DNA from: Candidatus Aenigmatarchaeota archaeon
Lineage (GTDB): Archaea > Aenigmatarchaeota > Aenigmatarchaeia > CG10238-14 > SCSR01
Direction of reading: 5' to 3'
DNA length: 64,000 nt
Assembly (NCBI GenBank): GCA_038998585.1
Contig: JAVZGQ010000004.1
Location: forward strand, 260 to 64,259
Part shown: positions 1-64,000 of the stretch, piece after piece
How the letters are laid out: every line of letters starts with the position of its first letter
How positions within the stretch are numbered: position 1 is the stretch's first letter
Notes under the pieces: model-generated
Told to the model about the DNA's origin: nothing
What the model saw: the letters and a program-made list of their open reading frames with translations, nothing else
Databases searched by the model: none
Made by a program: the position numbers and the translations under genes

Positions 1-2
1 TT

Positions 3-404
3 GGTTTACCGGCAGGGCCTGACATCGAGAGTTCTGATGAAATAATAATAGTAGAGGGTAGAGCAGATGTTTTAAATCTTCTTAAAAATGGGGTTAAAAA
101 TGTGGTTGCAATAGAAGGTGCAAAAATACCCCAAACAATAGTTGATTTAACAAAAGAAAAAATAACAATATTATTCGTTGATGGTGATAGAGGAGGAGAC
201 TTAATAATCAAAGAAATGCTTCAAGTTGGAGAGGTAGATTACATAGTAAAAGCTCCCGAAGGAAAAGAGGTAGAGGAATTAACGAAAAAAGAGATATTCA
301 AGGCTTTGAGAGAAAAAATACCTGCAGATCAATATAAAATTGAACCAAAAACAAAAGAACTGAAAGATTTTATTTCAAAAAATCCTCAAGAAAGCTCGGT
401 TTGA
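3..404 (+). CDS. dnaG: DNA primase DnaG (Toprim domain), 5' end cut by window edge
   Basis: Frame open from nt 3; IIIVEGRADVLNLL..VAIEG..ILFVDGDRGGDLI shows the Toprim Glu and DxD motifs of archaeal DnaG. Confidence 0.8.
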   Translation, partial: GLPAGPDIESSDEIIIVEGRADVLNLLKNGVKNVVAIEGAKIPQTIVDLTKEKITILFVDGDRGGDLIIKEMLQVGEVDYIVKAPEGKEVEELTKKEIFKALREKIPADQYKIEPKTKELKDFISKNPQESSV

Positions 405-922
405 TGAAGTATTGAATAGATAGGACCAGTTTTCTTTAGTTCACTTTTTATCAATTGAATCGCGTTAATAACAAATTTACCATGTGGTTTATTTTCTTCA
501 AATATAAATTTTCTCACTTCATGCTTGTTTTTTATACTTTTGACTCTACATAAAGTGATATGAGCTGGTTTCGAATCACCTTTTATATTTTTGTTAATTT
601 CATCAAAAAGTGATTTTAAGTTGTTTGTTTCATCAAAAACATCGAGTACAATCACTCTAATGTATTTATCACTTGGTATTGCTTTCATTCCCCCAATTTT
701 AACTTCAAATTTTTTGAATTTTTTACCAACTACATCAATCTTTTCATAAATTTCTTTGATTTGACTCTCTTGAATTTCTCCAAGAAAAGAGAAATTTAAG
801 TGTAAATTTTCTTTTTCAACCATCTTACATACAATAGGCCATTTTTTAATCTTGTTTTGCAACTCTACAATTTCTTCTTTTATATCTTCAGGAAGCAAGT
901 ACCCGACAAAACACCTTACCAT
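386..922 (-). CDS. thpR: 2H phosphoesterase (RNA 2',3'-cyclic phosphodiesterase / 2'-5' RNA ligase family)
   Basis: 178 aa with two HxT/S motifs (HLNFSF, HITLCR) spaced as in LigT/ThpR. Confidence 0.75.
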   Translation of the reverse strand: MVRCFVGYLLPEDIKEEIVELQNKIKKWPIVCKMVEKENLHLNFSFLGEIQESQIKEIYEKIDVVGKKFKKFEVKIGGMKAIPSDKYIRVIVLDVFDETNNLKSLFDEINKNIKGDSKPAHITLCRVKSIKNKHEVRKFIFEENKPHGKFVINAIQLIKSELKKTGPIYSILHQTELS

Positions 923-975
923 ATTTTTTAATAGTAAAATAAAAGTTTAAATTTAATAAAATATATTTTAATTTT

Positions 976-1239
976 ATGACAGAAACAAAAATTAAGGCAG
1001 CCGATGTTATAGGTAAGACGATAATAAGTGAGGAGACGGGTAGGAAGTTTGGTGTAGTAAACAACATTGATTTTGTAACAGAAAGTGGGGAGCTACTAAA
1101 CATTATAGTTGAGCAACCAACAAAATATTTAATCGATCTTAATCTAAAAACAGACGACAAGGGAAGGTACTTAATTCCATTCAGTGCAGTAAAATCAGTT
1201 GGAGATTTTGTGGTAGTTAGCGAAAACGAATTAATATAA
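976..1239 (+). CDS. PRC-barrel domain protein
   Basis: 87 aa; VIGKTIISEETGRKFGVVNNIDF...YLIPFSAVKSVGDFVVV resembles archaeal PRC-barrel proteins. Confidence 0.55.
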   Translation: MTETKIKAADVIGKTIISEETGRKFGVVNNIDFVTESGELLNIIVEQPTKYLIDLNLKTDDKGRYLIPFSAVKSVGDFVVVSENELI

Positions 1240-1257
1240 AAAATATTTTAATCTCCT

Positions 1258-2247
1258 TTACTTAAACCATTTTATTTCATCTATTCTCCATTTTGGGTTT
1301 ATGATATCATTAAAATTTGATTTCCAATTATTTTTGTAAGCCAGAAGACCAGTCCAAGCCACCATAACCCCATTATCCCCACTGTATTTATTAGGCACTA
1401 CAAACATCTTTACTGCCCTTTCTTCACACATTTTATTCACCATATCTTGCAGTCTTTTATTTGCAGCTACCCCACCAACTAACAAAACTTCATTTTTTCC
1501 TGTGTGGGCCAAAGCCCTTTCTGTCACTTCTGTCAACATAGCAAAACAAGTTTCTTGTAGAGAATAAGCAATATTTTCTTTTGAAATACCTTTTTTTAAT
1601 AAACTAATGGCCGCGGTTGCAATTCCACTATAACTCACATCCATTCCTTTAACCACATAAGGCAATTCTATATATTTTCCATTTTTAGCTAATTTTTCAA
1701 TTTCAGGGCCGCCGGGCATAGGAAGACCCATTTCTCTCGCAACCATATCCAAACAATTCCCTATTGGAATGTCTTCAGTTTCTCCAAACACTCTATAAAC
1801 TTCTTCAACAAAAGCTATTATTTGAGTATTTCCTCCAGACAAATAAACGAAGATAGGATCTTCGGCTTTAGTTGTAAGAAGACCAATCTCTAAATGTGCT
1901 ATTTGGTGACAAACAGGGATTAAAGGCTTACCTATTTTTTTTGAAATATCTTTAGCAAAATTCGCACCAACTAATAGACAAGGTGGTAAGCCAGCTCCAG
2001 CAACGTAAGCTATTATATCAACATCTTCAATTTTCAAACTAGCTCTTTCCAGAGCATTTTTAAGAACTCCATCAGCAACATTCTCATGATGAGATTTCGC
2101 CTCATTCGGCACTATACCTTTACCTAAAGCTGGTATATAAACACTTCTTTCATCTGCTAGAATTTCTCCCCTTTCATTTACAATTCCAATTCCAAATGTA
2201 TGGGCGCTCGACTCAACTCCAAGGCAAATTAATTCTTTTTCTTTCAT
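1258..2247 (-). CDS. kae1: tRNA N6-adenosine threonylcarbamoyltransferase Kae1
   Basis: 329 aa; LGVESSAHTFGIGIV N-terminus, metal-binding VCHQIAHLE and overall Kae1/OSGEP layout; no fused Bud32 domain. Confidence 0.9.
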   Translation of the reverse strand: MKEKELICLGVESSAHTFGIGIVNERGEILADERSVYIPALGKGIVPNEAKSHHENVADGVLKNALERASLKIEDVDIIAYVAGAGLPPCLLVGANFAKDISKKIGKPLIPVCHQIAHLEIGLLTTKAEDPIFVYLSGGNTQIIAFVEEVYRVFGETEDIPIGNCLDMVAREMGLPMPGGPEIEKLAKNGKYIELPYVVKGMDVSYSGIATAAISLLKKGISKENIAYSLQETCFAMLTEVTERALAHTGKNEVLLVGGVAANKRLQDMVNKMCEERAVKMFVVPNKYSGDNGVMVAWTGLLAYKNNWKSNFNDIINPKWRIDEIKWFK

Positions 2248-2401
2248 AAGATCAATTATTTAAAATTATATAAAAATTAAAAAATCTATGGATGTTGAAG
2301 GATTTTCTACCTTGTATAAATAATCGGAAAAAAATATTCAAGAGAAGATTGTTTAAGATAATCTAGTAGTATTTACATTAAAAAAATATGAGTGTAATTT
2401 T

Positions 2402-4576
2402 ATGAAAGACATAGAAATAGTTGATAAAGTTTTGTCTTTATATAACTTTAAGGAACTTAATCCGATGCAGAACTTAGCTATTAAATCAGGTCTTCTTAAA
2501 GGAAGAAATATGGTTATATCAGCTCCCACAGCTAGTGGTAAGACTTTATGTGCTGAGATAGCAATGTTAAAAACTTTTTTTGAAAAAAAGAAGAAGAAGG
2601 TTATTTACACCGTTCCTCTAGTAGCGCTAGCTGGAGAAAAATACCAAAATTTTAAAGAAAAATACGAAAAACTGGGATATAAAATAGCGATTTCTGTTGG
2701 GGATTTTGATTCAAGTGATCCTTGGCTTACTGATTATGATTTGATTGTTTGTACGAATGAGAAGCTAGATTCTCTAATAAGACATGGAGCCGGATGGGTT
2801 GAAGAAATTGGATTAATAGTCGTTGATGAAATTCATCTTTTAAATGATCCTAGTAGAGGACCGACTCTTGAAATCTTGTTGACCCGATTGAGAGAAATCG
2901 TGCCAGGAGCACAAATTCTTGCTTTGTCTGCAACCATAAACAATGCTAAAGAACTTGCTGAATGGTTGGATGCACAACTTTTAAAAAGCGATTTCAGGCC
3001 AGTTAAACTTTACGAGGGTGTTTGTTATGATTCAAAGATTTTCTTTTACAACAAAAAAGGATACGAGTTGAGTAATTTGGAACCAGAGTCAGCTATAGCA
3101 GAAAATGTTTTAAAACTAAAAAAACAAGCTTTGTTTTTTGTTGCGACGAGAAGATCTACAGAAAACTTAGCAGAAAAATTAAGTAAACTAACCAAGTTTT
3201 ATTTGAAAAAGGAAGAGGAGAAAAATCTTTTAGGGCTGTCTAAAGAAATATTAAACGTTTTAGAAGTACCAACACAACAATGTAAAAGGCTTGCATCTTG
3301 CATTAAAAGTGGAGTGGCATTTCATCATGCTGGATTGTTGGGAAAGCAAAAGAGATTAATAGAAGAAAATTTCAGACATGGATTAATTAAAATAATAGTT
3401 GCAACACCAACTCTTGCCTTTGGTGTAAATTTACCTGCTTTCCGTGTTATAATTAGGGATTTAAAAAGATATTATCCTGGTATAGGAACAGTTTACATTC
3501 CAGTTCTAGAATATAAACAGTTTGCTGGCAGGGCAGGAAGACCAGCTTATGATGAGTTTGGCGAGTCTGTATTGATAGCAAAAACAGAAGAAGAGGCTCA
3601 AGATATGGTCGATCATTTTATTATGGGTCAACCAGAGGACATTAAATCCAAGCTTGCCTTAGAGCCTATTTTGAGGATGCATACATTAGCTTTGATTGCG
3701 AGCGAATTTTGTAATTCAGAAGAATCTTTAAACAAATTTTTCTCAAAAACTTTTTACGCTTATCAATTTGGGAATACATTGATTTTAGAAGAGAAAATAT
3801 ATAATATTTTGGAACAGCTTATAAGTTGGGGACTCGTTGTTTTTAAAAATGGAAAATTTTTAGCCACAAAAATAGGCAAACGTGTTTCCGAACTCTATAT
3901 AGATCCTTTAACAGCTCATCAATTCATAGAAGCTTTAAAAAATATGATTAAAAAGAAAGTCCATCCTTTTGGATTGTTGCATTTGATTTCAAACTCAGTT
4001 GAAATGAGACCTTTGCTTTCTGTAAGGGTAAGCGAGTTTTCAGAGTTTGAAGATGTTTTGGTGAAAAGAGAGGATGAGCTTTTACAAAAAATTCCAGATG
4101 AATCTGAAATTGAGTTTGATGATTTCTTGAGAAGTTTGAAGACTGCATTGATGTTTGAAGCTTGGATAGAAGAAGCTACAGAAGATGAAATTTTAACCAA
4201 GTTTAGAGTTGCTCCGGGAGAATTTTATGGAAGAAGGGAAATTGCTGACTGGCTAATTTACTCTTTACAAGAGCTTGCTTTATTACTTGGATATAAAGAT
4301 TTGTTAAAAGAGATAAGAAAGTTGAGAATTAGGATGGAATATGGTATTAAAGAAGAACTTATACCTTTGGTTAGAATGAAACAAATTGGACGTATAAGGG
4401 CAAGAAAGTTGTTTAATTCAGGAATAAAGTCTTTGTTAGATTTGAGGAATATATCAATTGATAAACTTTCAGTTATCGTTGGACCAAATGTTGCAAGGAT
4501 TATTAAGTGTCAATTAGAAGGAAAAAGAGAAGATATGAAAAAGATAGATAAACAACAAACTCTTAAAAAATTTTAG
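2402..4576 (+). CDS. hel308: Ski2-like DNA helicase Hel308
   Basis: 724 aa; Walker A APTASGKT, DEIH box, C-terminal ratchet/HhH region; ends in TAG. Confidence 0.9.
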   Translation: MKDIEIVDKVLSLYNFKELNPMQNLAIKSGLLKGRNMVISAPTASGKTLCAEIAMLKTFFEKKKKKVIYTVPLVALAGEKYQNFKEKYEKLGYKIAISVGDFDSSDPWLTDYDLIVCTNEKLDSLIRHGAGWVEEIGLIVVDEIHLLNDPSRGPTLEILLTRLREIVPGAQILALSATINNAKELAEWLDAQLLKSDFRPVKLYEGVCYDSKIFFYNKKGYELSNLEPESAIAENVLKLKKQALFFVATRRSTENLAEKLSKLTKFYLKKEEEKNLLGLSKEILNVLEVPTQQCKRLASCIKSGVAFHHAGLLGKQKRLIEENFRHGLIKIIVATPTLAFGVNLPAFRVIIRDLKRYYPGIGTVYIPVLEYKQFAGRAGRPAYDEFGESVLIAKTEEEAQDMVDHFIMGQPEDIKSKLALEPILRMHTLALIASEFCNSEESLNKFFSKTFYAYQFGNTLILEEKIYNILEQLISWGLVVFKNGKFLATKIGKRVSELYIDPLTAHQFIEALKNMIKKKVHPFGLLHLISNSVEMRPLLSVRVSEFSEFEDVLVKREDELLQKIPDESEIEFDDFLRSLKTALMFEAWIEEATEDEILTKFRVAPGEFYGRREIADWLIYSLQELALLLGYKDLLKEIRKLRIRMEYGIKEELIPLVRMKQIGRIRARKLFNSGIKSLLDLRNISIDKLSVIVGPNVARIIKCQLEGKREDMKKIDKQQTLKKF

Positions 4577-4663
4577 TGGGGTTGCTGGGATTTGAACCCA
4601 GGTTACGAGCGCCCGAGGCTTCCACAGGATTTCGTGTCCTAAACCAAGCTAGACTACAACCCC
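4577..4663 (-). tRNA. tRNA-Pro (anticodon CGG) with a 12-nt insertion in the 5' strand of the anticodon stem (about 4620..4631)
   Basis: Hand fold on the minus strand: acceptor GGGGTTG/CAACCCC and T arm CTGGG-TTCAAAT-CCCAG. Removing AATCCTGTGGAA gives stem CGAGC/GCTCG and loop CTCGGGC. No encoded CCA. Confidence 0.8.
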
Positions 4664-4678
4664 TCAATTAGAATTAGT

Positions 4679-5272
4679 TCATTGTTTTATTTCTAAACTT
4701 ATCTTAACTTTGGTTTGAGGACTCCTCAATTTTTCAATTAAAGCATGTTTAATTTCATTTGCAGATTTATCTGATAGAATTGCAACAGTTTTGTTATCAA
4801 TGACAGAATCTTTCCTTATAACAATTTCTTTTTTACTTTTAAGTTTAAGGGCAGGTGAGCCATAGGCAATAAAAAATTCCTCTTCTCCTTCAACTTCAAT
4901 TTTTATTTCAACTCTTTTAGCACTTTTAATAGCAGCTTTAAATTCTTCACTCAAATCTTCACAAGCTTTATCACAATTAACAGCAATTGTAGCGTTGTCG
5001 ACATCCAAATCTTTAGTTATTCTTATCATAAAATTATTGGAGGCTTTGATTTCAGGGTGGCCATAACCAAAAATTTCTTCTTTTGTTGGTTTCAACTCCA
5101 TTAAGAGTTTCCAACCACTTTCTGTGGGTATGTAGGCACCACCAGCAGTATAATGAACCATTCCCTTGCTTTCTAAAGTTTCAAGAACATCTCTAATCAT
5201 ATCTGGTGTTATAGATGGTGATGGCTCTGGAGCAGTTTCAGGCGGTTGTTGTATTTTTCTTATTTCTTTCAT
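4679..5272 (-). CDS. DUF371 family protein with N-terminal winged-helix-like region
   Basis: 197 aa; GYGHPEIKASNNFMIRITKD...AVNCDKA resembles the archaeal DUF371 signature. Confidence 0.5.
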   Translation of the reverse strand: MKEIRKIQQPPETAPEPSPSITPDMIRDVLETLESKGMVHYTAGGAYIPTESGWKLLMELKPTKEEIFGYGHPEIKASNNFMIRITKDLDVDNATIAVNCDKACEDLSEEFKAAIKSAKRVEIKIEVEGEEEFFIAYGSPALKLKSKKEIVIRKDSVIDNKTVAILSDKSANEIKHALIEKLRSPQTKVKISLEIKQ

Positions 5273-6018
5273 TCTATCTTCCTTGCAAAAGTTATGAAAC
5301 CCGTGTGCATTATTCCTATCGTCTTAGGTCTTGTCGTCATCTCAGTTCGCCATTCCCGTACTATATTTTCTACAGTCTTAATATAAGAAAAGTTTAACTC
5401 CCTTATTTTTTTTGTCACAGCAATGACCTCTTCTATTGTTGGCGAGTAAACGACAAGCCAGCCACCAACTTTTAATGCTTTATAAATATGTTTAATAATC
5501 CTTTCAGGATTTTTAATATCTAATGTTACAAGATCAACATTTTTCTCAAAAATCCCCTTTCCAGCATCTTTATTTTTAATCTTGATGAAATTAGAAAGAC
5601 CAAAAATTTTTACATTTTTTCTAGCTATTTTTACCATTTTTTCGTCTTTTTCATAACTCACAACTTTACCTGGTTTTATATAACTTGCCAGAAAAATTGC
5701 TAAAAAACCAGAGCCAGTTCCCACATCAACTATAGAACTTCCTTGGGAGATTCCAGTATAAGCCAAAATCAAGGCAGCATCTTTCGGCATTATTATTTGT
5801 GGTCCTCTTTTAGCTTTCTTTTCTAAAAAATCGATCAAGTTTGGTTTAACTATTCTAAATTCTTTTTTGAGATGAGTTTTTATTTTATCACCAATTTTCT
5901 TCTTTAGAATTTTATTCAAATCAAAAACCCCATCTTTTGTTGAAAGCTTTCCCTTTCTAGCTTCTACCAAGTAAGAAGAATTTTTTGATAAAATTAAAAT
6001 CAATTCTCCCTCTTTCAA
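5269..6018 (-). CDS. trmI: tRNA (adenine-N1)-methyltransferase TrmI/Gcd14 family
   Basis: 249 aa; SAM-binding VDVGTGSGFLAIFLA, N-terminal beta domain, GCD14-like layout. Confidence 0.8.
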   Translation of the reverse strand: MKEGELILILSKNSSYLVEARKGKLSTKDGVFDLNKILKKKIGDKIKTHLKKEFRIVKPNLIDFLEKKAKRGPQIIMPKDAALILAYTGISQGSSIVDVGTGSGFLAIFLASYIKPGKVVSYEKDEKMVKIARKNVKIFGLSNFIKIKNKDAGKGIFEKNVDLVTLDIKNPERIIKHIYKALKVGGWLVVYSPTIEEVIAVTKKIRELNFSYIKTVENIVREWRTEMTTRPKTIGIMHTGFITFARKIE

Positions 6019-6090
6019 AATATCACCAATTAAATGATTGTAAATTTAAGCTTTAATCAATTATTATAAAATTAAATATTTTTACTTCAA

Positions 6091-6318
6091 TTACCATTTT
6101 TTTAACAAAATAAAAATTGTTAGCATAATTGCAAAAATAGTTATAGTTAAAATAAAAGCTCTTTTATCACTCCATACCCCAAATGGTATTGGTCCTATCA
6201 AACCAAAAAATCCCCACTCAGTTTTTAAATTTTTTGAACTTAAGACTGCTCCTAAGAAAATTAAAAGAAAACCGAAAAAAATAAGCAAAAATCCAGTTAA
6301 GATCAATTTTTCTTCCAT
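6091..6318 (-). CDS. small integral membrane protein (possibly DUF131/TIGR00304 family)
   Basis: 75 aa, three hydrophobic segments, GLIGPIPFG motif. Confidence 0.45.
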   Translation of the reverse strand: MEEKLILTGFLLIFFGFLLIFLGAVLSSKNLKTEWGFFGLIGPIPFGVWSDKRAFILTITIFAIMLTIFILLKKW

Positions 6319-6353
6319 CTATGTATATTAATCTTCATTGATAAATAAAAACT

Positions 6354-7424
6354 ATGCGTGCTTACTTAGTTACAACCTTGCTGGGAGTTTTTGGTGTTAG
6401 TGAAGATAATAAGATAATTTGTTTTGAGTTTTTCCCCAAAAATCCTGAAAAAATAGTAGAAAAGATAAGATTTTCTGAAAGAGAAATTATAGAAGAAGAG
6501 AAGAAAGTTCAAGAAGATTTGAAGAAAAGAGGATTTAAAGAAATATTATTTTCAGTTGAAAAACCAGGTGTCAATTATCAGAAAGGGAATAGAGCAGAAC
6601 AATTTATAAAAGAAAACCTACGAAATTTAGCTTTAGAGCACAAGTTTGTAAAAGATCAGGCAGAATTCAACCAACTTTTGACTAAAATTAACATAGAGTT
6701 GACAAAAGAAAAAATCAAAAAAACAGTAGAAAAAGATAGCTTTGTTATTCAAATCGTGAGGTTGATTGAAGATATAGACAAAACAACAAACATTTTGATT
6801 GAAAGACTGAGAGAATTTTATAGTTTACATTTTCCAGAAATGGATAGAATTGTACAAGATCACAAAAAATATGTTAAGATAGTTGAAGAGTATGGTTTAA
6901 GAGAAAAAATAGAAAATTCTGAGCTAAGAGAAATTGCTAAAAAAAGTATGGGAATTGACTTAAGAGAAGATGAAATAAGAACTATCCAATTAGTTGCAAG
7001 TGAAATACTAAATCTTTATAAACTTAAGGATGTTTTGTCAGAACAATTAGAAAAAATTTTGAAAGAGATTGCTCCAAATTTCACAGAGCTTGCAGGTACA
7101 ATGCTTTCAGCTAAGCTTATGGCTAAGGCCGGTGGTCTTGAAAAATTGGCTAAAATGCCTTCAAGTGCGATTCAACTTATGGGAGCAGAAAAAAGTCTTT
7201 TTAGATTCTTACACGGCAAGGGGAGGTCACCAAGATTTGGAATTATTTTTAGCCACCCTTTAGTTTCAAGTGCACCAGAAAAGTTGAAGGGTAAAATAGC
7301 AAGGATAGTTGCTTCTAAACTTTCAATTGCAGCAAAGCTTGATTTTTACTCAAAAGAATATGAGGGGGATAAATTGAAGAAAGAAATGGAAGAAAAAATC
7401 AAAAAAGTTTTATCTAAGTCTTAG
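6354..7424 (+). CDS. nop5: C/D box sRNP core protein Nop5 (Nop56/58)
   Basis: 356 aa; coiled-coil middle, NOP domain AGGLEKLAKMPSSAIQLMGAEKSLFRFL...PRFGIIFSHPLV; ends in TAG. Confidence 0.9.
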   Translation: MRAYLVTTLLGVFGVSEDNKIICFEFFPKNPEKIVEKIRFSEREIIEEEKKVQEDLKKRGFKEILFSVEKPGVNYQKGNRAEQFIKENLRNLALEHKFVKDQAEFNQLLTKINIELTKEKIKKTVEKDSFVIQIVRLIEDIDKTTNILIERLREFYSLHFPEMDRIVQDHKKYVKIVEEYGLREKIENSELREIAKKSMGIDLREDEIRTIQLVASEILNLYKLKDVLSEQLEKILKEIAPNFTELAGTMLSAKLMAKAGGLEKLAKMPSSAIQLMGAEKSLFRFLHGKGRSPRFGIIFSHPLVSSAPEKLKGKIARIVASKLSIAAKLDFYSKEYEGDKLKKEMEEKIKKVLSKS

Positions 7425-7625
7425 TTTCTTTTCAACCAAAAAATAGATAAAAACCCCAATTACACCAAGAATCAAACAAATTGCCAGCCAGACTAACTTG
7501 TATTTTGTACCTTTTTTAGATTTTATAATATCTATCATAGCTGGTATAAAAGCTATTATACTCACAATACCATAGATTTGCAATACCACAAACCATAAAT
7601 TTATTAAATGTTCAAATCCAACCAT
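7410..7625 (-). CDS. small membrane protein with PLD-nuclease N-terminal (PLDc_N) type domain
   Basis: 71 aa, two TM helices, KYKLVWLAICLILGVIGVFIYFLV. Confidence 0.5.
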   Translation of the reverse strand: MVGFEHLINLWFVVLQIYGIVSIIAFIPAMIDIIKSKKGTKYKLVWLAICLILGVIGVFIYFLVEKKLRLR

Positions 7626-7666
7626 ACAAAATATATTTTCTTTCGAATTTAAAATAAGTGTTTAGT

Positions 7667-8338
7667 ATGAAAATAAAAAAACATGAAAAGTTTGATGGAG
7701 TTTTTTTGGTTAATGATAAGCTTGCTACTTTGAATCTTTTGTTTGGTGAAAAAACATATGGAGAAGAATTAGTAAGAGCTGGTGGAAAAGAATATAGAAT
7801 ATGGGATTTCTGGAGAAGTAAGCCCGCAGCTGCTATAAAAAAAGGAATAAAAGAATTTCCAATTAAAAAAAGTACAAAAATTCTTTATCTTGGGATAGCA
7901 AGTGGTACTACTGCTAGTCATTTTAGTGATATCATTGGTAGGGATGGTATAATTTATGGTGTGGAAATTTCAAAAAGAGTGTTAAGAGAATTAATCCCGC
8001 ATGCTGAAAAAAGGGGTAATATAGTTCCAATTCTTGCAGATGCGAGAAAGCCCGAAAGTTATCATAACATTATTTTTGAAAAAGTAAGTGTTGTGTATTG
8101 TGATGTTGCAAGTCCTGATGAACTAGAACTTTTTATAAGGAATTGTTTGAAGTTTCTTGAGCCAAGAGGATATGGTATGGTTGCCGTTAAGTCTAGGAGC
8201 ATAGATGTTCTAAAGAAACCAGATGAAATCTATAGAGAAGCAAGAAAAAAACTAGAAGAAAATTTTGAAATATTGGATTTTGTTAAGTTAGATCCTTATG
8301 ACAAAGACCACGGTTTTTTTGTTGTTAGGTTTAAGTAA
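7667..8338 (+). CDS. flpA: fibrillarin-like rRNA/tRNA 2'-O-methyltransferase
   Basis: YRIWDFWRSKPAAAI, SAM motif ILYLGIASGTTASHFSDI; ATG at 7667 preferred over GTG at 7658. Confidence 0.9.
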   Translation: MKIKKHEKFDGVFLVNDKLATLNLLFGEKTYGEELVRAGGKEYRIWDFWRSKPAAAIKKGIKEFPIKKSTKILYLGIASGTTASHFSDIIGRDGIIYGVEISKRVLRELIPHAEKRGNIVPILADARKPESYHNIIFEKVSVVYCDVASPDELELFIRNCLKFLEPRGYGMVAVKSRSIDVLKKPDEIYREARKKLEENFEILDFVKLDPYDKDHGFFVVRFK

Positions 8339-8835
8339 GATTCAAATTTTTTAAAAATTTCTTTCAAAACTTCAAGATCATCCAAACAATGACTAACTAT
8401 TTCTTCTTTTGCTTTCTTGTCGCCATGAACAGCTTTTAGATAAAGTCTAAGCACATCTCTCCCTTCAATTTCTCTATTTTTTGGGATCCTAAGAGATTTT
8501 GATATTTCTTGCAAACTATTCTTGCTAAATGAAAGATTATTTCTGCAAAATTCCCAAAGATCTAAAGAAGGAATTTCTAACAATCTACTCAAGTCTTCAC
8601 CATTGATTATAGCTCTTGTAATTATGAATGGTATATCAAAACAAGAGCCATACCAAGTTATCACTAATTCACAATCTTCAAGCTCTTTTTTAAGCCACTT
8701 TAAAGCTTCTTTTTCATCTTCTAAACTTTCAACAAATTTGACCTCTTTTTTATTTTCTTTAATTATGCCTATAGCAACAATTTGCCCTATATCGGCTTTG
8801 GTGTTTGTGGTTTCTATATCTAAAAACATCTTCAC
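8296..8835 (-). CDS. RNase H-like fold 3'-5' exonuclease family protein
   Basis: 179 aa; FLDIETT (ExoI-like) and WYGSCFDIPF (ExoII-like) motifs. Confidence 0.55.
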   Translation of the reverse strand: MKMFLDIETTNTKADIGQIVAIGIIKENKKEVKFVESLEDEKEALKWLKKELEDCELVITWYGSCFDIPFIITRAIINGEDLSRLLEIPSLDLWEFCRNNLSFSKNSLQEISKSLRIPKNREIEGRDVLRLYLKAVHGDKKAKEEIVSHCLDDLEVLKEIFKKFESYLNLTTKKPWSLS

Positions 8836-8886
8836 TCAAACCACCTAAATTTAAATTGTTATTAAAAATAAAAAAGAAGGAAAATG

Positions 8887-9000
8887 TCAGACAACTTTCA
8901 AGAACCCCCAAACCTTTCCTCCAGAAACTACATTTGTTCTAATCTTTCTTATTCCCCTGTCCATTAAAAATGATATTTGGATTCTCGCCACCTCTTCCAT
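8887..9000 (-). CDS. possible 37-aa small protein
   Basis: ATG preceded by AGGTGA Shine-Dalgarno at 5-nt spacing; no recognisable family; below the ORF-track length cut-off. Confidence 0.25.
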   Translation of the reverse strand: MEEVARIQISFLMDRGIRKIRTNVVSGGKVWGFLKVV

Positions 9001-9008
9001 TTTTTCAC

Positions 9009-9194
9009 CTAATTATGAAATCCAAGTCTATGGTAAAGGTCTAGATTAAACTCGTGTAAATTTTTCTGCATTTCAACTTCTCTTCCTATCTTTTCAAGAA
9101 AACTCCCTAAACAATCTCTACAAAAAACTCTTTTCTCACCAAATCCGTCAATAAATTTTATCGTTCTTTCTGACCTACATCTCAAGCATCTCAT
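9009..9194 (-). CDS. zinc-ribbon small protein
   Basis: 61 aa; CxxC (CLRC) and CxxC (CRDC) pairs. Confidence 0.4.
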   Translation of the reverse strand: MRCLRCRSERTIKFIDGFGEKRVFCRDCLGSFLEKIGREVEMQKNLHEFNLDLYHRLGFHN

Positions 9195-9313
9195 TCTCTC
9201 TTTTTAATATCTTGATAAGCATGGTATAGATGTCTTTTCTAACAACATTTCCGAAATTTCCGATGAATTCTATAAATAGAGAAATTAAACCTATTTTTTA
9301 TATAAAATAAGGC

Positions 9314-10351
9314 TTAGGATACATTTTCAATATTTAAAAGGTTTTTTAATTCTTCTAAAATTTTTGTTTTGACTTCTTTTTCTTTTTTTCTATCTATTAT
9401 TCCTGCTCCAGCAGCTTCATGCCCACCACCGATCCCAAGCTTTCTAAATAATTCACCAATATCAATTTTTTTATCACCACTCCTTCCGTGAATTTTAACA
9501 CCTTTCTCAACTTCCTCAAAAATAAAAATTATCTTTTCTGGGTTTTTTGTCGATAATTTCGTGATAATTGCTGAACATATTCCCTTGTACTTTGGTTTGA
9601 TTTTTGATATTAAAATTTCACCATAGATTTCAAGATTTTTCTTATACTCCTTTTTACATCTCAAAAATTCGTAATTGAATTTTTTTGAGGCAGTGATAAT
9701 TTCTCGATTTTTTAATAATTCTTTCAAATTTTTAAGACCAACAAGAATTTCCAAAGTTTTTTCCGAACCTAAGACTGAGATAGAGTTGTTTAAAAAAATA
9801 GCGGCCCTGCCAAAATTGTTTTTCCAAATGTTTTTTTTGTTTTTAATCTTTACCAAGTCTTTACAATCTTCAATCCCGAAATCTCCAACTGTTCCAACAA
9901 TCGCAACCCACTTTTTTTCTTTAACTAAATCTGAGAACATTTTATAAATAACATAACTTGTCGGCTGATAGATTTTTGGATTTTCTAGCCTAGGATTTAT
10001 TAAAACCACTTTTTTAGAATTTAAATCTTTTCCAGGGTGATGATCAATTATCAACATATTTTTTCTTAAGCTTAGCAAATGTTTTTCAATCAAGTCTGTT
10101 GGTACATCGACTGTAATTATTTTTTTAAATCTCTTAAGCTCAGTTTTTAACTTTTCTATTTTAGTGAATCCTGTTTCTATACACTTCACTTTCTTTTTCA
10201 TTTTTTTAAGAACAAAAAGAGAAAGTGTGGCTGAACACAGGCCATCTGCATCTGCATCATAGACCAAAACAACCTTTTCCCCCCCTTTAATATTTTCAAT
10301 AAACTTTCTTCCTTTCTCAAGCAAATGTTCAAACTTTTTCAGCACATTCAC
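9314..10351 (-). CDS. DHH/DHHA1 phosphoesterase (RecJ/GAN-like)
   Basis: 345 aa; DADADGLCSA, IIDHHPG and GGGHEAAGAG motifs. Confidence 0.8.
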   Translation of the reverse strand: MNVLKKFEHLLEKGRKFIENIKGGEKVVLVYDADADGLCSATLSLFVLKKMKKKVKCIETGFTKIEKLKTELKRFKKIITVDVPTDLIEKHLLSLRKNMLIIDHHPGKDLNSKKVVLINPRLENPKIYQPTSYVIYKMFSDLVKEKKWVAIVGTVGDFGIEDCKDLVKIKNKKNIWKNNFGRAAIFLNNSISVLGSEKTLEILVGLKNLKELLKNREIITASKKFNYEFLRCKKEYKKNLEIYGEILISKIKPKYKGICSAIITKLSTKNPEKIIFIFEEVEKGVKIHGRSGDKKIDIGELFRKLGIGGGHEAAGAGIIDRKKEKEVKTKILEELKNLLNIENVS

Positions 10352-10955
10352 CTTTAAGTTTTTTTAAGGTTTCCTCATCAAGGATAAGCAACTCCAGTGG
10401 TTGTTCTCTTGGTGTAGAAAGATAAAACTCAATCATGGATGCAAGAGTATCTGCATAATGTAAGATTAAAGCTTCAAAATTTCTTGGAGGTGTTGGCCCA
10501 CTTTCACCAAAATGCGAAGCTACGATATGAATAACATCTTCAGGAAACCCCCTGTAATAAAGTTCGGCCACAGCCAGCATAGAATGATCGAGTAAAATTC
10601 CAGTATGTCTAACTTCTTTATTTTCAATCTTCCATTCAAAAACTTTCATTATATCATGTAATAGAGCTCCAGCTATCAAGTAATCGGTATTTATTGGTAT
10701 ACCATAATTTTTTTCCAAGCTTTCTGCAATTTTAATACAAAGCTCAGTTACAGATAAAATATGTTTCAACAAGTCAGCTCTTTCTACAGTTCCACGACCA
10801 GCTACTGTGAAGGGAGTTCTTACGTTTTCTATTTCTTCTTTCGGGTATTTTTTAAATTCTTCGTGAGAGAGTGCGGGGTCTTTTAAAAATTCAACTACTT
10901 TCTTTCTCAATTTTTCATCTTTTATTTTTTGCGCAATCTCAATCAAACTTTTCAT
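10329..10955 (-). CDS. HD-domain phosphohydrolase
   Basis: 208 aa; LLHDIMK and further His/Asp residues of the HD superfamily; 23-nt overlap with the downstream DHH gene. Confidence 0.65.
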   Translation of the reverse strand: MKSLIEIAQKIKDEKLRKKVVEFLKDPALSHEEFKKYPKEEIENVRTPFTVAGRGTVERADLLKHILSVTELCIKIAESLEKNYGIPINTDYLIAGALLHDIMKVFEWKIENKEVRHTGILLDHSMLAVAELYYRGFPEDVIHIVASHFGESGPTPPRNFEALILHYADTLASMIEFYLSTPREQPLELLILDEETLKKLKGECAEKV

Positions 10956-10966
10956 TAAATCCCTTT

Positions 10967-11248
10967 TTAACCAAACAACGAACTTAAACCAGCTGCTGCT
11001 TCTTCAGCCTTTTTCCCCGCATCTTCTTCTTTCTCTTTCTTCTCTTCTGTAGTTGTAGGAGCAGATACAGCTATTGCAGCTTGTTGAATAGCCTCATCTA
11101 TATTCACACCCTCCAAACTAGCAACCAAGGCTTTAACCTTTGCCTCATCTACAGTCACACCTGCAGCTTCTAAGACCTTTTTTACGTTCTCTTCTGTGAT
11201 TGGACGTTTTGCTTGATGAAGCAGCAATGCCGAATATACATATTCCAT
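10967..11248 (-). CDS. rpl12: 50S ribosomal stalk protein P1 (L12e)
   Basis: 93 aa; [12 protein letters not shown]-terminus and acidic tail ending GLSSLFG. Confidence 0.9.
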
Positions 11249-11252
11249 TAAC

Positions 11253-12011
11253 TTACACCCCCATTTTTTCTATAGCCTTTGCATTATAAAAGGCTTTAAT
11301 CAATAAAAGTTTGATTGTTTCTTTTGTTGGATAAGATGCGTTTACGGAAAGATTTATAGCATATTGGTGTGCAACACTTAACTTATTTGGAAATGTTTCA
11401 ACAAGCTCCAAAATTTCTTTTGGATAAATCTTACCACCTTCATAAAAACACATTACATCTAAAGATATAGAGATTGGTTTAATCTCAAGTTTTCTCAAAG
11501 CATTTGCGACATCTTTTGATATAACATTTCCCTTCTTTACAAGAGTGACAGTTTTTTTTATCGCTATCTTGCCTTCTTCTACTCCGGCCGGAATTCCAGC
11601 TTTAGTCAACTCACTTATAACAGGACCTGCTAAAAGGCTTGTAGGTCCAGCAGGAACAATTATATCGTTTGGGGCAACATCAAATTCTTTTGCAAAAGTC
11701 TCGAATTTAGAAGAAGTAAGCTTGTAATAAGATTTGAAAGCATCTTGCTTCATGAAAACTACTGCTGGTTGATTTGGGACAAATTTTTCCAATTCACTAA
11801 TGTTTTCCTTTTTGGTTTCTCTTATTGCAAAAAGAAGAGTGCTCTTTTTAGTAGCTTTTATAATTCCGACATCTCTTATAACTTTCCTTATTTCTTGTAA
11901 TTCTTTACTAGGAAATTTATAAAGATTAATTATGCCAATAACAGGATATTCTTCTATCATTTTTTTTAATTCTTCCACTTTTTTTATCTTCTCTTCTTTA
12001 ACCATTTTCAC
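11253..12011 (-). CDS. rpl10: 50S ribosomal stalk protein P0 (L10), short form lacking the acidic C-terminal tail
   Basis: 252 aa; L10 N-domain, position between L1 and P1 genes; ends ...AIEKMGV with no P-protein tail. Confidence 0.85.
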
Positions 12012-12625
12012 ACCTCAATTTTAACAGGTTTACTCATGGTTAGTTTAAGCAATACCATTTTTATATTTTGAATACCCCTAGGTAATTTTGCTTGAATGGC
12101 TTTCAAAACACTCTCCACATTTTCAGCAATTTCTTCGTCTTTCATATTTTCTTTACCAACAGCGCATTGAATCACAGGAGCATCTTTTATCCTTATCCTC
12201 ACAACTTTTTTATAGTCTTCAACTATTTTGTTTGCATTACCACTGATTATTTTAGGTAGTTTTCCTTTAGGCCCCATGTATTGTCCAAAAACCTTTCCAA
12301 CTAAAACCATCATTTTTGGTTCAGCTAAGAAAAAGTCAACATCCCTTACCAATTTTTTGGCTAGTCTTTTATTTTTAGAATATTTTTCTATGTCACTGCT
12401 TGTTAAAACTTCACAATCAAGTTCTTTTAAAGTATCTGAAAAAACAACAATCTTAGCTTCTTCACCCCTCCCATTTGGCAATATAACGTCTTCGGTGAAT
12501 TTATTTTCGGGTTTTTTTATATCAAATTCTTTTAAGGAGACTATGAGATCAAAAGTTTGTGGGAAATTTCTTTTTTTAGAATTTTTCCTCAATTCCTCAA
12601 TAGCTTTCAAAATTTTTTCTCTCAT
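12008..12625 (-). CDS. rpl1: 50S ribosomal protein L1
   Basis: 205 aa; conserved L1 pattern and operon position. Confidence 0.9.
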   Translation of the reverse strand: MREKILKAIEELRKNSKKRNFPQTFDLIVSLKEFDIKKPENKFTEDVILPNGRGEEAKIVVFSDTLKELDCEVLTSSDIEKYSKNKRLAKKLVRDVDFFLAEPKMMVLVGKVFGQYMGPKGKLPKIISGNANKIVEDYKKVVRIRIKDAPVIQCAVGKENMKDEEIAENVESVLKAIQAKLPRGIQNIKMVLLKLTMSKPVKIEV

Positions 12626-12674
12626 TTAATACCCTCCTGCCTAAGCAGTGAAGCGGGTTATTTCTACTTTATCT

Positions 12675-13190
12675 TTAAGATTTAAAAAGATTATCATATT
12701 TGCCTTCTTCAACTTCTTTTAAAACTTCTTTTGCCTTTTTACCCTCAACAGTCACAGGCATGCTTACAACTGTACCAAGAACAACTTTGACTGCAGTTTT
12801 AAGATCCTTCACCTGCATATTTTCGATTTTCATTTTTGCAATTTTAACACATTGTTCCATACTCAAATTGCCTATAGGACCAGTTTCTTTTTTTTCACTC
12901 TCTGCTGGAGTAGTAGACTCTTTTTTCCCTTCCTTTACTATGCCCAATTCCTTCTTTATCAGACTTGAGACAGGTGGAAGACCCACTTCAATGCTATATT
13001 CCTTAGTTTTTTTATCGATAATCAATTTAACAGGAACTTGTATTCCGCTATATTCTTTTGTTTTTTCATTGATTTGTTTGAAAACTTCCCCTATGTTTAT
13101 TTTATAAGAGCTTAATTTTGGAGCAGTGGTTGGTCCAGGCGAGGCCTTGCCGCCTTCTACTAATAATTTAATAACTTCTTTTTCTGACAT
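12675..13190 (-). CDS. rpl11: 50S ribosomal protein L11
   Basis: 171 aa; GGKASPGPTTAPKL N-domain motif and operon position. Confidence 0.9.
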   Translation of the reverse strand: MSEKEVIKLLVEGGKASPGPTTAPKLSSYKINIGEVFKQINEKTKEYSGIQVPVKLIIDKKTKEYSIEVGLPPVSSLIKKELGIVKEGKKESTTPAESEKKETGPIGNLSMEQCVKIAKMKIENMQVKDLKTAVKVVLGTVVSMPVTVEGKKAKEVLKEVEEGKYDNLFKS

Positions 13191-13631
13191 TTATTTCCCA
13201 GCCTTTTCTAATAACTTTACAAACTCAACACTTACTGTTATTGGGATTGGTACAACAGCTTCTATTAGTTCTATCGTGACTTCCCTTTTTAATTTGTCAT
13301 ATCTAGTTACTTTTCCTTTTTCATCTTTGAAAGGCCCGCCAATGATTTCAACAATATCTCCAACATTTAGATCAACTTCTACAGTTTTTGGTTGTAGGAA
13401 TTTTTGGACTTCTTTCAAATCTATAGGTCTTTTTATGAGGCCTCTTATATGCGGGATCATCTGAACTGCCATTTCAATATCTTTTATATCACCTTCGACA
13501 AAAACATATCCTTTTATCTCTTCTGGATGGAAAAGGCTTTGAATGTTTAAATTTTCTACTTTAGCTTTGGCTGCTATAGACTCCATTACAATATTTTCTC
13601 TTCCGATAACAGTTTTAATGCCATAAATCAT
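13191..13631 (-). CDS. spt5: transcription elongation factor Spt5 (NusG)
   Basis: NGN domain plus KOW (GDIVEIIGGPFKDEKGKV); start moved to MIYGIKT (ATG 13631) because the longer track ORF overlaps secE. Confidence 0.85.
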   Translation of the reverse strand: MIYGIKTVIGRENIVMESIAAKAKVENLNIQSLFHPEEIKGYVFVEGDIKDIEMAVQMIPHIRGLIKRPIDLKEVQKFLQPKTVEVDLNVGDIVEIIGGPFKDEKGKVTRYDKLKREVTIELIEAVVPIPITVSVEFVKLLEKAGK

Positions 13632-13639
13632 ATGCACCA

Positions 13640-13831
13640 CTACAAACCAAGAATTATCGATATTATATAAATAATTAGCCCTATCACTCCAAGAATAGCT
13701 ACACCAATAATACAAATTTTAAAGGTTTCCAAAAACTTACTTCTGCTTGGGGTTTTGTTTAATTTTATAACTCGAATGTAATCTTTTAATTTTTCTTTTA
13801 TATTCAACTTCATAGGTGACACCAAAATCAA
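13640..13831 (-). CDS. secE: protein translocase subunit SecE (Sec61 gamma)
   Basis: 63 aa, single C-terminal TM, conserved position between ftsZ and spt5. Confidence 0.8.
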
Positions 13832-14916
13832 TCAACAAAGTCTATTCCTAATATTTTTTCTATATCTTTTCTATCTTCTTTGCTCCATTTTTTCGTCGGC
13901 CCAAATATTTGTGGCGATTTAACACCTGTTATCACGAGCATTGCTCTTAAAGTTTCGCCTAACTCTTTAGCTATTTGTGCTCCCCAAATTATTTTTGCGT
14001 CAGGTGAAAGTTTTGTGGAAACAGATTCAACTATTTGTTGGGCTTCCCTTATAGTTACATCAGGCCCACCAATGACATTTATCAAGGCCCCGGTTGCACC
14101 ATTTATATCAACTGTTATCAAGGGGTTGTTTAAAGCTCTTTCAACAGCTTCAACCGCTCTGTTTTCAGTATCACTTTCGCCTACACCAATCATTGCCAAT
14201 CCTCCATTTTTCATTATACCTCTCACATCAGCAAAATCAAGGTTAACCAAACCAGGTTTTGTAACGAGCTCAGCAATTCCTTTCACAGCGTTGACTAAAA
14301 CTTCATCACAGATTTTGAAAGCTGTCACTAAAGAAACATCCGGAACAACTTCCAAAAGTTTATCATTTGGTATAACTATCATGGTATCAATATGGTCTTC
14401 CAAATTCTCCAAACCTTCTCTTGCATTTGCCATTCTTTGCTTGCCTTCCATGCTAAATGGTAAAGTTACGACAGCAATTGAGAGTATTCCCAATTTGTTT
14501 GCTATTTCTGCAACAACAGGCAAACTTCCTGTTCCAGTACCTCCACCAAGTCCACAAGTCAAGAAAACCATGTCAGCCCCCTGTAAAGCTTTTTTTATTT
14601 CTTCCTTACTTTCTCTTGCAGCTTCCATCCCAACTTTAGGATCGCCACCTGCGCCTAAACCAGAGGTAAGTTCCTTTCCGATTAAGATTTTTTTGTCAGA
14701 GTCTGTGTAAAGCAAATCTTGGGCATCTGTGTTTATTGCTATAGTTTCAGCACCAACAATACCAACTTGCATTAGTCTTGTTATCGTATTGTTTCCAGCA
14801 CCACCAGCACCCACAACTTTTATTTGAGTCTTTCGACTCTCCAGAATTGATCTAATTTCTTCGTCAATTTCTTTTACTCTCTCAGAAGGTTTTTCGATGA
14901 GATGTCTTACTCCCAT
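13828..14916 (-). CDS. ftsZ: cell division GTPase FtsZ
   Basis: 362 aa; GAGGAGNN and tubulin signature [10 protein letters not shown]. Confidence 0.95.
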
Positions 14917-14958
14917 TTTATCCCTCTTTTAAATTATTCAAAAATTAAAAATAAATTC

Positions 14959-15621
14959 TTATTCGCTTTTTTTCTTAAAAACAATCACAAATTTTACTGT
15001 ATCTACCTCTTCAATCCATTTGATTATTTGCGAGGCTATGGCGGATTTAACTCTGCCTTCAATTTCAGTTTTTGTTTCAATCTCAACTTCCTTTTCTTTA
15101 ACTTTTACATTAAAATCCTCCAATCCCGTGAAATAATCAACTATGGCCTTTACCTTTTCTTCTATATCCTCAACTTTTTTCACAATTTCAACTTCATATT
15201 CCAAACTTTTACCAGCTAAAGGATGATTAAAATCAACTTTTACTCTACCACCATCAATACTTATTACTTTCCCTCTTAAGTTGTTAACCATTACATAAGA
15301 TCCTGACACAACTTTAACATCTTGCTCTTTGAATTTAGCTTCTGGTATTAGCTTTACTAATTCTTCGCTTCTTTCACCAAAAGCTTTTTCTGGTGGTATC
15401 AAGACCCTTTTCTTTTCCCCAACATTCATCTCTTTTATCTCTTCATTTAAACCAAGTATCGTGAATCCGGCATCTACTATTATCGGTAAAGGACCATATT
15501 TAATTCTTTCATTAAAAATTCCTGCTTCTTTGGCAACTTCCTCTTTTGTGGTGTCAAAAATTTCACCAGTATCACTTATTTTAGCAGTATATTCAATGTA
15601 AACAAAATCGCCCGATTTCAT
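14959..15621 (-). CDS. FKBP-type peptidyl-prolyl cis-trans isomerase (archaeal long type with IF insert)
   Basis: 220 aa; GDFVYIEYTAKISDTGEIFDTT...HPLAGKSLEYEVEIV. Confidence 0.85.
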   Translation of the reverse strand: MKSGDFVYIEYTAKISDTGEIFDTTKEEVAKEAGIFNERIKYGPLPIIVDAGFTILGLNEEIKEMNVGEKKRVLIPPEKAFGERSEELVKLIPEAKFKEQDVKVVSGSYVMVNNLRGKVISIDGGRVKVDFNHPLAGKSLEYEVEIVKKVEDIEEKVKAIVDYFTGLEDFNVKVKEKEVEIETKTEIEGRVKSAIASQIIKWIEEVDTVKFVIVFKKKSE

Positions 15622-15767
15622 TTTATCATCTTTTTACCATAACATAGTTTACAAAATGGAGTGTCTTCAACAACACAGTTGGGGCAAACCAAAGATCCAC
15701 AACCATGACATTTGAATAAAGCTATTGAATACTTCTTACAACTTTGACAAACACCACCAACTACCAA
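15618..15767 (-). CDS. possible small 4xCxxC zinc-ribbon protein, start uncertain
   Basis: Frame open 15809..15618. Encodes CQSC..CHGC..CPNC..CKLC. Its TGA overlaps the FKBP ATG (ATGA). No ATG; nearest candidate start is TTG at 15767. Confidence 0.35.
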   Translation of the reverse strand: MVVGGVCQSCKKYSIALFKCHGCGSLVCPNCVVEDTPFCKLCYGKKMIK

Positions 15768-16048
15768 AAAATCACCTTTGTAGAGATTGTGGTCACAAAT
15801 ATAAATAAATTAGTATTGTAAACTTAATCTAATTATTGAATTGTTCAAAATTTCTTCATCTAATAGAATACTTTACTAGTATCCTTGCTATGCTCTGGAG
15901 AGATTTAGGAGAAGAATTTTGAATAGTTTCTATGCAGGGGCGAACTTGTTAAACTAACACAATGCAGAGTTTAGTAGAAGTATGGTTAATAAATATTTAA
16001 AGTTTCATTTAAACAACATTTTTATCATTACTTTTTCTTAAACTAATT

Positions 16049-16945
16049 ATGGCAAGAAAGCGGAGATGGAAAATAGACCCATTAACTGGAATAAGATATG
16101 AAAGAGGAAGCTTAATGGATATAGTAAGTAGAGCTGAAAGAAATCTTACCAAAGGATTTGACTTCACTTATAACAGACCATTTAAATGTAAGCCAAGAAG
16201 TTACAGAAGAGAACGATATGAATACGAAGGTATTGACCTAAGCCAACTTCCACCATGGGCTCAGGCTTTAGTCGCAGTTATAATTCTAGCAGCATTGTTT
16301 TGGATTTTTGTTTTACCATCACTAGTCAATTGGGTTCAGCAAAATTGGATTTCCATTTCTATAGTCGGTCTTATTATCATCTTTATTGGGGCATTTATTT
16401 TGGCAAGAATGTGGAAGCAAAAGAAAATAAGGGAAGCTAAGAAAAGGGCATTTGAGCAAGAACAAATTAGCAAAGGTTTAGTAAAATTTGTTGACAGGCA
16501 TGGAAATGAAAAGTGGGGTAAACCTAAAGAAGTGGAGAGATGGAAAAAGGAAGATGAAGAAGCAAAAGAAAAAGAGAGTTTGTTCTATAGAGTTGTGAAA
16601 GAAATTGAAGAATTTACACCAGCTAAAGAAGAGCTTAGACATGAATATAACTATCAACTTAACTTACATGGTTGGTTAAAAAGGACATTTCCATCAGCAG
16701 TTATTGAAAAACAAAAAGGATCTTCAAGACCTGATATTGTAGTTGACAAAATAGCAATAGAAATTAAAGGACCTACTGGAAGAGCGGAATTAGAAACAAT
16801 TGCAAGTAAAGCTATGCGATATTTACATTATTATGAAGGATTAATTGTTGTTCTTTTTGAACTGAAGGTTAGCCCACAATACTATCAAGAATGGCTAGAA
16901 GGATTGAAAAGATACTTCCCTAATGTAAGAGTGATAGTAAAATAG
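16049..16945 (+). CDS. membrane-anchored protein with C-terminal PD-(D/E)xK nuclease-like motif
   Basis: 298 aa; two TM helices (about aa 70-120), charged coiled region, C-terminal RPDIVVDKIAIEIKG (PD...ExK). Confidence 0.4.
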   Translation: MARKRRWKIDPLTGIRYERGSLMDIVSRAERNLTKGFDFTYNRPFKCKPRSYRRERYEYEGIDLSQLPPWAQALVAVIILAALFWIFVLPSLVNWVQQNWISISIVGLIIIFIGAFILARMWKQKKIREAKKRAFEQEQISKGLVKFVDRHGNEKWGKPKEVERWKKEDEEAKEKESLFYRVVKEIEEFTPAKEELRHEYNYQLNLHGWLKRTFPSAVIEKQKGSSRPDIVVDKIAIEIKGPTGRAELETIASKAMRYLHYYEGLIVVLFELKVSPQYYQEWLEGLKRYFPNVRVIVK

Positions 16946-16976
16946 TTTAGTAGGCGCGAATTAATTTTTCAAAGCT

Positions 16977-17222
16977 TTATTCAAACAAAATTGTATTTTG
17001 TGCTTTCATTGCTATAGTTCTAGTATAAACTAACGTTCCGATAATTACTCTGTAAAATTCTTTTCTTTCTTCCTTGCTCATCCTCTCATATTGTTTGAAA
17101 TACTCCTCACTAGTCCTAATTTTTGCAATTATTTCAGCTAGACTTATAGTCAAACACCTTTTGCACAAGTTTGTATCTAGTTTTCTCTTACACTTTATAC
17201 ATCTTCTCTTTGTTTTTACCAT
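16977..17222 (-). CDS. small zinc-finger protein
   Basis: 81 aa; CIKCKRKLDTNLCKRC. Confidence 0.35.
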   Translation of the reverse strand: MVKTKRRCIKCKRKLDTNLCKRCLTISLAEIIAKIRTSEEYFKQYERMSKEERKEFYRVIIGTLVYTRTIAMKAQNTILFE

Positions 17223-17268
17223 ACGAAAATCGACCTACTCTATACCAGGCATACACCTATGCTATTCT

Positions 17269-17511
17269 CTAAACTGTGCTCTGAGTTCCATTTCTATTTT
17301 CTTCTTTTATAATCTTCCACCAGAAAGGATCTATAGGTTTCATGATATTCCATTTAGATAAATTTTGTTTGATGTTTGTGATAACATAGCTGCTAATTCC
17401 AAATTTTTTACCAATCTCTTTTTCAAGAACTGTTGCAGGTACTTTTTCTTCATAACCTTTCTCTATTAAAACATTTCTAAGCTCTTCCAAATCCTTCAAT
17501 TTTAATGTCAT
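17269..17511 (-). CDS. small hypothetical protein (possible HTH)
   Basis: 80 aa; 4-nt overlap with the upstream ORF. Confidence 0.3.
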   Translation of the reverse strand: MTLKLKDLEELRNVLIEKGYEEKVPATVLEKEIGKKFGISSYVITNIKQNLSKWNIMKPIDPFWWKIIKEENRNGTQSTV

Positions 17512-17939
17512 AGATACTCACCTTTACCTAAGACGCCTTTCTCTTTAAGGAAAGCGATTAACTTCCATAGCTTATTTTGAGTGTAAGAATTGTTCTTTTC
17601 AATTTTAGCTATTCTGTCATCAAAATTTTGCCTCATTTCCTTTAGCTCATTCTTATTCTGTAGAATTGTTTTGATTCCAACCTCAATAGCTCTTGACCAT
17701 TTTATCCTATTGGCTTTAGCCATTTCGTATAGTTCTTTAGAAACAGAAGTTGTTATCCTTAAAGAAAATTTATTTTTATTTTTTATTTTTTGTACAGAAC
17801 TTTCATTGTTATCATTATCAGAAGTATGTATTTTTACGTAATTATTACATATTTTTTCATTGCTACTATAAAGATCCTTATCATAAAAAATAAAAAATTT
17901 TTCTTGATTATCATTTTTATTGCTTATTTCCATTTTCAT
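17508..17939 (-). CDS. hypothetical protein with Asn-rich N-terminus and ribbon-helix-helix-like segment
   Basis: 143 aa; LRITTSVSKELYEMAKANRIKWSRAIEVGIKTIL resembles an RHH fold. Confidence 0.35.
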   Translation of the reverse strand: MKMEISNKNDNQEKFFIFYDKDLYSSNEKICNNYVKIHTSDNDNNESSVQKIKNKNKFSLRITTSVSKELYEMAKANRIKWSRAIEVGIKTILQNKNELKEMRQNFDDRIAKIEKNNSYTQNKLWKLIAFLKEKGVLGKGEYL

Positions 17940-17992
17940 CCTCTTTCTCTAACCATTGTTTTAACAGTGCCAAAGTCTTAGATAAAAATTCC

Positions 17993-18211
17993 TCACTCAT
18001 CAACCTCACCACATTCCTTTCTAATCAAAGTCCTGATTGCATCAGCTTTGGTAGAATACTTACCAGAAGCTACTAAATTCTCCAATTTCTCGTAATCAGA
18101 AAGCGTTAACTCAACAAATAGACCTTTGAATTTTCTTCTAAATATTTTTCTTAACATATACCTACCATATAACTGTATGGCTACCAAAATAGGCCCCATT
18201 TTGCGGTGCAT
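17993..18211 (-). CDS. ribbon-helix-helix (CopG/Arc-like) DNA-binding protein
   Basis: LFVELTLSDYEKLENLVASGKYSTKADAIRTLIRKE; true start may be the internal Met at 18157. Confidence 0.45.
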   Translation of the reverse strand: MHRKMGPILVAIQLYGRYMLRKIFRRKFKGLFVELTLSDYEKLENLVASGKYSTKADAIRTLIRKECGEVDE

Positions 18212-18226
18212 TACAATAGAACAGGA

Positions 18227-18375
18227 TGCAGGGGGTGGGATTCGAACCCACGAAGGGACTAACCCAGCAGGTTCCTTCTTTCATCTTAAATCAAAGCTTA
18301 AGGGTTAGTGTGCATCTTAAGCACCGCCGAGTGCAAAAGCACTCTCTGCCGCCTTTTCCGCTTGGCTACCCCTGC
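18227..18375 (-). tRNA. tRNA-Leu (anticodon UAA) with two insertions: 23 nt at 30/31 (18323..18345) and 43 nt at 37/38 (18273..18315)
   Basis: 149 nt. Acceptor GCAGGGG/CCCCTGC, D arm GCCAAGCGGAAAAGGC, long variable arm TGGGTTAGTCCCTTC, T arm GTGGG-TTCGAAT-CCCAC. Removing 66 nt gives a perfect arm GCAGG-CTTAAGA-CCTGC. Confidence 0.75.
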
Positions 18376-18400
18376 CTAATTCTTAAATTTAACTTAAAAA

Positions 18401-19018
18401 TTAATCTTTTTTCAGTTTGTTTAAACTTTTCTGAAATTCTTTCATCTTTTTCTCCAAAATTTCAGCGGCAGACAAAACTATTTCTTCAGGACTTAAACCA
18501 GAAACAGATTCTAAATTAAACACAAACTTATCAGAATCATAATTATATCCAACAACAGCAGCTTGCCATTTCACATGCTCTTTTCCTAAACCAAGTTGTG
18601 CTATAGCCTCGAACTGCAATTCCTCGTCCTCAAAAAGTTCGACTATTGGAATTTTATCAAACACAGGTTTAACATCCTTGGCTTTACTCTTCAAATCTCC
18701 TGAATAAACGATTTTTGGCCCCTTTTCCTTTAAAATAAGCTCGACCTGACATCTGCTGCAACCTTTACCATCACATTTACACTCATGAGGTAGATCATAA
18801 GCTTTTTTGTCAAATGTTAATGGAATTTGTCCGAGCCTGTTTGCCAAAATCTCATCAGGAAGGGTAGAATCATTCTTCTTAAAATCAACCCACTCTATTG
18901 CCATAGTCGGCACTTCACCAATCATTATCCTTCTCAAAGCATTAGCGAATCCTGGAGAAATACCTTCAACTGAGAAGCTTAGTTCAGCACCTTCTTTTTT
19001 TATAATTTTTACTTTCAT
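18401..19018 (-). CDS. rpoD: DNA-directed RNA polymerase subunit D (Rpo3)
   Basis: 205 aa; GFANALRRIMIGEVPTMAIEWV and Cys cluster CKCDGKGCSRC. Confidence 0.9.
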   Translation of the reverse strand: MKVKIIKKEGAELSFSVEGISPGFANALRRIMIGEVPTMAIEWVDFKKNDSTLPDEILANRLGQIPLTFDKKAYDLPHECKCDGKGCSRCQVELILKEKGPKIVYSGDLKSKAKDVKPVFDKIPIVELFEDEELQFEAIAQLGLGKEHVKWQAAVVGYNYDSDKFVFNLESVSGLSPEEIVLSAAEILEKKMKEFQKSLNKLKKD

Positions 19019-19049
19019 ATTCTCACTTAATTATTTTTTCTTCTAAAAA

Positions 19050-19436
19050 TTAAACTCTTCTTCCCCTCCTTCCTCCCTTTGGCCTCATATATCCAGTTAT
19101 TATAGGTGTAACATCTTCTATCATCCCAATCTTTAAACCCGCCCTTGCCAAAGCTCTTATTGCGGGTTGTGCTCCCTGACCAGGTGCTCTCGATTTCACT
19201 CCTCCAGGTCCCCTTACTCTTACATGAACACCAACTATCCCTTTTGCCAAAGCAACTTCAGCGGCTTTCTTTGCTGCTAACATTGCTGGGAAAGGCATAC
19301 CACCTTCCCTATCTTTATCAGTCATCATTCCAGAAGAATATCTTGCTATCGTCTCCGATCCAGTCAAATCTGTGATATGGACAATTGTGTTATTTGGAGT
19401 TGCAAGGATGTGTGCGATGCCCCACTTTTCTTTCAT
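19050..19436 (-). CDS. rps11: 30S ribosomal protein S11
   Basis: 128 aa; conserved S11 sequence ([18 protein letters not shown]...) and operon position. Confidence 0.95.
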
Positions 19437-19440
19437 TTTT

Positions 19441-19890
19441 TCACCCAGTTTCTATTTTATTTTCTTCATCTTTTGTTACCATATAGCTTGGATAATTGAT
19501 TTTTCTACCACCAATTTTCACATGTCCATGAACAATTAATTGTCTTGCATGTTTAAGTGAATTTGCCAAACCTTTCTTATAAACAATTGTTTGCAATCTT
19601 CTTTCTAGAATATCTTCAACAGTCAAGGCAAGAACATCATCCAAATCACTACCTTCCTTCAAAACACCAATTTTTTTCAATTTTTCAATCAATACTTTTT
19701 CTTTTTCACTATCTTTTTTTGCAACCAAATCTCTTGCCATTCTTCTATATTTTCTTAACATAGCTTCAGCTCTCCACAATTCTCTCTTTTTTCTCAAACC
19801 AAACTTTTTCAATATTTCTTTTTCCTTTTCAATTCTTGTCTTATCCCAAGGTTTTTTTGGTTTTTCATATTTTTTTCTGGATTTTTTCAT
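19441..19890 (-). CDS. rps4: 30S ribosomal protein S4
   Basis: [17 protein letters not shown]-terminus and S4 domain; start set to ATG 19890 (track ORF begins 19908). Confidence 0.9.
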
Positions 19891-19894
19891 AAGA

Positions 19895-20452
19895 TCACTT
19901 CTTTTCACTCTTAGCTTTCTCTTGAGCTATTTTTACAGCTTTTTTAACAACTCCAACAACCCTTCCTTTCCTGAAAGAGCTTCTTGTTCTCTGGCCTCTA
20001 ACAGGTAGGCCAAGCATGTGTCTAACGCCTTTATAAGTTTTAAGGTCAATTTGCTTTTGAATATCAAATTTCTTTGCTATTTCTAAGTCTGCTCCAACCA
20101 AATGTAAATCTGCTCCAGTTTCAGGTTCTCTTCTTCTATTCAGAAGCCAGGCAGGTATACCATATTTTTTAGGATCTCTAATTATAGCTTCAATTTTTGC
20201 TATCTCTTCTTCTTTTAAGCTGCTGAGCTTAACATTTGGGTCAAAACCACCTACCAAACAAACGGCCCTACTCATATTATGGCTTATACCTTTTATTCCC
20301 AAGAGGGCGCTTTTAAGGGGCTTTTCTCCATTAAGATCTGTATTCATCACTCTTACAACTACTCTAACCTTTTTTTCTACCGGCTTCTTTTCAACTTTCT
20401 CTTTTTTTGGGCTTTCAACCTTCTCTTCTGCTCTTACTTTTGTAACTCCCAT
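19895..20452 (-). CDS. rps13: 30S ribosomal protein S13 with Lys/Glu-rich N-terminal extension
   Basis: 185 aa; VRVMNTDLNGEKPLKSALLGIKGI...VRGQRTRS. Confidence 0.9.
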   Translation of the reverse strand: MGVTKVRAEEKVESPKKEKVEKKPVEKKVRVVVRVMNTDLNGEKPLKSALLGIKGISHNMSRAVCLVGGFDPNVKLSSLKEEEIAKIEAIIRDPKKYGIPAWLLNRRREPETGADLHLVGADLEIAKKFDIQKQIDLKTYKGVRHMLGLPVRGQRTRSSFRKGRVVGVVKKAVKIAQEKAKSEKK

Positions 20453-20494
20453 GATATCACTATAACAATTAATTCATATTCTTAAATTTTTAAA

Positions 20495-20592
20495 TGGACC
20501 GGCCGGGATTTGAACCCGGAGCCTCTTCATAGCAGTTGAACTCATGCCTTTTCCATAATTAAGGAAGCGATCTACCATTGATCTACCGGCCC
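20495..20592 (-). tRNA. tRNA-Ala with 26 nt of intervening sequence (12-nt insertion 20549..20560 plus about 14 nt more within 20530..20548)
   Basis: Acceptor GGGCCGG/CCGGTCC has the G3:U70 Ala identity pair; D arm GATC-AATGGTA-GATC; T arm CCGGG-TTCAAAT-CCCGG. Anticodon GGC (favoured) or UGC depending on the second splice. Confidence 0.7.
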
Positions 20593-20593
20593 A

Positions 20594-20755
20594 TTATTTC
20601 CTTTTTCTAACCCATTTTATCTTTTTTGCTTCTCTTCCCATCATGAAATTTTTTTCACACTTTGAATTACAAAAATAAAATATTTCACCAGTCGTTTTTA
20701 CAAACATTTTCCCCCTACTTTCGATAACATTCCTACCACAAAAAGAACATTTCAA
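20594..20755 (-). CDS. rpl24e: 50S ribosomal protein L24e
   Basis: 53 aa, below the track cut-off: (M)KCSFCGRNVIESRGKMFVKTTGEIFYFCNSKCEKNF...; TTG start after GGTGAT; downstream of S28e as in other archaea. Confidence 0.8.
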   Translation of the reverse strand: MKCSFCGRNVIESRGKMFVKTTGEIFYFCNSKCEKNFMMGREAKKIKWVRKRK

Positions 20756-20760
20756 TTAAA

Positions 20761-20970
20761 TCACCTTTCAACCAATTTTGCCGCTGTCTCCATCTCTGTT
20801 TCTCTAAGCATTAAGATATCGCCAACTCTCACGGGACCAAGAACATTTCTTGTCAATATTTTCCCTTTGTCAGGACCTTCTAAAACCTTACACCTAACCT
20901 GCATAACACCTCGAGTACCGCTTCTTCCCAATAGTTGCAAAACTTCAGCAGGAAAAGACTTTTCAAGCAT
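20761..20970 (-). CDS. rps28e: 30S ribosomal protein S28e
   Basis: 69 aa; [39 protein letters not shown]. Confidence 0.95.
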
Positions 20971-20974
20971 TAAA

Positions 20975-21343
20975 TCACTTCTTAAGATCTTCTATTTTTT
21001 CTATGATTTCTTTCAATGCTTCTTTAGCATCTCCTGGTTCTATTATACAAGCAGCAGCACAAGCAACATCTATTCCAACGGCTCTTCCAAGTTCTTGCTT
21101 ACTAGACACATAGCTATATGGTATTTTCTTTTCTTCGCAAAGCACGGGTAAATGCATTACTATTTCTTCTGGTTCTACATCTTCTGCAATCACAACAAGT
21201 TTTGCTATTCCTCTTTCAACAGCCTTTGTTGTTTCATTCATGCCTTTTTTTACTTTCCCGCTGTTTTTTGCTATTTCTAAAGTTTGCAATATTTTTGTCT
21301 TCAAATCCTTTTGCAAATCAAATTTCACATAAGCTTTTCCCAT
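20975..21343 (-). CDS. rpl7ae: 50S ribosomal protein L7Ae (K-turn binding)
   Basis: 122 aa; [31 protein letters not shown]. Confidence 0.95.
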
Positions 21344-21360
21344 AATCTCACCTTATAACT

Positions 21361-23010
21361 TTATTTGTGTGTGTAATATAAAATTATATCTTTATATTCT
21401 TTTTCTACCCTAGCGAAGCCAACTCTAGGCATCTGGATCATTTGATCTACCTTAACATTTTTTATTTCGGGTTCACTTATAGCTTTAATAATTTTACCAT
21501 TTGGCATTATCATCTTTATTTTTAAATTTGGTTCAGAGCACCAATGAATTTTTGGTGTATCAAGACAAACCTCTTTAGATACAAATGTAGTCTTCTTACC
21601 AATCCTTATAGTTGCAAAATACATCAATCCAACTTCTTTATTTTTAAATTTTTTGTAATCTTCTTTTTCAATCCAGATTTTTTTCAAATTTATTGGAATT
21701 TTTTTATATCCTCTTTCATGGAAATCTGGATGTAAATTTATTTTCACTTCTTTTATTTTAGGCGCATTTTCTATACTCAATTTTATAGGATTTAAAACAA
21801 CCATATACCTATTTGCTAGTGGATCAACAACCTTTCTGTTTTCAGCTTCTAAAATATCCCATGTAACCACACCTTCAGCTTTAGATACGCCAGTCAATAA
21901 AATAAAATTTTTTATGGCGTCTGGAACAAACCCTCTTTTTTTAAGGGCTATGAGTGTTGTGAGCCTTGGGTCGTCCCAACCAAGTAATTTTCCTTTTTTT
22001 ATCATATCACGAATTATTCTTCCAGAAGTTGGCACACCCTTTAAATTAAGCCTACCAAACTCAATTGTTTTTGTAGGTTTAAAGCCAAACAGATTTTGAA
22101 TGTATGTCTGCAAATCTTTTCTTATTTCGAATTCTTTACTCCTCAGCCTATGCGTCACGCCTTCCCAACCGTCCATCATGGCAGTTCCAAAATCATAAGT
22201 TGGCCAAACACGATATTTTTTTCTGGTTCTTGGATGCTCTGTCTCGACAATTCTCATTACAGAAGGATCTCTCATCGTGGCATTTGTGTGCTTCATATCA
22301 ATTTTTAATCTCACAACAGCTTCTTCTTCTTCAAACTCTTTTTTCATCTTTTCCCACAATTTAAGATTTTCTTCCACATCTTGCATTCTATGTTCACATT
22401 CTTTTCCACGAGCCCTATTCTTTCTTATAATATCAACTTTACACAAGCAAATGTAAGCTTTGTTTTCAAAGATTAGTTTTTCAATTGCTTCATAGAAACT
22501 TTTAATGTGGTTAGAAGAATAATCTAACACATCCCATTCAATTCCAAGCCATTTCATACCTTCGATCATTGATTTGTAATATTCTTCTCTAACCATCTTG
22601 GGGTTTGTGTCCTCAAACCTCAATATAAATTTCCCACCATATTTCTTTGCATAGAGAAAATTGAGAAATGCCGCCTTTGCATGTCCAATGTGAGGATATT
22701 TACTCGGTTCTGGTGGAAAGGCAGTTACAACCTTACCAAATTCTGCATCTGGAAGTTCTGGTAGATCAAATTTTTCAGCTTTTTTCTTCTCAATTTTTAT
22801 ATCCAATTCTTCTAACTTTTTCATCTGTTCTCCTAGAGATAGAGAATTGACCTCATTCACAATTTTTTTAACATTTTCTATCACATCTTTTATGTTATTC
22901 TTGAGTTCAGGTCTTTCTGCTATAACTTTTTTAATGACTGCTTGAACATCTGCTCTACCATCATGTTCAACAGCATTTATCAAAGCACACTTAAACACTA
23001 TTTCTTCCAT
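21361..23010 (-). CDS. gltX: glutamyl-tRNA synthetase (archaeal/eukaryal type)
   Basis: 549 aa; class I HIGH motif (PHIGHAKAA) and Glu/GlnRS core and anticodon-binding barrels. Confidence 0.85.
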   Translation of the reverse strand: MEEIVFKCALINAVEHDGRADVQAVIKKVIAERPELKNNIKDVIENVKKIVNEVNSLSLGEQMKKLEELDIKIEKKKAEKFDLPELPDAEFGKVVTAFPPEPSKYPHIGHAKAAFLNFLYAKKYGGKFILRFEDTNPKMVREEYYKSMIEGMKWLGIEWDVLDYSSNHIKSFYEAIEKLIFENKAYICLCKVDIIRKNRARGKECEHRMQDVEENLKLWEKMKKEFEEEEAVVRLKIDMKHTNATMRDPSVMRIVETEHPRTRKKYRVWPTYDFGTAMMDGWEGVTHRLRSKEFEIRKDLQTYIQNLFGFKPTKTIEFGRLNLKGVPTSGRIIRDMIKKGKLLGWDDPRLTTLIALKKRGFVPDAIKNFILLTGVSKAEGVVTWDILEAENRKVVDPLANRYMVVLNPIKLSIENAPKIKEVKINLHPDFHERGYKKIPINLKKIWIEKEDYKKFKNKEVGLMYFATIRIGKKTTFVSKEVCLDTPKIHWCSEPNLKIKMIMPNGKIIKAISEPEIKNVKVDQMIQMPRVGFARVEKEYKDIILYYTHK

Positions 23011-23033
23011 ATTTACTCAATTTCAATTAGAAT

Positions 23034-23885
23034 TTAATAAATTATAACAGATGCATATCCAACGACAGAATCAAACTCTTTTGTAACATCACCGGAAGTA
23101 GCATATTTGAGCAGCTCTACCTTTTTTGCCCCAAGCTCTTTTGCCGCAACTATAGCAGAAGCTATCCCACCAAATCCACAAATATTTGCATTTTTTTCCA
23201 AGATTTTCTCAAAAAATTTTTTTTCATCTAATTTTTTAATTTCTTTAATTAAACTCAAATCTACATTTTTTGCTACTTTTTGTGGAACATAGTGAGAAAA
23301 ATCAGAACTTGCGAGAATTATCCATTTCTCTTTCTCCTTTTTTATCACATTCGCGATAGCCTTACCCAATATTTTACAATTTTCTAAAAGTACTTCATCA
23401 GCAAACTCATTCAAAATTGCGATTGGAATAAACTTGAAGTCACTACCATATCTATATTGCAAAAATGGAAGCTGAACTTCTATCGAGTGTTCGTGTTGAT
23501 GAGCTATAATATCATGTTCAACAATCTCACATTCTTTTAAAATTTTTTCAGCAAATTCGTCTTGAATAGCAACCTCACCTAAAGGAGTTTTCCATAATCC
23601 ATTTCTCATCAGAGCAAATTGAGCACCCATTCCACTATGATTTGGTCCAAAAATCACATAATTTGCTCTTTCTATTCTTGAATATACCCAGGCAGCTATT
23701 GGTCCTGAATAAATATAACCGGCATGTGGTACAATTGAAGCAATAAAATTTTGTCTTTTAAAACCACCTTTTGGGCCTAGTCTATGGGAAAAAGAATCAT
23801 AGATCTGTTTCTTTAGCGCTTCAGCATCATAACTGTAAAAAGTTCCAGCTGCGACAGGTTGTCTAATCAGTATCATAACCATCAA
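23034..23885 (-). CDS. amrB: AmmeMemoRadiSam system protein B (MEMO1 family)
   Basis: 283 aa; VPHAGYIYSGPIAAW and downstream His/Asp ligands. Confidence 0.8.
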   Translation of the reverse strand: MMVMILIRQPVAAGTFYSYDAEALKKQIYDSFSHRLGPKGGFKRQNFIASIVPHAGYIYSGPIAAWVYSRIERANYVIFGPNHSGMGAQFALMRNGLWKTPLGEVAIQDEFAEKILKECEIVEHDIIAHQHEHSIEVQLPFLQYRYGSDFKFIPIAILNEFADEVLLENCKILGKAIANVIKKEKEKWIILASSDFSHYVPQKVAKNVDLSLIKEIKKLDEKKFFEKILEKNANICGFGGIASAIVAAKELGAKKVELLKYATSGDVTKEFDSVVGYASVIIY

Positions 23886-24011
23886 ATTATTAGTTTTGTG
23901 GCTTAATTAACTTTTATTTTCAAAAAATTTTAAAAAATATGTTTTTTAAAAACTACTTTAAAGCATAAATATTAGAAAAAAATATATTTTTTTCAGAGTG
24001 TGAAACATATT

Positions 24012-24302
24012 ATGAAAGAAAAATCGCTTCTCATGTTATTTTTAAGACAAAAACCAGTTAAATTGTTAACCAGTTTGAGGGACGAACCAAAATATGCTAC
24101 AGTTTTATCAAAAGAAGTTGATCTCACTTATTCCCACACAGTTAAGCTATTAGATCAGTTTAAAAATTTTGGTCTTGTAGATTTTGAGAAAAAAGGAAGG
24201 ATTAAGATAGTTAAACTTACAGAAACAGGAACAGACATCGCAAAAGCTTTTGATGTGACTTTAAGCAAGCTATCTAAAATAAAGTTAGTAGATAAAAAAT
24301 GA
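24012..24302 (+). CDS. winged-helix transcriptional regulator
   Basis: ATVLSKEVDLTYSHTVKLLDQFKNFGLVDFEKKGRIKIVKLTE; ATG 24012 preferred over GTG 24000. Confidence 0.55.
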   Translation: MKEKSLLMLFLRQKPVKLLTSLRDEPKYATVLSKEVDLTYSHTVKLLDQFKNFGLVDFEKKGRIKIVKLTETGTDIAKAFDVTLSKLSKIKLVDKK

Positions 24303-24304
24303 CA

Positions 24305-25144
24305 TCACAGTTCATCTAAAGGACTCTTAACCTTTTTCAACTCTTCTCTTGAAATGTGTGTATAAACTTGGGTTGTGTTGAGAGAAGAGTGCCCCAATAA
24401 CTCTTGTATTTTTCTTATATTTTCTCCAGATTCAAGCAAGTGGGTAGCAAAAGAGTGTCTAAAAGTATGTGGACTAACTTTTTTATTTATACCAATTCTT
24501 TTAATAGCATTTGTAACAATTTTTTGTATTGCTCTTGGAGAAATCTTTTCTTTTCTACCTATAAAAACATATTCTTCAGGATTTCTTCCCTTTACAAAGT
24601 CTTTAATTTTTTCAACCACTTTTTCAGAGATTATAAACATCCTATCTTTTTCGCCTTTTCCTGTCCTCACCCAACCAATTCTTTCATTCAATTCCAAATC
24701 CCCTACTTTTAAGTTTACCAATTCACTCAACCTCAGGCCAGAAGAATAAAGCATCATTACAATAAGTTTGTGTTTTTCATTTTCAATAGAATCAATTATT
24801 TTCTTCACTTCTTCTTTTGTTAAAACCGCCGGGAGCTTCTTTGGAACTTTCGGAGATTTAAAGTTAACAATATTTTTTTTGAGTACCTCGTCATAAAAAA
24901 ATTTTAATGCAGCTTTTATCAAAACTATGGATTTGGCCGAAGCACCTTCTTCCATTTTCTTAGCAATAAAGGTTTTTATATCATCTTCATTTACTTCTTC
25001 AGGACTTTTTTTTACAAATTCTAAAAACTTTTGATTGTAAAACAAATACATCTTTAAAGTTCTTTCAGAAAATCCTCTGAGTTTAATTTCATTTTCCAGT
25101 TTTTTCAGAGCGTCCATATTTAATGTTAATTTGTGTAAATTCAA
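24305..25144 (-). CDS. xerA: tyrosine recombinase XerA
   Basis: 279 aa; catalytic region HTFRHSFATHLLESGENIRKIQELLGHSSLNTTQVYTHI. Confidence 0.85.
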   Translation of the reverse strand: MNLHKLTLNMDALKKLENEIKLRGFSERTLKMYLFYNQKFLEFVKKSPEEVNEDDIKTFIAKKMEEGASAKSIVLIKAALKFFYDEVLKKNIVNFKSPKVPKKLPAVLTKEEVKKIIDSIENEKHKLIVMMLYSSGLRLSELVNLKVGDLELNERIGWVRTGKGEKDRMFIISEKVVEKIKDFVKGRNPEEYVFIGRKEKISPRAIQKIVTNAIKRIGINKKVSPHTFRHSFATHLLESGENIRKIQELLGHSSLNTTQVYTHISREELKKVKSPLDEL

Positions 25145-25197
25145 AATATTTATCTTCTCAAATCAAACAATTCATTTTTCTATTATTTTTATCATTC

Positions 25198-25357
25198 AAA
25201 AAAAGAGCGATGTCTCAACTTTGCCTGGTTTGCTTGCCCCGGAACTCCTTGAGTTTTTTTCACAACCACTTCACCAGCAAGTATGTTAGGTACAGTCCTA
25301 TCAACATCCCTGTCAATTCGCCGAAAAACCTTTCCGGGTTTTGCGATCTCCACGAAT
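25198..25357 (-). ncRNA. candidate structured ncRNA, possibly a reduced SRP (7S) RNA; strand and ends tentative
   Basis: GC-richer island in AT-rich spacer. TTTAAAATA box about 25 nt upstream on the minus strand, T6 run at the 3' end. Hairpin AAAACC-CGGAAA-GGTTTT. GGGGCAAGCAAACCAGGCAAAG recalls the SRP helix-8 3' strand. Confidence 0.35.
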
Positions 25358-25819
25358 CAAATTTCAAAAGACAACTATTATTTAAAGTTGGTGTTTTTGA
25401 ATGACTTCGGAAATTGAAAAAATAACTTTAAAATATGTTTGTAAAAGGTTCATATAACGATTCTTATACGCAAAAAAGCCTATTTTTAAGTGTTAACTGC
25501 GCCGGTTATTTGATAAGACTGAGCAAATTTTAGATATTTCTATTTTTCTATAAACTATAGGAGTTTGAAAATTGAATTTTTTAATAAATTTTTTTCCTAA
25601 TCTTTTAATTTGATAACTCGATTGTTGACATATTTCAGTTTTACAACATATCAAAAAAATTAAAATACGAAAAATCATTTTGATAAAAGTATTATTTTAA
25701 TAATTTATGACATATTTTTATTAAGAAATGCCTAAATTTTTGTTTTATTATAAAAAGAAGATGAAAATAGCTTTCTATAGAAGTGCGCCAAAAAATTATA
25801 AATATTGAGTAATTATAAA

Positions 25820-26137
25820 AAAGTGAGATTATGGTAACAAAAACATATTTTTTAAAATATTTAATTTAAAATATATTAGAATATATATATGTGATTTAAA
25901 TAATATATTATATAAAATATATTATAAAAAATTTTAATAGAAAAACATATGAATGAAAAAATAAAAATTCTTTAAATGAAAGTGAGACTTGGCCTTTGAG
26001 GCTAGATCTTATTTATTTATAGTAAAATATATTTTAAAAACGATATATTTTATAAAATTCATTTAAAATTTTAAAAAGTGAGAGTTAAAGTGAAAAATAA
26101 TGATTTTTCAAAAGGTGAGAATTATAAGAAAGTAAGA
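25820..26137 (+). repeat. six same-strand copies of an AAAGTGAGA(n)TTA-like motif in a very AT-rich spacer
   Basis: Exact AAAGTGAGA at 25820, 25979 and 26075; variants at 26087 (AAAGTGAAA), 26112 (AAGGTGAGA) and 26129 (AAAGTAAGA). Confidence 0.6.
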
Positions 26138-26166
26138 GTTAAATATATGAAAAATAATATAAATAT

Positions 26167-26850
26167 ATGGAAATTTTAAATCGTTTACTAAAAATATTTA
26201 AAAGGAAAACACTTATTCAGCCAGATTCAATCAATCACTCAATCAATCACTCAATCAATCACTCAATCAATCACTCAGAAGAAGATTCATCTATTGAATT
26301 ACAGAAAGAGTCTTTACAACTTGGTTTAGCAGCCGGATATGCAGGAAGATCACTTAAAGAAATAGAATCCTCATTAGTTCGTATAGAATCTCAAATGGCT
26401 TCTAAAGAATGGTTTATCGCCAATTTTAGTGATATTAATAAAATAAACAATCTTCTAGAATCTATAAAAGATACTTTAAAGACTCATGATGAATTAACCA
26501 TGAAACATTTTGAGACAATAGAAAATGCTATTTTTTCTCTTTATGGTATTGCAAATAAAGCACCCGAGCCAATAAAAACAGAGATGATGACCAAAATTAA
26601 TCTTATAGAATCACAGTTACCACTTACACCAAAAATGAAGCAATTAGAGGATATAGTGAAAGAGGTTGGTGAAATTAGCTATACAGATCTTGCAAATAAA
26701 CTTGGGATAACAGAGTCTGCTCTTAGAGGATTTTTAACTCAATGTATAAGAAGAGGCGTCAAGATCCAAAGAATCGAAAAAATGGGTAAAGGTTGGGTAA
26801 GATTTATTCAATCTTCTGATTCAATCAATCACTCAATCAATCAAATCTAA
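26167..26850 (+). CDS. hypothetical protein with (SINH)n repeats at both termini and a C-terminal winged-helix-like domain
   Basis: 227 aa; PDSINHSINHSINHSINHS near the N-terminus, SDSINHSINQI at the C-terminus, ISYTDLANKLGITESALRGFLTQCIRRG HTH-like segment. Confidence 0.5.
   Translation: MEILNRLLKIFKRKTLIQPDSINHSINHSINHSINHSEEDSSIELQKESLQLGLAAGYAGRSLKEIESSLVRIESQMASKEWFIANFSDINKINNLLESIKDTLKTHDELTMKHFETIENAIFSLYGIANKAPEPIKTEMMTKINLIESQLPLTPKMKQLEDIVKEVGEISYTDLANKLGITESALRGFLTQCIRRGVKIQRIEKMGKGWVRFIQSSDSINHSINQI
26227..26278 (+). repeat. tandem 12-nt repeat (TCAATCACTCAA x4 plus a partial copy)
   Basis: Read directly. A 26-nt stretch GATTCAATCAATCACTCAATCAATCA (26224..26249) recurs exactly at 26818..26843. 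Confidence 0.95.
26818..26843 (+). repeat. distal exact copy of the 26-nt repeat
   Basis: Identical to 26224..26249; lies at the 3' end of the same ORF. Confidence 0.95.
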
Positions 26851-26856
26851 GAAAAA

Positions 26857-27042
26857 TTATTTCTTTTTAGATTTCCCATTTCCATTCCATGGAGTATGAC
26901 AAACAGGACAGAAGCCTATCTGTTCATCTATACCCAACCTTATCAAAGAGTGGCAATTCTCACAAGGCACATTTACTTTATACGAATATTGGTTAATAAT
27001 CTTACCCAAATCGACACCGGTAGTATAATATATAGTTTTCAA
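26857..27042 (-). CDS. zinc-ribbon small protein
   Basis: 61 aa; CENC...CPVC. Confidence 0.4.
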   Translation of the reverse strand: MKTIYYTTGVDLGKIINQYSYKVNVPCENCHSLIRLGIDEQIGFCPVCHTPWNGNGKSKKK

Positions 27043-27101
27043 ACTATTTAAATATCATAGTTTTTAAGAATTATAAGTTTTTACTATAAAGTAGTTAAAA
27101 A

Positions 27102-27392
27102 CTATTTTTTAATATTGTCTAGTTTTTCTTTTACAGCCAAATATCTAAAAATACCGTTTATATCTGTTCCAGGTTTAAGTCTCACCATCTTAACATTGAA
27201 AGGTTCCATGGTCTGAATATCTAGAAACATTTGAAGATGATTTTCAATAAGGCGAGAGATTGTTTTATGATGCAATTCGGTCCTTCTACTAATTTCTCTA
27301 TACCAAAGCCAGCCTTCTTCTGCCTCTTTAAGGCAATTTACGATTTTAATTATATTTTTAGCCAGATCTTTTCTCATATTACTTTTCTCCAA
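27102..27392 (-). CDS. winged-helix-like hypothetical protein
   Basis: 96 aa; WLWYREISRRTELHHKTISRLIENHL. Confidence 0.4.
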   Translation of the reverse strand: MEKSNMRKDLAKNIIKIVNCLKEAEEGWLWYREISRRTELHHKTISRLIENHLQMFLDIQTMEPFNVKMVRLKPGTDINGIFRYLAVKEKLDNIKK

Positions 27393-27461
27393 AAATATCT
27401 ATGAACAGTTGGCGCACTTTACATATATTAGTTCATTTTTTCTATTTAAATGGATTAATAT

Positions 27462-27737
27462 TCAATACCTTATTTCAAAATCCCTACTTTCTCCCCTAAA
27501 TTCTTCCCATTTTACTTCAACATTACTCACATAAGCATTTGGAGACCCCTTTCTACAAAAATCAATCATCTCCTCTACATTAGTCTTCTCACCTTCGAAA
27601 ACAGCTTCTACCCTACCATCGACGAGATTTCTTACCCAGCCAGTTACACACTTTTCTTTGGCCTTGAGTTTAGTATAATATCTAAACTTAACTCCCTGAA
27701 CAATTCCACTGACAATAACATGTGCTCTTACTTTCAT
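27462..27737 (-). CDS. acyP: acylphosphatase
   Basis: 91 aa; VSGIVQGVKFRYYT...GWVRNLVDGRVEAVFEG. Confidence 0.9.
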   Translation of the reverse strand: MKVRAHVIVSGIVQGVKFRYYTKLKAKEKCVTGWVRNLVDGRVEAVFEGEKTNVEEMIDFCRKGSPNAYVSNVEVKWEEFRGESRDFEIRY

Positions 27738-27916
27738 TTTTTTCTTCTTATCATTGGAAGGGATGTTTTTGGATTTTCAAACACTTCAAATCCCTCAGGT
27801 AGGTCAATTGCTCCAGAAGAGTCTTTGGAGAAGAAAAATAATTTTGCACCACCCTTCCCCTCTCTTAGATGAAGATAATAAACCTGACCTTTGCTATTTG
27901 TAAAGCTGAATACCAT
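27734..27916 (-). CDS. small hypothetical protein
   Basis: 60 aa; 4-nt overlap with acyP suggests co-translation; no family recognised. Confidence 0.35.
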   Translation of the reverse strand: MVFSFTNSKGQVYYLHLREGKGGAKLFFFSKDSSGAIDLPEGFEVFENPKTSLPMIRRKK

Positions 27917-27947
27917 ATTCTCACCTCAAATATATTAATAATAATGA

Positions 27948-28811
27948 TTACTTAACTATTATAGTTTCTTCAGTTTGGGCAACCGGAGCCCCACTTTCTT
28001 CTTTCAAAACATGGTAAGCCCTTATAGCACCAACTTCAATCAACTGTTTCAGTGCAAATTCAAGCTTAACCCCAGTCGCTATATCCTTTAACCATCTTTT
28101 AGCAAAAGGCATGCCCATGAACATATTTTTTGACTTTTCTATGATTTTTCTAGCCTCCCAAAGTCTTATAGGTCTATCCTTCTCATATTTATATATTAGT
28201 GTTTGACCTGCTTCTTTAACCAAACCAGTACCACTGGTTGTGAAGACCTCAATTGCTATTACTTGATTTTCTTTTATTTCATATTGGATGTTGTTTTTAC
28301 TGTTTGGTATTGTTGGTTCAGCGTGTTGGGTAAATCTTTCTAAACCATGGCCTGAAAGGTTGTAAATTGGATTTAGTTCGAATTCATTCACAGTATTTTC
28401 TATTATTTCAGAAATTTCACAAACTTTTATTCCAGGCCTAATCGCTTTTAAGGCATTTTCCACGGCTTTTTTAGAGGCTTCTATTAAGATATTATTTTCG
28501 CCTCCTATAACTACAGAAAAGGCCCTATCCCAAATATAACCATCAACATGAACACCAAAATCCACTTTAACCAAATCTCCTTCTTTTAAGACAGTAGGAT
28601 CATCTAAGTCAGGAGTATAATGGGCAGCATTTTCATTTATCGATATATTAACAGGAAAAGCGATTCCTCCACCAAGCTTTTTTATTTCATTTTCAATACT
28701 TTCTGCTATTTCGATGATTTTTACATTCTCTCGTATCAAACTTTTTGAGAATTCTAAAACACTATCAGAAATTTTCTTCGAGGCCCCGTATTTTTCTAAA
28801 GTTTCGTCCAT
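27948..28811 (-). CDS. map: methionine aminopeptidase, type II
   Basis: 287 aa; pita-bread fold metal ligands (DLVKVDFGVHVDGY, HGL, EVF) and archaeal insert. Confidence 0.9.
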   Translation of the reverse strand: MDETLEKYGASKKISDSVLEFSKSLIRENVKIIEIAESIENEIKKLGGGIAFPVNISINENAAHYTPDLDDPTVLKEGDLVKVDFGVHVDGYIWDRAFSVVIGGENNILIEASKKAVENALKAIRPGIKVCEISEIIENTVNEFELNPIYNLSGHGLERFTQHAEPTIPNSKNNIQYEIKENQVIAIEVFTTSGTGLVKEAGQTLIYKYEKDRPIRLWEARKIIEKSKNMFMGMPFAKRWLKDIATGVKLEFALKQLIEVGAIRAYHVLKEESGAPVAQTEETIIVK

Positions 28812-28866
28812 ACCATTATCTTGTTTTAGAAAAATAAATTGTTTTGATTTAAAAATTCAGGAGAAT

Positions 28867-29145
28867 TCAAGATCTTTGATCGATCTTGAGAAGAGATTTA
28901 ATTTCTTTTTTTAAAATAGTTGGTAATAGGCGGGCAATCTCTACTGCAAAGCATTTTTTTCTAATTCTCACGCTGGTTTTTTCAATCTTAAATAATATCA
29001 AACCTTTTTTGTGAAGGTTCGAGAGAGCATTCCTCACATTCCCACCAGACATTTTAAGAATTTTTGATATCTCATAAGTATTTAGACCTGGATTTCTGCA
29101 AATTAGTTGATAAATTTTGTCTTCTGCTTTCCCATGTTTTCGCAT
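28867..29145 (-). CDS. winged-helix transcriptional regulator
   Basis: 92 aa; LNTYEISKILKMSGGNVRNALSNLHKKGLI. Confidence 0.5.
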   Translation of the reverse strand: MRKHGKAEDKIYQLICRNPGLNTYEISKILKMSGGNVRNALSNLHKKGLILFKIEKTSVRIRKKCFAVEIARLLPTILKKEIKSLLKIDQRS

Positions 29146-29244
29146 CTTTACTCTCCAATTTAAAAAATTTAAAACAGTATATAAAAGCTTTTCTATGTGT
29201 TAAAAAGAAAAGATTTAATACTGTTTACAACATATGTTGTAAAT

Positions 29245-29505
29245 ATGACTAGAATACTTACAGAGTTAGAAAAAACGATATTGCTCTCTGCATTAATTTT
29301 GGCTAAAGGCAATACCAAAAAACAGTTTAAGGAAGATGATATAGTCCTTAAATTTCCGATGAGACAGAGGAAAACTGTTAGAAGGTTTGTTAAAAAATTA
29401 GTTAAAGAAAGATATTTGATCTCATCCGATAAAAATTATAAGCTTTCAGAAGAAGGATTGAAAATTGCTTCTAAATTGTTATATGAAGGCGGGACATTTG
29501 TTTAG
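29245..29505 (+). CDS. hypothetical winged-helix-like protein
   Basis: MTRILTELEKTILLSAL...; ATG 29245 preferred over 29197. Confidence 0.35.
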   Translation: MTRILTELEKTILLSALILAKGNTKKQFKEDDIVLKFPMRQRKTVRRFVKKLVKERYLISSDKNYKLSEEGLKIASKLLYEGGTFV

Positions 29506-29514
29506 TGAATTAAA

Positions 29515-30549
29515 ATGAAAGAAAAGTTTAAGAAAGCACTTTTTTGGCACAGAGAAAAAGCAGGCAGTTTTTTTGGAGTTAGATGCGATCTTTGTGCTAG
29601 AAAGTGTTTTATTATAGAAGGAAATAGAGGATTTTGTATGACGAGAAAAAACATAGGAAACGAACTTTTTGTTTTAAATTATGGGAAGGTTGTGGCTATC
29701 AATTTAGATCCAATAGAAAAGAAGCCACTTTATCATTTTTATCCTGGGTCTTTAACTTTATCTTATGCATGTGCTGGATGTAATTGGGCATGTGACTTTT
29801 GCTGTAATTTTGATATCACCCATATCGAATCACCAGAAAATTTAGGAAATAATTTTGAACCAAAACAGATAGTTGAAATGGCTGAAAGAGAAAATGTAAA
29901 AATAATCAGCCACACTTATACCGAGCCGACCGTTTTCTTCGAGTTTGCTTATGAAGTTGCTAAAGTTGCTCATAAGAAAGGGATAAAGAATACTTTTGTC
30001 ACAAATGGTTATATAACTGAGGAACCTTTAAGAAAAATTTCAAAATTTTTGGATGCGGCTACAGTTGACTTTAAGGCTTCGGGTGATGAAGCTTTTTTAC
30101 AAAAATATGCTTCCCTGCCATCAATAAAACCAGTTTTTGAGACTTTGAAGCTTATGAAAGAACTAAAGATTCATATAGAAATTACAAATCTAATAATTCC
30201 TAAGATTGGGAACAGAAAAGATAGATTTAGGTATCTTATTAATTGGATTTTAAAAAATTTAGGTCCTGAAACACCAATTCACATAATAAGATTTTTCCCT
30301 AGCTATAAGATGAATTTGGAGCCCACGCCAATTTCAACGCTTGAAGATTTTGCTAAAGAAGCTAGAGAAATTGGCTTGAAATATGTTTATGTTGGAAATG
30401 TGCCAGCACATGAGTGGGCGAATACATATTGTTTGAATTGTGGAACTTTACTCATCGAAAGATTCGGATTTGAAGTAAAATCAAACTTAAAAGATGATAA
30501 ATGTCCCAAATGCGGTAAAAAACCTGAAGGATTTATATTAGAAGATTAA
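29515..30549 (+). CDS. amrS: AmmeMemoRadiSam system radical SAM enzyme
   Basis: 344 aa; N-terminal Cys cluster CDLCARKC..C, radical-SAM CNWACDFC, C-terminal CLNC..CPKC. Confidence 0.8.
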   Translation: MKEKFKKALFWHREKAGSFFGVRCDLCARKCFIIEGNRGFCMTRKNIGNELFVLNYGKVVAINLDPIEKKPLYHFYPGSLTLSYACAGCNWACDFCCNFDITHIESPENLGNNFEPKQIVEMAERENVKIISHTYTEPTVFFEFAYEVAKVAHKKGIKNTFVTNGYITEEPLRKISKFLDAATVDFKASGDEAFLQKYASLPSIKPVFETLKLMKELKIHIEITNLIIPKIGNRKDRFRYLINWILKNLGPETPIHIIRFFPSYKMNLEPTPISTLEDFAKEAREIGLKYVYVGNVPAHEWANTYCLNCGTLLIERFGFEVKSNLKDDKCPKCGKKPEGFILED

Positions 30550-30564
30550 ATAATAGATGATTAT

Positions 30565-30858
30565 ATGGTGACAAAAAACCAAATTTTATCCACATTAAAA
30601 AAATGTTTTGACCCAGAGATACCTATCAATATAGTTGATTTGGGTTTAATTTATGGTGTGGAAGTTAAAGATGGTAATGTTAAGATTAAAATGGGTCTAA
30701 CATCGCCGGGATGTCCAATGCAATCTTATATCATAGAAGATGTTAAGAATAAAATTTCTAAGATAAAGGGCGTGAAAAAGGTTGATGTTAGTATGGTTTT
30801 TGAACCATGGTCTCCTGATAGAATATCAAAAAAAGCTAAAAAGAAATTGGGGTGGTGA
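30565..30858 (+). CDS. DUF59/MIP18-family Fe-S assembly protein
   Basis: 97 aa; CFDPEIPINIVDLGLIYGV...LTSPGCPM. Confidence 0.8.
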   Translation: MVTKNQILSTLKKCFDPEIPINIVDLGLIYGVEVKDGNVKIKMGLTSPGCPMQSYIIEDVKNKISKIKGVKKVDVSMVFEPWSPDRISKKAKKKLGW

Positions 30859-30859
30859 A

Positions 30860-31099
30860 ATGGCTTATAAAATTTTGCATGAAAAGGACGCTTGTATCGG
30901 TTGTGGCGCATGTGTTGCCGCATGTGAAAAATTTTGGGGGTTTAAAGAAGGAAAATCAAATTTAAAGGGTGCTAAAAAAGTTGGTATAAATTTCGAGCTA
31001 GAAGTTGAGAAACTGGATTGTATAAAAGATTCTGCAGAAGTTTGTCCAGTAAATTGTATCCATATAATTGACTTGAAAACGGGTAAAAAGGTCATTTAG
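30860..31099 (+). CDS. 4Fe-4S ferredoxin-like protein
   Basis: 79 aa from ATG 30860 (GGTGGTGA upstream); CIGCGACVAAC and C-terminal CP motif. Confidence 0.7.
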   Translation: MAYKILHEKDACIGCGACVAACEKFWGFKEGKSNLKGAKKVGINFELEVEKLDCIKDSAEVCPVNCIHIIDLKTGKKVI

Positions 31100-31862
31100 A
31101 TTTATGTTTGGGTTTTTTGAATTTTACAAAAAGTTTGGTAAAACCCCAAATTATAATCAATATTATGCCAGAAATAAGGAAAATCATGAAAATTTGATTG
31201 AGTTGATTAAAAATCAAATCTAGTATATTTTCGCTTATTGGCATTTCTTTTAAAATCTTTTCTGACATCAATTTTTTGAAATATGGTAGTAAGAAATAAA
31301 ATATTCCTATGAAGAGGAACTCGAAGCCAAAAATTTTGAGCCTGCCTGTCCAGGTTTCTATTGAGACGAAAAGTAAAATACCAAATATTATTGTTAATAT
31401 GTAGAGGGGTTTTATGATGCTGCTGAAAAAATTATGTCCCTTAAAACTGAAGAAAACAAAAATATCTTCACCAGTTTTTATTTCTTTTAAACATTCAGTA
31501 ATTTCACATTCGTAATTCTTATAATATGTTTGGTTAAAAGATTTTTCGGCTATTAGATTAAGCATATAGTTAGGGTTTGTATTTATTATTTCAGAGCATT
31601 TCAAGCTTATGTTGTTTGGTAGTTGTATAGATTCATCTGGTTTTAGATTACAATATGTTGCTGTAGCGTTATATATTTCCTCAATTTCTAACGTTCTATT
31701 CTTCACAGCCTCTTTGAAAAGAATTGTAAAAAGATTTTTTGCGTTATCATAGTTAGTAAGATTGTATATGAAAAATGTCAAAATCGATAGAGATAGAAAA
31801 AGTGAGAATAAAAAGAGTGTTGCGGTTTTTGTTATGTTTCTTATTAAACCCATTTTAATCAT
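31092..31862 (-). CDS. integral membrane protein, unknown function
   Basis: 256 aa; N-terminal TM, extracytoplasmic Cys-containing domain, four C-terminal TM helices. Confidence 0.5.
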   Translation of the reverse strand: MIKMGLIRNITKTATLFLFSLFLSLSILTFFIYNLTNYDNAKNLFTILFKEAVKNRTLEIEEIYNATATYCNLKPDESIQLPNNISLKCSEIINTNPNYMLNLIAEKSFNQTYYKNYECEITECLKEIKTGEDIFVFFSFKGHNFFSSIIKPLYILTIIFGILLFVSIETWTGRLKIFGFEFLFIGIFYFLLPYFKKLMSEKILKEMPISENILDLIFNQLNQIFMIFLISGIILIIIWGFTKLFVKFKKPKHKSK

Positions 31863-32565
31863 CTTTAAAAAAACTTAATATTTTTTTCTGTTTCTTTTTA
31901 TTTAAAACTTCTTCTTTTGTTATTCCAAGAGCTTTCAAGACACGCATACTTGCAGGGAGAATCTGATGATTAATATAATATTCTTGATCATATTCACCAA
32001 GTTTGACATCTTCAACTGGTTCAGCTCTATCTGAAATAGAGCCAGAGCCTTTTACTATCACGAAACCTATGACACTCCCCTCACCTATTGGTCTTCCCCT
32101 AGCTTTTGCCTTTTCTGCTGCTCTTACATGCGGTCCAATTTGTTCATATTGGTTTAATGGGCGGGTAATTTGTTCAAAAATTGTCAAATCTTCTAAAGGC
32201 ACTTTTCCCTCTTTAATTTTTTTAATTGTATCGCGAACTAACTGAACCGCTTTAGCAGGATTTTTTTCTCTAAGAATTGTTACTAAAACTTTTCTTTGAA
32301 TTTCTTTTGCCAGTGCACACCAATCTCTACGAACAGTTTTTCGGTGCTAGAAAGCACTTTCGAACCCACGAACTTCTAGATTCCCTTCATAATCAATTAA
32401 AGCGTATCTTTTCTTTGCACCTACTTCACCTTTTTCTCTAGCCACAAAAATCCCAACTTCATACAAACCTCTGAATTCTAGTTCTATAATCCCTGGTAGT
32501 TGTTTGTTAACTTTTTCCGCGAATTCCAAGGCCCTTTTCTTCAAATATTCAATTTTTTCATTCAT
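31855..32565 (-). CDS. polB: family-B DNA polymerase, C-terminal (thumb) cistron, interrupted by a 21-nt TAG-containing element
   Basis: ATG 32565 preceded by GAGGTG. NEKIEYLKKRALEF..LPGIIELEFRGLYEVGIFVAREKGEVGAKKRYALIDYEGNLEVRGFE, then [SAF*HRK], then TVRRDWCALAKE...GPHVRAAEKA...EYYINHQILPA, all in one frame. Confidence 0.85.
32338..32358 (-). other. candidate bulge-helix-bulge mini-intron inside polB
   Basis: Minus strand TTCG(32364..32361)-AAA-GTGCT-TTCT-AGCAC-CGAA(32343..32340)-AAA: 4-bp central helix flanked by two 3-nt bulges plus a 5-bp inner hairpin. Contains the in-frame TAG (32349..32347). Confidence 0.6.
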
Positions 32566-32798
32566 TAATTACACCTCGCTCTTATTATAATATAGAATCT
32601 TAATATTTAGTGAATTCACAATTTTACCTTATAACCACATAACCATCACTACTGAACAGATCTAGAAGATATTCAATACCACACTTTTTGAGAATTAAAT
32701 ATGTTAAATTATATGATCAATTTTCATCTTAGAACTCCAAGATTCAAATTATAGATAAACTTTGTGAAAAATAGATAATTCTTTATTTTTAATTATTT

Positions 32799-34595
32799 TT
32801 AACCAATTGTAGCGAAACAAGAATCAGTATCAGCATAAATTACTTCAAAACCTTCTCTTTTTGCCATTTCTATTACTTGAGTTATATAATATCTTCCAAA
32901 AGCCGCAACCGCGGCTCCACACTCTCTTCTATACCATCTGCTCCCAAAAAACCCGAAATAACCATAGACTGCATTACTAAGTATCTTAAGACCATGTTGC
33001 ATATTATTCAATTTTTTGAGTTCTTTAGAATTTTTCTCAATCTTTTTTATTTGTTCTTTAATTTTTTTTCTCTTTTCAATTAATTCCTCTAAATGTTTTG
33101 GTATGAAACCTTTATTTTTTATACAAAAATGCCACTTGGTTTCAGGAACTTTGTTTTTTTCTTTACATTCAATATGCTCACAATTTAGAGTTTCTGGACT
33201 TATGTTATGAGTAACTATTATTGTTGGGTACAAACTTCTGAAATCAAAAACTAAAATGTCTGAATGAATTCCCTTTTTTGGTTCGATTACTATTGCTCCT
33301 TTGTAAGCTCGATCCATCTTCCTCTTTTCTATTTCTTCTGTTTTTGGTCTATTCGGTATTATTACGTTATCAATAAAGGCCTTTCTCATATAAAAGGCTT
33401 CTACAAGCTGGGAATAAGTGTTCCTACACACATCAAATGCCAAAAGACCAGTTAATCTGCTTAAGGTAAATATTTGAGGCAAGATTAGTTCAGAGAGTTT
33501 AAAAGTTAAGACAGAATCATGTAAGCTATATTCAGCCAATCTTTCCATTTCCTTCTTTTTACTCCAAATTTCCACCATTTCCTTATATTTCAATTCCTTT
33601 TTACCAATTCCAAGCAATTCTTGTGCCACCTCATTCAAAGTTAAAACTTCGCTTTTCAGATTTGCTGATAAAATATGGTCAACGAAGTTGAATAGGTCCA
33701 TATGCACCCTTCCCTTAATTTTTGTTGAGCTTACTCTACCTCTTCTAACTAAATTTATTGTTGAGTTATCTCTCCCAAGTTTAATGGGGATCTTCAGTTC
33801 ATCAGCTCTTTCTTTAAGCTTTGGAAAATCAAAATTATCACCATTATAAGTGCATATGAAGTCTGGATCTTCTTCTTCTACAATTTCTAAAAACCTTTCT
33901 ATTATTTCTTTTTCACTTTTGATTGATTCTACATAATCTGGCTGATTTTCCCAGTGTTCAGATGTTAAGACTATTTTCTTTCCTTTATTTGAAACGAGGC
34001 TTAGCATAATAATTTTTGATTTTCCATTTTCTTCTATGAATTCTATATCAAAGGCCAGGACATTTAGCTTAACATCTTTTTCTCGTTTAATTGGCTTAAC
34101 AGAATTAGCTTTTATTATACAGCTCACTTTATAATTTTCTTTATTCTCCATCTCTTCTCCATCTACCTCAATCCAGTTCATAGGCTCAATTTGCCTGTCT
34201 ATCAAGTAGCGCTTGTAGAGTGGGATATCATACTCATAAGTTTCTTCTACATCTTCCCAATCTTTCACAATTTTTCTTATTTCCTGAATTTTTCTTGGGT
34301 TATCAATCACCACTTTCAGAATTTTTATATCACCAAGCTGTAATTTTTTTTCTGTTACTATAATTTTGAGTATTTTAGTTTCAAGATGTTTTGTGTCAAT
34401 AGTTTCAATTTTTTTCTTAACCTCGCCGATCTTGTCTTTCTTTGGCATTACATAAAAGTAAGGATAAAAGGTTTGATCCAAAACCAAGAAGCTCTTGCCT
34501 TTAGAATCTTTACAGTAAAGTCTGACAGTAGTTTTATTTTCTATTACTGTGTAATCTGCATCTAAAAGGAGTAATTTTTTTTTCAATAAAATCAC
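32799..34595 (-). CDS. polB: family-B DNA polymerase, N-terminal cistron (exonuclease, palm and fingers through motif C)
   Basis: 598 aa; ExoI FDIEF, ExoII YNGDNFDFP, motif A DFRSLYPTII, motif B KILSNAVYGYFG, motif C YADTDS; ends ...CFATIG-TAA. Confidence 0.9.
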   Translation of the reverse strand: MILLKKKLLLLDADYTVIENKTTVRLYCKDSKGKSFLVLDQTFYPYFYVMPKKDKIGEVKKKIETIDTKHLETKILKIIVTEKKLQLGDIKILKVVIDNPRKIQEIRKIVKDWEDVEETYEYDIPLYKRYLIDRQIEPMNWIEVDGEEMENKENYKVSCIIKANSVKPIKREKDVKLNVLAFDIEFIEENGKSKIIMLSLVSNKGKKIVLTSEHWENQPDYVESIKSEKEIIERFLEIVEEEDPDFICTYNGDNFDFPKLKERADELKIPIKLGRDNSTINLVRRGRVSSTKIKGRVHMDLFNFVDHILSANLKSEVLTLNEVAQELLGIGKKELKYKEMVEIWSKKKEMERLAEYSLHDSVLTFKLSELILPQIFTLSRLTGLLAFDVCRNTYSQLVEAFYMRKAFIDNVIIPNRPKTEEIEKRKMDRAYKGAIVIEPKKGIHSDILVFDFRSLYPTIIVTHNISPETLNCEHIECKEKNKVPETKWHFCIKNKGFIPKHLEELIEKRKKIKEQIKKIEKNSKELKKLNNMQHGLKILSNAVYGYFGFFGSRWYRRECGAAVAAFGRYYITQVIEMAKREGFEVIYADTDSCFATIG

Positions 34596-34662
34596 TAATA
34601 ATTATTTTTTCTTTTTAAAAGAATTTAGTTTGAAAAAGTATAATGAGAATATTTTTTAATTT

Positions 34663-35304
34663 TCATTTAAAAATAAAGCCAGTTTTTCGACACCATAATA
34701 ATAGATCTAATTCATCAAGGGGTATATTTATTTGTTTTGAAAATTTTTTCATCTCATTTTCAATTTTCAAATATTCTTTTTTTGTCAAACTTTTTGGAAT
34801 TTTTTCAATTATTCCAAATTCCTTTAAACTTCTTAAAATATGAATATCAAGTATTGATAGCTGATTTTCACTAAGACCAACGTTTCTCAAGAAATGGGAA
34901 GCTTCTTTCATTCCCAGGCCTTTTATATTGTTAACAAACCATTCTCTGAGTTCTAAAGGATCTATGAAAGTTTGAAGAAATTCTTTAATTTGAATTTTTC
35001 CATCCACAGTAAACTTTTTTCTAGCCTCAACAATATAGTTTGTTTTGTTTTTACTAAACCTCACTTTTAGGAATGGTAGTATTTGCTCTGCAGTACCCCT
35101 ATATAATAAACCATTCCCCGCCAATTTACTTATATATTCCCAAGTGTCTTTTGCTTTTGACTGGGGCGTACAAATACAGAAAGCTAGTTCGGCAAAGATC
35201 CTTTCATTGTCCTCATTCATCATTTGTTTGAATTCTGAAATCCTATTTCTAATTTCTCCTTTCTTTTCTTCATACAGCTTCAACAATTCTTCAATTTTAT
35301 TCAT
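34663..35304 (-). CDS. ogg: 8-oxoguanine DNA glycosylase/AP lyase, Ogg2-type HhH-GPD
   Basis: 213 aa; FAELAFCICTPQS, HhH GLGMKEASHFLRNVG followed by ILDIH. Confidence 0.75.
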   Translation of the reverse strand: MNKIEELLKLYEEKKGEIRNRISEFKQMMNEDNERIFAELAFCICTPQSKAKDTWEYISKLAGNGLLYRGTAEQILPFLKVRFSKNKTNYIVEARKKFTVDGKIQIKEFLQTFIDPLELREWFVNNIKGLGMKEASHFLRNVGLSENQLSILDIHILRSLKEFGIIEKIPKSLTKKEYLKIENEMKKFSKQINIPLDELDLLLWCRKTGFIFK

Positions 35305-36203
35305 ATTTTATTCTCCATAAAAAATTTCTTCTCTTTAATTTCGGGGTATTTTTGGTAAAGTTCTTTTCTTCTTGCTTCTAACATATCTACCGGTTTACCT
35401 AAAAATTCAGCAGCTGTTAGAACTTGAGTTCTCATTTCTTCACCAGCTTTAAATACCGAAGCTGTTTTTTCCTTATATTTTAAATCTCTTAACAAATGAT
35501 GATCTAAAATTAAAGTTTTTGGCGACACATCTTCTAAAATTTTTATTAAATTTCTTATAGAGGATTTAAAATTTTCATATTTATATCTGTAACCAAGCAT
35601 GTAAGTCACAGGCCCGTCAACAATCAAAAAATTTGGTCTATTCTCTAGAATAAATTCAACCTGATCTTTTATTGCAGGCCCCTCAACATCACTTGTGAAA
35701 ATGAATTTTTCATTACCTTCTTTTATCAAAGTTTCAACGACCCAACCTAATTTTTGATCAGTGCCATGAAAAACTGGTTGAGAAAAGACGATTTCTGTCC
35801 CACCAAACCTAAATTCTTTCCCATCTATGTACTCTAGACTTTCGGGCAAATCTCCAATTTTTTCAAGAAAAAAGGAGGCCCTTTGTTTTTGACTGAGATT
35901 TATTTTTTCTGTAGGATGTTTGATAAGGACAATTTTTTTCTCAAACTGGATAGGCTCATCCCAAGAAAAATGATCAAAATGAAAGTGGGTTATAATAATG
36001 ATATCAGATTCTTTAGAAATCTTAAGAATTTCTTTCCAACTTTCTTGCATTCTTCGCAATTCTATTATGTGGGGCTCAAGTTTAAATCTTAAAGGAGCTA
36101 ATGATACTGACGGATCAATTAAAATTTTTATATCTTTTGTGATTACTTGAGTACACATGCTACGAACTCCAAATGAATCAAAACTTATTGGAACAATTTT
36201 CAT
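35301..36203 (-). CDS. MBL-fold metallo-hydrolase (UPF0282-like)
   Basis: 300 aa; HFHFDHF metal motif. Confidence 0.65.
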   Translation of the reverse strand: MKIVPISFDSFGVRSMCTQVITKDIKILIDPSVSLAPLRFKLEPHIIELRRMQESWKEILKISKESDIIIITHFHFDHFSWDEPIQFEKKIVLIKHPTEKINLSQKQRASFFLEKIGDLPESLEYIDGKEFRFGGTEIVFSQPVFHGTDQKLGWVVETLIKEGNEKFIFTSDVEGPAIKDQVEFILENRPNFLIVDGPVTYMLGYRYKYENFKSSIRNLIKILEDVSPKTLILDHHLLRDLKYKEKTASVFKAGEEMRTQVLTAAEFLGKPVDMLEARRKELYQKYPEIKEKKFFMENKI

Positions 36204-36287
36204 AAAGCATCATTTAAATTTGATTATTCTTAAATAATTTGAAAAATTTTTTAATAATATTTTAAAAATACTTTAAGCTAGAAAAAA

Positions 36288-36608
36288 TTAATCTTGTAAT
36301 TTTATTTCTATATGAACACCTTGAGGAACATTAATCCTCATTATTTGTCTTAAGGCTCTTTCATCAGCCTGTACATCTACTACACGTTTATGAACCCTAA
36401 GCTCCCACTTATCATAGGTAGCATTGCCATGGCCAGTACCATCCCCACATGGAGTTTTGAGCGTAATAACTCTCATTATTTTTGTTGGAAGTGGAACTGG
36501 ACCTTTAGTCAAAACCCCAAATTTTTTTGCTATTTCCTTTATTTCAGAGCAAATACTATCCAGTTCTTTAGGATCTTTTCCTGAGAGTTTTATCCTGGCC
36601 ACTTGCAT
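36288..36608 (-). CDS. rps10: 30S ribosomal protein S10
   Basis: 106 aa; [14 protein letters not shown]...HKRVVDV. Confidence 0.95.
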
Positions 36609-36925
36609 TATATCACTTTAACTTCTTTAATTTGCTTAATTTAAATTCTTTATGTTTTCTTAAAGATAGAATTAGGATTGAAATATAAAAAACTAATGTA
36701 GAACAAGTTTTTCTAAAATAAAATTATTTGTTTTCCTTTAGAACTATTTTATCCTATTAATTTTATTGACATATTCATCCTTAATATTTTTATCTAATGA
36801 AAAGAGCTACAATCGTAATTTTTCCCCTAAAGCCTTTATTCTGAATTGTATGGATTCGCTACAGAATCCAGATAATATTGCGCTCAAAATAAAAAAGAAG
36901 GAAGAAGTTGTATTCAAGGTTTACA

Positions 36926-38203
36926 CTATTTCGCTTTAACTACATCCAAGCAAATACCTGCTGCTACTGTAATACCCATATCTCTCATAGCAAATCTTGC
37001 TAGTTCGGGAAAGTCTGACTGCTTTTCTATTACAAAAGGCTTCAAGGGCTTTACTCTTATTCTAGCAGCATCACCTGTTTTGATAAAATCGGGGTGATCT
37101 TGTATTACTTGTCCTGTTCTTGGGTCAATTTTTGCGATTATTTCTTCAATCGTACAAGCAACTGTTGCTGTGTGGCAGTGAAACACAGGCGTATATCCGG
37201 CCGTAATCACAGTCGGATGCTGTAAAACAATTATCTGTGCGGTGAACTCTTTGGCAACTGTGGGTGGATTGTCAGGATGACCTGCCACATCCCCTCTTTT
37301 TATTTGTTCCTTAGATACACCACGAACGTTAAAACCAATGTTATCACCAGGCTTTGCTTCGGGTATGCTTTGATGATGTATTTCTATCGACTTAACTTCT
37401 CCAACAACGCCAGAAGGTTCAAAAATAATTTTATCATTCACTTTGAGTACACCACATTCTACCTTGCCTACAGGAACTGTACCTACACCCGTGATACTAT
37501 AAACATCTTGAATAGGCAATCTCAATGGCTTTTCTACAGGTCTAGGCGGTAACTGGAACATGTCTAGAGCCTCTATCAGCGTTGGACCAGTATACCACGG
37601 CATCTTTTCAGATCTCTTGAACAAGTTTTCACCGATCTGTGCTGATATGGGCACGAATGGTATTTTATCTACCTGAAATCCTAAAGGCTTTAGCAGCGCT
37701 ATAGTGTCATTTTTCAGTTTTTCATAAACAGCTTTGTCCCAGTTTGCCAAATCCATTTTACTTATCGCAACTATAATCTGGTTAATGCCCAAAACTTTTA
37801 TAAGGAAAACATGCTCTTTTGTCTGTTCCTGAACACCTTCACCCGGTCTTGCAGAGACCACAAGTATTGCACCATCTGCTTGCGAAGCACCTGTTATCAT
37901 ATTTTTAACGAAGTCTCTGTGTCCAGGACAGTCAATTATGGTAAAATAGTATTTATTAGTTTCGAATGGTTTATGCATTACATCGATAGTCATGCCACGA
38001 ACTCTTTCTTCTTTTTCCTTGTCGGTTATATAAGCATACTCTGCACCTTCAATCTTGTATTCTTGAGCAAGACTCTGCAACTTTCTTAACTCATCCTCTC
38101 TAACAGCTCCTGCTTCAAAAAGTAGTCGACCAACTATTGTTGACTTACCATGGTCTACATGCCCTGCTGTTATTATATTCATATGAGGTTTTGCTGGCAA
38201 CAA
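36926..38203 (-). CDS. tuf: translation elongation factor EF-1 alpha
   Basis: 425 aa; [18 protein letters not shown]-like SKMD. Confidence 0.95.
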
Positions 38204-38247
38204 ACCACCTTTTGTATATCTTTAATTAGATTTCATATTTAAATATA

Positions 38248-40446
38248 TTACGCTTCAGCGGTGGGTATATCTTCTGGCAACCCTTTCCTTTTTCTTATAC
38301 TTTTTATTACTTCATTTCTCAATTCAGATGGCAACTTTTCAAACACTGTTTCTATTAGACTATAGAAGCCTCTACCAGATGTTGCAGATTTGAGGCTTGC
38401 GTCAAAACCAAACATATCACTTACAGGCATCTTTGCTATAACGATGCTTGCTCCCCTCTCTTCTTTCATGTCAAGTATTTGTCCTCTTCTATTTTCGACT
38501 TCTCTTATGACTTCTCCAAGTAGCTCAGAAGGGACATCTATTCTTATTATTTGTTTAGGTTCTAGTAAAGTGGGCTCTGAGCATAGAATACCATCCATTA
38601 TAGCATGTCTTACTGCTGGAATTATTTGTCCAGGACCACGATGAACAGGATCCTCATGTAGTTCTGCATCGACAAGCTTTACTTTAATTTTCGTGCAAGG
38701 TTCTTTTGCTAGAGGGCCTTCATCCATCACGTTCCTAAAAGCCTCTTTAACCATTTCTATTACTTCATTCATAAATTGAATTCCTTTTGTCATATCAATA
38801 AGAACATTTTTATTGTGAATGACAATTATGTTCTTCGCTTCGTCGTAATCCATTCCAAAGTTTGAAATCTTTTTGAACATCTCTGTATGTTTACCTCTAA
38901 ACTCTTCTTCGCTCGGAACCTCTCCCTCAAGCATAGCCTTGTAGACACCATCCTCAAGTGGCTCAACAACTATGAAAAATCGGTTGTGTTTGTTTGGAGA
39001 TTTGCCCTCAATTTCTTTAGATTTGCTAAAAACAGTTTCCCTGTAAACAACTATCGGCTTGCTCATCTCCACATCAATTCCCATTTCCTTTAGTTTGTTT
39101 TCAACTTTCGCCTCTAAATGAAGCTCTCCAAGACCAGAGACGAGATATTCACCAGTCTCTTGGTTGATTTTTACTTGAAGAACAGCATCTTCTCTTCCTA
39201 TTCTTTTCAATGCATCGACAAGCTTTGGTAGATCCATTGTATTTTTTGGTTCTATGGCTTTAGTTACAACCGGTTCAAACAAATGTTTTATTTCTTCAAA
39301 AGGTTCTATGATAACATCCGGTTCACATATGGTTTCACCAGTAAAAGCGTCCGGTATACCAACTACTGCGGCGATGTTACCTGCCGTAACTTCTTCCACA
39401 GGTATCCTTAAAATACCTTTATAAATTGCAACTTGTTGTATTTTTTCTTGTTTATGTTGACCAATCAAGTAGACATCTTTACCTTTGAAGACTTTACCAG
39501 AGAATATCCTAACAGTTGCAACAAATCCAACATGAGGATCTGGTACGACCTTTGTGACAATAGCAGCTAGTTTCCCATTTGCGTCACAGGTCAGCATCTG
39601 ATTTCCAATTTCTGAGTTTAAGTTGCCTTTCCAAATTTTAATGAGCCTGTACCTCTGAGCTTCGAGGGGGTTTGGTAGGTGTTTGATTATCATATCCAAG
39701 ACAACTTGATGTAGAGGAGCCCTTTTTGCCAGCTCATCCTCCTTACCTTGAAGAGTTAAGTCTATTATTTCTTTGAAAGTTATACCGGTTTTTTTCATAT
39801 ATGGAATAGAAATCGCCCATCTCTTATAGGCAGAGCCGAAAGCTACGCTACCATCAGCAACACTAACAAGCCATTTATCTTTGAACTCAGGTGGGGCGTA
39901 TTTTTGAATTAAAATGTTTACATCACGAATTATCTCTTCAAACTTCTTTTGCATTTCTTCGGGAGGCAATTTTAATTCTTTTATTAGACGGTCGGTTTTA
40001 TTTATGAATAAGACAGGTTTAACATATTCTTTCAAAGCTTGACGAAAAACTGTTTCTGTCTGTGGCATGATACTTTCTACCGCATCTACAAGAACTATTG
40101 TTCCGTCTACTGCTCTCATCGCTCTAGTGACATCACCGCCAAAATCAACGTGACCAGGGGTATCAACTAAATTTATTAAATAATCTTTTTCCTCATATTC
40201 ATGAACCATTGAAACATTTGCTCCATAGATTGTTAGTTGTCTTTTTCTTTCTTGTTCATCAAACCAAGTGTACATAACTTTTCCAGCCATCTCTTCTGCC
40301 AACATACCAGCACCAGCCATTAAATTGTCTGTAAGTGTTGTTTTACCATGGTGGACATGAGAAGATGTAGCAACATTTCTAATCCTTTCAGGATTTTTCA
40401 TGGTTTCCTTAATTCTTTCAATCATTTCTTTTTTAGCCAAGTTCAC
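38248..40446 (-). CDS. fusA: translation elongation factor EF-2
   Basis: 732 aa; HVHHGKTT, DTPGHVDF, diphthamide loop HEDPVHRGPGQ. Confidence 0.95.
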   Translation of the reverse strand: MNLAKKEMIERIKETMKNPERIRNVATSSHVHHGKTTLTDNLMAGAGMLAEEMAGKVMYTWFDEQERKRQLTIYGANVSMVHEYEEKDYLINLVDTPGHVDFGGDVTRAMRAVDGTIVLVDAVESIMPQTETVFRQALKEYVKPVLFINKTDRLIKELKLPPEEMQKKFEEIIRDVNILIQKYAPPEFKDKWLVSVADGSVAFGSAYKRWAISIPYMKKTGITFKEIIDLTLQGKEDELAKRAPLHQVVLDMIIKHLPNPLEAQRYRLIKIWKGNLNSEIGNQMLTCDANGKLAAIVTKVVPDPHVGFVATVRIFSGKVFKGKDVYLIGQHKQEKIQQVAIYKGILRIPVEEVTAGNIAAVVGIPDAFTGETICEPDVIIEPFEEIKHLFEPVVTKAIEPKNTMDLPKLVDALKRIGREDAVLQVKINQETGEYLVSGLGELHLEAKVENKLKEMGIDVEMSKPIVVYRETVFSKSKEIEGKSPNKHNRFFIVVEPLEDGVYKAMLEGEVPSEEEFRGKHTEMFKKISNFGMDYDEAKNIIVIHNKNVLIDMTKGIQFMNEVIEMVKEAFRNVMDEGPLAKEPCTKIKVKLVDAELHEDPVHRGPGQIIPAVRHAIMDGILCSEPTLLEPKQIIRIDVPSELLGEVIREVENRRGQILDMKEERGASIVIAKMPVSDMFGFDASLKSATSGRGFYSLIETVFEKLPSELRNEVIKSIRKRKGLPEDIPTAEA

Positions 40447-40505
40447 ACCTATTGAATTTTTATTTCTAAAATTTTTGAATTAGATGTATTTATTCTTTTT
40501 CAATT

Positions 40506-41105
40506 TTATCTCGCACCTTCAGCCTCTCTTTCAACTCTCTCCCTTTCCTTTATAGCTTCTGACTTGCTCGCATCATTGTTATAAGCGCCTACAATTTCAT
40601 CTACCAAAGCTTCTACCATAGAAATTTTTTTACCGAAACTTTTTTTATAAGCAGCTTGAACTATATTTCTCAATGCCAGGTCAACTCTTCTTTGCGGGCT
40701 TGTTATCACAGCCCTTCTAACAATAATTCCACCGAGTTGATAGGCAGTAATTTCTTCCCTCAAAGCAGCATTTTCTATTGCCCCTACCAAAATAGCTATG
40801 GGATTTTTTCCAGTTAGTTTTTCTATTTTTTCAAAAGCCTCTTTTACAATTTTATAATGGGTTAAGGTTTTGTCTACAGCCCTGTGAGAAGTTATAACAT
40901 GTTTTTTCCCTCTATGGCCGGGAACTCTCAACTTATTCATGAACCTTTCAACTATGTTCATTTTTGATTTGTGAAACTGTTGTTGTGTATATTTACCATC
41001 AGTTTTTGGGATGACAACAGGCTGAAGGTTTATATATTTTTTTAAACCAGGATCTTTAACCTCTATCCCTTCAAAAGACCATTTTCCAAATAATTTTATA
41101 CTCAT
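40506..41105 (-). CDS. rps7: 30S ribosomal protein S7
   Basis: 199 aa; conserved S7 sequence and operon position. Confidence 0.95.
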   Translation of the reverse strand: MSIKLFGKWSFEGIEVKDPGLKKYINLQPVVIPKTDGKYTQQQFHKSKMNIVERFMNKLRVPGHRGKKHVITSHRAVDKTLTHYKIVKEAFEKIEKLTGKNPIAILVGAIENAALREEITAYQLGGIIVRRAVITSPQRRVDLALRNIVQAAYKKSFGKKISMVEALVDEIVGAYNNDASKSEAIKERERVEREAEGAR

Positions 41106-41110
41106 AAAAA

Positions 41111-41533
41111 TTACCTTGTTGGTTTTTGCTTCTTTCCAGACAAAATTTCACTTAATGCCACACCGTTAACTGCAACTACTTTATATTTAATTCCCCACAT
41201 CGATCCTTTTGGACCACCTTGAGCACCACCTATACTTTCTATTAAGACTTCATCGTGCTCATTAATTATATCTATAGCACCTTCACCAGGCACATGAGCT
41301 GTAACTTGGACATTGTTTTTTATCAATTGTACTCTCACTGCTTTTATAAGACCTGAAGCTGGTTTTCTCTGCTCAACACCACGTTTTTCAATAACAATTC
41401 CTTTTGCTTGTGGGGCTCCTTCAAGTGGATCTTTTTTCCACAATTGCAGCATCCTTCTCTTATAGTGGATATCTTTCCATCTAAACTTTTTCCTTATTCT
41501 CTTAAGTCTTCTCGCTGAAAACTCACCAGGCAT
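41111..41533 (-). CDS. rps12: 30S ribosomal protein S12
   Basis: 140 aa; [27 protein letters not shown]. Confidence 0.95.
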
Positions 41534-41537
41534 TTTT

Positions 41538-41954
41538 TCACCTTATTATCAAATCACTCACATTATGACTTCTTCTAAGTAATTCTTTAAGTATTTTTAA
41601 ATTTTTTCCCTCTCTCCCAATTACCATTGGTCTGTCATTTTTTTCCACACCAACCTCAATAACAATTTTACCATTTTCGTTGTTTATCTTCACACTATTT
41701 GCTTTTTGTATAAGATTTTTGACAAACTTATCAAGATTATCAGAAAAGGCGAATAGTTTAATTGTTTTGTTTATAACTTTTTCAGCATTTTTCACACTAT
41801 TTCCATTTTTACCGATTGCCATACCAATTTTTTCTTCATCTACAACAAGGTAGACCATGTTTTCGTCAATTAAACAATCTCTAACTGTAACCCCAGTCAA
41901 ATTTTCAAATAGTGTCATGATCCTTATTGTTTCTGTGTCGAATTTGATTGTCAT
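41538..41954 (-). CDS. nusA: transcription termination/antitermination factor NusA (archaeal two-KH form)
   Basis: 138 aa; [16 protein letters not shown] and [10 protein letters not shown] GxxG loops. Confidence 0.9.
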
Positions 41955-41958
41955 TTAA

Positions 41959-42225
41959 TCACTTTATCACTAACACGCCCACTGGATATGGCTTGCCGCA
42001 AAGCACGCCAAGCTCTTTGCTACCCTTGCTAAATATTTCCATTTTAATACCAGCAATTTTTGTATTATATTCAATCTCTTTTTTCATTTTTTCTGGTAGG
42101 TTGTTAGCAATAACGACAAGTTTTGCTTTATTAAGTTTTATGAATTTCTTACTTTGTTTGTACCCCAAGATTACATTCCCAGCTTTATTCGCATCAAGAA
42201 TTTCTTCTTCCAAACTCATTTTCAC
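41959..42225 (-). CDS. rpl30e: 50S ribosomal protein L30e
   Basis: 88 aa; [27 protein letters not shown]. Confidence 0.9.
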
Positions 42226-43349
42226 TTTTCCTCCTCAAATTTTGCAATTAGTTCAATCATTCCTGTTCCAGATGGAATTACTTGGCCTATCATTACATTC
42301 TCAAAAATTCCCTTGAATTCGTCTACTTCATTCCTTATAGATGCTCTTACCAAATGTTTGACTGTTTCTTCAAAGGCGGCTCTTGCAAGGATGGATGTTT
42401 GGGATCCAGCAACACCATATCTACCTATAGATTGAATTCTTCCTGTAGATGTCATGATATCGCCAACAAGAGTGATGTGTCTTATGTCGACATTTAGACC
42501 TTGTTCTTGTAAAGTTTTAATAGACTCCTTAATTATAACATTTCTGGCAGCTTCTATTCCCAAAACCTTGAAAGTTTCGTGAATGTCATTTGTGATGGTT
42601 CTTGTACCATCGACTTCTTCCATTTTTAAAACTTCTTCAAGATTTGAACCGAGTGTGTTTATCAACCAGTCTTCCCCCTCTCTTCTAACAATCGCATTTT
42701 TAATATCTTTTATACCCTCAAAATGAAGGTTAAGTATTTTTTCTCTCAATGCCTGAAGTTCTTTGATGTCAGATTCTTTTTTTGGAGACACAACAATAGT
42801 TTTTGTCCTTTCCTTTACTCGAACTTCTGGGAAACTTTCTTTAATCAGTTTTGCTATTTTACCCAATTTCCTCAAATCTTCCACATCTATTTCAATACTA
42901 TTTTCATTCAGGTTTATAGAAACACCCTTCACTATGTTTGAAATTCTTTTCTCAACTATACTTTCGGCTAAATCTCTTGCACTTTCCATGTTGTTGAATT
43001 CTCTTTTAAGATAAATCTCCATCACAGGAGTTTCCAATTCTTTTTTAGCATCAAAAATTTCTACAAGTCTAGGCAAACCGTAGGTGACCTTAATTCCCGC
43101 AGAACCAGCAAAGTGATAAGTACGCATTGTCATTTGAGTTGCAGGTTCTGAAATGCTTTGAGCAGCAATGATTCCAACAGCCTCTCCAGGTTCAAACATC
43201 AATTTAAGGAAATTTTTTTTAACAGTCTCCAAAAGCTTCTCTTTCTTCTCTTGACTTAATTTTAATTCTTTCGCTGTTTTTTCCACTTCATCTATTAAAA
43301 TTTTTGGAAGTTCAACTTCAGATAAATTGTTCTGCAATTTTTCTGACAT
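42222..43349 (-). CDS. rpoA2: DNA-directed RNA polymerase subunit A'' (Rpo1C)
   Basis: 375 aa; [28 protein letters not shown] trigger-loop region; overlaps the A' stop by 32 nt. Confidence 0.95.
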
Positions 43350-46300
43350 TTATCCCACCCCTTTCAATTTTAGATGGGTCCAGACCATCTTCCCCAGCTA
43401 AAAACTGTATTATTCTGTTGGAACTATCTCTTACAGTCCCATCGTACTCAACTTTAAGATCTTGAAGTGCTCCAACGAGTCTTCTTTCCATGTAACCAGA
43501 GTGTCTAGTCTTAAGAGATTTATCCATCAAAGATTCTCTACTGTTCATTGCGTCAAAGAAAAACTGGAATGGTGTGAGACCACTTTTAAACCCTCTGTCA
43601 ACAAACCCTCTTGCTTGTAAGCTCATATCTCCAATTTTGAAGTGTGGGAATGTTCTTTCATGATAGCCTTTTTCCACTCTCTCGCCCATTATAGTCTCTT
43701 GACCTATGAGAGCGGTTGTTTGGACAAAATTCACGATACTACCTCTTGCTCCACTTCTTGCCATGTTAATTATGGAAGTTTCTTTCACACATTTCATTAG
43801 TACTTCTTCCACTTCATTTAAGGCTTTACTCAACCTTTTCTTTATCAATGTTTCCAGACTTTCTTTTGGAGTCCTACCTATCAAAACTTTAAGTTCTCCT
43901 TTTTCAAAATCCTTGATCATATCATCTACATCTTTCTTAACATTTTTAAGTACAATTTCTATTTCATCCCTTGCCTCTTTTGGCAAGTCTAGCTCTGAAA
44001 TACTAACAGAAAATCCGTATCTTGTTATATATTCAAGAGAAAGTTTTATCATCTTGAACAAAAAGTTGCTAGTGAACTCTGCCCCGTATTCTCTCTCCAT
44101 CTTATCAATTATTTTTCCATCTTCGTCACCCAAGGCTGCTTTATCGATTACCCCAGAAATAAGTTTACCGTCTTTAATTATCACCATATCACCTGACTTT
44201 GCCTTATGTTGGATTGAAAAATCTTTAGGCAAGAATAAATTAAATATTTCTTTTCCTGTCATAGTTTGTTTGTCAGGTATTTCTATCTCCGGGTCAACCT
44301 TTCTTATTAGGTCTACAAAATCTCTCCTCTCAAATTTTTTATCGTCTTTAGTCAATAGATAAAGGCCGGAAATACAATCTTTTGTGGCACCAATAATAGG
44401 ACCAGAGAATCTAGGACTTCTTATATGTTTGTGAACATCCATTAAACACAAAGCTTCTACTTGGGCCTCTTCTGTTTGCGGTAAGTGTAAGTTCATTTCA
44501 TCTCCATCAAAGTCAGCATTGTATGGTGGGCAGACAGCCGTGTTAAGCCTGAATGTCTTGAATGGCATCACTTTAACCCTATGTGCCATCATACTCATCC
44601 TGTGAAGACTAGGCTGTCTGTTGAAGAGTGAAATATCACCATCTATCACATGTCTTTCAACTATGTAGCCTGGTGCAAGTTCTTTACAAATTTCCTCTTT
44701 ATTCGACTCTGTGATTTTTTTCCTTCTTCCGTCTGGTCTTATTATGTAATTTGCACCGGGCCAGACTTCACTACCATTCATAACAAGTTTTTTCATTTCT
44801 TCCAGATTCTTTTCATTCACTTTAATAGGGACTGTTAATTCTTTAGCTACGATTTCTGGCACACCAACTTCGTCCAAATCGATCAAAGGATCAGGGCTTA
44901 TAACAGTTCTAGCCGAGAAGTTCACTCTTTTTCCAGCGAGATTTCCTCTAAATCTTCCTTCTTTTGTCTTCAATCTTTGAGATAGAGTTTTCAAAATCCT
45001 ACCCGATCTATGTCTTGCTGGAGGCACGCCAGAAAGCTCATTATCAAAATAAGTGCTAATATGATATTGAAGAAGTTCCCAGAGATCTTCGATGATGAAA
45101 TCTGGTGCACCAAGATCTATGTTTTCTTTTAACCTTTCATTTATCCTCACAATATCGACAAGCTTGTGTGTTAAATCATCTTCCGACCTTTCTCCAGTTT
45201 CTAGAGTTATCGATGGTCTTACAGTTACAGGCGGTATTGGCAATACTGTAAGGACGAGCCACTCGGGTCTCGTGTTTTTAAACCCAATAATGCTCAAGTC
45301 TTCTGTTGATATTTTTTCTAATCTTTCCCTAATTTTTATTGGATTGATTATTTCATTGTCTTCAATAAAAGTATAGGGTTTAATGAGCTTAATTTTTCCT
45401 TGTGTTGAACTACAGTATGGACATTTTTTCTTTACAATCTTGGCAAGTTCCTTGAAAGGAATTTTTTCACTTTTGATTCTTTTTAAATCTTTTTCCTCAA
45501 TTAATATTCTACCACATTTTCTACAAAACATCTTCAAAAGCGTGAGTATAAACTTTACATAATGAACATGAATTATTGGTCTTGTTAATTCAAGTAAGCC
45601 AAAATGTCCCTGGCATTCTCCAACACTACCACCACAAGTCCTGCATCTTACACCAGGATCAACGACTCCTAGCCTGGGATCCATAAGTCCACATTCGATC
45701 GGATATCCTTCTTGGTCATACAGCTCTGTTTTTGTAATTTTTGCTACTGCCATTTTTTTTATCAATTCTGGATTGATTAGACTAAACTCCATTTTCTTGA
45801 CCGCCATTTCTTCACTCCCTAAAACAATTTTCGGATAAATTAACATGCTCTTTAGCTCATCTAACATTAGCTTGAAAGCATAACTCATCTCTACATCAAA
45901 GATCTTGCTTTCACCACATATAGGACAATACTTCCTGTTCTTTACCTTATCATATATAGCGACTAAACCACATTCAGAGCAGATAGGAACAACAGTTTTA
46001 TCAGAATCGAATCTCTCTTTCAAAACAAGAGCTGCGCCATGTGCTATCAAAACATCTTTTTCCATTTCACCTAATCTTAAACCACCTTCCTTACTTCTTC
46101 CCTCTGTTGGTTGCCTTGTTAACAGGGTTACAGGTCCTCTAGATCTTGCGTGGATCTTGTTCGAGACAAGGTGATCTAGCTTTTGATAGAAACACGGTCC
46201 AATAAAAATTTCGGCCTCAAACTTTTTTCCAGTTCTCCCATCAATCATAACTTCTTTACCATCGTCTCTAAAACCATAAGACTTTAACATTTTTCTTATT

Positions 46301-47604
46301 TCTTCTTCTGATGTTGGGTTAAAAATCGGGGAGTAAATAGTTTTACCAGAGATGGCTGCTACTTTTGCTGCAATTTGTTCGAGCAATTGACCAACTGTCA
46401 TTCTTGATGGAATTCCATGCGGGTTGAATATTATATCAGGGACAATCCCGCTTTCGGTGAAAGGCATATCCTCTTGCGGAAGAACAATTCCTATAACACC
46501 TTTTTGCCCATGTCTACTTGAAAACTTGTCTCCTATCTCAGGAATTTTCAAGCTCCTCATCCTAACTTTAACAAGTTTTGTTCCATCTATCGTTTCTGTT
46601 ATAAAAACTTTGTCGACAATGCCACTATCACCATGTCTTATTCTTACAGAAGTTTCCCTTATGTTTTCTATCCCTGTTATAAACTGGTCCATAGTTCCTA
46701 AGAACCTCAGAGGAGAAATCCTTCCAACCAAAATTTCATCAGACTCTATCTTAGTTTCTTGATTAACTATACCATCTTCCGGCAAATGTTTGTAAGCATC
46801 TTCACCAGCATAGCCTCTAACCCCTGGCTCAGGGATCCCTATTACATCTTCTTGCCCTCCCATGTATCTTTTCTGTTCAGCCTCATATGTTCTGAACATA
46901 TAAGACCAAAAAAGCCCCCTTTGAATTGAGCTTGAGTTGATTATTATTGCATCATCCATGTTAAAGCCCTGGAAGCATGCAATAGCGACTATTACATTTG
47001 TTCCATTTGGGTGTTTTTCATATCCTGCAATTTTGTGTGCATGGGTTTGGACAAGAGGAACTTGAGGATAAATCAATACATTGGACTTGGTGTCAACTCT
47101 GTTTAAATAGTTTGTGGCGAAAAGGCCTATTGATTGACCAACCATTTTTGCCCCATAGTTTACTCTATCTCCTCTGTTAAATTCAGCATAGGGGATGAAG
47201 GACGCCAAAAAACCAAGAATTGTGGCCGGATTAATCTCAAGGTGAGTATGCTCAGGAGTTAAATCCCCTTCCTTTAATGCAATATAACAATTTTCCTCTT
47301 CCTCAGCATCGAGATATTCAATTACACCTTCCGTTATTAAATCTTCCCATTTCATGGCACCTATTTTGAGTTTTTGTATGTGCTCTTCTGTTAGTTTAGG
47401 CTTGCCATTTTCAACAATTATAAGAGGTCTTCTCACCCTTCCACTGTCCGTCAAGATTTTGACTTCATCTAAATGTTTATGATAAGCGACATTAACCTGA
47501 TAAGGAATTAAACCCTTTCTTCTTCTATCTCTTATTTCGTTTACAAATTTTTCAGGCTCTTTTGTCGTCCCGACAAACTTACCATCAATAAATACATCAG
47601 CCAT
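43318..47604 (-). CDS. rpoB1-rpoA1: fused DNA-directed RNA polymerase subunits B' (C-terminal half of B, aa 1-599) and A' (aa 600-1428) in one frame
   Basis: B' part: [15 protein letters not shown], Zn ribbon CSECG..CPICG, ending [21 protein letters not shown]. It runs directly into [35 protein letters not shown] (A'). No stop between them. Confidence 0.85.
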
Positions 47605-49088
47605 TAAACCACCATTCTTTGAATCGAAGAGTAGAAATTCTTCTTTTCATTTTCATTTAGGCCACTTGTGATTTCTGCCATTATTGCAAGATATTTTCTT
47701 AGACCTATGGTTGCTCCTTCTGGTGTTTCGCTTGTACACAATTTACCAAAATGTGTTGGATGTAGCTCTCTTGCTCCAAAATGTTCTTGTGTTGAAGTGA
47801 GTGGGGAAAGTACATTCCTCATGTGGGAAATGGTTTTAACGAAGCTACCTCTTTCCAATCTCTGACTAACTCCCGTTCTTCCACCAATCCAAGTTCCTAT
47901 TGCAAGAGCAGAAACAATCTGGTTTGTTAACACATTTGATTCGACTATTGCTTGTAACGGTGGAATCCTGCCTCTTTTTGCAAGCTTTTGATAGTTGTAG
48001 ACTATCCTTGTTATCAATCCCCATTTTCCAAGAAGTATCGATCTTAACAAAATCTCTAAAAGATCACCCGAAAGTTTTATTCTCTTGTTTGAATAGTGAT
48101 CAAGATCGTCTTCCTCAATTTTTCCAAGATGAAGTTTTATCAGTTTTCCAATCGCCTTGCAAAGGAACAAGGCCTTGTCAATTCTTGCTTCCTGAGTTTG
48201 CCCCAGGTGTGGAAGGAAATATTTATCTATCAGTTTTGTCGCTCTCTCAACTCTACCCTCTTTTTGTGCTATTCTTATATGTTTTCCCAATTCATCTAAG
48301 GCTTCTTGTTTTGAGGTTATTTCTGTTTCGTAAAGATTTGTATAAAATTCCTTCTGAACTTCTTCGTCAGATGAAATAACATTTACAATTTCTTTGTCAG
48401 AGTCTAGCCCCAGAGCTTTTATCAGTATGACAACAGGAAGCTTTTCAACATTTGCAAAACTTATTGTGATTATACCGCTTGTTTTTCTCTCAAGCAAGTG
48501 TCTTTGTATATAACCATCTTTTTCAGAATGTATTCTTGCTATTTCAGTCACACTTCCAGAATCGATCTTTTCTACGATAATTCTATTTTGTGCTATTTCT
48601 TCAACCAAAACAAGAATTCTTTCTGTACCGTTGATAATAAAATATCCACCCGGATCGTCAGGATCTTCCCCTATTTTTATGAGCTCTTCTCTGCTCATAG
48701 TTGAAAGAGGGCATATTTTTGATTTGAGCATCACAGGCATGTCTCCAAAATTTACCACAACAGTATTGCTTTCTATATTGTTAAGAACAGGTGTCATCTC
48801 AACATACATTGGAGCAGCATAAGTTAGGTTCCTTACTCTTGCTTCTTGGGGCGTTATTGGTCTTACAGACCCATCAGCCTCTTTCACACAAGGATCACCG
48901 ATCTTGAAGCTACCGAGCTTTATTTTGAATTCACCAAGTTCAGGAACTTCTGGTTTAATGACACCAATTTCTTTCAAAACTTTTGGTATTCTTCTTGTTA
49001 TGAAGTCATTGTAAGAGTCTATCTGGAATCTGACAAGACCCCTATCTTTTACAAAGGCATCTACAAGTGTTAAGAATTTTGTGTCCAT
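47604..49088 (-). CDS. rpoB2: DNA-directed RNA polymerase subunit B'' (N-terminal half of B)
   Basis: Start set to MDTKFLTLVDAF (ATG 49088, 5 nt after the rpoH stop); TAATG overlap with the B' start at 47604. Confidence 0.9.
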   Translation of the reverse strand: MDTKFLTLVDAFVKDRGLVRFQIDSYNDFITRRIPKVLKEIGVIKPEVPELGEFKIKLGSFKIGDPCVKEADGSVRPITPQEARVRNLTYAAPMYVEMTPVLNNIESNTVVVNFGDMPVMLKSKICPLSTMSREELIKIGEDPDDPGGYFIINGTERILVLVEEIAQNRIIVEKIDSGSVTEIARIHSEKDGYIQRHLLERKTSGIITISFANVEKLPVVILIKALGLDSDKEIVNVISSDEEVQKEFYTNLYETEITSKQEALDELGKHIRIAQKEGRVERATKLIDKYFLPHLGQTQEARIDKALFLCKAIGKLIKLHLGKIEEDDLDHYSNKRIKLSGDLLEILLRSILLGKWGLITRIVYNYQKLAKRGRIPPLQAIVESNVLTNQIVSALAIGTWIGGRTGVSQRLERGSFVKTISHMRNVLSPLTSTQEHFGARELHPTHFGKLCTSETPEGATIGLRKYLAIMAEITSGLNENEKKNFYSSIQRMVV

Positions 49089-49092
49089 GATA

Positions 49093-49332
49093 TCAAGCCC
49101 CAACCACAACTCTATAATATATAGTTTCACCTGCAGTTGGACTCTTCCTTATTATTTTAACAATATCCCCAACTTTGGGATTTTTGTCAGCTATGGCAGG
49201 GTCTGTTATTAATATCCTTGGGAATTGTTTTAAACTAGCCTTATATTTTTTCAATACTTCTGCCTTTTCTTCTTCACTTAAAATTATGTGTTTTGGTACA
49301 AGATGGTGTTTATCTACTTCTATTTTTTTCAA
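49093..49332 (-). CDS. rpoH: DNA-directed RNA polymerase subunit H (Rpo5)
   Basis: 79 aa from TTG 49332 (GGGGTGAGG just upstream): KKIEVDKHHLVPKHIILSEEEKAEVLKKY... The longer track ORF (to 49467) runs into the 5S rRNA gene; GTG 49356 is an alternative start. Confidence 0.8.
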   Translation of the reverse strand: MKKIEVDKHHLVPKHIILSEEEKAEVLKKYKASLKQFPRILITDPAIADKNPKVGDIVKIIRKSPTAGETIYYRVVVGA

Positions 49333-49414
49333 TTCCTCACCCCTATCCAATAGCACAATAAAGAAGGTTGGTTTATATAAGCTTTTCTTTTCAAATCGAC
49401 ACCGGTACGATAAA

Positions 49415-49531
49415 TGTTGGCAACGTCCTGGAATTCCCCTGCTTTCGCAGAGTACATCCCAGATCACTGGGAGGCTTAATTACCGTGTTCGGATGGGAAC
49501 GGATGTTTCCCTCCCGCTTTGGTCGCCAACA
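49415..49531 (-). rRNA. rrf: 5S ribosomal RNA
   Basis: Minus strand TGTTGGCGACC...GTTCCCATCCGAACACGGTAATTAAGCC...CTGGGATGTACT...GTTGCCAACA; terminal helix TGTTGGC/GCCAACA; ends +/- 3 nt. Confidence 0.85.
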
Positions 49532-49699
49532 ATATATTTTTATAATTTACTATATTTATCTTTTTAAATCTATCGGTAGTAACAATTTAGTGTATATTTT
49601 CAGTTTTTGCCGGCTATTTCTTTAGGCGGCGACAATTATTTTCACTTTAATTGATCTTGTTTTTTCACTTAATATCTATATTCTATTTTTATTCAGAAA

Positions 49700-49772
49700 C
49701 GCCTCGGACGGGATTCGAACCCGTGTCTCAAGCGTGACAGGCTTGCATCCTAAACCACTAGACGACCGAGGC
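49700..49772 (-). tRNA. tRNA-Asp (anticodon GUC), uninterrupted
   Basis: GCCTCGG..CAAGC-CTGTCAC-GCTTG..ACGGG-TTCGAAT-CCCGT-CCGAGGC-G; 73 nt. Confidence 0.9.
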
Positions 49773-49855
49773 TTTTCAAATCTCAAATATTCTATTAATT
49801 ATTTCTTAATTTAAAACAATAGCTCATAACTAAATAAATTTTGTTAAAAAATAAG

Positions 49856-49992
49856 TCCCCGGAGCCGGATTTGAACCAGCAACCCACCGGTTTCTAGTGA
49901 GCAACTGCTGATACCAAGTACCAAAGTACTCAGCTACAGCCGGTTGCTCTACCATTACTCCAGTTATTCTATCCTGTTTGAGCTATCCGGGG
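49856..49992 (-). tRNA. tRNA-Tyr (anticodon GUA) with a D-loop insertion (about 49956..49976) and a 42-nt canonical intron (49892..49933)
   Basis: C1:G72 acceptor CCCCGGA/TCCGGGG; D stem GCTC/GAGC encloses 30 nt; arm ACCGG-CTGTAG[42 nt]A-CCGGT. The canonical intron has a 6-bp inner helix TGAGTA/TTGCTCA (one G-U pair) next to 3-nt bulges. Confidence 0.8.
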
Positions 49993-50073
49993 CTTCAATC
50001 TTAATTAAAATATTCCCCCTATTTTATTTAATTCTTATGAATTATCATATAATTAAAATTTAGATTAAAAATT

Positions 50074-51516
50074 TTATCCTGCTTTTATGTATACAGATTT
50101 TGAGATTATTTTCTTTACTTCTTTTTTCTTGTCCATGAACTTTAAGTAGGCTTTTGGAAGTTTAAGTGTACCAACTATATCAATGATCGGCTTTATTCTA
50201 TAAGTCAACACTCTTTCATCCCCTGCAGCAAGAGAAGGAATTCTCCAAACAATTTCAGTACCATTTGCAACTTTTCTTAAAGTAGGTCTTAAGGTGTCAA
50301 ACTTCTCCACAACCTTTGCTATTCCAGGCACAAAATCTCTAATCAAAACATCTTTTATTTCATTTCTAGTCCTGTTCTTTACTTCAAGCATTATTGTTAT
50401 TTCTCTCTCTCTTGTTATTGGGCCCAAAGCCCTGTGCTTTTTTTCTATACTTATGTTGAAAATGTTCACAAAAGAATAGACTATTATTACAATCAAGACA
50501 ATTGTTATTAAGACGGCATTCCACGTGCTTATCTCATATGTTATGGTATAGGTTTGTCCCGGATTCAGTGGAGGCACAAACCAAGTGTAAACAACTCTAT
50601 TTTCTTTAGTTTCTTCAAGAACAGGCTCTTTCTTTGGGAAGAAGAAAACTTTCATGAAGAGTGGAATATTTTCATAGACATATAGACTTGTTGTTGGAAC
50701 ATTCCCTTCATTTTTTACGGTCATTTCTACAGTTTGGACTAAAAAACCATATTTTGTGGATTTAATTATTGGTAGATTCTCACTCATATTCACAGTTGCT
50801 ACATTGAACTGAGTTTTTTTCTTGTTTAAAATTGTTCCGAATTTATCTTTTAACAGAACTTCAACAGTATACATCCCAGGAGCTTGATATTTACCAATTT
50901 CTACAGTGTGGTCTATCGTTTTTGTGGTTTTTCCTTCAATAGTTTCTATATAATCGTCAAACATTTTGAAAATCTCGCCGTTAAACATCACTTTTGTTTG
51001 TAAGCTGAACGGTTGAGAAAGACTTTCAGACGGATTCTTCAAAAGAACCTCAATTTTTAAATTCTCGCCAGGATCGACCCTTGTTTTGTCCAATTTCAAT
51101 TCATAGATACAAACACCATATTTTCTAATCGTCCCAAGTATAAGATTCTTGGAGTCGCGCACTTCCTCATTTTTTCTAGATATCGCAGTTATTGCGAAAG
51201 ACGATGAAATTTCTTCAACACATTCAGGAATTTCAAAGTAAACCTTTAAACTTTTATTTTCACCAGGTTCAAGAGTCAAGGTGTATTTTTCTAAGGTGGG
51301 TATAATGCCGTAATGATAAGGAGGAAAAATCGAGAGTGAAAAAGTGTCTCTAAAAGCTTGATTGTTTTTTATTGTTATTTCAGCTGCTGATAGTTCACCG
51401 GTGTAAGCTGTAAGAAACATCGGTTTTATAGATAAACTCACTTCTCCTGCAGCTAAACAACCTTTTATGGCTAGAAGAAATATAAGAGGCAAAAATAATA
51501 GGGCTTTGAACTTCAT
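50074..51516 (-). CDS. exported/membrane-anchored protein with beta-sandwich (DUF11/CARDB-like) repeats
   Basis: 480 aa; N-terminal signal peptide, one TM near aa 335-360, repeat-like segments. Confidence 0.45.
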   Translation of the reverse strand: MKFKALLFLPLIFLLAIKGCLAAGEVSLSIKPMFLTAYTGELSAAEITIKNNQAFRDTFSLSIFPPYHYGIIPTLEKYTLTLEPGENKSLKVYFEIPECVEEISSSFAITAISRKNEEVRDSKNLILGTIRKYGVCIYELKLDKTRVDPGENLKIEVLLKNPSESLSQPFSLQTKVMFNGEIFKMFDDYIETIEGKTTKTIDHTVEIGKYQAPGMYTVEVLLKDKFGTILNKKKTQFNVATVNMSENLPIIKSTKYGFLVQTVEMTVKNEGNVPTTSLYVYENIPLFMKVFFFPKKEPVLEETKENRVVYTWFVPPLNPGQTYTITYEISTWNAVLITIVLIVIIVYSFVNIFNISIEKKHRALGPITREREITIMLEVKNRTRNEIKDVLIRDFVPGIAKVVEKFDTLRPTLRKVANGTEIVWRIPSLAAGDERVLTYRIKPIIDIVGTLKLPKAYLKFMDKKKEVKKIISKSVYIKAG

Positions 51517-51553
51517 TTCATCACTATATATATTAAATGAATTTTTAAATTAA

Positions 51554-52195
51554 TTAGCTTCTATTTCTAAATTTCTTCAAAATATCTTCTAACAAGTTCC
51601 CAATTGGCTTTATCTCGAATAGGCAAGAAATATCATATTTTTTGCCGTAGACATTGTAATAAGTTAGATTATCGAAAGGAATTCTCTCCTTTTTCTCTTC
51701 TTCCTCTTCAGCATAACCAACAGCAACTATTGCCACTGGCCTTAAATTGTTCGGGAGATTTAAGATATCTTTTACCATTTCTTCATCAAAAGATCTTATC
51801 CATTCTGCTGCTAGGTTCAGGGCATTTGCAGTTACTAACATAAGCATAGTTGCTGCCGCAGTGTCTTGTATAGAGTAAAGGGCTTCACCTTTTTTCTGAA
51901 ATCTCAGACTTGCTTTTTCTAAATCTGCGCAAACAACTATAAGTACAGGGGCTTCTTTTATTAATCTGTGTTCTAGGGATGCTTTGTATAGTTTGTTCTT
52001 TTTTTCCTCATCCCTTACAACAATAAAGTTCCATTCTTGCATGTTGCCAGCAGAATTAGCTTGGTTGGCCATGTGTAGTATTACACCAATAAGTTTATCG
52101 TCCACGGGTTCTTTTTTGAATTTGATTACAACTTTTTTATTGACTATTGCATCAAAAATGTTCATTCTCTCTAATAGAGATTTCAATTCTAACAA
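51554..52195 (-). CDS. nitroreductase family protein
   Basis: 213 aa; typical nitroreductase N-terminus and QEWNFIVV...QDTAAA pattern. Confidence 0.7.
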   Translation of the reverse strand: MLELKSLLERMNIFDAIVNKKVVIKFKKEPVDDKLIGVILHMANQANSAGNMQEWNFIVVRDEEKKNKLYKASLEHRLIKEAPVLIVVCADLEKASLRFQKKGEALYSIQDTAAATMLMLVTANALNLAAEWIRSFDEEMVKDILNLPNNLRPVAIVAVGYAEEEEEKKERIPFDNLTYYNVYGKKYDISCLFEIKPIGNLLEDILKKFRNRS

Positions 52196-52395
52196 TTAAA
52201 GTTTTTTGGTAGACCCATAAATAGAACATCAACACATTTCCTATTTTTTACTACTGATATCAGAAATTATGAGGATTTTATTTATTTTCATAACTTCATA
52301 CAAATTCTTGAAACAACTTTCACAAACACCAAGAGCCCGTCTTCTTTTAATCATAAAATATAAAATAACACAGACAAGTATTAAATGTGGCTCAC

Positions 52396-54105
52396 ATGGA
52401 GTATTCGCTTCTGGCAAATTATTATGAAAAACTGGAAAACGTTTCAGCAAAATTGAAGAAAACCGAAATACTTGTCGAGCTGTTCAAGAAAGCTGATGAG
52501 GAAGAGTTGCCAAAAATAGTCTTGCTCTTACAAGGTATAGTTTATCCAAAATACACACAATTAGAGTTGGGAATAGCAACACAGATGATGATTCGTGCAA
52601 TTTCGAAAGCAACTGGATTTAAATCAGAAGAAATTGAGAAAAAATTTGCAAAGCTTGGCGATCTCGGTTTAGTTACTGAAGAGTGTGTTAAATCGAGGAA
52701 ACAAGCAGTACTTTTGAAGAAAAAACTTACATTAGGTTTTGTTTTTGAGAACTTGTGTAAGCTCGCGACAATAACAGGTGAAGGTTCTCAAGAGAAGAAG
52801 TTGAACTTGATAGCAGAGCTTATCGTTTCGGCAGATCCAAAAGAGGCGAGATACATTGTTAGAACAATTTTAGGCGAACTGAGAATTGGTGTCGCCGAAG
52901 GTTTGATGAGAGATGCAATAGTTCAAGCCTTTTTAATTAAGGAAAGTATGAGCAAAGAAGAAAAATTAGAAGCAGCTCAAGCAGTTGATTATGCTTGGAA
53001 TATAGTTTCAGATTTTGGAGAAGTGGCAAGAATTGCAAGAAAAGAAGGAATAGGTGGCTTGAAGAAAGTAAAGGTAAAGATAGGAAGACCAATTCAGGTT
53101 ATGCTCGGCGAAAAGGCAGAAAATATAGAAGAGGTGATAAAAGAGTTTGGAAAAATTGCAGCAGAGTACAAATACGATGGGATGCATGCAGAAATTCAGA
53201 AGAAGGGAGAAAAAATTTGGGTCTACACAAGAAGGCTGGAAGATGTGACAAAACAGTTTCCAGATATTGTGGATATTTGCAGAAAGGGTCTTAGAGCTAA
53301 AGAATGTATAGTTGAAGGCGAGGTTTTAGCTATAAATCCTAAGACTGGATTGCCTTTACCCTTTCAAACACTCTCACAAAGAATTCATAGGAAGTATGGT
53401 ATAGAGAAAATAGTTAAAGAAATTCCTGTTCAGTTGAATTTGTTCGATGTTGTGTATTTAGAGGAGAAAGCACTTTTTAACAAAAGCTTCTTTGAAAGAA
53501 GGAAAACTCTAGAGAAAATAGTTAAAGAAATTCCTGGTAAACTTCAACTTGCCAAACAAATAATAACAAGTGATGTGAAGGAAGTTGAAAAATTTTATAA
53601 AGAGGCTTTAGATGCGAAGCAAGAAGGTTTGATGCTGAAAGTTTTGAATTCGCCTTATGTGTTTGGCAGGCATGTAGGGACGATGTATAAGATAAAACCT
53701 ATGATGGAGACTTTAGATTTGGTTGTAGTGGGTGCGACATGGGGTGAGGGCGCGAGAGCCAATTGGCTCACAAGTTTTGAGCTTGCTTGTAGAGATCCTG
53801 ATACGGGAAAATTCTTGAGATGTGGGATGATGTCCACAGGATTGACTGAGGAAGAATACCAACAAATGACTGAAATACTAAAACCACTGATAATAGAGGA
53901 AAGGGGGAAAAGTGTTAAAGTTAGACCAAAGGTTGTGATCGAAGTGGGATATCAAGAAATTCAGAAATCACCTAACTATGAATCAGGTTTTGCCTTGAGA
54001 TTTCCGAGATTTTTGAGAGATAGAACTATAGATAAATCTCCTGAAGAAGCTGATACAATAGAAAGGGTTAAATCTCTTTTCGAGAGCCAGGGAAAAGCCG
54101 GCTAA
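52396..54105 (+). CDS. lig: ATP-dependent DNA ligase
   Basis: Adenylation motif AEYKYDGMHAEI, EGEVLA, LMLK, OB domain; ATG 52396 preferred over GTG 52387. Confidence 0.95.
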   Translation: MEYSLLANYYEKLENVSAKLKKTEILVELFKKADEEELPKIVLLLQGIVYPKYTQLELGIATQMMIRAISKATGFKSEEIEKKFAKLGDLGLVTEECVKSRKQAVLLKKKLTLGFVFENLCKLATITGEGSQEKKLNLIAELIVSADPKEARYIVRTILGELRIGVAEGLMRDAIVQAFLIKESMSKEEKLEAAQAVDYAWNIVSDFGEVARIARKEGIGGLKKVKVKIGRPIQVMLGEKAENIEEVIKEFGKIAAEYKYDGMHAEIQKKGEKIWVYTRRLEDVTKQFPDIVDICRKGLRAKECIVEGEVLAINPKTGLPLPFQTLSQRIHRKYGIEKIVKEIPVQLNLFDVVYLEEKALFNKSFFERRKTLEKIVKEIPGKLQLAKQIITSDVKEVEKFYKEALDAKQEGLMLKVLNSPYVFGRHVGTMYKIKPMMETLDLVVVGATWGEGARANWLTSFELACRDPDTGKFLRCGMMSTGLTEEEYQQMTEILKPLIIEERGKSVKVRPKVVIEVGYQEIQKSPNYESGFALRFPRFLRDRTIDKSPEEADTIERVKSLFESQGKAG

Positions 54106-54235
54106 TTTCTATACAAGTTAAGAAATTTACCTACATTCTATTAGTGAACAAAAAGTTTAAGTTGTTTTTTAATCTACAGTAATAAATAAAACCTTAAATA
54201 TTCAATCACTTAATAGTTAAAACAGAGGTATTTTG

Positions 54236-55051
54236 ATGTTGGCATCTAACAAAACTATGGAGGCCTTGCGTAGTATAGGTTTGAATTTGTATGAAAGAAA
54301 GCTTTGGATAGCTCTTTTATCAAGAGGAACGAGTACTGCAGGAGAACTATCAACAATAGCAAATGTTCCCAGGTCAAGGAGCTATGATGTCCTGCAAAGC
54401 TTAGCAGAAAAGGGATTTGTTGTTGTACAATCAGGAAAGCCCTTGAAATATATTGCGATTCCTCCTTTAGAAGCTTTGGAAAAAGCAAAGGCAAAGATCG
54501 AAGAAGAACTAAAAGACAGAATAGAAAGTATAGAAGAGTTAAAGTCAACTCCTGTGATGAAAGAGCTGAACGAAATTTTTACACATGGAATAAAAATGAT
54601 ATCTCCAGAAGAGATGACAGGAGCACTAAAGGGTAAATATACGCTTCAGCAACAACTTGCTTCTATGTTTAGGGAGGCAAGTAAGCAGATAGCAATTGTC
54701 ACTACTCCAGAAGGCTTGATCGAGCTCACCACAAACCATTTTGAAAATTTGAAGAAAGCTAAGGAGGCAGGAGTAAGTATAAAAATAGCAACTAGCGGAA
54801 AAGAAAAAATAGGCGACATAATAAAAACCTTGAGCAGTATAGCTGAGATAAGAATTTTGGACGAAAAGGATGTAGACTTGGCAGGAAGATTTTTTGTAGT
54901 AGATGATAAACAGTTTGTTTTGTCTTTGACAGACACAAAAGTTCATTCGACTCAAGACTTGGCACTTTGGAGTAAGAGTGAGCATGCGGCAGGAAATGTA
55001 CTTTCCCCACTATTCAAGTTAGTTTGGCAACATTCAAAACCGATAAGTTAA
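54236..55051 (+). CDS. TrmB-family transcriptional regulator
   Basis: LGLNLYERKLWIALLSRGTSTAGELSTIANVPRSRSYDVLQSLAEKGFV; AGAGGT upstream. Confidence 0.8.
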   Translation: MLASNKTMEALRSIGLNLYERKLWIALLSRGTSTAGELSTIANVPRSRSYDVLQSLAEKGFVVVQSGKPLKYIAIPPLEALEKAKAKIEEELKDRIESIEELKSTPVMKELNEIFTHGIKMISPEEMTGALKGKYTLQQQLASMFREASKQIAIVTTPEGLIELTTNHFENLKKAKEAGVSIKIATSGKEKIGDIIKTLSSIAEIRILDEKDVDLAGRFFVVDDKQFVLSLTDTKVHSTQDLALWSKSEHAAGNVLSPLFKLVWQHSKPIS

Positions 55052-56964
55052 ATGGCTTTAGATCCCCAAGGAACAAAAACAACTCTTTTAGAAAGCTCTT
55101 TCGGTATATACAAAGGCCTGAAAGGCATTTTTTCAATCTTATCCTTCACTTCTTTTATGAATTCTTTCAAGTTCATCTCTTCCCTAAACTCTTTCTTAAT
55201 TGAGGATTTTTCCCTGATCACAACTTGAAGTCTTTCAGACTCAAGTTCCTTGTCGCCAATCACTATTATGTAAGGTATCCAGCTCCTCTTGGCCTCAAAA
55301 ACTTTCTTAGCTACTGTCAAATCTCTATCATCAATTCCGACTCTGATTTTTTCTTTTTCCAAAAGATGGGCAATTTCTGCGCATCTTTCAAGATGCTTTT
55401 CTGTGCTGACTGGAATTAGTCTGACTTGCTCAGGAGAAAGCCAGAGTGGAAACATCGGTGCTTTATTTTCTTTTTCCATCCAATTTCCAGTTTCAAGAAT
55501 AGCAGCTATAGCTCTTTCTATGCTTCCGAAAGAAGAGGCGTGAATTATAAACGGAACAGGAACTTTCTTACTATCCTTGTCTATGAAACAAATATTAAAC
55601 CTTTCACCATTCTTAATATCCCACTGTACTGTTGAAATTTGAAGATTGTTTCCGTCTGGAAATATGGCTTGATATTCGTTCTTGAAGGCATAATAGTGGG
55701 ACATTTCTTTCATCAACTTGAAAAAGGCAGGGACTTCGATTTTTTTGATTATATCTTTGAAAAAATTCTTGTATTTTTCATAAAAGCTTTCAACAATCTC
55801 GAACCCAAGAACCCAGTGATCTTTCGCTATGGTTTCGTTCATTAGTTTTGCAAAAAGTAGACATAACTCTTCATAAACTTTTTTTGCCTGTTCTTCATCA
55901 ACACAAAAAGCATGTTGATCCGTCATCCAAAAGTTTCTAACTCTCATAAGCCCAGATAGCTCGCCTTTTTTCTCTTTTCTGAAACATATTGCCTCTTCAT
56001 AAACTTTTACTGGCATGTTTTTGTAAGTGAAAAGGAGTTTTTGAACAAACGGGAAAGCTCCAGGATCACTTGCAAATCTTAGTACTAGTGGAACCTTTTC
56101 CTCAACTTTATAATCCCTTTCATGAAATTCACCTTGCAGTTTCCTTATCTCTTCCACATCAGTCCTGTATAAAAGTGGATTTTGCATCTTCATAGCACCC
56201 CAAGGCATGGCAATCTTATATAGAGCATAATCCATTATCAAGTCTTTGATAAGAACACCATTTGGATACCATTTCATATTTCCAACATCACTTTCAGGAC
56301 AATAATCAACGAGCTCGAGCTTTCTCATGAGCTCTATATGTCTGGGTTTTTTACTCTTTGGAGGATTCCCCTCAAGTTCATTTCTCACAAAAATTTTCAA
56401 GTATTTGTATCTCCTTTCTTTTTTCAGAAAAACTTTACAATTTTTCCAATTTTCGCGATTGACTTCATATTCATTGCCCTCAGAGTCAATTATCATGAAT
56501 CGATGAAACTTATCTTTTTTTTCTCCAATTTCTTTTTCTTCCTTTTTTTCACCGGCAACAAAAGATTTTGATTGTTCTGCCAAAGGATGACCCTTGACAG
56601 CATTTGTTATTCTTTTGTTCCAGCCAAAAGGTGCTCTAAAAGTTTCAATTTTCAATTCTTTAGCGTAAGCTTCCATAACTTTAAGAATTTTGAGAGCTTC
56701 GTTCGGTTTTGCTGGTTTGTTTGACAAATGTACAAATGGATAAATTAGAAGCCTGTTGATCTTCAAATTTTTCATAAAGTCTCTTATTTCATCTATGGCC
56801 ATTTCTGCAATTTTTTCATCATCACCTTCCTCAACGGCAGTGAAAGCAACTAAAATTTCTTCAAATTTATATATCTTCTTTTCTGTCTCTTCAGCTTGTG
56901 GTATTTCTTTTTTTATTGGCTCATATTCAATCCAGTCTGAATGTGTTTGCAAAATTCTCATCAA
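55048..56964 (-). CDS. thrS: threonyl-tRNA synthetase (archaeal type with N-terminal editing domain)
   Basis: 638 aa; class II core and C-terminal anticodon-binding domain. Confidence 0.9.
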   Translation of the reverse strand: MMRILQTHSDWIEYEPIKKEIPQAEETEKKIYKFEEILVAFTAVEEGDDEKIAEMAIDEIRDFMKNLKINRLLIYPFVHLSNKPAKPNEALKILKVMEAYAKELKIETFRAPFGWNKRITNAVKGHPLAEQSKSFVAGEKKEEKEIGEKKDKFHRFMIIDSEGNEYEVNRENWKNCKVFLKKERRYKYLKIFVRNELEGNPPKSKKPRHIELMRKLELVDYCPESDVGNMKWYPNGVLIKDLIMDYALYKIAMPWGAMKMQNPLLYRTDVEEIRKLQGEFHERDYKVEEKVPLVLRFASDPGAFPFVQKLLFTYKNMPVKVYEEAICFRKEKKGELSGLMRVRNFWMTDQHAFCVDEEQAKKVYEELCLLFAKLMNETIAKDHWVLGFEIVESFYEKYKNFFKDIIKKIEVPAFFKLMKEMSHYYAFKNEYQAIFPDGNNLQISTVQWDIKNGERFNICFIDKDSKKVPVPFIIHASSFGSIERAIAAILETGNWMEKENKAPMFPLWLSPEQVRLIPVSTEKHLERCAEIAHLLEKEKIRVGIDDRDLTVAKKVFEAKRSWIPYIIVIGDKELESERLQVVIREKSSIKKEFREEMNLKEFIKEVKDKIEKMPFRPLYIPKELSKRVVFVPWGSKAI

Positions 56965-57254
56965 ATCACCATAATTCTTTTTATATTTTCTGGAGTTTTA
57001 TTGGTAATCAAGAAAGAAAGAGATTCAGAGCAGTGTTTGGCACTCACCAATCATTCCAACCTTAAATTTATTTGTAAATTTAAATTTAAATATGTAATAA
57101 AAGTTACCTCGAGAAATTGTAACAATAGTCTTAAAAACTATTCTTTTAACCATTTTTTAATTGCATTTTCAGCTTCTTCGGAAATAGCGCCACCGGCAAC
57201 TCTACCTTTTTTATTAAGTACTTTTTTAAGAACTCTAACCAAACCCTTTCGCTG

Positions 57255-58062
57255 ATATTTGTAAAGCGATTATTTGATGATATTAAAAGGAATTATTCTG
57301 GTCCGGTATTAAAATATTTTAGAGAAAAACTCAAACTTTCAGATAGAAGTTTATACCATTGGACTAACAATACTCGAAATATTCCCATATCAAAACTTTT
57401 AAATTTTATAGATTTGGACCTATATTTGTCGTAAGTCAAAAAAAGAAAAGATGCGCATTTTAGATGAAATTTATTAAAATGTTAATGGGGCTTCCATCTC
57501 TGGAGGACACAAAATAAAATTACCTAAGAAAATAACAGAGGATTTTGCGTACCTGATAGGATATATCTGTGGCTATGGTTATTTAGCGAACCCCTACTTG
57601 TCATTTAAAAAACAAAAGAGAATGCGTTGCAATATTTCTATTTATGAAGAAAGTAAAAAACATTTAGAAGATATTATCAAGCCATTGTTTTTAAATATTT
57701 TTAACCTTAATGTGACTGTTAATCAATCTATAGATGAAAATAGTTATAACATAAGTTTTGTTTCTAAAATAATTCATAAGTTGCTTGTCAGAATCCTTAA
57801 TTTACCATTTGGACCAAAAGCTGGAAAATTAAAGACGCCACATCTAATTAAAAATGCGCCTGTTCATATTAAAATGGCCTTTATACAAGATTGTATGATT
57901 CTGATAGTACAACTTATAGTTATAAAGATGGTAAAAAGACGATTACTAAGATAGCAATTAGACGAGACTAAGGAAATGCTTGATAAATTAAAGATAAAAT
58001 CTAATGGCCCATACTGGGATAAGACAGCGAGTGTTTGGCTACTTGAAATTAAAAATGAATAA
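57255..58062 (+). pseudogene. decayed free-standing LAGLIDADG homing endonuclease gene
   Basis: Fragments in three frames: HTH-like LSDRSLYHWTNNTRNIPISKLLNF; motif 1 ITEDFAYLIGYICGYGYL; motif 2 split by a frameshift (MAFIQD / LYDSDSTTYSYKDGKKT); several internal stops. Confidence 0.7.
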
Positions 58063-58138
58063 AGCATAAAGTTATTTAAATCAAGAATTAATTTTAGACA
58101 TTATCAAAAGATTGAACGTATCGACCAATTAGTATATT

Positions 58139-58230
58139 AGCCCCGTGGTGTAGTGGTCAAGCACACAAGGCTCTGGTCATATGAGATTGGTGGTAACCTT
58201 GGGACGCCAGTTCGAATCTGGCCGGGGCTA
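58139..58230 (+). tRNA. tRNA-Gln (anticodon CUG) with a 19-nt intron at 37/38 (58177..58195)
   Basis: A1:U72 acceptor AGCCCCG/CGGGGCT, D arm as in archaeal tRNA-Gln, arm CAAGG-CTCTGG[19 nt]A-CCTTG, T arm GCCAG-TTCGAAT-CTGGC. Confidence 0.8.
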
Positions 58231-58413
58231 TAAATCTTAACAAACTTCTCTATGCTTGACGACTGTTTAAAGCTATAATAAAAAATTTAGGATGTTGAGT
58301 TCCTAGAATCAAAAATAAGTTTGGGATGGGAAAGTAATTATGAATATAAGAAAAATTAAACTCAAAGCTTTCATATTTTCAACAGCTTCTCAATTGTAAC
58401 TCAGACACATTTT

Positions 58414-58569
58414 TTAAGCTCTTTCTAGTTGCTTGACCTTTTCGCTTAGGTATTTTATCCTGTTCTGTAAGAATTTTGCTTGCTTTATTGTTCTTGCTGT
58501 GAACAAGGCTTGCTTAGCTTCATAAAGCTGTTCTTCGAAAAACTTCAATTCTTCTTTATTTCCATTCAT
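58414..58569 (-). CDS. possible 51-aa coiled-coil protein
   Basis: MNGNKEELKFFEEQLYEAKQALFTARTIKQAKFLQNRIKYLSEKVKQLERA; below the track cut-off; no family recognised. Confidence 0.3.
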   Translation of the reverse strand: MNGNKEELKFFEEQLYEAKQALFTARTIKQAKFLQNRIKYLSEKVKQLERA

Positions 58570-58694
58570 ATGTTACTATATAGTAGTACTAATATATAAG
58601 CTTTACTATCATAAAGTGATAAATAATTTTCTATTAAGAATATACCCATCCTCAACTTTAATCACATTTATTTTTTCAAGTTTATTGTTAAATT

Positions 58695-60125
58695 ATGAAA
58701 AATTATTCTAAGATTCTGAAGAATGTTTTGAAGAAAATTGAACCTTCTGCCCAAGAAAAAAGGGAATTGAATTCTGTTATAAAAAGATGTTTGAAGGAGG
58801 TGAAAAAGGAAGCAAAAAGATTCGATGCAAGACCAATGATTGCGGGCAGCGTTACAAGAGACACATGGCTTCCTGGGAAAAGGGAGTTTGACATCTTCAT
58901 ACTATTTCCACTAAAAATGACTGTAAAGCAGCTTGAGAAGAGGGGACTTGAGATTGGAAAAAAGGTAATTAAAGCGCTTGGTGGAAGCTTCAAGATAGAA
59001 TATGCTCAACATCCCTATGTTTCTGGTAATGTCAACGGTACTGAAATAGATGTTGTGCCGTGCTTTGATGTCAAGACAACAGAAAACCTTAAGTCAGCAG
59101 TAGATCGCACACCTTTTCATGTGAAATATCTCCAAAAAAAGTTGCCAATTAAACTTTCGGCTCAAGTGAGGCTTCTCAAACAATTCTTGACAGCAAATAA
59201 AATTTATGGGGCTGATGCAAGAACACAAGGGTTTTCTGGCTATGTTTGCGAGCTTTTGATTATAAAGTACAAAAATTTCTTAAATGTTCTCAGGCAGGCT
59301 CAAGCTTGGAGGCCAGGCGAGATTATAGATTTGGAGAATTTTTACAAAAAGGAAGAATATTCCAAGTTAATTAAGCTTTTTCCAAAACAAATTTTGATTT
59401 TGATCGACCCAACTGACAAGAATAGAAACACTGCAGCTGCTTTGTCCGCGGAAAACTTTTTCAAGTTCAAGAAGTTGGCAAAAGAATTCCTTGAAAATCC
59501 AAGAGAAGAGATGTTTTTTAAGAGAGAAAAAACACCAATTTCAGAAAAAGAACTGATAGAAAAAATGCTTGAAAGGAAAACAGAATTGATTTTGGTGAAG
59601 TTCTCCCCACCGGATGTTGTACCAGATGTTCTTTGGCCCCAACTTAGGAGATTTGCTGAAAGGTTAGAAAGTATTCTGGAAGAAACAAAATATGAATTTA
59701 AAGTTTTAAGGAGAGATTGTTACACAAATGAAAAAGATTTGGCAATTGTTTTGCTAGAAATGGAGGTTTCAAGTTTGCCTGCTGTGCAGAAGAAGATGGG
59801 ACCAGAGGTCTTTGACCTAGACGACTCTAGGAGATTTTTGGAAAAATATAAAAAGTTGGCGATAAATGGGCCTTTTATTGAAGAAAAAAGCTGGGTTGTT
59901 GAAGTTAGGAGGAAGTTTATGACAGCGAGGGAGAAGATTTTTGATAGCTTAAATGTTGATGCAAGCATCTTAAAAGCCAAAGGAATTCCAAACCACATAG
60001 CAGAGCAAATAGCAAATGGATTTGAATTGATTTCTGACACAGAAAGAATAATTGATATTGTTGGTAAGGATAGGGAATTTGGTATTTTTTTGAAAGAGTA
60101 TTTTGAAAAGGAGGATCTTTCATGA
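58695..60125 (+). CDS. cca: CCA-adding enzyme (archaeal class I tRNA nucleotidyltransferase)
   Basis: 476 aa; GSVTRDTWLPGKREFDIF catalytic motif and archaeal CCA body/tail domains. Confidence 0.9.
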   Translation: MKNYSKILKNVLKKIEPSAQEKRELNSVIKRCLKEVKKEAKRFDARPMIAGSVTRDTWLPGKREFDIFILFPLKMTVKQLEKRGLEIGKKVIKALGGSFKIEYAQHPYVSGNVNGTEIDVVPCFDVKTTENLKSAVDRTPFHVKYLQKKLPIKLSAQVRLLKQFLTANKIYGADARTQGFSGYVCELLIIKYKNFLNVLRQAQAWRPGEIIDLENFYKKEEYSKLIKLFPKQILILIDPTDKNRNTAAALSAENFFKFKKLAKEFLENPREEMFFKREKTPISEKELIEKMLERKTELILVKFSPPDVVPDVLWPQLRRFAERLESILEETKYEFKVLRRDCYTNEKDLAIVLLEMEVSSLPAVQKKMGPEVFDLDDSRRFLEKYKKLAINGPFIEEKSWVVEVRRKFMTAREKIFDSLNVDASILKAKGIPNHIAEQIANGFELISDTERIIDIVGKDREFGIFLKEYFEKEDLS

Positions 60126-61027
60126 TTCAAATAACATTTTTGGGCACAGTTTCAGGAATTCCGAGTAAAGATAGAAATCACCCTGCCATTGTCTTGGAGT
60201 ATTTTGGTGAAGAGAAGGATAGTTTGCTTTTTGATTGTGGGGAGGGAACTCAGAAGCAGCTTATGCAATCTAGAATAAGCTTCATGAAAATAAAAAAAAT
60301 CTTCATTTCACATTGGCATGCAGACCACTTTTCTGGTTTGATCCCTTTAATTCAGACTATGAGCTTAGAAAAAAGGAAAGATGAACTCAAAATTTTTGGG
60401 CCAGAGGCAGAGAGGTTCGTTTCAAACATTTTGGACTTGGGATATTTTGGTTTGAGGTTTCCGATTGAGGCTATAAATGTCCCTTTTGAGGGAAGTGAAG
60501 TCGGATTGATTGATGAAGCTCGAGAGTATCAAGTTTTTTCAATTCCAGTCTTACATACAGTACCGTCAGTGGCATATTGTTTTCAAGAAAAGCCAAGGTG
60601 GAACATAGACACCAAAAAGCTTAGGGAGCTTGGTCTGAGAAGTGGGTCTTGGTTGAAGAGGTTGAAAAAAATTGGGAAAGTAGAATACAAGGGAAAAGAG
60701 ATAAAAATAGAAGATGTGGCAAATCTCAAACCAGGTTTGAAAGTGGTTTATTCTGGCGACACAAAGCCTTGTAGCAACATTTTAGAAATTTCCAAAAACG
60801 CTGATTTGCTTATTCACGATGGAACTTTTCTTGAAGAGGAAGAAGGAAAAGCTCATGCTGATGTGAAGCAAGCGGCAAAAATAGCAAAAGAGGCGAATGT
60901 TAAGCAACTTGTCTTAACCCATATAAGTAGGCGTTACACCGATGTGAAGCAATTAGAAGAAGAAGCTAGAAAAATTTTCCCAAACACAAAAGTCGCTTTT
61001 GACTTTATGCAAGTTAAACTAAAGTAA
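60122..61027 (+). CDS. rnz: ribonuclease Z (tRNA 3' endonuclease)
   Basis: 301 aa; HWHADH metallo-beta-lactamase motif, exosite region; ATGA overlap with cca. Confidence 0.9.
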   Translation: MIQITFLGTVSGIPSKDRNHPAIVLEYFGEEKDSLLFDCGEGTQKQLMQSRISFMKIKKIFISHWHADHFSGLIPLIQTMSLEKRKDELKIFGPEAERFVSNILDLGYFGLRFPIEAINVPFEGSEVGLIDEAREYQVFSIPVLHTVPSVAYCFQEKPRWNIDTKKLRELGLRSGSWLKRLKKIGKVEYKGKEIKIEDVANLKPGLKVVYSGDTKPCSNILEISKNADLLIHDGTFLEEEEGKAHADVKQAAKIAKEANVKQLVLTHISRRYTDVKQLEEEARKIFPNTKVAFDFMQVKLK

Positions 61028-61288
61028 ATAGTCAAGAACTTTTTTAATTTTTGGATATTTGGAGCAGTAGTTATCAGTTGCAATATGAATCAAAGCAGAA
61101 ACGGCTCCTTCTTTTCCGTCACAAACAAGACCAATTAAAAAAGCTGAAATTGGATCGTGGAATAAAATTCTGTGTTTTTTACCAAGGATCTTTACAGGAT
61201 AATCAATAGTTCTGTTTGTCTTTTCACAAGATTTTCCTGTTAAAATTTTTGAAATCTTTTTGTGAATATAGCGAGATGGCATTCTCAC
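61019..61288 (-). CDS. hypothetical protein (His/Asp-containing, 89 aa)
   Basis: Last gene of a tight 5-gene minus-strand cluster; HRILFHDP and HIATD segments; no family recognised. Confidence 0.35.
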   Translation of the reverse strand: MRMPSRYIHKKISKILTGKSCEKTNRTIDYPVKILGKKHRILFHDPISAFLIGLVCDGKEGAVSALIHIATDNYCSKYPKIKKVLDYLL

Positions 61289-61610
61289 CGCCTAAAAATT
61301 CAATTAATTCAGAGAGCACTCCTTCTTTTGCCAAAAAAGTTAATAGAGTGCCAAGCAAAAAAGAATTTACATCTAACTCGTCTCCTCCAGATTTAACTTG
61401 CTGCTCATAAAATGAAATTTTCTTGAGCATCTTTTCTTTGTCTTCGGCAGTTAGAAAAACATCTGAAGCAATTTTTGCTTTAAGCTCGCCAGCTTTTTTC
61501 AAATAGTTGTCTGAACTTTTTTTGATGATCTCCAAGTGTTTTTCTCCACCAATTTCAATTTCTTTCATGAGTTCTGAATATTCTACCAGTCTTGAAAGAT
61601 AGTCTTTCAT
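61224..61610 (-). CDS. hypothetical protein (helical, 128 aa)
   Basis: Abuts the upstream ORF with no gap; no family recognised. Confidence 0.35.
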   Translation of the reverse strand: MKDYLSRLVEYSELMKEIEIGGEKHLEIIKKSSDNYLKKAGELKAKIASDVFLTAEDKEKMLKKISFYEQQVKSGGDELDVNSFLLGTLLTFLAKEGVLSELIEFLGGENAISLYSQKDFKNFNRKIL

Positions 61611-61799
61611 TCATCTTACCACTTTTTCCAAAAAGAACAGCAAGTGTTCAATCTGCTTGTATTTGCTCATCACCTCTTCTAATGCAATTTCTTTAATTTC
61701 TTCTCCTTTGTCGTTCAGTTTGTTGTAGGCTTCTCTGTAGGCTTTAAGTCCTTGGAACAATGCATAAATCAGTGGAATGATTTCATTTTCTTCAACCAT
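61611..61799 (-). CDS. hypothetical protein (helical, 62 aa)
   Basis: 8-nt overlap with the upstream ORF. Confidence 0.3.
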   Translation of the reverse strand: MVEENEIIPLIYALFQGLKAYREAYNKLNDKGEEIKEIALEEVMSKYKQIEHLLFFLEKVVR

Positions 61800-62073
61800 T
61801 TTTATCCCTATACTTTCTTAGCTCATCTTTTAAATCTTTCAAGGTTTGTGCGAGCTCATCTATCGCCTTATAGCTTTCAGGACCAATTCCAAGACTTCTC
61901 AATTCATTGGCAACATATTGTGCTGCTGTTTTTCCTATTAGTTGAGCGTCATTCTCCTTTTCTACTCTTCTTTTTTCTTCCATCGGCTTTCTTATGTAAT
62001 ATCCTACAAGTGCTCCAGCTAAAAGCACGACCAAATCTTTAGTACCAACATCAATTTCACTCAATTTCACCAT
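61792..62073 (-). CDS. hypothetical protein with N-terminal TM helix and charged coiled C-terminus
   Basis: 93 aa; DLVVLLAGALVGYYI; abuts the upstream ORF. Confidence 0.35.
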   Translation of the reverse strand: MVKLSEIDVGTKDLVVLLAGALVGYYIRKPMEEKRRVEKENDAQLIGKTAAQYVANELRSLGIGPESYKAIDELAQTLKDLKDELRKYRDKNG

Positions 62074-62349
62074 TCAATCACCTCTCAAAGTTTTCCAAAT
62101 TTTTTTATGGAGGATGTATCCACCAATCTCACCGACGAAAGCTGCGGCTGAGGTGTAAATCGCGTAATCTGCAAGCAATTCAGGAATTGGTGCTAAGGAA
62201 CTGCCTGTAGCAAAATTTGTTATTTCTCTTGCTGCTATGTAAGCTATAGATCCACATTGAGCTGCAATGTAACCAATCCCGGCACCTCCGATACTTGATA
62301 TGAGCGAGGTTAGACCTTTCCAAGATCCCTTTTCATCCTTTTCTTTCAT
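62074..62349 (-). CDS. hypothetical Gly-zipper membrane protein
   Basis: 91 aa; SSIGGAGIGYIAAQCGSIAYIAA and AAAFVGEIGGYIL. Confidence 0.35.
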   Translation of the reverse strand: MKEKDEKGSWKGLTSLISSIGGAGIGYIAAQCGSIAYIAAREITNFATGSSLAPIPELLADYAIYTSAAAFVGEIGGYILHKKIWKTLRGD

Positions 62350-62538
62350 TTTTTCACCTTAATGAACAATCTGGAGAAGGGCTTACATTTATTTTTTTGA
62401 CTTAAGAGGTGAGTGAAAATGTTATGAATGCAGAAGAATTGTGGGGGTACTCTTACCGACTTCATTCTCAAGATTTTATGTGATCGAAAGAAATAGTAAA
62501 AAATTTAAATTAAACAAAAATAAGTAAATTAAAAGGAA

Positions 62539-62729
62539 TAGCGGGGTGGAGCAAGCGTAAGCCTCTAAGCCTGGAGTGCTCGTCGAGAATAATACTTGAT
62601 TTGTGTTTTTCGCGAAAGGCTCATAGGCTAAGGCTAAGACACCCGAAAGGCAATCCAATAGCCCAGGAAGGTCGTTGGTTCAAATCCAAAAGATGTTGGT
62701 GTAATACCAGCTTCTGGAGAACCCCCGCT
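62539..62729 (+). tRNA. initiator tRNA-Met (anticodon CAU) interrupted by five putative insertions totalling 115 nt
   Basis: 191 nt. Insertions: 14 nt in the D loop (within 552..570; about 556..569), 585..616, 625..639, 647..668 and 689..720. Removing them gives AGCGGGG-TG-GAGC-AAGCCTGGAGT-GCTC-G-TCGGG-CTCATAA-CCCGA-AGGTC-GTTGG-TTCAAAT-CCAAC-CCCCGCT-A (76 nt) with A1:U72 and three G-C pairs next to the anticodon loop. Confidence 0.7.
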
Positions 62730-62867
62730 ATTCAATCTCTAATTTTATTGATTTTTTTAGTATACAGAAATTTTATTGGAATATAATTCAGTATATTTGT
62801 AGATAGTTTTTGCACTGTCAATCTTTTTTTCATCAGAATTTTAAAAAAGGAAATCAATACTAAAATT

Positions 62868-63368
62868 ATGAAAATTTTTCTCACCGGAAAGTCTGGCTCA
62901 GGGAAATCAACAGTTTTGTTTAGAACAGTCGATTTGCTTAAAAACAAAGGTCTTAAAGTTGGGGGCATAGTTACACCAGAAATAAGGGAGAGGGGAAAGA
63001 GAGTTGGTTTTTATGTCAAGGATGTTTTCTCACAAGTAATGGAAGTTTTTGCAAGCGTCGACTTTAAAATCGGACCAAAAATTGGTAAGTATGGGATTGA
63101 TGTAAAAGCTTTTGAAAAAATTGCTTTGCCCGCGTTAGATTTTGCGGTTGAGAAGTGTGATGTTGTGGTTGTGGACGAGATTGGAAAGATGGAATTTTTC
63201 AGCGAAGACTTCAAGAATAAGATTTTTGCTTTGATACTTCTGGACAAGTCTTTGATTGCAGTCCTGCACAGGGATTTTGTTAAACAGTTCGGGCAGTTTG
63301 GTGAAATCGTCGAGGTCAACGAAGAAAACAGGGAAAAGCTCCCAGAAGAATTGTTCAGACTTTTTTAA
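62868..63368 (+). CDS. nucleoside-triphosphatase (THEP1/MJ1559 family)
   Basis: 166 aa; Walker A GKSGSGKST, Walker B VVVVDEIGKME. Confidence 0.8.
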   Translation: MKIFLTGKSGSGKSTVLFRTVDLLKNKGLKVGGIVTPEIRERGKRVGFYVKDVFSQVMEVFASVDFKIGPKIGKYGIDVKAFEKIALPALDFAVEKCDVVVVDEIGKMEFFSEDFKNKIFALILLDKSLIAVLHRDFVKQFGQFGEIVEVNEENREKLPEELFRLF

Positions 63369-63741
63369 ATTTCAAAATTGCTTTAACCAATTCATGGCTT
63401 GAAATTCCAAATCCGCCGAGTCTGAGTTCATAAACTTTTTTTGATATTTTGATTCTTCCAAGCAAGATTACCATTGACTTGAAATCAGAAGATTTCTTCA
63501 AGCTTTTTAAAAGGTACTCGCTCCACCTTTTGTCACACAAGTAAATGTTAATCTGCTTTGCCTCATCTTTTTTGTCAATGACAACATCAAAACTTTCGCC
63601 TTCAAACAAAAAATTTTCTTTTTTAATTAAGAAAGCAATTTTCCTGCCGCTCAGACCTAAAATTTCAAGACCTTTTTCTAAACCTTTCGTCTGAGCCAAA
63701 TTCACTGCTTTGCCAAAAGCTTCTAGAACTTCCATATTCAA
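63355..63741 (-). CDS. hypothetical protein
   Basis: 128 aa; no family recognised. Confidence 0.3.
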   Translation of the reverse strand: MNMEVLEAFGKAVNLAQTKGLEKGLEILGLSGRKIAFLIKKENFLFEGESFDVVIDKKDEAKQINIYLCDKRWSEYLLKSLKKSSDFKSMVILLGRIKISKKVYELRLGGFGISSHELVKAILKFKKV

Positions 63742-63821
63742 TAATCTTTGATTTTTGAAGATTAAAAAATCTGCCAGGGGCAGTACGAAACTTGATTTTG
63801 AAATTATGAATAGGGGAATGA

Positions 63822-63904
63822 TGGGTCTGGGCGGAGTTGAACCACCTTCTCGGCCTTGTTTGCCCTTGATTAAGGGCCGCGTCCTACCGTTAGACTACAG
63901 ACCC
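63822..63904 (-). tRNA. tRNA-Val (anticodon UAC) with a 12-nt insertion inside the anticodon (63860..63871, position 34/35)
   Basis: GGGTCTG..CGGCC-CTT[AATCAAGGGCAA]ACAA-GGCCG..GGTGG-TTCAACT-CCGCC-CAGACCC-A. Exon GCCC pairs with intron GGGC as a 4-bp helix between 3-nt bulges. Confidence 0.8.
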
Positions 63905-64000
63905 TTTATTTTTGATTTTGAGTTTGAAAATAAAAATTGTTGCTATTGAAACTAAGAACAAAATTTGGAGTAAATCAAGTTCATACATAATTTTGAATCT

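Follow-up and report, generated by a model that had tools for sequence, protein, structure and literature searches.

Two-cistron polB locus

On the minus strand of the 64-kb window (the whole stretch of DNA analyzed here, from a “Candidatus Aenigmatarchaeota” genome of the DPANN group; GC content of 32%), the family B DNA polymerase gene, polB, is split into two cistrons. The ORF list and Pfam place the N-terminal cistron at positions 32799..34595. Its product of 598 amino acids (aa) covers the exonuclease domain plus the N-terminal half of the polymerase domain and reads ...YADTDSCFATIG up to its stop codon. Pfam assigns to it DNA_pol_B_exo1 and positions 9-236 of the 453 in the DNA_pol_B profile, while the C-terminal cistron, when repaired as described below, matches positions 240-452 of 453; together, the two cistrons tile the DNA_pol_B profile. 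The split falls after motif C in this clade and is common to relatives, some of which carry a LAGLIDADG ORF inside the spacer. As read from the sequence, the spacer of the window is AT rich, 233 nt long (32566..32798, minus strand), and contains a Shine-Dalgarno-like GAGGTG motif at 32577..32572, 6 nt 5' of the ATG of the second cistron.

The C-terminal cistron keeps a single frame from ATG 32565 to the stop codon at 31855, and a TAG at 32349..32347 is its sole break. The part designated exon 1 (32359..32565, minus strand) has 69 codons, MNEK...EVRGFE, and that designated exon 2 (31855..32337, minus strand) has 160 codons plus the stop, TVRRDW...FFKDD, and codes for the PolB thumb domain. The exon 1 product has been deposited as MEM5766401.1, “hypothetical protein QW423_02080,” from a “Candidatus Aenigmatarchaeota” metagenome-assembled genome (MAG).

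Structure of the 21-nt insert

The original prediction had placed a bulge-helix-bulge (BHB) element with an in-frame TAG between the two parts of this cistron, and a second reading of the minus strand agreed to the base with all of its sequence statements and coordinates. The strand reads ...GAA GTT CGT GGG TTC GAA AGT GCT TTC TAG CAC CGA AAA ACT GTT CGT AGA GAT TGG..., and the RNA around the TAG is GGG UUCG AAA GUGCU UUCU AGCAC CGAA AAA CUG. The candidate intron is the 21-nt segment A-GUGCU-UUCU-AGCAC-CGAA-AA (32338..32358, minus strand), the removal of which restores RGFE-TVRRDW.

The described arrangement of two AAA bulges with 4-bp and 5-bp helices was recovered at exactly the positions given. 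In the central 4-bp helix, the exonic 5' strand UUCG (32361..32364), consisting of a Phe codon and the first base of a Glu codon, pairs with the intronic 3' strand CGAA (32340..32343). The 5' bulge AAA occupies 32358..32360, with a predicted cut between 32359 and 32358, and the 3' bulge or loop AAA occupies 32337..32339, with a predicted cut between 32338 and 32337. Between them lies the inner hairpin (32344..32357), predicted by both RNAfold and RNAalifold, with GUGCU at 32357..32353, the loop UUCU at 32352..32349, and AGCAC at 32348..32344. The TAG (32347..32349) begins at the final base of the loop and extends two bases into the 3' strand of the hairpin.

The outer helix 3' of the AAA bulge is as weak as had been claimed and comprises G-C and G-U pairs only. 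Of the two sites, the 5' one is a genuine 3-nt bulge. At the 3' site, three A's are followed by almost unpaired exon, and in the near absence of an outer helix they form a loop and not a genuine bulge. The insert does not take the strict hBHBh' form, in which an outer exon-exon helix closes the 3' bulge. Since the 3' site has no real outer helix, the motif of the insert is a relaxed form (hBH, or bulge-helix-loop), not a strict BHB. Strict EndA types do not cut a loop that stands in place of a true 3' bulge (PMC5829648).

Predicted splice junction and rebuilt protein

With each bulge cut past its second nucleotide, as originally proposed, 32358..32338 is removed and GAA is joined to ACU, which gives ...EVRGFE-TVRRDW... 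within a 229-aa protein. Three adjacent deletion registers (32360..32340, 32359..32339, and 32357..32337) give the identical spliced sequence. The stretch RGFETVRRDW is found in the nearest uninterrupted relatives (P0001 to P0003, from Aenigmatarchaeota MAGs, with 79 to 80% identity and a length of about 226 aa). The colinearity with Pyrococcus PolB that had been claimed was borne out: among solved Pyrococcus and Thermococcus PolB structures, which match gap-free across the junction, RGFETVRRDW aligns without a gap to PDB structures 3a2f and 5h12. The limits of the insert are thus defined without recourse to RNA structure, from intron-less relatives and solved PolB structures. The protein collection held no sequence identical to the spliced 229-aa product, the best match being 80% identical.

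Inserts in related Aenigmatarchaeota

Protein searches showed some relatives as shortened products only, and their contigs were then fetched and read. With the 69 residues of exon 1 as the query, 13 matches were obtained, 12 of which were shortened fragments of 49 to 73 aa; each of the 12 ends in RGFE plus one to three residues, and one is the window's own product. Five further contigs were read after this search. Two shortened products proved not to be intron cases: in L025 (P0070), polB is unsplit and a frameshift lies farther downstream, and in L026 (P0098), exon 2 is joined to unrelated sequence on a 694-nt contig.

Relatives, to which the original prediction had pointed as a source of evidence, carry the insert too: it was found at the identical codon boundary, with covarying helices, in ten other Aenigmatarchaeota loci. 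The resulting set of eleven loci was drawn from NCBI, JGI, ENA, and Logan assemblies, and all named relatives are “Candidatus Aenigmatarchaeota.” Hot-spring and sediment metagenomes are the sources of the MAG with MEM5766401.1 and of GCA_030017875.1, SRR11061214, and JGI 3300021472. The ten other inserts are 23, 23, 27, 24, 24, 24, 24, 30, 26, and 23 nt long, compared with 21 nt in the window. Their length is not a multiple of three in 4 of the 11 loci, and downstream translation of these would therefore be impossible without removal at the RNA level. An in-frame stop codon follows the junction by 1 to 4 codons in all 11, with TAG, TAA, and TGA all in use. A single cut rule joins every one of the 11 loci to GFE-TVRRDW, the same sequence as in intron-less relatives.

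Covariation, register, and purifying selection

The central helix has the sequence UUCG/CGAA in all 11 loci, with 100% pairing, and the 5' bulge is exactly 3 nt in 11 of 11 (AAA in all but one locus, which has AGA). The inner hairpin varies: GUGCU/AGCAC, GUACU/AGUAC, GGUUG/CAACC, and GUUGA/UCAAC all occur, the GGUUG/CAACC version reaching 7 or 8 bp in two loci. Of the five pairs of the inner helix, four show compensatory changes in which both sides are altered. The covariation score over the 11 loci was 0.407, compared with 0.146 ± 0.032 in shuffles (0 of 500 reached 0.407), although these controls overstate independence because the eleven loci are related and their inner helices represent only two or three sequence types. 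When the partners were slid as a control, the score was ≤0.15, and an earlier six-sequence set had the same outcome. RNAalifold, run unguided, returned the same helices, including the 5' bulge. Across the loci, the outer exon-exon helix is weak, with pairing in only 55 to 60% of its cells.

The shape alone is not evidence, since the window has 51 instances of a 4-bp helix with a 3-nt bulge and a hairpin of ≥5 bp, compared with 29 ± 6 in Markov shuffles. What is improbable by chance is the match between the BHB shape and the boundaries of the insert, that is, the register: only 105 of 2,000,000 random 21-mers from the window satisfied the rule at the insert site. Folding of single sequences is not informative here, because a 52-nt segment folded alone with RNAfold has a z score of −0.33 and lacks the central helix in its minimum-energy structure, whereas the minimum-energy fold of a 60-nt segment contains it.

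The exon 2 frame is complete, with 158 to 165 codons, in 10 of the 11 loci; in the remaining one, L032, the contig stops after 66 codons. Among intron-bearing loci, dS in exon 2 is saturated, dN is 0.1 to 0.3, and dN/dS, where defined, is 0.04 to 0.17. Strong purifying selection also acts on the first 48 codons of exon 2, which in the window lie upstream of the first in-frame start codon, GTG 32202. The original prediction had named random decay of the locus in relatives as grounds for abandoning the intron, and the opposite was seen, with intact exons under purifying selection. One codon at the junction is also constrained. The Phe codon, which supplies the C of a C-G pair in the central helix, is TTC in 11 of 11 intron-bearing alleles but in only 3 of 12 intron-less alleles (Fisher p = 3e-4, a value that ignores relatedness).

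The junction, the eleven loci, the covariation, and the purifying selection together favor the endonuclease-type (BHB) mRNA intron that had been proposed. We estimate the probability at about 85% that a relaxed BHB pre-mRNA intron in the C-terminal subunit of a two-cistron PolB accounts for the 21 nt at 32358..32338.

Alternative explanations

The insert could be left unspliced if the lineage made its polymerase from three non-covalently assembling polypeptides, i.e., the 598-aa product, a 72-aa product, and an internally started C-terminal piece. The lineage already tolerates a two-cistron split of polB, and one locus looks compatible with a further division: the L001 insert contains an ATG in frame with exon 2 (P0057 of this relative starts with MKYRKTVRRDW), and gene callers give a 163-aa product. 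Start codons and ribosome-binding sites for such a third piece are nevertheless missing in most lineages. In the window, 48 codons precede the first start codon (GTG 32202) and yet are under the strong purifying selection described above, L003 has no start codon between the stop and exon 2, and no Shine-Dalgarno motif precedes exon 2. The break would, moreover, fall within the most conserved stretch, RGxExVRRDW, and the invariant 4-bp helix, the fixed 3-nt spacing, and the compensatory changes would be left unexplained. A three-piece polymerase is conceivable in the L001 lineage only, and as a general account of these loci it is improbable.

Translational recoding, either by read-through of the stop or by ribosome bypass of the hairpin, would leave the mRNA uncut. 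In phage T4 gene 60, the ribosome takes off before a gap with a hairpin and a stop codon and then lands beyond it, and the stop comes soon after the last sense codon. The polB inserts resemble this gap in that a stop lies shortly past the last sense codon, in or beside a hairpin, and in that GAA is found both before the insert and near its end. Landing on this second GAA would, however, continue with AAA CTG TTC (E-K-L-F), which is in the wrong frame and does not give TVRRDW, and the codon before exon 2 is AAA, AAT, or AAG, compared with GAA or GAG at take-off; nor does bypass predict BHB geometry. Read-through is impossible with inserts of 23 or 26 nt, and the loci use TAG, TAA, and TGA rather than a single dedicated stop, which excludes pyrrolysine-type recoding of TAG. 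In the window, TAG is an ordinary stop codon, as had been stated, and ends 4 of 46 large ORFs, including hel308, nop5, and the ORF at 16049..16945. Recoding is accordingly given very little credence.

Equally little is given to a dead gene or an artefact (a small palindromic insertion or an assembly or sequencing error in a decaying polB), for which it can be said that NCBI labels the first fragment a hypothetical protein and that MAGs are draft assemblies, but which is at odds with eleven loci from independent NCBI, JGI, ENA, and Logan assemblies, with two intact exons at dN/dS well under 1 and free of further stops or frameshifts, and with compensatory changes that keep the structure of the insert. 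Judged on this comparative evidence, read-through, ribosome bypass, pseudogene formation, and assembly error are rejected.

Proposed splicing and tRNA mini-introns

With a relaxed BHB intron in the polB mRNA, the EndA of the host would cut at 32359/32358 and 32338/32337, and an RtcB-type ligase would then join the exons. The 229-aa thumb subunit would be made from spliced mRNA only. Because every version of the intron has an early in-frame stop, unspliced mRNA would yield only 72 residues before termination. Speculatively, the presence of this early stop in all introns may prevent the synthesis of a polymerase whose most conserved stretch is lengthened by 7 to 10 residues. Visual inspection of the translated ORFs of ≥140 aa in the 64-kb window revealed neither EndA nor RtcB.

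tRNA genes in the window contain comparable elements. The mini-intron signature claimed for them is real, with the same cut pattern as in the polB insert, ../A....AA/ (slashes mark the cuts). A tRNA at 63904..63822 has the intron AATCAAGGGCAA, and one at 20592..20495 has the intron AATTATGGAAAA and a second intron of 14 nt, in both cases at noncanonical positions. A third tRNA (58139..58230) has a 19-nt intron for which no strict BHB register was found. As the window tRNAs carry relaxed introns of 12 to 14 nt, the host endonuclease must already handle such substrates. EndA variants with an extra loop have been linked to such tRNA introns in DPANN (PMC5829648).

The window was also scanned, under strict criteria, for other mRNA introns whose removal would fuse ORFs, and most of what remained were motifs of A and T only, located at gene boundaries. 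The best of the other candidates, 34 nt at 61257..61224, would fuse a 128-aa ORF to an 89-aa ORF; it was rejected because the 128-aa upstream ORF has only stand-alone homologues, 103 to 136 aa long, and because the junction is not spanned by any family. A further hit, at 49113..49089, is located 5' of the probable rpoB'' start.

Comparison with known introns

Introns of 16 to 44 bp occur in the coding sequence of cbf5 in Crenarchaeota (Yokobori 2009, PMC2738675). According to a 2020 paper, which itself adds an element in a 5' untranslated region in Haloferax, no BHB intron other than that of cbf5 had previously been reported in RNAs other than tRNA and rRNA (PMC7714728). The cbf5 case is the only published precedent in a coding sequence that we found, and no report of such introns in polB, DPANN, or Aenigmarchaeota turned up in the searchable literature, a body that excludes subscription journals. 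The putative polB introns (21 to 30 nt) resemble those of cbf5 (Watanabe 2002; Yokobori 2009) in being short, ORF-less, and located in coding sequence at a highly conserved or catalytic stretch. Both are of the BHB type, the cbf5 motif being often relaxed; both have a patchy distribution that implies repeated gain or loss; and both include frame-keeping and frame-breaking copies and were missed by annotation. They differ in that an early in-frame stop is present in all eleven polB copies and in that cbf5 splicing has been shown experimentally, whereas polB splicing is deduced from sequence. The host gene also differs, as cbf5 encodes a pseudouridine synthase and the gene here the thumb subunit of a replicative family B DNA polymerase, and the organisms are Aenigmatarchaeota (DPANN) rather than Desulfurococcales and Sulfolobales. 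The polB intron would therefore be of the cbf5-like kind but of another family.

Relaxed-BHB introns of archaeal tRNAs (hBH, HBh', or BHL; Marck and Grosjean 2003; PMC5829648) share with the polB element the 4-bp central helix, the 3-nt bulges, and cuts past the second bulge nucleotide, and those of the window also share its /A...AA/ ends. In polB, the host RNA is an mRNA, with no tRNA body to aid recognition, and one flanking helix is an intronic hairpin while the other is almost missing. In Haloferax volcanii, the HVO_1309 mRNA has a BHB element in its 5' untranslated region and is a substrate of the splicing endonuclease (PMC7714728), as is predicted for the polB mRNA. The HVO_1309 element lies in an untranslated leader, and its removal rebuilds no protein, whereas that of polB lies in the reading frame.

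Other comparisons are more distant. Archaeal PolB genes, which include the split intein of Nanoarchaeum and the two-subunit PolB of Methanothermobacter, are frequent targets of selfish insertions at their conserved motifs. The Aenigmatarchaeota clade likewise has the two-cistron split, with a LAGLIDADG ORF between the cistrons in some members. Inteins are in frame and are removed at the protein level, whereas the polB element is often out of frame and would be removed at the RNA level.

HAC1 and XBP1 mRNAs are spliced without a spliceosome, by Ire1 together with tRNA ligase or RtcB, and the XBP1 intron is 26 nt long. They share with polB, where the process is predicted, a very short intron, an endonuclease acting with a tRNA-type ligase, and a removal that alters the product of the downstream frame. 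The nuclease and the recognition motif differ, as Ire1 cuts twin stem-loops, and HAC1/XBP1 splicing is a regulated stress switch.

The machinery and logic proposed for polB are as known. What is new is the host gene, which encodes a replicative polymerase, together with the lineage. The natural series of covarying loci is also unusually clear. If confirmed, polB would be the second archaeal coding sequence with such an intron, after cbf5, and the first in DPANN, and the intron would be located in an essential enzyme, the replicative DNA polymerase. It would also mean that the annotation of DPANN MAGs splits real genes into “hypothetical proteins,” and intron-aware gene calling would therefore be needed. 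The eleven natural variants and their intron-less sister alleles would then serve as a ready mutational series from which the requirements of the splicing endonuclease in an mRNA could be read.

Gain, loss, and possible roles of the putative intron

Protein-based scans found six loci in JGI metagenome contigs, none of them with the intron, and 11 loci in species-representative genomes, with the intron in 1 of the 11. In a neighbor-joining tree of exon 2, built with the six carriers known then, carriers were scattered among intron-less sequences. L006, with a 27-nt intron, and L014, with none, share 96% identity over the first cistron and 93% downstream, and they differ by the exact presence of the intron; gain or loss in this near-identical pair must therefore have been recent and precise. 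Judging from the alleles compared, the putative polB intron, present in a minority of close relatives and missing from near-identical ones, is quickly gained or lost, and it offers a clean system for the study of mini-intron gain and loss.

The intron may have a significance beyond its presence, either as a checkpoint by which tRNA splicing controls the thumb subunit or as a mobile BHB element that targets the palindromic TTCGAA of polB, although we regard these proposals as doubtful. As a checkpoint, it would allow the thumb subunit of the replicative polymerase to be made only as tRNA-splicing capacity permits; the universal early stop would then be a fail-safe against translation of unspliced mRNA, and the system would be an archaeal analogue of regulated unconventional splicing of the HAC1/XBP1 type. 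A mobile element would explain both the presence or absence of the intron between genomes that are 96% identical in the neighboring cistron and the requirement for the TTC codon.

Two-cistron organization of polB

In this clade polB is encoded by two cistrons, with the break point after motif C (YADTDS). The regions concerned lie at 32566..32798 in the window and, in three relatives, on contigs L003 (1897..3437), L006 (2199..3725), and L025 (953..2995). The L006 spacer contains a 508-amino-acid LAGLIDADG/HTH open reading frame (ORF) on the polB strand with a weak intein-splicing match, the L003 spacer contains a 386-amino-acid LAGLIDADG ORF on the strand opposite to polB, and polB is unsplit in L025. 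An intein or a homing endonuclease may have left the two-cistron split behind as a scar.

Sequences flanking the probable intron site

The polB intron site can be compared between the near-identical genomes represented by L006, which carries a 27-nt intron, and L014, which is intron-less. Their first polB cistrons are 96% identical. Alignment of L006 3738..4426 with L014 2990..3651 reveals visibly greater divergence just 5' of the intron site than 3' of it. This unevenness may reflect a recombination or conversion tract tied to gain or loss of the intron. On another relative's contig, L026 (a 694-nt ENA contig), the sequence 5' of the downstream, thumb-encoding exon (positions 1..145) is unrelated to polB; the contig may be chimeric, or the locus may hold an insertion that is larger and of another kind.

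Annotation of the probable intron-split gene

Exon 1 of the second polB cistron (window 32359..32565, minus strand) corresponds to MEM5766401.1, publicly labelled "hypothetical protein" (QW423_02080) in the source MAG. Its counterparts in relatives are likewise annotated as hypothetical proteins, or as partial polymerases. These labels point to systematic misannotation of intron-split genes in these MAGs.

Other introns and ORFs of the window

Introns are present in three of the five tRNA genes of the window (20495..20592 and 63822..63904, minus strand; 58139..58230, plus strand). Two mini-introns, of 12 and 14 nt, occur in one of these genes, a 12-nt intron lies within the anticodon (about position 34/35) of another, and the third has a 19-nt intron for which no strict bulge-helix-bulge (BHB) register could be assigned. 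At 61019..61610 (minus strand), ORFs of 128 and 89 amino acids in different frames overlap by 65 nt. An AT-rich BHB-like motif is situated at this overlap (61257..61224), but an intron there is unsupported, as homologues of the first, 128-amino-acid ORF are stand-alone.

A single unbroken ORF of 1,428 amino acids (43318..47604, minus strand) carries both RpoB' and RpoA' domains: Rpb2 domains 4 to 7 are followed in frame by Rpb1 domains 1 to 5, with the two sets approximately 6 residues apart and no intervening stop. This arrangement is an apparent B'-A' gene fusion, and rpoB'' forms its own ORF upstream (47604..49130).

Follow-up and report, generated by a model that had tools for sequence, protein, structure and literature searches.

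The RNA polymerase locus

The window (the whole 64,000-nt stretch of DNA that was analyzed, from a small DPANN archaeon of the Aenigmatarchaeota) contains a canonical archaeal RNA polymerase (RNAP) operon with the gene order rpoH-B''-B'A'-A''-L30e-NusA-S12-S7-EF2. The RNAP operon of unfused relatives has the identical gene order. All RNAP coordinates given below refer to genes on the reverse strand. The rpoB'' gene (Rpo2N; Rpb2 domains 1-3) is located at 47604..49088; the ORF that bears it spans 47604..49130, and ATG 49088 is its probable start. The TAA stop codon of rpoB'' overlaps the ATG of the following gene as TAATG (GTGGTTTAATGGCT), as had been noted in the first-pass annotation. The following gene is a single frame at 43318..47604, running from ATG 47604 to TGA 43318-43320, and comprises 1428 codons plus the stop codon. 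ORF and translation checks confirmed that rpoB' and rpoA' are both encoded in this frame. The predicted molecular masses are 161.9 kDa for the whole product, 67.4 kDa for the B' part, and 94.5 kDa for the A' part, in agreement with the earlier estimates. The protein is identical to NCBI entry MEM5766413.1 from an Aenigmatarchaeota metagenome-assembled genome.

The B' (Rpo2C) part (45808..47604, aa 1-599) consists of Rpb2 domains 4-7. Of these, domain 6 is the hybrid-binding domain, and domain 7 is the C-terminal clamp domain, which carries a CxxC...CxxC zinc motif (CSECG...CPICG). Pfam domains PF04566, PF04567, PF00562 (E 1e-131), and PF04560 were detected across aa 4-594. The A' (Rpo1N) part (43321..45807, aa 600-1428) comprises Rpb1 domains 1-4 together with the beginning of domain 5, with matches to PF04997, PF00623, PF04983, PF05000, and PF04998 (first 66 positions) over aa 601-1407. 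The catalytic motif NADFDGD and the N-terminal zinc motif RCRTCGG...GHFG are visible in its translation. The remainder of Rpb1 domain 5 is encoded by rpoA'' (Rpo1C; 42222..43349), whose ORF shares 32 nt with the end of the fused ORF. The same 32-nt overlap was found in unfused relatives.

The two parts are joined at GGG AGT GAA GAA ATG GCG (45819..45802), and an in-frame stop codon is absent from this junction. The sequence of the junction region as assembled (within 45790..45830) is GGGAGTGAAGAAATG. The encoded residues, GSEEMA (45802..45819, aa 596-601), form a loop between two predicted strands, one at the end of B' (aa 589-595) and the other at the start of A' (aa 602-609). The Met600 codon (ATG, 45805..45807) corresponds to the ancestral A' start, since the stand-alone A' proteins of relatives (M[LIF]V[DE]KIEF...) begin at this position. 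A Shine-Dalgarno (SD)-like sequence, GGGAGTGA (45812..45819), lies 4-11 nt upstream of ATG 45807 and is probably a relic. The locus is, with good confidence, a genuine end-to-end fusion of rpoB' (Rpo2C) and rpoA' (Rpo1N) in Aenigmatarchaeota, for which an origin and a reason for tolerance are proposed below. The full-length 162-kDa protein is probably the main product.

Inheritance and origin of the junction

A sister species, represented by two further accessions on two contigs (P0270), has a protein that is 90% identical and likewise 1428 aa long. The sister locus, L001, carries the identical GAA GAA ATG junction. The fused state is common to the window and L001/P0270 and hence inherited. 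The window and L001 genes share 84% DNA identity overall and 52% identity at 4-fold degenerate sites, where 31% is expected at saturation. Because the sister shares the junction despite this divergence, the junction has been kept open over approximately one substitution per synonymous site. In a bootstrapped neighbor-joining (NJ) tree, the window and P0270 are grouped with 96% support within a 100%-supported clade that also contains the unfused P0279 and P0280.

In the nearest unfused relatives, B' and A' either overlap as ATGA (L084) or are separated by 1 nt as TAAAATG (L085/L086), and the frames of the two genes differ. The ancestor of the window gene probably likewise had a B' stop codon abutting or overlapping the A' start codon (TAA-A-ATG or ATGA), with the SD site of A' situated within the final codons of B'. 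A small indel would then have aligned both frames and eliminated the stop codon, so that ribosomes initiating at the B' ATG would run on into A' and produce a single 1428-aa chain. An out-of-frame TGA inside GGGAGTGA (45814..45812) is possibly what is left of the stop codon that once ended B'. The window junction has too many differences from L084- and L085-like junctions for the exact mutational path to be reconstructed. Programmed frameshifting to the out-of-frame TGA was also considered; a canonical slippery heptamer is absent upstream. The event is probably young because, in the clade of the window, it is common to the sister species only and because the old start codon and SD site persist.

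The internal SD site and a possible free A'

The first-pass annotation had described the junction as SD-like, and duplex energies bear this out. GGGAGTGA pairs with the anti-SD sequence AUCACCUCCU at a hybridization energy of -8.8 kcal/mol; AUCACCUCCU is a generic archaeal sequence, used because the 16S rRNA of this organism lies outside the window. Of 255 in-frame ATGs at internal positions in the window, only 2% pair as strongly, and the pairing also exceeds that of 93% of the gene starts in the window. An exact-match count, in which 29% of internal ATGs scored as well as the junction and the SD site appeared ordinary, was superseded by this calculation.

Translation of A' may additionally begin inside the fused frame, at ATG 45807, as the annotation had offered, because Met600 matches the stand-alone A' start and the SD site is still strong. 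The locus could then yield, besides the fusion protein, a physiologically relevant free A' from the retained SD site and ATG (45819..45805), and would in part still function as two cistrons. The pairing energy falls inside the range of the A' sites of unfused relatives (-7.2 to -10.3 kcal/mol), and GAA GAA ATG persists in L001 as well as in the window, although about 48% of 4-fold sites have changed. However, the two Glu residues are the conserved C-terminus of B', so their codons are constrained anyway. The SD pairing of L001 has weakened to -5.5 kcal/mol, older fused lineages that retain the Met have lost the SD site (-0.1 to -4.0 kcal/mol), and in most older fused lineages the Met itself is gone. 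The site would also be occluded by ribosomes translating B'. Furthermore, each B' chain already has its A', so that any free A' would lack a B' to pair with and would disturb the subunit balance. Subunit balance matters in archaeal RNAP assembly (PMC13556214). We therefore consider such a double output rather unlikely, although it is the most credible of the alternatives. The retention of the SD site and ATG could reflect selection or simply the youth of the event.

Structural compatibility of the fusion

To our knowledge, in every archaeal and eukaryotic RNAP the second-largest subunit contributes its C-terminal part to the clamp and the largest its N-terminal part. In an AlphaFold model of aa 400-900, pLDDT is 81-85 through the junction, which is a short loop between two strands. 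The best Foldseek match of the model is 3qqc_A (TM 0.80, rmsd 2.9 Å, 368 columns). This entry, PDB 3QQC_A, is the crystal structure of an engineered Pyrococcus furiosus clamp, B(1053-1115)-A'(3-318)-A'', and it aligns gap-free across the window junction. The engineered protein (rClamp) folded and bound Spt4/5 (3QQC; Martinez-Rucobo et al., 2011, PMC3094117). As in the window, the C-terminal residues of B are covalently linked to the N-terminus of A' via a very short linker. In contrast to the window gene, rClamp is artificial, comprises clamp fragments only, with no full-length catalytic subunit, and has G/A/S linkers and an extra A'' piece.

The model supports a junction that is structurally compatible with the clamp. 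The fusion would be tolerated because both chain ends already adjoin in the clamp of the enzyme, and it would add merely the six-residue loop joining two neighboring strands. The enzyme would be assembled from B'', B'-A', and A'' together with the small subunits.

Recurrence of the fusion

A survey of related rpoB'/rpoA' junctions, suggested in the first-pass annotation, revealed that the fusion is recurrent in Aenigmatarchaeota and not unique to this genome, yet it is a minority state. A search with the A' part alone yielded, among its 120 best clusters, 18 that were fused and 102 that were stand-alone A' proteins beginning at the Met600 equivalent. Among close relatives (at least 70% identity) found by this query, 85% had a separate A' and approximately 15% were fused. 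The root of the ingroup in the NJ tree is unfused, and 9-12 independent fusions (about 10) were inferred. Fusion is thus not a character of the whole phylum. Within Aenigmatarchaeota, similar events number in the teens, roughly 15 or more; these counts are approximate, being derived from NJ trees of single-protein alignments with weak backbone support. Junction length is fixed across fused lineages, at 34-37 aa between the flanking motifs, and the Met at the junction is missing from most of them. The loss of this Met in other fused lineages, the junction shared with the sister species, and the compatibility of the junction with the clamp support the B'-A' fusion as a real, heritable gene. The missing Met of many fused relatives also lends indirect support to a single full-length polypeptide.

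The annotation had also remarked that B is split in the same genome. The split is unrelated to the fusion, because fusions were seen with split and with unsplit B. One monophyletic clade, made up of 24 fused clusters, combines unsplit B with A' in a protein of about 1911 aa, with A' identities down to about 75%, which speaks for the long-term viability of the fused state. A query with the A' part of one such protein, P0090 (1911 aa), returned no unfused sequence at least 77% identical to P0090; this search was biased against long proteins, with no 1911-aa protein returned, not even the parent of P0090, and it served for this comparison only. On a separate, highly divergent archaeal contig, B, A', and A'' form one chain of 2214 aa (P0238).

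Because similar events number in the teens in the phylum, the fusion is most likely close to neutral, and its fixation was probably largely neutral. At most, it would bring a mild advantage by ensuring 1:1 stoichiometry and by pre-assembling the clamp halves. A mild cost instead of neutrality could explain why fused lineages are in the minority and why most of them are shallow. It is also conceivable, though doubtful, that selection favored the repeated fusions (at least 10 near the window and approximately 15 or more phylum-wide) in these archaea, whose genomes are reduced and which probably depend on hosts, and that the SD site and ATG of young fusions provide a tunable mix of tethered and free A'. 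The tether would in that case enforce the stoichiometry, pre-assemble the clamp halves, and replace the assembly help that larger archaea obtain from balanced expression and chaperones. Aenigmatarchaeota would then offer a natural series of variants in RNAP chain topology, ranging from four large chains to two.

A single fusion at the base of Aenigmatarchaeota, with the unfused members as secondary fissions, was favored at first. Queries spanning the junction gave 120 of 120 best protein matches fused, and in a genome scan approximately 25 of 28 Aenigmatarchaeota loci were fused, for which parsimony gave one gain and four losses. However, these samples are biased, since genes that are fused, or unfused in the same frame, form one long alignment and rank first; the scoring of 45 of 45 outgroup loci as 'in frame' betrayed this bias. 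The A'-only query reversed the result, and the ancient-fusion reading was dropped. An in-frame B'/A' arrangement in unfused relatives was likewise rejected as a sign of descent from a fused gene, because the nearest relatives found without this bias are out of frame. Their differing frames and strong SD sites are unlike the outcome of a nonsense mutation in a fused gene. An ancient synapomorphy is thus highly improbable. Junction-spanning queries grossly over-sample fused genes, and the true frequency emerged only with a one-sided query.

An assembly or sequencing artifact, in which an erroneous indel of one base in the A-rich junction joined two genes that are in fact separate, is effectively refuted: the window derives from a metagenome-assembled genome and a small indel alone separates the nearest unfused relatives from the fused state, but assembly error is discounted because the sister species (three accessions, different bins) is fused at the same open junction in different surrounding sequence, and, besides, diverged fused clades of 3 to 24 clusters are known and an error at one specific site in 15% of clusters is implausible.

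Comparison with known polymerases

The canonical archaeal enzyme, with B''/B' and A'/A'', shares with the window the operon, the domain content, and the split points B''|B' and A'|A''. The window differs in the absence of the B'|A' boundary and has three large chains (B'', B'-A', and A'') instead of four. We know of no characterized RNAP with these chain boundaries.

The proposal of an archaeal analogue of the bacterial beta-beta' fusions was upheld, in that one uninterrupted ORF places the second-largest subunit N-terminal to the largest. Fused rpoB-rpoC genes are found in Helicobacter/Wolinella and in Wolbachia (Zakharova et al., 1999, as cited in PMC1557499 and PMC7483510). The bacterial fusions also join the C-terminus of the second-largest subunit to the N-terminus of the largest at a clamp junction, and the genes of relatives are separate or overlapping. 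The title of Zakharova et al. ('fused and overlapping') itself names the same overlapping-to-fused series as that in Aenigmatarchaeota. The Helicobacter/Wolbachia case differs in being a bacterial enzyme, fixed family-wide, with two complete subunits (about 2900 aa). In the window, by contrast, the half-subunits B' and A' are joined while B'' and A'' are separate, and the fusion is a minority state with many origins. Judged by sequence, the B'-A' fusion is independent of the bacterial lineage; its Rpb1 and Rpb2 domains are of the archaeal/eukaryotic type and its nearest relatives are unfused.

Rpb2::Rpb1 fusions also occur in Orf6 of the yeast killer plasmid pGKL2 and in Corynebacterium NCgl1702 (PMC2919709). 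The order is the same, with the second-largest subunit preceding the largest. These are highly reduced or divergent mobile-element polymerases, whereas the window encodes a full conventional cellular RNAP.

A full-text literature search on Aenigmatarchaeota, DPANN, and archaeal RNAP subunit fusions retrieved no published archaeal B-A' fusion; the only fusion mentioned by Da Cunha (2017) is the A'/A'' re-fusion in Pacearchaeota. As far as this search could reveal, no natural fusion joining the two largest RNAP subunits had been reported from Archaea. With it, the Helicobacter/Wolbachia case has a counterpart in the archaeal/eukaryotic-type enzyme, and the clamp engineered for crystallography has a natural equivalent. 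Because the fusion arose many times and at different ages, a comparative series is available in which evolution after fusion can be studied, including subunit boundaries, translational coupling signals (SD site and ATG), and assembly constraints.

The public annotation labels the 1428-aa protein simply 'subunit A', and B' therefore appears absent. The fused gene can thus be mishandled in marker-gene completeness estimates of DPANN genomes and in concatenated phylogenies.

The fused gene and its operon

The fused B'-A' ORF is encoded on the minus strand from ATG 47604 to TGA 43318-43320 (1428 codons), and an in-frame stop is absent from the junction codons GGG AGT GAA GAA ATG GCG (45819..45802). 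Pfam assigned Rpb2 domains 4-7 to aa 4-594 and Rpb1 domains 1-4, together with positions 1-66 of domain 5, to aa 601-1407. The product is predicted to be 161.9 kDa, of which the B' part contributes 67.4 kDa and the A' part 94.5 kDa. The 5' neighbour encodes B'' (Rpb2 domains 1-3) and ends in a stop that shares bases with the ATG of the fused gene (TAATG); the flanking A'' ORF carries the remainder of Rpb1 domain 5. The gene order, rpoH-B''-B'A'-A''-L30e-NusA-S12-S7-EF2, is that of the classical archaeal operon. Both the single frame without a junction stop and the TAATG overlap had been described in the first-pass annotation; the feature is real and was read correctly there.

Several minor features of the region were recorded. 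The end of A' overlaps the start of A'' by 32 nt (43318-43349), and the overlap is kept in the related loci L084 (5465-5496) and L085 (5459-5490). 5S rRNA and tRNA-Asp genes lie directly upstream of rpoH (49415-49530 and 49700-49772, both minus strand). The mechanically called rpoH ORF (49093-49467, minus strand) shares sequence with the 5S gene and lacks any ATG beyond it; a non-ATG start codon at around 49340-49360 is therefore probable for RpoH. Three Rfam tRNAs of 83-98 nt (20495-20592, minus; 58138-58231, plus; 63822-63904, minus) were missed by ARAGORN or given odd anticodons, and are probably intron-containing archaeal tRNAs.

Structural tolerance of the junction

By sequence, the junction matched 3QQC chain A best among PDB entries; this Pyrococcus furiosus clamp was engineered by joining B residues 1053-1115 to A' residues 3-318 via a short linker. 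The window junction, RPKLNLSEGGKVIGSIEF, aligns with it gap-free across the joint, and the construct folded and bound Spt4/5 (PMC3094117). Since the native P. furiosus B end corresponds to about window residue 599 and the Thermococcus A' start would fall at about residue 595, the natural fusion brings no extra linker. Modelled with AlphaFold2 from 63 sequences, aa 400-900 gave pLDDT values of 81-85 through the junction, with a predicted strand at 589-595, a GSEEMA loop, and a strand at 602-609. The top Foldseek match of the model was again 3qqc_A (TM 0.80, rmsd 2.9 A, 368 columns); all A'-only chains matched fewer columns.

Origin of the fused frame and its initiation site

Stand-alone A' N-termini (M[LIF]V[DE]KIEF...) align exactly with Met600-AVKKMEF of the fusion, which identifies ATG 45807 as the ancestral A' start codon. 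The B'/A' junctions of the nearest unfused relatives are very tight: L084 reads ...TTG AGG GAG GAA TGA, where the stop shares bases with the A' ATG (ATGA), and L085 and L086 read ...AAG GAG GAG TAA A ATG. In all three, B' and A' occupy different frames, and the last B' codons contain a strong GGAGG. Relative to these, a net one-base shift would have merged the frames and deleted the stop in the window (TTA GGG AGT GAA GAA ATG). Within GAGTGAAGA, an out-of-frame TGA may be a relic of the old B' stop. The junctions differ too much for the individual mutational steps to be retraced. Inteins (PF14890) were seen in B'' of L084, the nearest unfused relative (gene 1-1207, 987 aa), and in A' of several other Aenigmatarchaeota (P0413, P0432-P0434; 1303-1321 aa); the window's own genes contain none.

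The junction had also been noted to double as a Shine-Dalgarno (SD)-like site, which held up: its duplex energy was -8.8 kcal/mol, calculated against a generic archaeal anti-SD that may not be this organism's, and lies within the range of A' sites in unfused relatives (-7.2 to -10.3 kcal/mol). Within the window, 98% of ATGs at internal positions and 93% of gene starts score less strongly. The old initiation site is thus nearly intact. Internal initiation there could release free A', but such a second product is unlikely to be physiologically relevant. A' is already present on every B', so free A' would be surplus, and archaeal RNAP assembly depends on subunit balance (PMC13556214). The SD signal also decays across fused lineages, to -5.5 kcal/mol in the sister species locus L001 and to between -0.1 and -4.0 kcal/mol in older fused lineages retaining a Met.

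Distribution and inheritance of the fusion

With the full-length fusion as query, the best 120 clusters were all fused, some of about 1430 aa (B'-A') and some of about 1911 aa (unsplit B + A'). Likewise, about 25 of 28 loci in the Aenigmatarchaeota clade were fused when GTDB species genomes were scanned with a junction-spanning query. On this sample, a single ancient fusion followed by four fissions was favoured by parsimony. However, B' and A' shared a frame in 45/45 outgroup loci of the scan; therefore, it ranks single uninterrupted tblastn alignments first and over-samples fused genes as well as unfused genes that lie in frame. Searching with A' alone (aa 600-1428), which is free of this bias, overturned the ancient-fusion scheme. 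The top 120 clusters of this search, each with an identity of 70% or more, comprised 102 stand-alone A' proteins of 823-849 aa and only 18 fused ones. The survey of relatives' junctions proposed in the first-pass annotation thus places fused genes in the minority.

In a bootstrapped NJ tree of the A'-query sequences, the ingroup root was unfused and 9-12 independent fusions were required. The window pairs with P0270 (96% support), nested at 100% with the unfused P0279/P0280 (90% and 89% identical); P0281/P0282 (84%) are next out. The fusion in the window genome is evolutionarily young and probably close to neutral.

The window protein matches NCBI MEM5766413.1 (MAG 'Candidatus Aenigmatarchaeota archaeon') without a single difference, and P0270 (two further accessions) is 90% identical with the same 1428-aa architecture. 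The L001 junction, at the P0270 locus, reads GTA AGT GGG GAA GAA ATG. The two fused genes share 84% DNA identity, and 52% at 455 four-fold degenerate sites versus 31% expected at saturation. Because the open junction is shared at this distance, it has been inherited and has remained open after roughly one substitution per synonymous site, and an assembly artefact is ruled out.

In all of about 104 fused clusters, 34-37 residues separate the B-terminal YP motif from the LYD..GYP motif of A'. Met is present at the Met600 position in only six, so most lineages lack an internal start as fallback. The unsplit B + A' fused clade comprises 24 clusters (monophyletic at 90% support, A' identities down to about 75%), and 15/15 clusters at least 77% identical to its member P0090 are fused; other fused clades hold 6, 4 and 3 clusters. 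The word-indexed protein search made with A' of P0090 missed proteins about 2.3 times the query length, the query's own parent included; this length bias and the ranking bias of the genome scan both distort estimates of fusion frequency. The constant spacing, mostly lost Met and sizeable clades indicate that such fusions are viable over the long run.

The genome scan, biased as it is, gave 0 fused to 45 unfused Nanoarchaeota/Woesearchaeota-like loci and about 27 to 10 in Aenigmatarchaeota. Since fused and in-frame unfused genes are expected to rank equally in it, the propensity for fusion looks specific to the phylum.

The B''/B' split is also labile in Aenigmatarchaeota. Unsplit-B clades (about 1090 aa; 1911 aa when A'-fused; P0063, P0084-P0117; L020, L023, L024, L036, L040) are intermingled with split-B clades, and B is split in the Nanoarchaeota-like outgroup; the change may have been a re-fusion or a repeated splitting. 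Many public MAGs are apparently mislabelled taxonomically (L015, L021, L027, L029 and others): Nanoarchaeota-like RNAP loci bear the title 'uncultured Methanosarcinales', one locus that of 'uncultured bacterium', and P0293, with an A' 76% identical to that of the window, is labelled Heimdallarchaeota.

Relation to known subunit fusions

In Helicobacter/Wolinella and in Wolbachia, covalent beta-beta' fusions are established (PMC1557499 and PMC7483510, which cite Zakharova et al.), and Rpb2::Rpb1 fusions occur in yeast plasmid pGKL2 and a Corynebacterium protein (PMC2919709). The window case works alike but is an independent archaeal event; it joins half-subunits, is recurrent and is a minority state. 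The suggested archaeal analogue of the Helicobacter and Wolbachia fusions is therefore upheld, as an archaeal version of a known fusion type whose mechanism is not new. No description of an archaeal B'-A' fusion was found in the literature searched, and NCBI and JGI label the fused proteins plainly as 'subunit A'' or 'subunit B'. As a natural series, the fusions are useful for work on RNAP assembly and on how gene boundaries evolve, and they call for caution in annotation.

Two more distant proteins were also encountered. P0238 (L081, Logan SRR24908257_10944, gene 4732-11376) has complete B and complete A in one 2214-aa chain (Rpb2 domains 1-7 and Rpb1 domains 1-5, i.e., B+A'+A'') and is about 35% identical to the window protein. 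Its operon is compact and archaeal with overlapping genes (S19e ... RNAP, S12, S7, EF2, FEN1, GatB/GatA), and it seems to come from a divergent archaeon, highly reduced, whose RNAP core is a single chain. P0179 (L082/L083, ENA ERZ4200991 and ERZ27237608, gene 8001-12998) is a complete gene for 1665 aa, with whole Rpb2 and only Rpb1 domains 1-2. It lies on 59-79 kb contigs that look giant-virus-like by their neighbours (YqaJ, DOT1, GIY-YIG, DnaJ and many ORFans), and appears to be a further independent fusion with the same subunit order.

Follow-up and report, generated by a model that had tools for sequence, protein, structure and literature searches.

The whole stretch of DNA analysed here, hereafter the window (64,000 nt, G+C 33%), contains at 62540..62730 of its + strand a sequence that reads as an initiator tRNA-Met gene (iMet) interrupted at five places. 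The 191-nt precursor, discriminator A73 included, is made of six exons (14, 17, 8, 7, 20 and 9 nt) split by five introns of 15, 32, 15, 22 and 32 nt, located at tRNA positions 14/15, 29/30, 37/38, 44/45 and 64/65, respectively. Exon 1 (62540..62553, positions 1-14, AGCGGGGTGGAGCA) provides the acceptor 5' strand, the D-stem 5' strand and A14, and is followed in the D loop by intron 1 (62554..62568, AGCGTAAGCCTCTAA). Exon 2 (62569..62585, positions 15-29, GCCTGGAGTGCTCGTCG) ends at intron 2 (62586..62617), placed in the 5' strand of the anticodon stem; exon 3 (62618..62625, positions 30-37, GGCTCATA) bears the anticodon CAT and is parted by intron 3 (62626..62640, GGCTAAGGCTAAGAC), at the canonical position 37/38, from exon 4 (62641..62647, positions 38-44, ACCCGAA). 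Intron 4 (62648..62669, AGGCAATCCAATAGCCCAGGAA) lies in the variable region, exon 5 (62670..62689, positions 45-64, GGTCGTTGGTTCAAATCCAA) runs up to intron 5 (62690..62721) in the T stem 3' strand, and exon 6 (62722..62730, positions 65-73, CCCCCGCTA) supplies C65, the acceptor 3' strand and the discriminator. All six exons follow one another in tRNA order on the + strand, inside 191 nt, and the gene is neither split nor permuted.

Once the introns, 116 nt in total, are removed, a 75-nt tRNA without CCA is obtained (AGCGGGGTGGAGCAGCCTGGAGTGCTCGTCGGGCTCATAACCCGAAGGTCGTTGGTTCAAATCCAACCCCCGCTA), whose MFE fold is a cloverleaf (-32.5 kcal/mol) with standard stem lengths throughout. CCA is not encoded at the 3' end of the gene. 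Archaeal initiator tRNAs are marked by the terminal pair A1:U72, which is also a eukaryal initiator mark, by three G:C pairs at 29-31:39-41 and by the pair A11:U24. All of these are found in the spliced sequence: AGCGGGG pairs with CCCCGCT through A1:U72, invariant in 38 distinct family members; the anticodon stem TCGGG/CCCGA, pieced together from exons 2, 3 and 4 and likewise invariant in the family, holds the three G:C pairs; and A11:U24 is present. After splicing, CAU stands in a 7-nt anticodon loop, CTCATAA (C32 U33 CAU A37 A38). By its sequence marks the product is thus an archaeal initiator tRNA-Met, predicted to be charged with methionine and to be used by aIF2.

The first-pass annotation had reported the conserved iMet exon blocks, which are indeed all present and in order, but had placed the gene at 62539-62729, one nucleotide short of its true position, and junctions made with its intron coordinates come out wrong (e.g., TCGTC+AGG). 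The lengths and positions it gave for four insertions are right (32 nt at 29/30, 15 at 37/38, 22 at 44/45 and 32 at 64/65). The D-loop insertion, on the contrary, measures 15 nt instead of 14, as judged from the 10-nt D loop of relatives and from the GGAG:CUCU helix described below, so that the insertions sum to 116 and not 115 nt and the tRNA has 75 and not 76 nt.

The unspliced gene escapes standard detectors. Neither ARAGORN, run on the unspliced region with intron options and lowered thresholds, nor Rfam, at the gathering threshold and at E up to 10, retrieved it, both returning only spurious partial calls, and no Rfam intron family matched the insertions. ARAGORN had been suggested as a check on the reconstruction and gave a divided answer, calling the spliced product tRNA-Met(CAT) and missing the gene in its unspliced form. 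Spliced alignment was performed with an initiator-tRNA model having N at the variable stem positions and introns of free length under a fixed penalty; the iMet gene scored 104, against a mean of 31.1 (sd 6.3, maximum 53) for the other 317 tiles of 400 nt, taken on both strands of the window. The reconstruction is far beyond chance. Neither the window (64 kb) nor 442 kb of sequence from relatives' loci, their iMet genes set aside, contained an intact initiator anticodon arm, and the genome probably holds no uninterrupted initiator copy elsewhere. Standard tools also overlook at least two further candidate tRNA genes of the window; brute-force intron removal followed by ARAGORN -i proved too permissive a test for two further candidates.

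A TATA-box-like element, TTTAAATTAAAC (62504..62515, +), lies 25-36 nt upstream of +1 as a putative archaeal promoter, from which transcription would start, and a TTTAAATTA motif occurs upstream at a like distance in five syntenic relatives (L241, L243, L246, L248 and L250). A T-rich tract, TTTTATTGATTTTTTT (62743..62758, +), 13-28 nt past the gene, is a likely transcription terminator, and T-runs of like kind are found 3' of the gene in relatives. The genes for RNase Z and for a class I CCA-adding enzyme (the latter at 58695-60125) lie 1.5-3.8 kb upstream of iMet, and the window also encodes RNA polymerase subunits, EF2, EF1-alpha, ribosomal proteins, Nop5, fibrillarin, L7Ae, Kae1 and TrmI, a repertoire of archaeal information-processing functions. 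The best database matches of the CCA enzyme are 84% identical to it and are named Candidatus Aenigmatarchaeota archaeon (NCBI). Pfam scans of 50 window ORFs retrieved no tRNA-intron endonuclease and no RtcB; RtcB was not found in the window or in the relatives' loci searched, and tblastn with an approximate Methanocaldococcus EndA query gave no match in the window or in 132 loci.

Splicing motifs of the five introns

In a BHB motif two 3-nt bulges, on opposite strands, are separated by a 4-bp helix, and the cuts fall after the second base of each bulge. With the register derived from the canonical 37/38 case, the central helix is formed by exon bases -6 to -3 from the 5' cut and intron bases -6 to -3 from the 3' cut. 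Each of the five introns fits this geometry in exactly one register, with 4, 4, 3, 3 and 3 of the four central pairs in introns 1 to 5, respectively. For intron 1 the central helix is G9GAG12:CUCU (4/4, with one G-U), the bulges are CA|A and AA|G and the inner helix is GC:GC; intron 2 combines U24CGU27:GCGA (4/4) and bulges CG|A and AA|G with an outer helix of 2 bp and an inner one of 3 bp. The other three motifs each contain a central-helix mismatch: C32UCA35:UAAG in intron 3 (3/4, C34-A mismatch; bulges UA|G and AC|A), C39CCG42:CAGG in intron 4 (3/4; bulges AA|A and AA|G; inner helix GGC:GCC) and A59UCC62:GGAG in intron 5 (3/4, core UCC:GGA; bulges AA|A and AA|C), the last closed by a long inner hairpin, AGA-U-GUUGGU/ACCAGC-U-UCU. 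The inner helix h' measures 2-3 bp in all five introns. The outer helix h has 2 bp in introns 2 and 3 only and none in introns 1, 4 and 5, which are relaxed (HBh'-type) motifs. Relaxed motifs are reportedly left uncut by strict alpha4-type enzymes (PMC5829648), and since three of the five motifs are devoid of the outer helix, it is reasonable to suppose, with the first-pass annotation, that the Aenigmatarchaeota lineage possesses a broad-specificity splicing endonuclease.

Direct repeats blur the boundaries of introns 1, 4 and 5, where the other registers yield at most two pairs (intron 1) or one (introns 4 and 5); intron 4 admits four equivalent registers, a single one of which exceeds 1 pair. 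The ends of intron 1 are ambiguous from sequence alone owing to an AAGC direct repeat. A 14-nt D-loop intron was rejected in favour of 15 nt, as only the 15-nt register makes the 4-bp GGAG:CUCU helix, and a D loop of 10 nt, AG(C/T)(C/T)TGGAGT, is found in all 19 listed relatives with an uninterrupted D arm; in relatives without intron 1 it reads AGCCTGGAGT. An alternative helix considered for intron 5, UCCA:UGGA, was discarded, leading either to asymmetric cuts or to a product 2 nt too long, and in the relative L146 the same shifted register reaches just 3/4 pairs, with no gain. The first-pass annotation had found no convincing BHB in the D-loop insertion, having assumed 14 nt, and this view is overturned by the complete helix of the 15-nt register. 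Its TCGT:GCGA pairing for intron 2 holds, at 4/4, as do the three of four central pairs it gave for insertions 3, 4 and 5, and an initial A and a final AA are shared by four of the five introns rather than by three.

All five central helices sit inside single exons, so that the primary transcript can adopt each motif and its introns need not be removed in a set order. Folded in isolation, the modules of introns 1 and 5 adopt the motif expected or one closely resembling it, and that of intron 2 a similar stem; the MFE structure of the full-length precursor holds the modules of introns 2 and 5. A structure containing all five modules lies about 22 kcal/mol above the precursor MFE (-43.0 vs -65.4), thus splicing may be sequential or protein-assisted.

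Intron turnover and exon conservation in related genes

Related genes were collected by scanning metagenomes with a pattern that required an insertion at 29/30 (at least 120 loci listed), and were parsed with an IUPAC spliced-alignment model followed by boundary refinement. This left at least 61 archaeal genes, corresponding to at least 54 distinct precursors, the window gene included; L133, L216 and L237 (with 7/8 introns) and L187 and L221 (poorly parsed) were left out of the statistics. On a 50-point scale rating cloverleaf and loops, the spliced products of the listed archaeal genes reach 49-50. Among the 54 distinct listed precursors, a sample biased to intron-rich genes since the 29/30 intron was required by the pattern, one has a single intron, four have two, 20 have three, 13 have four, 15 have five and one (L195) has six. 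The introns of L195, at 10/11, 20a/21, 29/30, 37/38, 43/44 and 59/60, measure 19, 12, 12, 16, 16 and 19 nt and fully account for its 169 nt.

At least 14 intron sites are occupied among the 54 listed precursors (10/11, 13/14, 14/15, 17/17a, 20a/21, 29/30, 37/38, 43/44, 44/45, 45/46, 51/52, 53/54, 59/60 and 64/65), and the 7/8 site is used in other relatives, outside the 54. With the window gene counted, introns are present at 14/15 in 11 of the 54, at 37/38 in 46 (the site being empty in 8/54), at 44/45 in 10 and at 64/65 in 5. The 29/30 intron is found in 54/54, as the pattern required, and is missing at the syntenic locus of L241, L243, L246, L248 and L250; each of the five window introns has its site unoccupied in some relative. 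Introns at 37/38 and 44/45 each occur without the other and are thus independent units.

The geometry described for the window gene recurs throughout the family. At least three of four central pairs are formed by 95.6% of the 202 introns of the 54 listed members (62% are 4/4), compared with 18.5% of shuffled introns and 11% when the 3' partner is slid, and an inner helix of at least 3 bp is found in 62% of the 202 introns vs 3.5% in shuffles. L146 is interrupted at all five sites used by the window gene and its exons are identical at 72/75 positions; introns 1 to 5 are 82, 44, 67, 64 and 81% identical between the two genes, with inner helices that differ and are still complementary, and the 14/15 intron of L146 forms the same GGAG:CUCU helix as window intron 1. 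The 3' end of intron 3, UAAG|AC, occurs also in L148 and L186.

Orthologues at the same locus, found through the CCA enzyme, differ in their introns. The gene order CCA enzyme, RNase Z, four small ORFs, iMet and NTPase is kept in L241, L243, L246, L248, L250 and L169/L240, and many metagenome loci, that of the six-intron L195 included, keep iMet beside an NTPase homologue. To be compared with the 14/15, 29/30, 37/38, 44/45 and 64/65 introns of the window are those at 7/8, 20a/21 and 37/38 in L241 (GCA_038997405.1; CCA enzyme 84% identical to that of the window), at 17/17a, 29/30, 37/38 and 43/44 in L169, L240 and L252 (81%), at 7/8 and 20a/21 in L243, L248 and L250 (77-80%), and at 7/8, 20a/21 and 64/65 in L246, on a 723-kb contig (74%).

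The exons, on the contrary, are held nearly constant. In 38 distinct spliced sequences among the listed matches they are 93% identical per column, with 57 of the 75 columns invariant, and variation is nearly confined to the acceptor pairs 5-7:66-68 and to the T stem. All 798 pair cells of the cloverleaf are standard in these 38 sequences, counts that lean slightly toward structure, cloverleaf pairing having been a criterion of the boundary refinement; two-sided changes are seen in 86 pair cells, 0/500 shuffles reach these values, and sliding the partner columns lowers pairing to 28-47%. Many of the covarying pairs straddle an intron. Intron sets that differ sharply between orthologues whose exons are intact are the opposite of what a pseudogene pattern would be.

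Similar introns are found at different sites. Among the listed sequences, 326 of 2202 cross-site intron pairs are at least 62% identical, vs 88 when one partner is shuffled. Window intron 5 (64/65) and the 51/52 intron of L127 are identical at 26/33 positions, a value reached by 0/2000 shuffles; the T stem carries the two sites on its opposite strands, with alike exon contexts, GUCC|GU and AUCC|AA at 51/52 and 64/65, and the introns share the same 3' end (…UGGA(U/G)AA). Introns thus appear to move between sites offering the same exon tetramer, and the likeness between 64/65 and 51/52 introns fits the transposition model for Thermoproteales introns, attributed to Fujishima 2010 in a later paper (PMC4033280).

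A probable functional, five-intron initiator tRNA gene and its known counterparts

The explanation we favour, with a probability of roughly 0.88, is that a Candidatus Aenigmatarchaeota (DPANN) archaeon carries here a functional gene for initiator tRNA-Met, broken by five short BHB introns. The anatomy of the sequence, the geometry of the motifs and the conservation of the gene through intron turnover are established by the comparisons above; transcription, the processing enzymes and the mature product are predicted from them. The 191-nt precursor would be made from the upstream TATA-like element. At each intron, the four exon bases 3-6 nt before the 5' splice site would pair with four bases close to the intron 3' end, two 3-nt bulges would flank the resulting central helix and a small intron hairpin would close the motif. 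Cleavage by the archaeal splicing endonuclease EndA would then follow the second base of each bulge, and the six exons would be sealed together by an RtcB-type ligase; the ends would be trimmed by RNase P and RNase Z, and CCA would be added by the CCA-adding enzyme. The proposal of an exceptionally fragmented initiator tRNA, already advanced in the first-pass annotation, is backed by the reconstruction, by the BHB geometry of all five introns and by the 54 listed distinct sequences.

Our view of the genome is 64 kb wide and standard detectors reject the locus, which might be taken to indicate a silent or decaying pseudo-copy that accumulated insertions, an intact working initiator gene lying elsewhere in the genome. 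This is very unlikely: the exons are flawless, with their invariant columns and fully compensated stem changes, the splicing motif stands in the exact register needed at every insertion, and the gene has a promoter-like TATA element before it and a T-run after it. Moreover, iMet is found at the same syntenic locus in all relatives examined, and no other intact initiator arm was seen across the window and the 442 kb flanking the gene in relatives. Equally improbable, in our opinion, is a real gene with another number of introns or other boundaries, as would be the case if the D-loop intron had 14 nt (leaving a tRNA of 76 nt whose D loop has 11), if one insertion stayed in the product, or if two neighbouring introns were excised together. 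The AAGC repeat, the fact that the 14-nt version folds as a cloverleaf too and the small size of exons 3 and 4 (just 8 and 7 nt) would allow for it, but the 10-nt D loop of all 19 listed relatives with an uninterrupted D arm, the 4/4 central helix obtained in the 15-nt register only and the same GGAG:CUCU helix in the homologous L146 intron argue for the 15-nt intron, and the separate occurrence of 37/38 and 44/45 in relatives argues against joint excision.

Hardly any weight can be given to a route that dispenses with EndA and RtcB, whether by self-splicing, by joining in trans pieces that are transcribed separately or by rearrangement of the DNA. Group I and group II introns have a ribozyme core of hundreds of nucleotides, and introns of 15-32 nt, with no Rfam match, are far too short for them; the exons follow one another on a single strand, inside 191 nt and downstream of one promoter-like element, and the BHB geometry is highly non-random. 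EndA and RtcB were nonetheless not found in the sequence searched, and three of the motifs are relaxed, which is what speaks for such a route.

If the window gene is, as we favour, a functional iMet spliced through BHB motifs, ten precise cuts and five ligations would be needed to mature it, a demanding task for EndA and RtcB with exons of 7 and 8 nt. Five introns are two above the published ceiling of three, and they fall in an essential tRNA with a single function. Extending the reading to the Aenigmatarchaeota, we lean, with less assurance, toward a lineage-wide hyper-fragmented iMet gene having up to six introns, at least 14 sites and exons down to 7 nt, with fast intron turnover and apparent movement between sites. 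Such a gene would represent the most heavily interrupted tRNA gene class described, and it would explain part of the 'missing tRNA' problem of DPANN genomes, given that at least two more candidate tRNA genes of the window likewise escape standard tools. Predicted tRNA sets of DPANN archaea are said to be incomplete, and disrupted genes that escaped identification are suspected (PMC5829648). Since ARAGORN and Rfam miss iMet, automated DPANN annotation would report the initiator tRNA as absent, and claims on tRNA complement and genome completeness would be affected. Furthermore, syntenic orthologues with about 80% protein identity, different intron sets and related introns at different sites offer a natural series in which gain, loss and transposition of BHB introns can be followed.

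As for known systems, part of the spliced sequence is also that of bacterial tRNA-fMet: the 31 bases CTCATAACCCGAAGGTCGTTGGTTCAAATCC (spliced exons 3-5) are identical in many bacterial initiator genes, and a scan of a genome collection with CTCATA..ACCCGAA..GGTCGTTGGTTCAAATCC listed at least 120 loci, all of them bacterial, intronless tRNA-fMet. Bacterial tRNA-fMet, however, has the C1 mismatch instead of A1:U72 and no introns, whereas the window gene is archaeal in both context and marks.

Multiple-intron tRNA genes of Thermoproteales were reportedly described by Sugahara in 2008 and Fujishima in 2010. Those genes, e.g., in Pyrobaculum calidifontis (PMC4033280, PMC8450103), resemble iMet in having short BHB introns at canonical and non-canonical sites, relaxed motifs, similar introns at different sites (which points to transposition) and rapid gain and loss. 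They differ in belonging to TACK and in having three introns at most, against five here (six in L195) in the initiator of DPANN Aenigmatarchaeota, with exons down to 7-8 nt. Three introns per gene is also the maximum for archaeal tRNA genes in two papers (PMC8450103; PMC4033280), in agreement with the figure given in the first-pass annotation, and no report of more than three introns in one tRNA gene, DPANN and Aenigmatarchaeota included, was found in the literature searched, a body that leaves most subscription journals outside its scope. The broad-specificity EndA systems of DPANN (ARMAN-2 epsilon2 type, PMC3239211; L3-loop alpha4 types, PMC5829648) have the DPANN context and the non-canonical intron positions in common with iMet; those studies do not cover tRNA genes of Aenigmatarchaeota and include no gene with more than three introns. 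The nuclear tRNA genes of Cyanidioschyzon merolae (PMC3728597) likewise have multiple, ectopic BHB-type introns, which interrupt the D arm, position 37/38 and the T arm, and their stepwise removal was demonstrated by RT-PCR; this organism is a eukaryote, its genes have up to three introns and some of them are permuted, whereas the window iMet is colinear (PMC3728597). The class of mechanism is therefore a known one, whereas the number of introns is a record, the lineage is new for the phenomenon and the target is the initiator tRNA.

Interrupted tRNA genes elsewhere in the window

Insertions in the anticodon region were observed in four of the five tRNAs detected by Rfam in the window, with 23 nt against 11 in the model for the tRNA at 4577-4663 (-), 35 against 9 at 20495-20592 (-), 22 against 3 at 58139-58230 (+) and 15 against 3 at 63822-63904 (-). 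The identity assigned by ARAGORN to the gene at 4577-4663, tRNA-Ser(CGA), looks wrong, because its variable region is short in the Rfam alignment.

The window also contains a tRNA gene and a tRNA-like gene that neither ARAGORN nor Rfam detected. In the tRNA gene, at 49855-49992 (-), the acceptor (CCCCGGA/TCCGGGG, with C1:G72) is accompanied by an intact T arm (GCTGG TTCAAAT CCGGC) and by a 42-nt insertion following the anticodon loop CTGTAG. This gene looks like a tRNA-Tyr(GTA) carrying an intron at the canonical 37/38 site and a D-loop insertion of ~19-21 nt. The tRNA-like gene at 18228-18376 (-) displays an acceptor (GCAGGGG/CCCCTGC), a D arm (GCCAAGCGGAAAAGGC), a T arm (GTGGG TTCGAAT CCCAC) and a variable-arm-like stretch (GGGTTAGTCCC). 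The gene probably encodes a class II tRNA-Leu and would be interrupted by two or more insertions, which add ~64 nt.

Other genes of the window

Genes for tRNA processing are grouped in the window, namely those for a LigT-like 2',5' RNA ligase/phosphoesterase (386-922, -), Kae1 (1258-2247, -), a TrmI/GCD14-type methyltransferase (5269-6018, -) and the CCA-adding enzyme together with RNase Z (58695-61027, +). Neither EndA, the tRNA splicing endonuclease, nor the ligase RtcB was found among them.

A tyrosine recombinase gene of the phage integrase family is located at 24305-25144 (-), in a region that includes stretches devoid of long ORFs as well as an ORF (26167-26850) having no Pfam match; it may represent the site of an integrated element. 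The family B DNA polymerase (31092-34595, -) appears to be split, with a 598-aa ORF (32799-34595, -) coding for the exonuclease domain together with the first half of the polymerase domain, and a 115-aa ORF (31855-32202, -) coding for the polymerase C-terminus, separated by a gap of ~600 nt. An adjoining 256-aa ORF gave no Pfam match.

Sequences flanking the initiator tRNA gene in relatives

Directly 3' of the initiator tRNA-Met (iMet) gene of L246, a locus on a relative's 723-kb contig, lies a 282-aa ORF (13586-14434, -) with a faint match to LAGLIDADG_3.

On the 5' side, a conserved element of 28-30 nt, (A/G)GCGGG…GAAAGG…CTC(C/T), abuts iMet in the syntenic relatives (L241, 13787-13816; L243, 15788-15815; L246, ~13414-13443; L248, ~10365-10394; L250, 9812-9839), is also found upstream in L165, and is not present at the iMet gene of the window. 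Its first bases duplicate the 5' strand of the acceptor, and the spacing between the TATA-like box and this first acceptor copy equals that between the TATA-like box and +1 in the window. Candidate explanations for the element are a leader, an exon duplication and an additional intron.

Follow-up and report, generated by a model that had tools for sequence, protein, structure and literature searches.

Putative minimal introns of a relaxed bulge-helix-loop type in the tRNA genes of an Aenigmatarchaeota archaeon

Three tRNA genes of a Candidatus Aenigmatarchaeota genome, encoding tRNA-Val(UAC), tRNA-Ala(GGC) and tRNA-Pro(CGG), each contain a 12-nt insert that is, with a probability of about 0.85, a genuine tRNA intron of the relaxed hBH/BHL type, spliced out by the endonuclease EndA with the exons rejoined by an RtcB-type ligase. 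This reading is built on the observed anatomy of the inserts, the restoration of the tRNA cloverleaf upon intron removal, their comparative behaviour among related genomes, and the statistics of a terminal signature, A...AA. All three inserts, which had been described in an earlier note on this DNA, are present and lie on the minus strand of the window, i.e., the whole 64,000-nt stretch that was analysed, where 14 introns were found in eight tRNA genes. The window contains archaeal markers, and its host is an uncultured hot-spring member of Ca. Aenigmatarchaeota (DPANN); the proteins of neighbouring genes are either 100% identical or 75–84% related to proteins from MAGs of this taxon. The comparison set comprised the window and 23 loci (322 kb in total); relatives are designated by L numbers. 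An exact-pattern metagenome scan for the Val exons, with the gap between them left free, gave no match, because the stems of the relatives differ, and a metagenome scan with Hel308 yielded only one locus, because the peptide seeds were of low complexity.

To call introns, every possible deletion was enumerated and scored by a rule-based cloverleaf test (21 stem pairs); this strict rule replaced an earlier enumeration of BHB-like deletions scored with ARAGORN, which was too permissive. A number of intron boundaries were parsed by hand, both those of relatives and those of the initiator tRNA-Met, tRNA-Tyr and tRNA-Leu genes. Rfam tRNA alignments placed surplus bases in the anticodon arms of the three genes, with 15 bases against 3 model positions in Val, 23 against 11 in Pro and 35 against 9 in Ala. 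In two genes the junction can be shifted by one base, so that the Val intron may lie at 34/35 or 35/36 and the Pro intron at 28/29 or 29/30. The complementarities between insert and exon given in the earlier note are correct, amounting to four of four positions for Val (GCCC/GGGC) and Ala (TTCC/GGAA) and three of four for Pro (ACAC/GTGG). Its proposal that removal of 12 nt restores the anticodon arms holds for Val and Pro, each with 21 of 21 stem pairs, but not for Ala, where a 14-nt intron has to be removed as well. Of the 3-nt bulges that it placed on both sides of the helix, AA|G with an adjoining outer helix can be read from the Ala and Pro sequences; the 'xx|A' bulge of Val is predicted to be paired.

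The tRNA-Val(UAC) gene (63822..63904, minus strand; 54.4 bits with Rfam RF00005) spans 83 nt, i.e., a 71-nt mature tRNA and one intron, AATCAAGGGCAA (63860..63871, minus strand), at position 34/35, or alternatively ATCAAGGGCAAA at 35/36. When run with introns allowed (-i), ARAGORN reported exactly aatcaagggcaa as the intron of a Val(tac) tRNA of 71 bases. The enumeration gave three products that pass the cloverleaf test, with the loops CTTACAA, CTAACAA and CTTAAAA; the first, with 21 of 21 stem pairs, is the loop that occurs uninterrupted in the relatives L009–L016, where it equals the predicted spliced product. The intron bases GGGC pair with exon G29–C32, and in the minimum-free-energy fold this pairing is predicted to extend to 6 bp (GCCCUU/AAGGGC), including the two exon bases expected in the bulge. 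Beside AA|A, a single base pair, G28–C36, is left of the outer helix, which is not convincing. As modelled, the Val pre-tRNA is probably a more relaxed substrate than any motif that we found documented as cleaved. The Val gene of relative L007 carries AACTAAAGGGTAA at the same site, where G29–C is replaced by G29·U and the helix is kept. In L014–L016, L009/10 and L011/12, an intron of 11–13 nt is found instead at 23/24, 29/30 or 37/38. Across the tRNA-Val orthologues, the single mini-intron therefore occupies four alternative sites. It should be noted that the 37/38 intron of L011 forms a poor central helix in the A...AA register, and no convincing register was found for it. An interpretation of the window gene as tRNA-Leu(UAA) with a canonical 37/38 intron was rejected, as the body is Val-like and has a short variable arm.

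For the tRNA-Pro(CGG) gene (4577..4663, minus strand; 87 nt = 75 + 12; Rfam 45.9 bits), the 12-nt intron AATCCTGTGGAA occupies 4620..4631 (minus strand) at position 29/30 (or 28/29). Here the enumeration left a single product with 21 of 21 stem pairs, whose anticodon arm is CGAGC-CTCGGGC-GCTCG, with the anticodon CGG and G37. The central helix consists of C25–G, A26–U and C27–G with an A24·G mismatch, and the 3' bulge AA|G is flanked by a 3-bp outer helix (A21–U33, G22–C32 and G23–C31). Among the relatives, the anticodon stem and loop of L013 and L023 are uninterrupted and equal the predicted spliced product; the introns of these genes lie elsewhere, with a length of 13 nt in the D-loop or of 12 nt at 37/38, so that tRNA-Pro orthologues have a mini-intron at three positions. 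The architecture of the Pro 29/30 intron is common to the 29/30 introns in the tRNA-Gln, tRNA-Val and initiator tRNA-Met genes of relatives. ARAGORN called the Pro gene as Ser or Arg and the Ala gene as Arg, artefacts of permitting only one anticodon-loop intron.

The tRNA-Ala(GGC) gene (20495..20592, minus strand; Rfam 53.2 bits), which has the identity pair G3:U70, is 98 nt long (72 + 12 + 14) and contains two introns, AATTATGGAAAA of 12 nt at position 33/34 (20549..20560, minus strand) and AGTTCAACTGCTAT of 14 nt at position 39/40 (20529..20542, minus strand), the latter absent from the earlier note. In intron 1, the central helix is formed by U28–C31 and GGAA, the 3' bulge is AA|G34, and the outer helix consists of C27–G35 and G26–C36; the minimum-free-energy fold has an outer helix, a 3-nt bulge, a helix and an 8-nt loop, with the register slipped by one base. 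In intron 2, G34–A37 pairs with UGCU between the bulges UG|A and AU|G. The enumeration gave six products, and only TTGGCAT, with the anticodon GGC, fits the Ala identity pair; after removal of both introns, 21 of 21 stem pairs are formed. Across four genomes the exons are identical, and all variable columns fall within the loops of the two introns: in intron 1 the loop bases vary (AATTGT, AAGAATT) and GGAAAA is invariant, and in intron 2 the variation is confined to the loop and to the length, which ranges from 14 to 16 nt.

Besides those in these three genes, introns are predicted in other tRNA genes of the window. The initiator tRNA-Met gene (62540..62730, plus strand) is 191 nt long, corresponding to 75 nt and five introns (62554-62568, 62586-62617, 62626-62640, 62648-62669 and 62690-62721), four of which have A...AA. 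Its predicted product, with 21 of 21 stem pairs, A1:U72, the anticodon stem GGG/CCC and the loop CUCAUAA, is near-identical to the mature initiator tRNA of L014. Homologues of two of the introns, those at 29/30 and 64/65, occur in L014 and L016. The tRNA-Tyr(GUA) gene (49856..49992, minus strand), parsed by hand with C1:G72, has two introns, one of 23 nt in the D-loop (49955-49977; GCUC AA|A...GAGU AA|U) and one of 42 nt at 37/38 (about 49892-49933). The tRNA-Gln(CUG) gene (58139..58230, plus strand) possesses a 19-nt intron at 37/38 (58177-58195) that lacks the A...AA signature; in relatives, the Gln gene is interrupted by 11 nt at 29/30 and 13 nt at 37/38 (L007) or by 12 nt in the D-loop (L011). 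The tRNA-Leu(UAA) gene (18227..18375, minus strand), labelled as Ser by ARAGORN, has introns of 23 nt at 30/31 and of 43 nt at 37/38. A block conserved in L002, GCTTAAGATGC, is made up of exon G31, the anticodon loop and the first part of the intron. A convincing central-helix register was sought for the 30/31 intron of Leu, and none was found.

The mini-introns follow one design, in which A is followed by a loop of 4–8 nt, four bases that are the complement of exon bases lying 2 nt before the junction, and AA. The signature A...AA, with A as the first base and AA as the last two, i.e., at the intron-encoded bulge positions, was found at 15 of 22 independent intron sites against an expectation of <0.06 per site (P about 1e-14), where junctions were picked among slip-equivalent placements, which biases towards the signature and for which a 3-fold correction was allowed. 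It is present at 14 of 17 non-canonical sites, in contrast to one of five sites at the canonical position 37/38. The exon-pairing tetranucleotide follows the insertion site (GGGC, GGAA, GTGG, GCGG, TAAT, CTAG, CGAA); for example, at 29/30, exon position 26 pairs with the intron as A–U in Pro and Gln and as G–C in Val and initiator tRNA-Met. The recurrent ends and the site-matched tetranucleotides support the common recognition rule suggested in the earlier note. Its proposal of a minimal bulge-helix-loop class is borne out insofar as there is one design of relaxed BHL geometry, but this belongs to the already known hBH/BHL type. The 12-nt introns do not have the strict hBHBh' form cleaved by alpha4 and alpha'2 EndA, with the 5' site located in a hairpin loop and no h', because the 5-nt loop leaves no room for it; several longer tRNA introns of the window are strict hBHBh' (two 3-nt bulges, h' of at least 2 bp).

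The motif itself carries little information in isolation. The scan proposed in the earlier note, run on the window, gave 43 matches against 38 +/- 6.6 in shuffled sequences and hence no enrichment, and the motif and strict-BHB searches with the A/AA signature were at chance level (window/shuffles 43/38, 119/114 and 23/27). A genome-wide motif scan would therefore be uninformative, and the motif scan cannot find introns alone; the significance of the introns comes from their tRNA context and from the relatives, not from the motif.

Among the strict-BHB matches of the window, only the one in the gene for the C-terminal subunit of polB, which is backed by relatives, was followed up. This 21-nt element, AGTGCTTTCTAGCACCGAAAA (32338..32358, minus strand), shares the bulge signature, as had been noted earlier, and the evidence also supports it as a strict hBHBh' intron with compensatory changes that is predicted to be spliced. 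Its central helix is UUCG/CGAA, the bulges are AA|A and AA|A, and h' is GUGCU/AGCAC. Removal restores ..RGFE-TVRRDW.., identical to uninterrupted relatives. The polB introns of L017 and L019 are 23 nt long and frameshifting, with fully compensated h'; across the versions, h' is GUGCU/AGCAC, GUACUU/AAGUAC or GGUUG/CAACC, and the central helix and bulges are invariant. The sequence of L002 ends 60 nt before the intron site. The intron must be removed, because the 21-nt version has an in-frame TAG and the 23-nt version shifts the frame.

We propose that the introns would be excised at the RNA level by EndA, the archaeal splicing endonuclease, and that an RtcB-type ligase would rejoin the exons. 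The four pairing bases of the intron and the exon bases 2 nt upstream of the 5' junction would form a 4-bp central helix that sets the spacing of the two cuts. The first intron base, A, would complete the 5' site, the loop of 4–8 nt would stand in for the upper helix h', and the terminal AA would form the 3-nt 3' bulge together with the first base of the 3' exon. For introns within stems or next to the anticodon, splicing would act on an alternative pre-tRNA conformer, because the intron fold competes with the cloverleaf, and multi-intron genes would presumably be spliced in an order. In an EndA–RNA complex, a bulged adenine is stacked by R275/W384 (PMC12397907). Since Arg and Trp stack bulged adenines in solved complexes of this kind, the preference for A and AA is best read as an adaptation to the enzyme of this lineage rather than as a trace of shared ancestry. 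DPANN EndAs with an L3 loop are known to accompany disrupted tRNA genes (PMC5829648). A genome with introns of the relaxed type would be expected to encode an EndA of broad specificity, of the (alpha-beta)2 or epsilon2 type or of the alpha4 type with a specific loop. Within the 322 kb of the window and the 23 loci, no EndA was detected by a catalytic-motif regex or by tblastn with the M. jannaschii EndA (query checked against 1a79), and RtcB was not found in the same 322 kb.

Between genomes that share 70–85% identity in the neighbouring proteins, the mini-intron of one and the same tRNA differs in position, which points to introns having been gained, lost or re-placed quickly in this lineage. 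We tentatively suggest, as a conjecture short of even odds, that these are the densest and most mobile endonuclease-spliced introns known, and that their uniform build comes from a mechanism generating them de novo rather than from older introns. Candidate mechanisms would be a local duplication templated by a hairpin, or else reverse splicing through EndA/RtcB with the result then fixed in DNA, and de novo generation would work alongside selection keeping tRNA genes interrupted.

Alternatively, the mini-introns could be copies of one mobile intron from which the A...AA ends were inherited, by common descent or transposition. The ends do recur across many genes, movement of introns by transposition has been deduced for Thermoproteales (PMC4090602, PMC4033280), and the window Pro intron (ACACGA|AATCCTGTGGAA|G) resembles the L007 Gln intron (ACACGA|ATTTGGTGGAA|G), both at 29/30. 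However, this likeness is explained by identical exon context, and beyond A and AA only the four exon-pairing bases are shared, which change with the site. The loops vary in sequence and length even among orthologous introns and are unrelated across the 22 introns, and an element of 11–13 nt has no space for a mobile core. Such an origin is hence unlikely, and the common origin considered in the earlier note is not upheld, as nothing is shared beyond A...AA and a site-dictated tetranucleotide, and orthologues are interrupted at different positions.

It is more doubtful still that the complementarity is incidental, with the enzyme measuring from the mature tRNA body in the manner of a eukaryote-like ruler or recognizing some other fold. 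The chance-level frequency of the bare motif in the window, the near-lack of an outer helix in Val and the mismatched helix in Pro would agree with it, but the helix is kept through G–C to G·U and A–U to G–C changes across orthologues and tRNAs, the same geometry, with a perfect 4-bp helix and a compensated h', recurs in the polB mRNA, where a tRNA body is lacking, and introns occur at no fewer than eight tRNA positions, an arrangement incompatible with a fixed ruler. That the inserts are retained, in pseudogenes or expanded anticodon arms, or have other boundaries (e.g., Val read as AAC or UAA), is very improbable even though the cloverleaf test alone also permits two further Val loops: the exons are perfectly conserved and the inserts variable, the genes are positional orthologues of single Val, Pro and Ala genes beside conserved neighbours, insert-free relatives match the predicted products exactly, six of the other seven tRNA genes of the window are interrupted too and cannot all be pseudogenes, and A34 is implausible, as is a Leu anticodon on a Val-like body with a short arm.

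Read as relaxed EndA substrates, the mini-introns have their closest counterpart in the 13-nt hBH/BHL intron at 59/60 of ARMAN-2 pre-tRNA-Cys(GCA), which is cleaved in vitro by an epsilon2 EndA (PMC3239211) and was reused as a BHL substrate (PMC12397907). Both have a 4-bp helix between the exon and the 3' part of the intron, lack h' and have one site within a hairpin loop, and they agree in a length of 11–13 nt, a non-canonical position and a DPANN host. The single true 3-nt bulge of this architecture can also be read in the introns described here, though beside an unconvincing outer helix in Val. Unlike the ARMAN-2 intron, those described here are predicted, belong to Aenigmatarchaeota, are found at positions such as 23/24, 29/30, 33/34, 34/35 and the D-loop, have consistent A...AA ends, and show a far higher density and a turnover of positions between close relatives. 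Multiple non-canonical introns with inferred transposition have been described in Thermoproteales and Thaumarchaeota (Sugahara 2008 and Fujishima 2010, as far as they are covered in PMC4033280, PMC4090602 and PMC8450103). The likeness to these systems lies in the many tRNA genes that hold one or more BHB-type introns at scattered sites, in rapid, lineage-specific gain, and in a need for ordered splicing where motifs overlap; in Thermoproteales, however, the case for transposition is based on sequence-similar introns in different tRNAs, whereas here similarity is absent beyond structural constraint. Published maxima are three introns in a single gene and a total of 71 in 46 genes (PMC8450103); the window has five introns in one gene, that of initiator tRNA-Met, and 14 in eight genes. 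In the red alga Cyanidioschyzon merolae, nuclear tRNA genes contain 11-bp introns with BHL motifs (PMC3728597), similar in their minimal length, ectopic positions and hBH/BHL junctions and numbering up to three per gene; this host is, however, a eukaryote with a different endonuclease and no evidence for the A...AA signature. Among protein-coding genes, BHB introns are known from the crenarchaeal cbf5 (Watanabe 2002; PMC2738675). The polB intron is like those of cbf5 in having a strict BHB within coding sequence, in restoring a conserved protein upon removal and in varying in presence among relatives; it differs in lying in the C-terminal subunit of a split family-B DNA polymerase, in a DPANN rather than a crenarchaeal host, and in its length of only 21–23 nt.

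The origin, movement and maintenance of archaeal tRNA introns are a long-standing open question, and earlier evidence came mostly from Thermoproteales, where introns are longer and older. In the Aenigmatarchaeota lineage described here, the introns appear to form an unusually dense, fast-moving population, so small that each base has an assignable role and that gain and loss events are countable, and the minimal substrate rule (A / 4 bp / AA) becomes directly testable in vitro. Since standard tools missed or mis-called five of the eight tRNA genes of the window, the 'missing tRNAs' of DPANN MAGs may often be an annotation artefact. If they hold, the side observations on the initiator tRNA-Met and polB genes would extend the limits of BHB splicing to five introns in one tRNA gene and to an essential replication gene that needs splicing.

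Three tRNA genes on the minus strand of the window carry a 12-nt insert: tRNA-Val(UAC) at 63860-63871, tRNA-Ala(GGC) at 20549-20560 and tRNA-Pro(CGG) at 4620-4631, which confirms the positions given in the earlier note. In the minus-strand reading, with each insert in brackets, the genes run GGGTCTG TA GTCT AACGGTA GGAC G CGGCC CTT[AATCAAGGGCAA]ACAA GGCCG ... (Val), ... G CTTCC TT[AATTATGGAAAA]GGCAT G[AGTTCAACTGCTAT]GAAG ... (Ala, with two inserts) and ... GGAC A CGA[AATCCTGTGGAA]GC CTCGGGC GCTCG ... (Pro). The Rfam tRNA model matches all three, with 12 (Val), 26 (Ala) and 12 (Pro) bases too many in the anticodon arm. ARAGORN, run so as to allow introns, calls tRNA-Val(tac) and gives its intron as aatcaagggcaa; it mis-calls Pro and Ala because it permits a single anticodon-loop intron only. 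We further enumerated all deletions (9-50 nt each, singly or in pairs) and retained the products with a class-I cloverleaf, U8, U33 and purine 37. Pro yields one product, with 21/21 stem pairs and a junction equivalent at 28/29 or 29/30, and Val yields three products at 21/21 pairs, with the loops CTAACAA, CTTACAA and CTTAAAA; a one-base slip is possible at both junctions. Ala requires two deletions, and the GGC anticodon, in agreement with the Ala identity pair G3:U70, arises only from TT↓GGCAT plus G↓GAAG, where the second intron comprises 14 nt at site 39/40 (20529-20542). Thus, the claim that removal of the inserts restores the anticodon arms holds for Pro and, with CTTACAA as one of three loops, for Val, but in Ala the second intron has to be removed as well.

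As read from sequence, these mini-introns are predicted to have the anatomy of the relaxed hBH motif, also called bulge-helix-loop (BHL): a 4-bp helix, a true bulge of 3 nt at the 3' site and, for want of an upper helix h', a 5' site that falls in the hairpin loop. The earlier description has the helix between two 3-nt bulges; in Val, the exon-intron pairing extends to 6 bp (GCCCUU/AAGGGC) in the minimum-free-energy fold, so the two 'bulged' exon U's on the 5' side are predicted to be paired. The outer exon helix beside the 3' bulge, read off the sequence, has 3 bp in Pro, 2 bp in Ala and only 1 bp in Val. Length, position and motif are all inside known limits and the kind is already known: ARMAN-2 pre-tRNA-Cys has a 13-nt intron at site 59/60 that forms a BHL and that the epsilon2 splicing endonuclease EndA cleaves in vitro (PMC3239211), a substrate used again in a 2025 structural study (PMC12397907), and the red alga C. 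merolae has introns of 11 bp (PMC3728597). The motif is common to ARMAN-2 and the window, whereas the in vitro cleavage is that of ARMAN-2 and splicing in the window is predicted. In a survey of lineages other than Aenigmarchaeota, DPANN EndAs with an L3 loop coincide with numerous disrupted tRNA genes (PMC5829648). For those who specialise in archaeal tRNA processing, mini-introns such as these three are nothing unusual.

The bare motif (four nucleotides, two nucleotides, A, N5, the complement of the four, AA) has 43 occurrences in the window vs 38 +/- 6.6 in dinucleotide shuffles, and 119 vs 114 +/- 12 when loops of 4-6 nt are allowed. The motif scan proposed in the earlier note thus stays at shuffle level in the window; a whole-genome scan would therefore be uninformative, and the evidence must come from tRNA context and from relatives.

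Syntenic loci of relatives were obtained via three neighbouring proteins, namely GluRS (L001-L004), the NTPase beside Val (L007-L012, L014-L016) and Hel308 beside Pro (L013, L022, L023). The Ala exons are identical in four genomes, and variable columns are confined to the loops of the two introns: intron 1 has the loop variants AATTAT, AATTGT and AAGAATT, invariably followed by GGAAAA, and intron 2 ranges from 14 to 16 nt. The Val(UAC) gene beside the NTPase has exactly one mini-intron in each lineage, at four alternative positions: 34/35 in the window and L007 (AACTAAAGGGTAA, with the helix pair G29-C changed to G29.U), 29/30 in L009/L010 (AGCGAGCGGAA), 37/38 in L011/L012 (ATGAGAATTTGAA) and 23/24 in L014, L015 and L016 (AGTTTAGAACAA, AGTAGATAATAA and AGTTAAGAATAA). 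Uninterrupted Val anticodon loops of the relatives read CTTACAA, in full agreement with the spliced product that is predicted for the window gene. The intron of Pro(CGG) likewise varies in position, from 29/30 in the window to 37/38 in L023 (12 nt, TATTCAAGAGAA) and the D-loop in L013 (13 nt, best placed as AATCGGTCTAGAA with the helix CTAG/CTAG), where the anticodon arm is intact. Site 29/30 has one architecture in four tRNAs (window Pro, L007 Gln, L009 Val and L014/window initiator Met), with an outer helix of exon 21-23 with 31-33 and pairing of exon 25-27 with the intron. Exon base 26 forms A-U in Pro and Gln and G-C in Val and initiator Met, a covariation that supports the predicted central helix. 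The intron set of tRNA-Gln(CUG) also differs: 19 nt at 37/38 in the window (58139-58230), 11 nt at 29/30 plus 13 nt at 37/38 in L007 (811-907), and 12 nt in the D-loop in L011 (4208-4292), which has no 37/38 intron.

Across 22 independent intron sites in the window and relatives, a first base A with a terminal AA can be written at 15, including 14 of the 17 non-canonical sites vs one of the five at 37/38. In the interior of the introns A has a frequency of 0.26, and the binomial tail is ~1e-14 once slip-equivalent choices of junction have been allowed for by a factor of up to three. These bases are exactly the bulge positions encoded by the intron (base 3 of the 5' bulge, bases 1-2 of the 3' bulge); the remaining positions are exon bases and variable. 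Solved complexes have an adenine as the first bulged base of the intron, stacked between Arg and Trp (PMC12397907), and it is a reasonable reading that the signature reflects an enzyme preference, which we infer. Of the common origin or common recognition rule offered in the earlier note, the rule is supported by these comparisons. Descent of the mini-introns from one mobile intron is improbable. In Thermoproteales, introns are alike between tRNAs and this similarity serves as evidence for a mobile intron (PMC4090602, PMC4033280), whereas the introns considered here have in common only A...AA and a tetranucleotide set by the local exon; their loops differ even between orthologues, which argues against such descent.

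The suggestion that an element in polB shares the bulge signature was borne out. The family-B polymerase is split into two adjacent genes (31855-34595, minus strand), an N-terminal one of 598 aa ending at 32799 and a C-terminal one of about 229 aa starting at 32565, with a spacer of ~230 nt. Methanobacteriales polB has a matching arrangement, and its 215-219-aa C-subunits are among the matches. The C-terminal gene of the window contains, at 32338-32358 on the minus strand, a 21-nt element (AGTGCTTTCTAGCACCGAAAA) with an in-frame TAG. Its in silico excision yields ...LEVRGFE-TVRRDWC..., the same sequence as in those 226-232-aa proteins of relatives that have no interruption. L017 (about 3990-4012) and L019 (about 3952-3974) have a 23-nt element at the same site, and only its removal restores the frame; many relatives lack the element. 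The upper helix is fully compensated (GUGCU/AGCAC in the window, GUACUU/AAGUAC in L017, GGUUG/CAACC in L019), and neither the central helix UUCG/CGAA nor the two AA↓A bulges vary among the three genomes. We propose the element as a strict hBHBh' intron of a protein-coding gene and, for a DPANN archaeon, a candidate mRNA intron; its closest known parallel is the cbf5 intron of Crenarchaeota (PMC2738675). In L019, a LAGLIDADG-type ORF lies between the polB halves on the opposite strand (1897-3057).

Most likely, the pre-tRNA would take up an alternative hairpin in which one EndA cut would follow base 2 of the 3' bulge (AA↓x) and the other (xx↓A) would fall in the loop, at the symmetric position on the far side of the 4-bp helix; RtcB would then ligate the exons. 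Overlapping motifs would require a splicing order or a conformational switch, as in Ala, since G35 and C36 belong to the outer helix of intron 1 and are also required by the central helix of intron 2. The chief reservation concerns the predicted Val substrate, which without a real outer helix would be more relaxed than any substrate that we could document as cleaved. EndA was not found in the window or the 23 loci of relatives (322 kb) by catalytic-motif search and tblastn with M. jannaschii EndA, a query verified against 1a79.

The window (29-37% GC) has an archaeal gene set, comprising split rpoB, aEF-2, family-B DNA polymerase, Hel308 and archaeal GluRS and ThrRS, and its GluRS has relatives at 75-82% identity only in hot-spring Candidatus Aenigmatarchaeota MAGs. 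Two further proteins encoded in the window match proteins of an NCBI Aenigmatarchaeota MAG at 100% identity (P0001, P0241). The window thus comes from a DPANN archaeon, phylum Aenigmatarchaeota. A 1428-aa ORF (43318-47604, minus strand) holds rpoB' and rpoA' with no stop codon between them, either a true B'-A' subunit fusion or an assembly error. Several relatives' Hel308 proteins of ~1130-1170 aa (P0250, P0266, P0267, P0270; L013) contain intein and LAGLIDADG domains (PF14890, PF14528), and the window Hel308 of 724 aa contains neither. Several kinds of mobile element appear to be active in this clade.

Eight tRNA genes of the window carry 14 predicted introns (1.75 per gene): one each in Pro, Gln and Val, two in Ala, none in Asp, two in Leu(UAA) (18227-18375, minus strand; 23 nt at 30/31, 43 nt at 37/38), two in Tyr(GUA) (49856-49992, minus strand; 23 nt in the D-loop, 42 nt at 37/38) and five in the 191-nt initiator tRNA-Met (62540-62730, plus strand). 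No good central-helix register was found for the Leu 30/31 intron. Default-setting Rfam and ARAGORN missed the initiator, Tyr (called Asp(atc) by ARAGORN) and Leu (called Ser(gga)), and ARAGORN mis-called Pro. Without the segments 62554-62568, 62586-62617, 62626-62640, 62648-62669 and 62690-62721 (15, 32, 15, 22 and 32 nt, plus strand), the initiator gene gives a tRNA of 75 nt that has 21/21 stem pairs, A1:U72, a GGG/CCC anticodon stem and the loop CUCAUAA and is almost identical to the mature initiator of L014. Homologues of its 29/30 and 64/65 introns are present in L014 and L016, where the hairpins differ. A second copy of AGCGGGG, the 5' acceptor strand, lies ~28 nt upstream of the initiator gene in L009 (9733-9760) and L016 (about 9745-9772); it may represent a leader element, a remnant or a piece of another processing motif. 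The published maximum is three introns per tRNA gene, as against the five predicted here, and the richest published genome, Pyrobaculum calidifontis, has 71 introns in 46 genes (PMC8450103; PMC4033280). It is the picture of the lineage that merits follow-up, with its extreme intron density, intron positions that shift between close relatives, the predicted five-intron initiator tRNA and the candidate polB mRNA intron.
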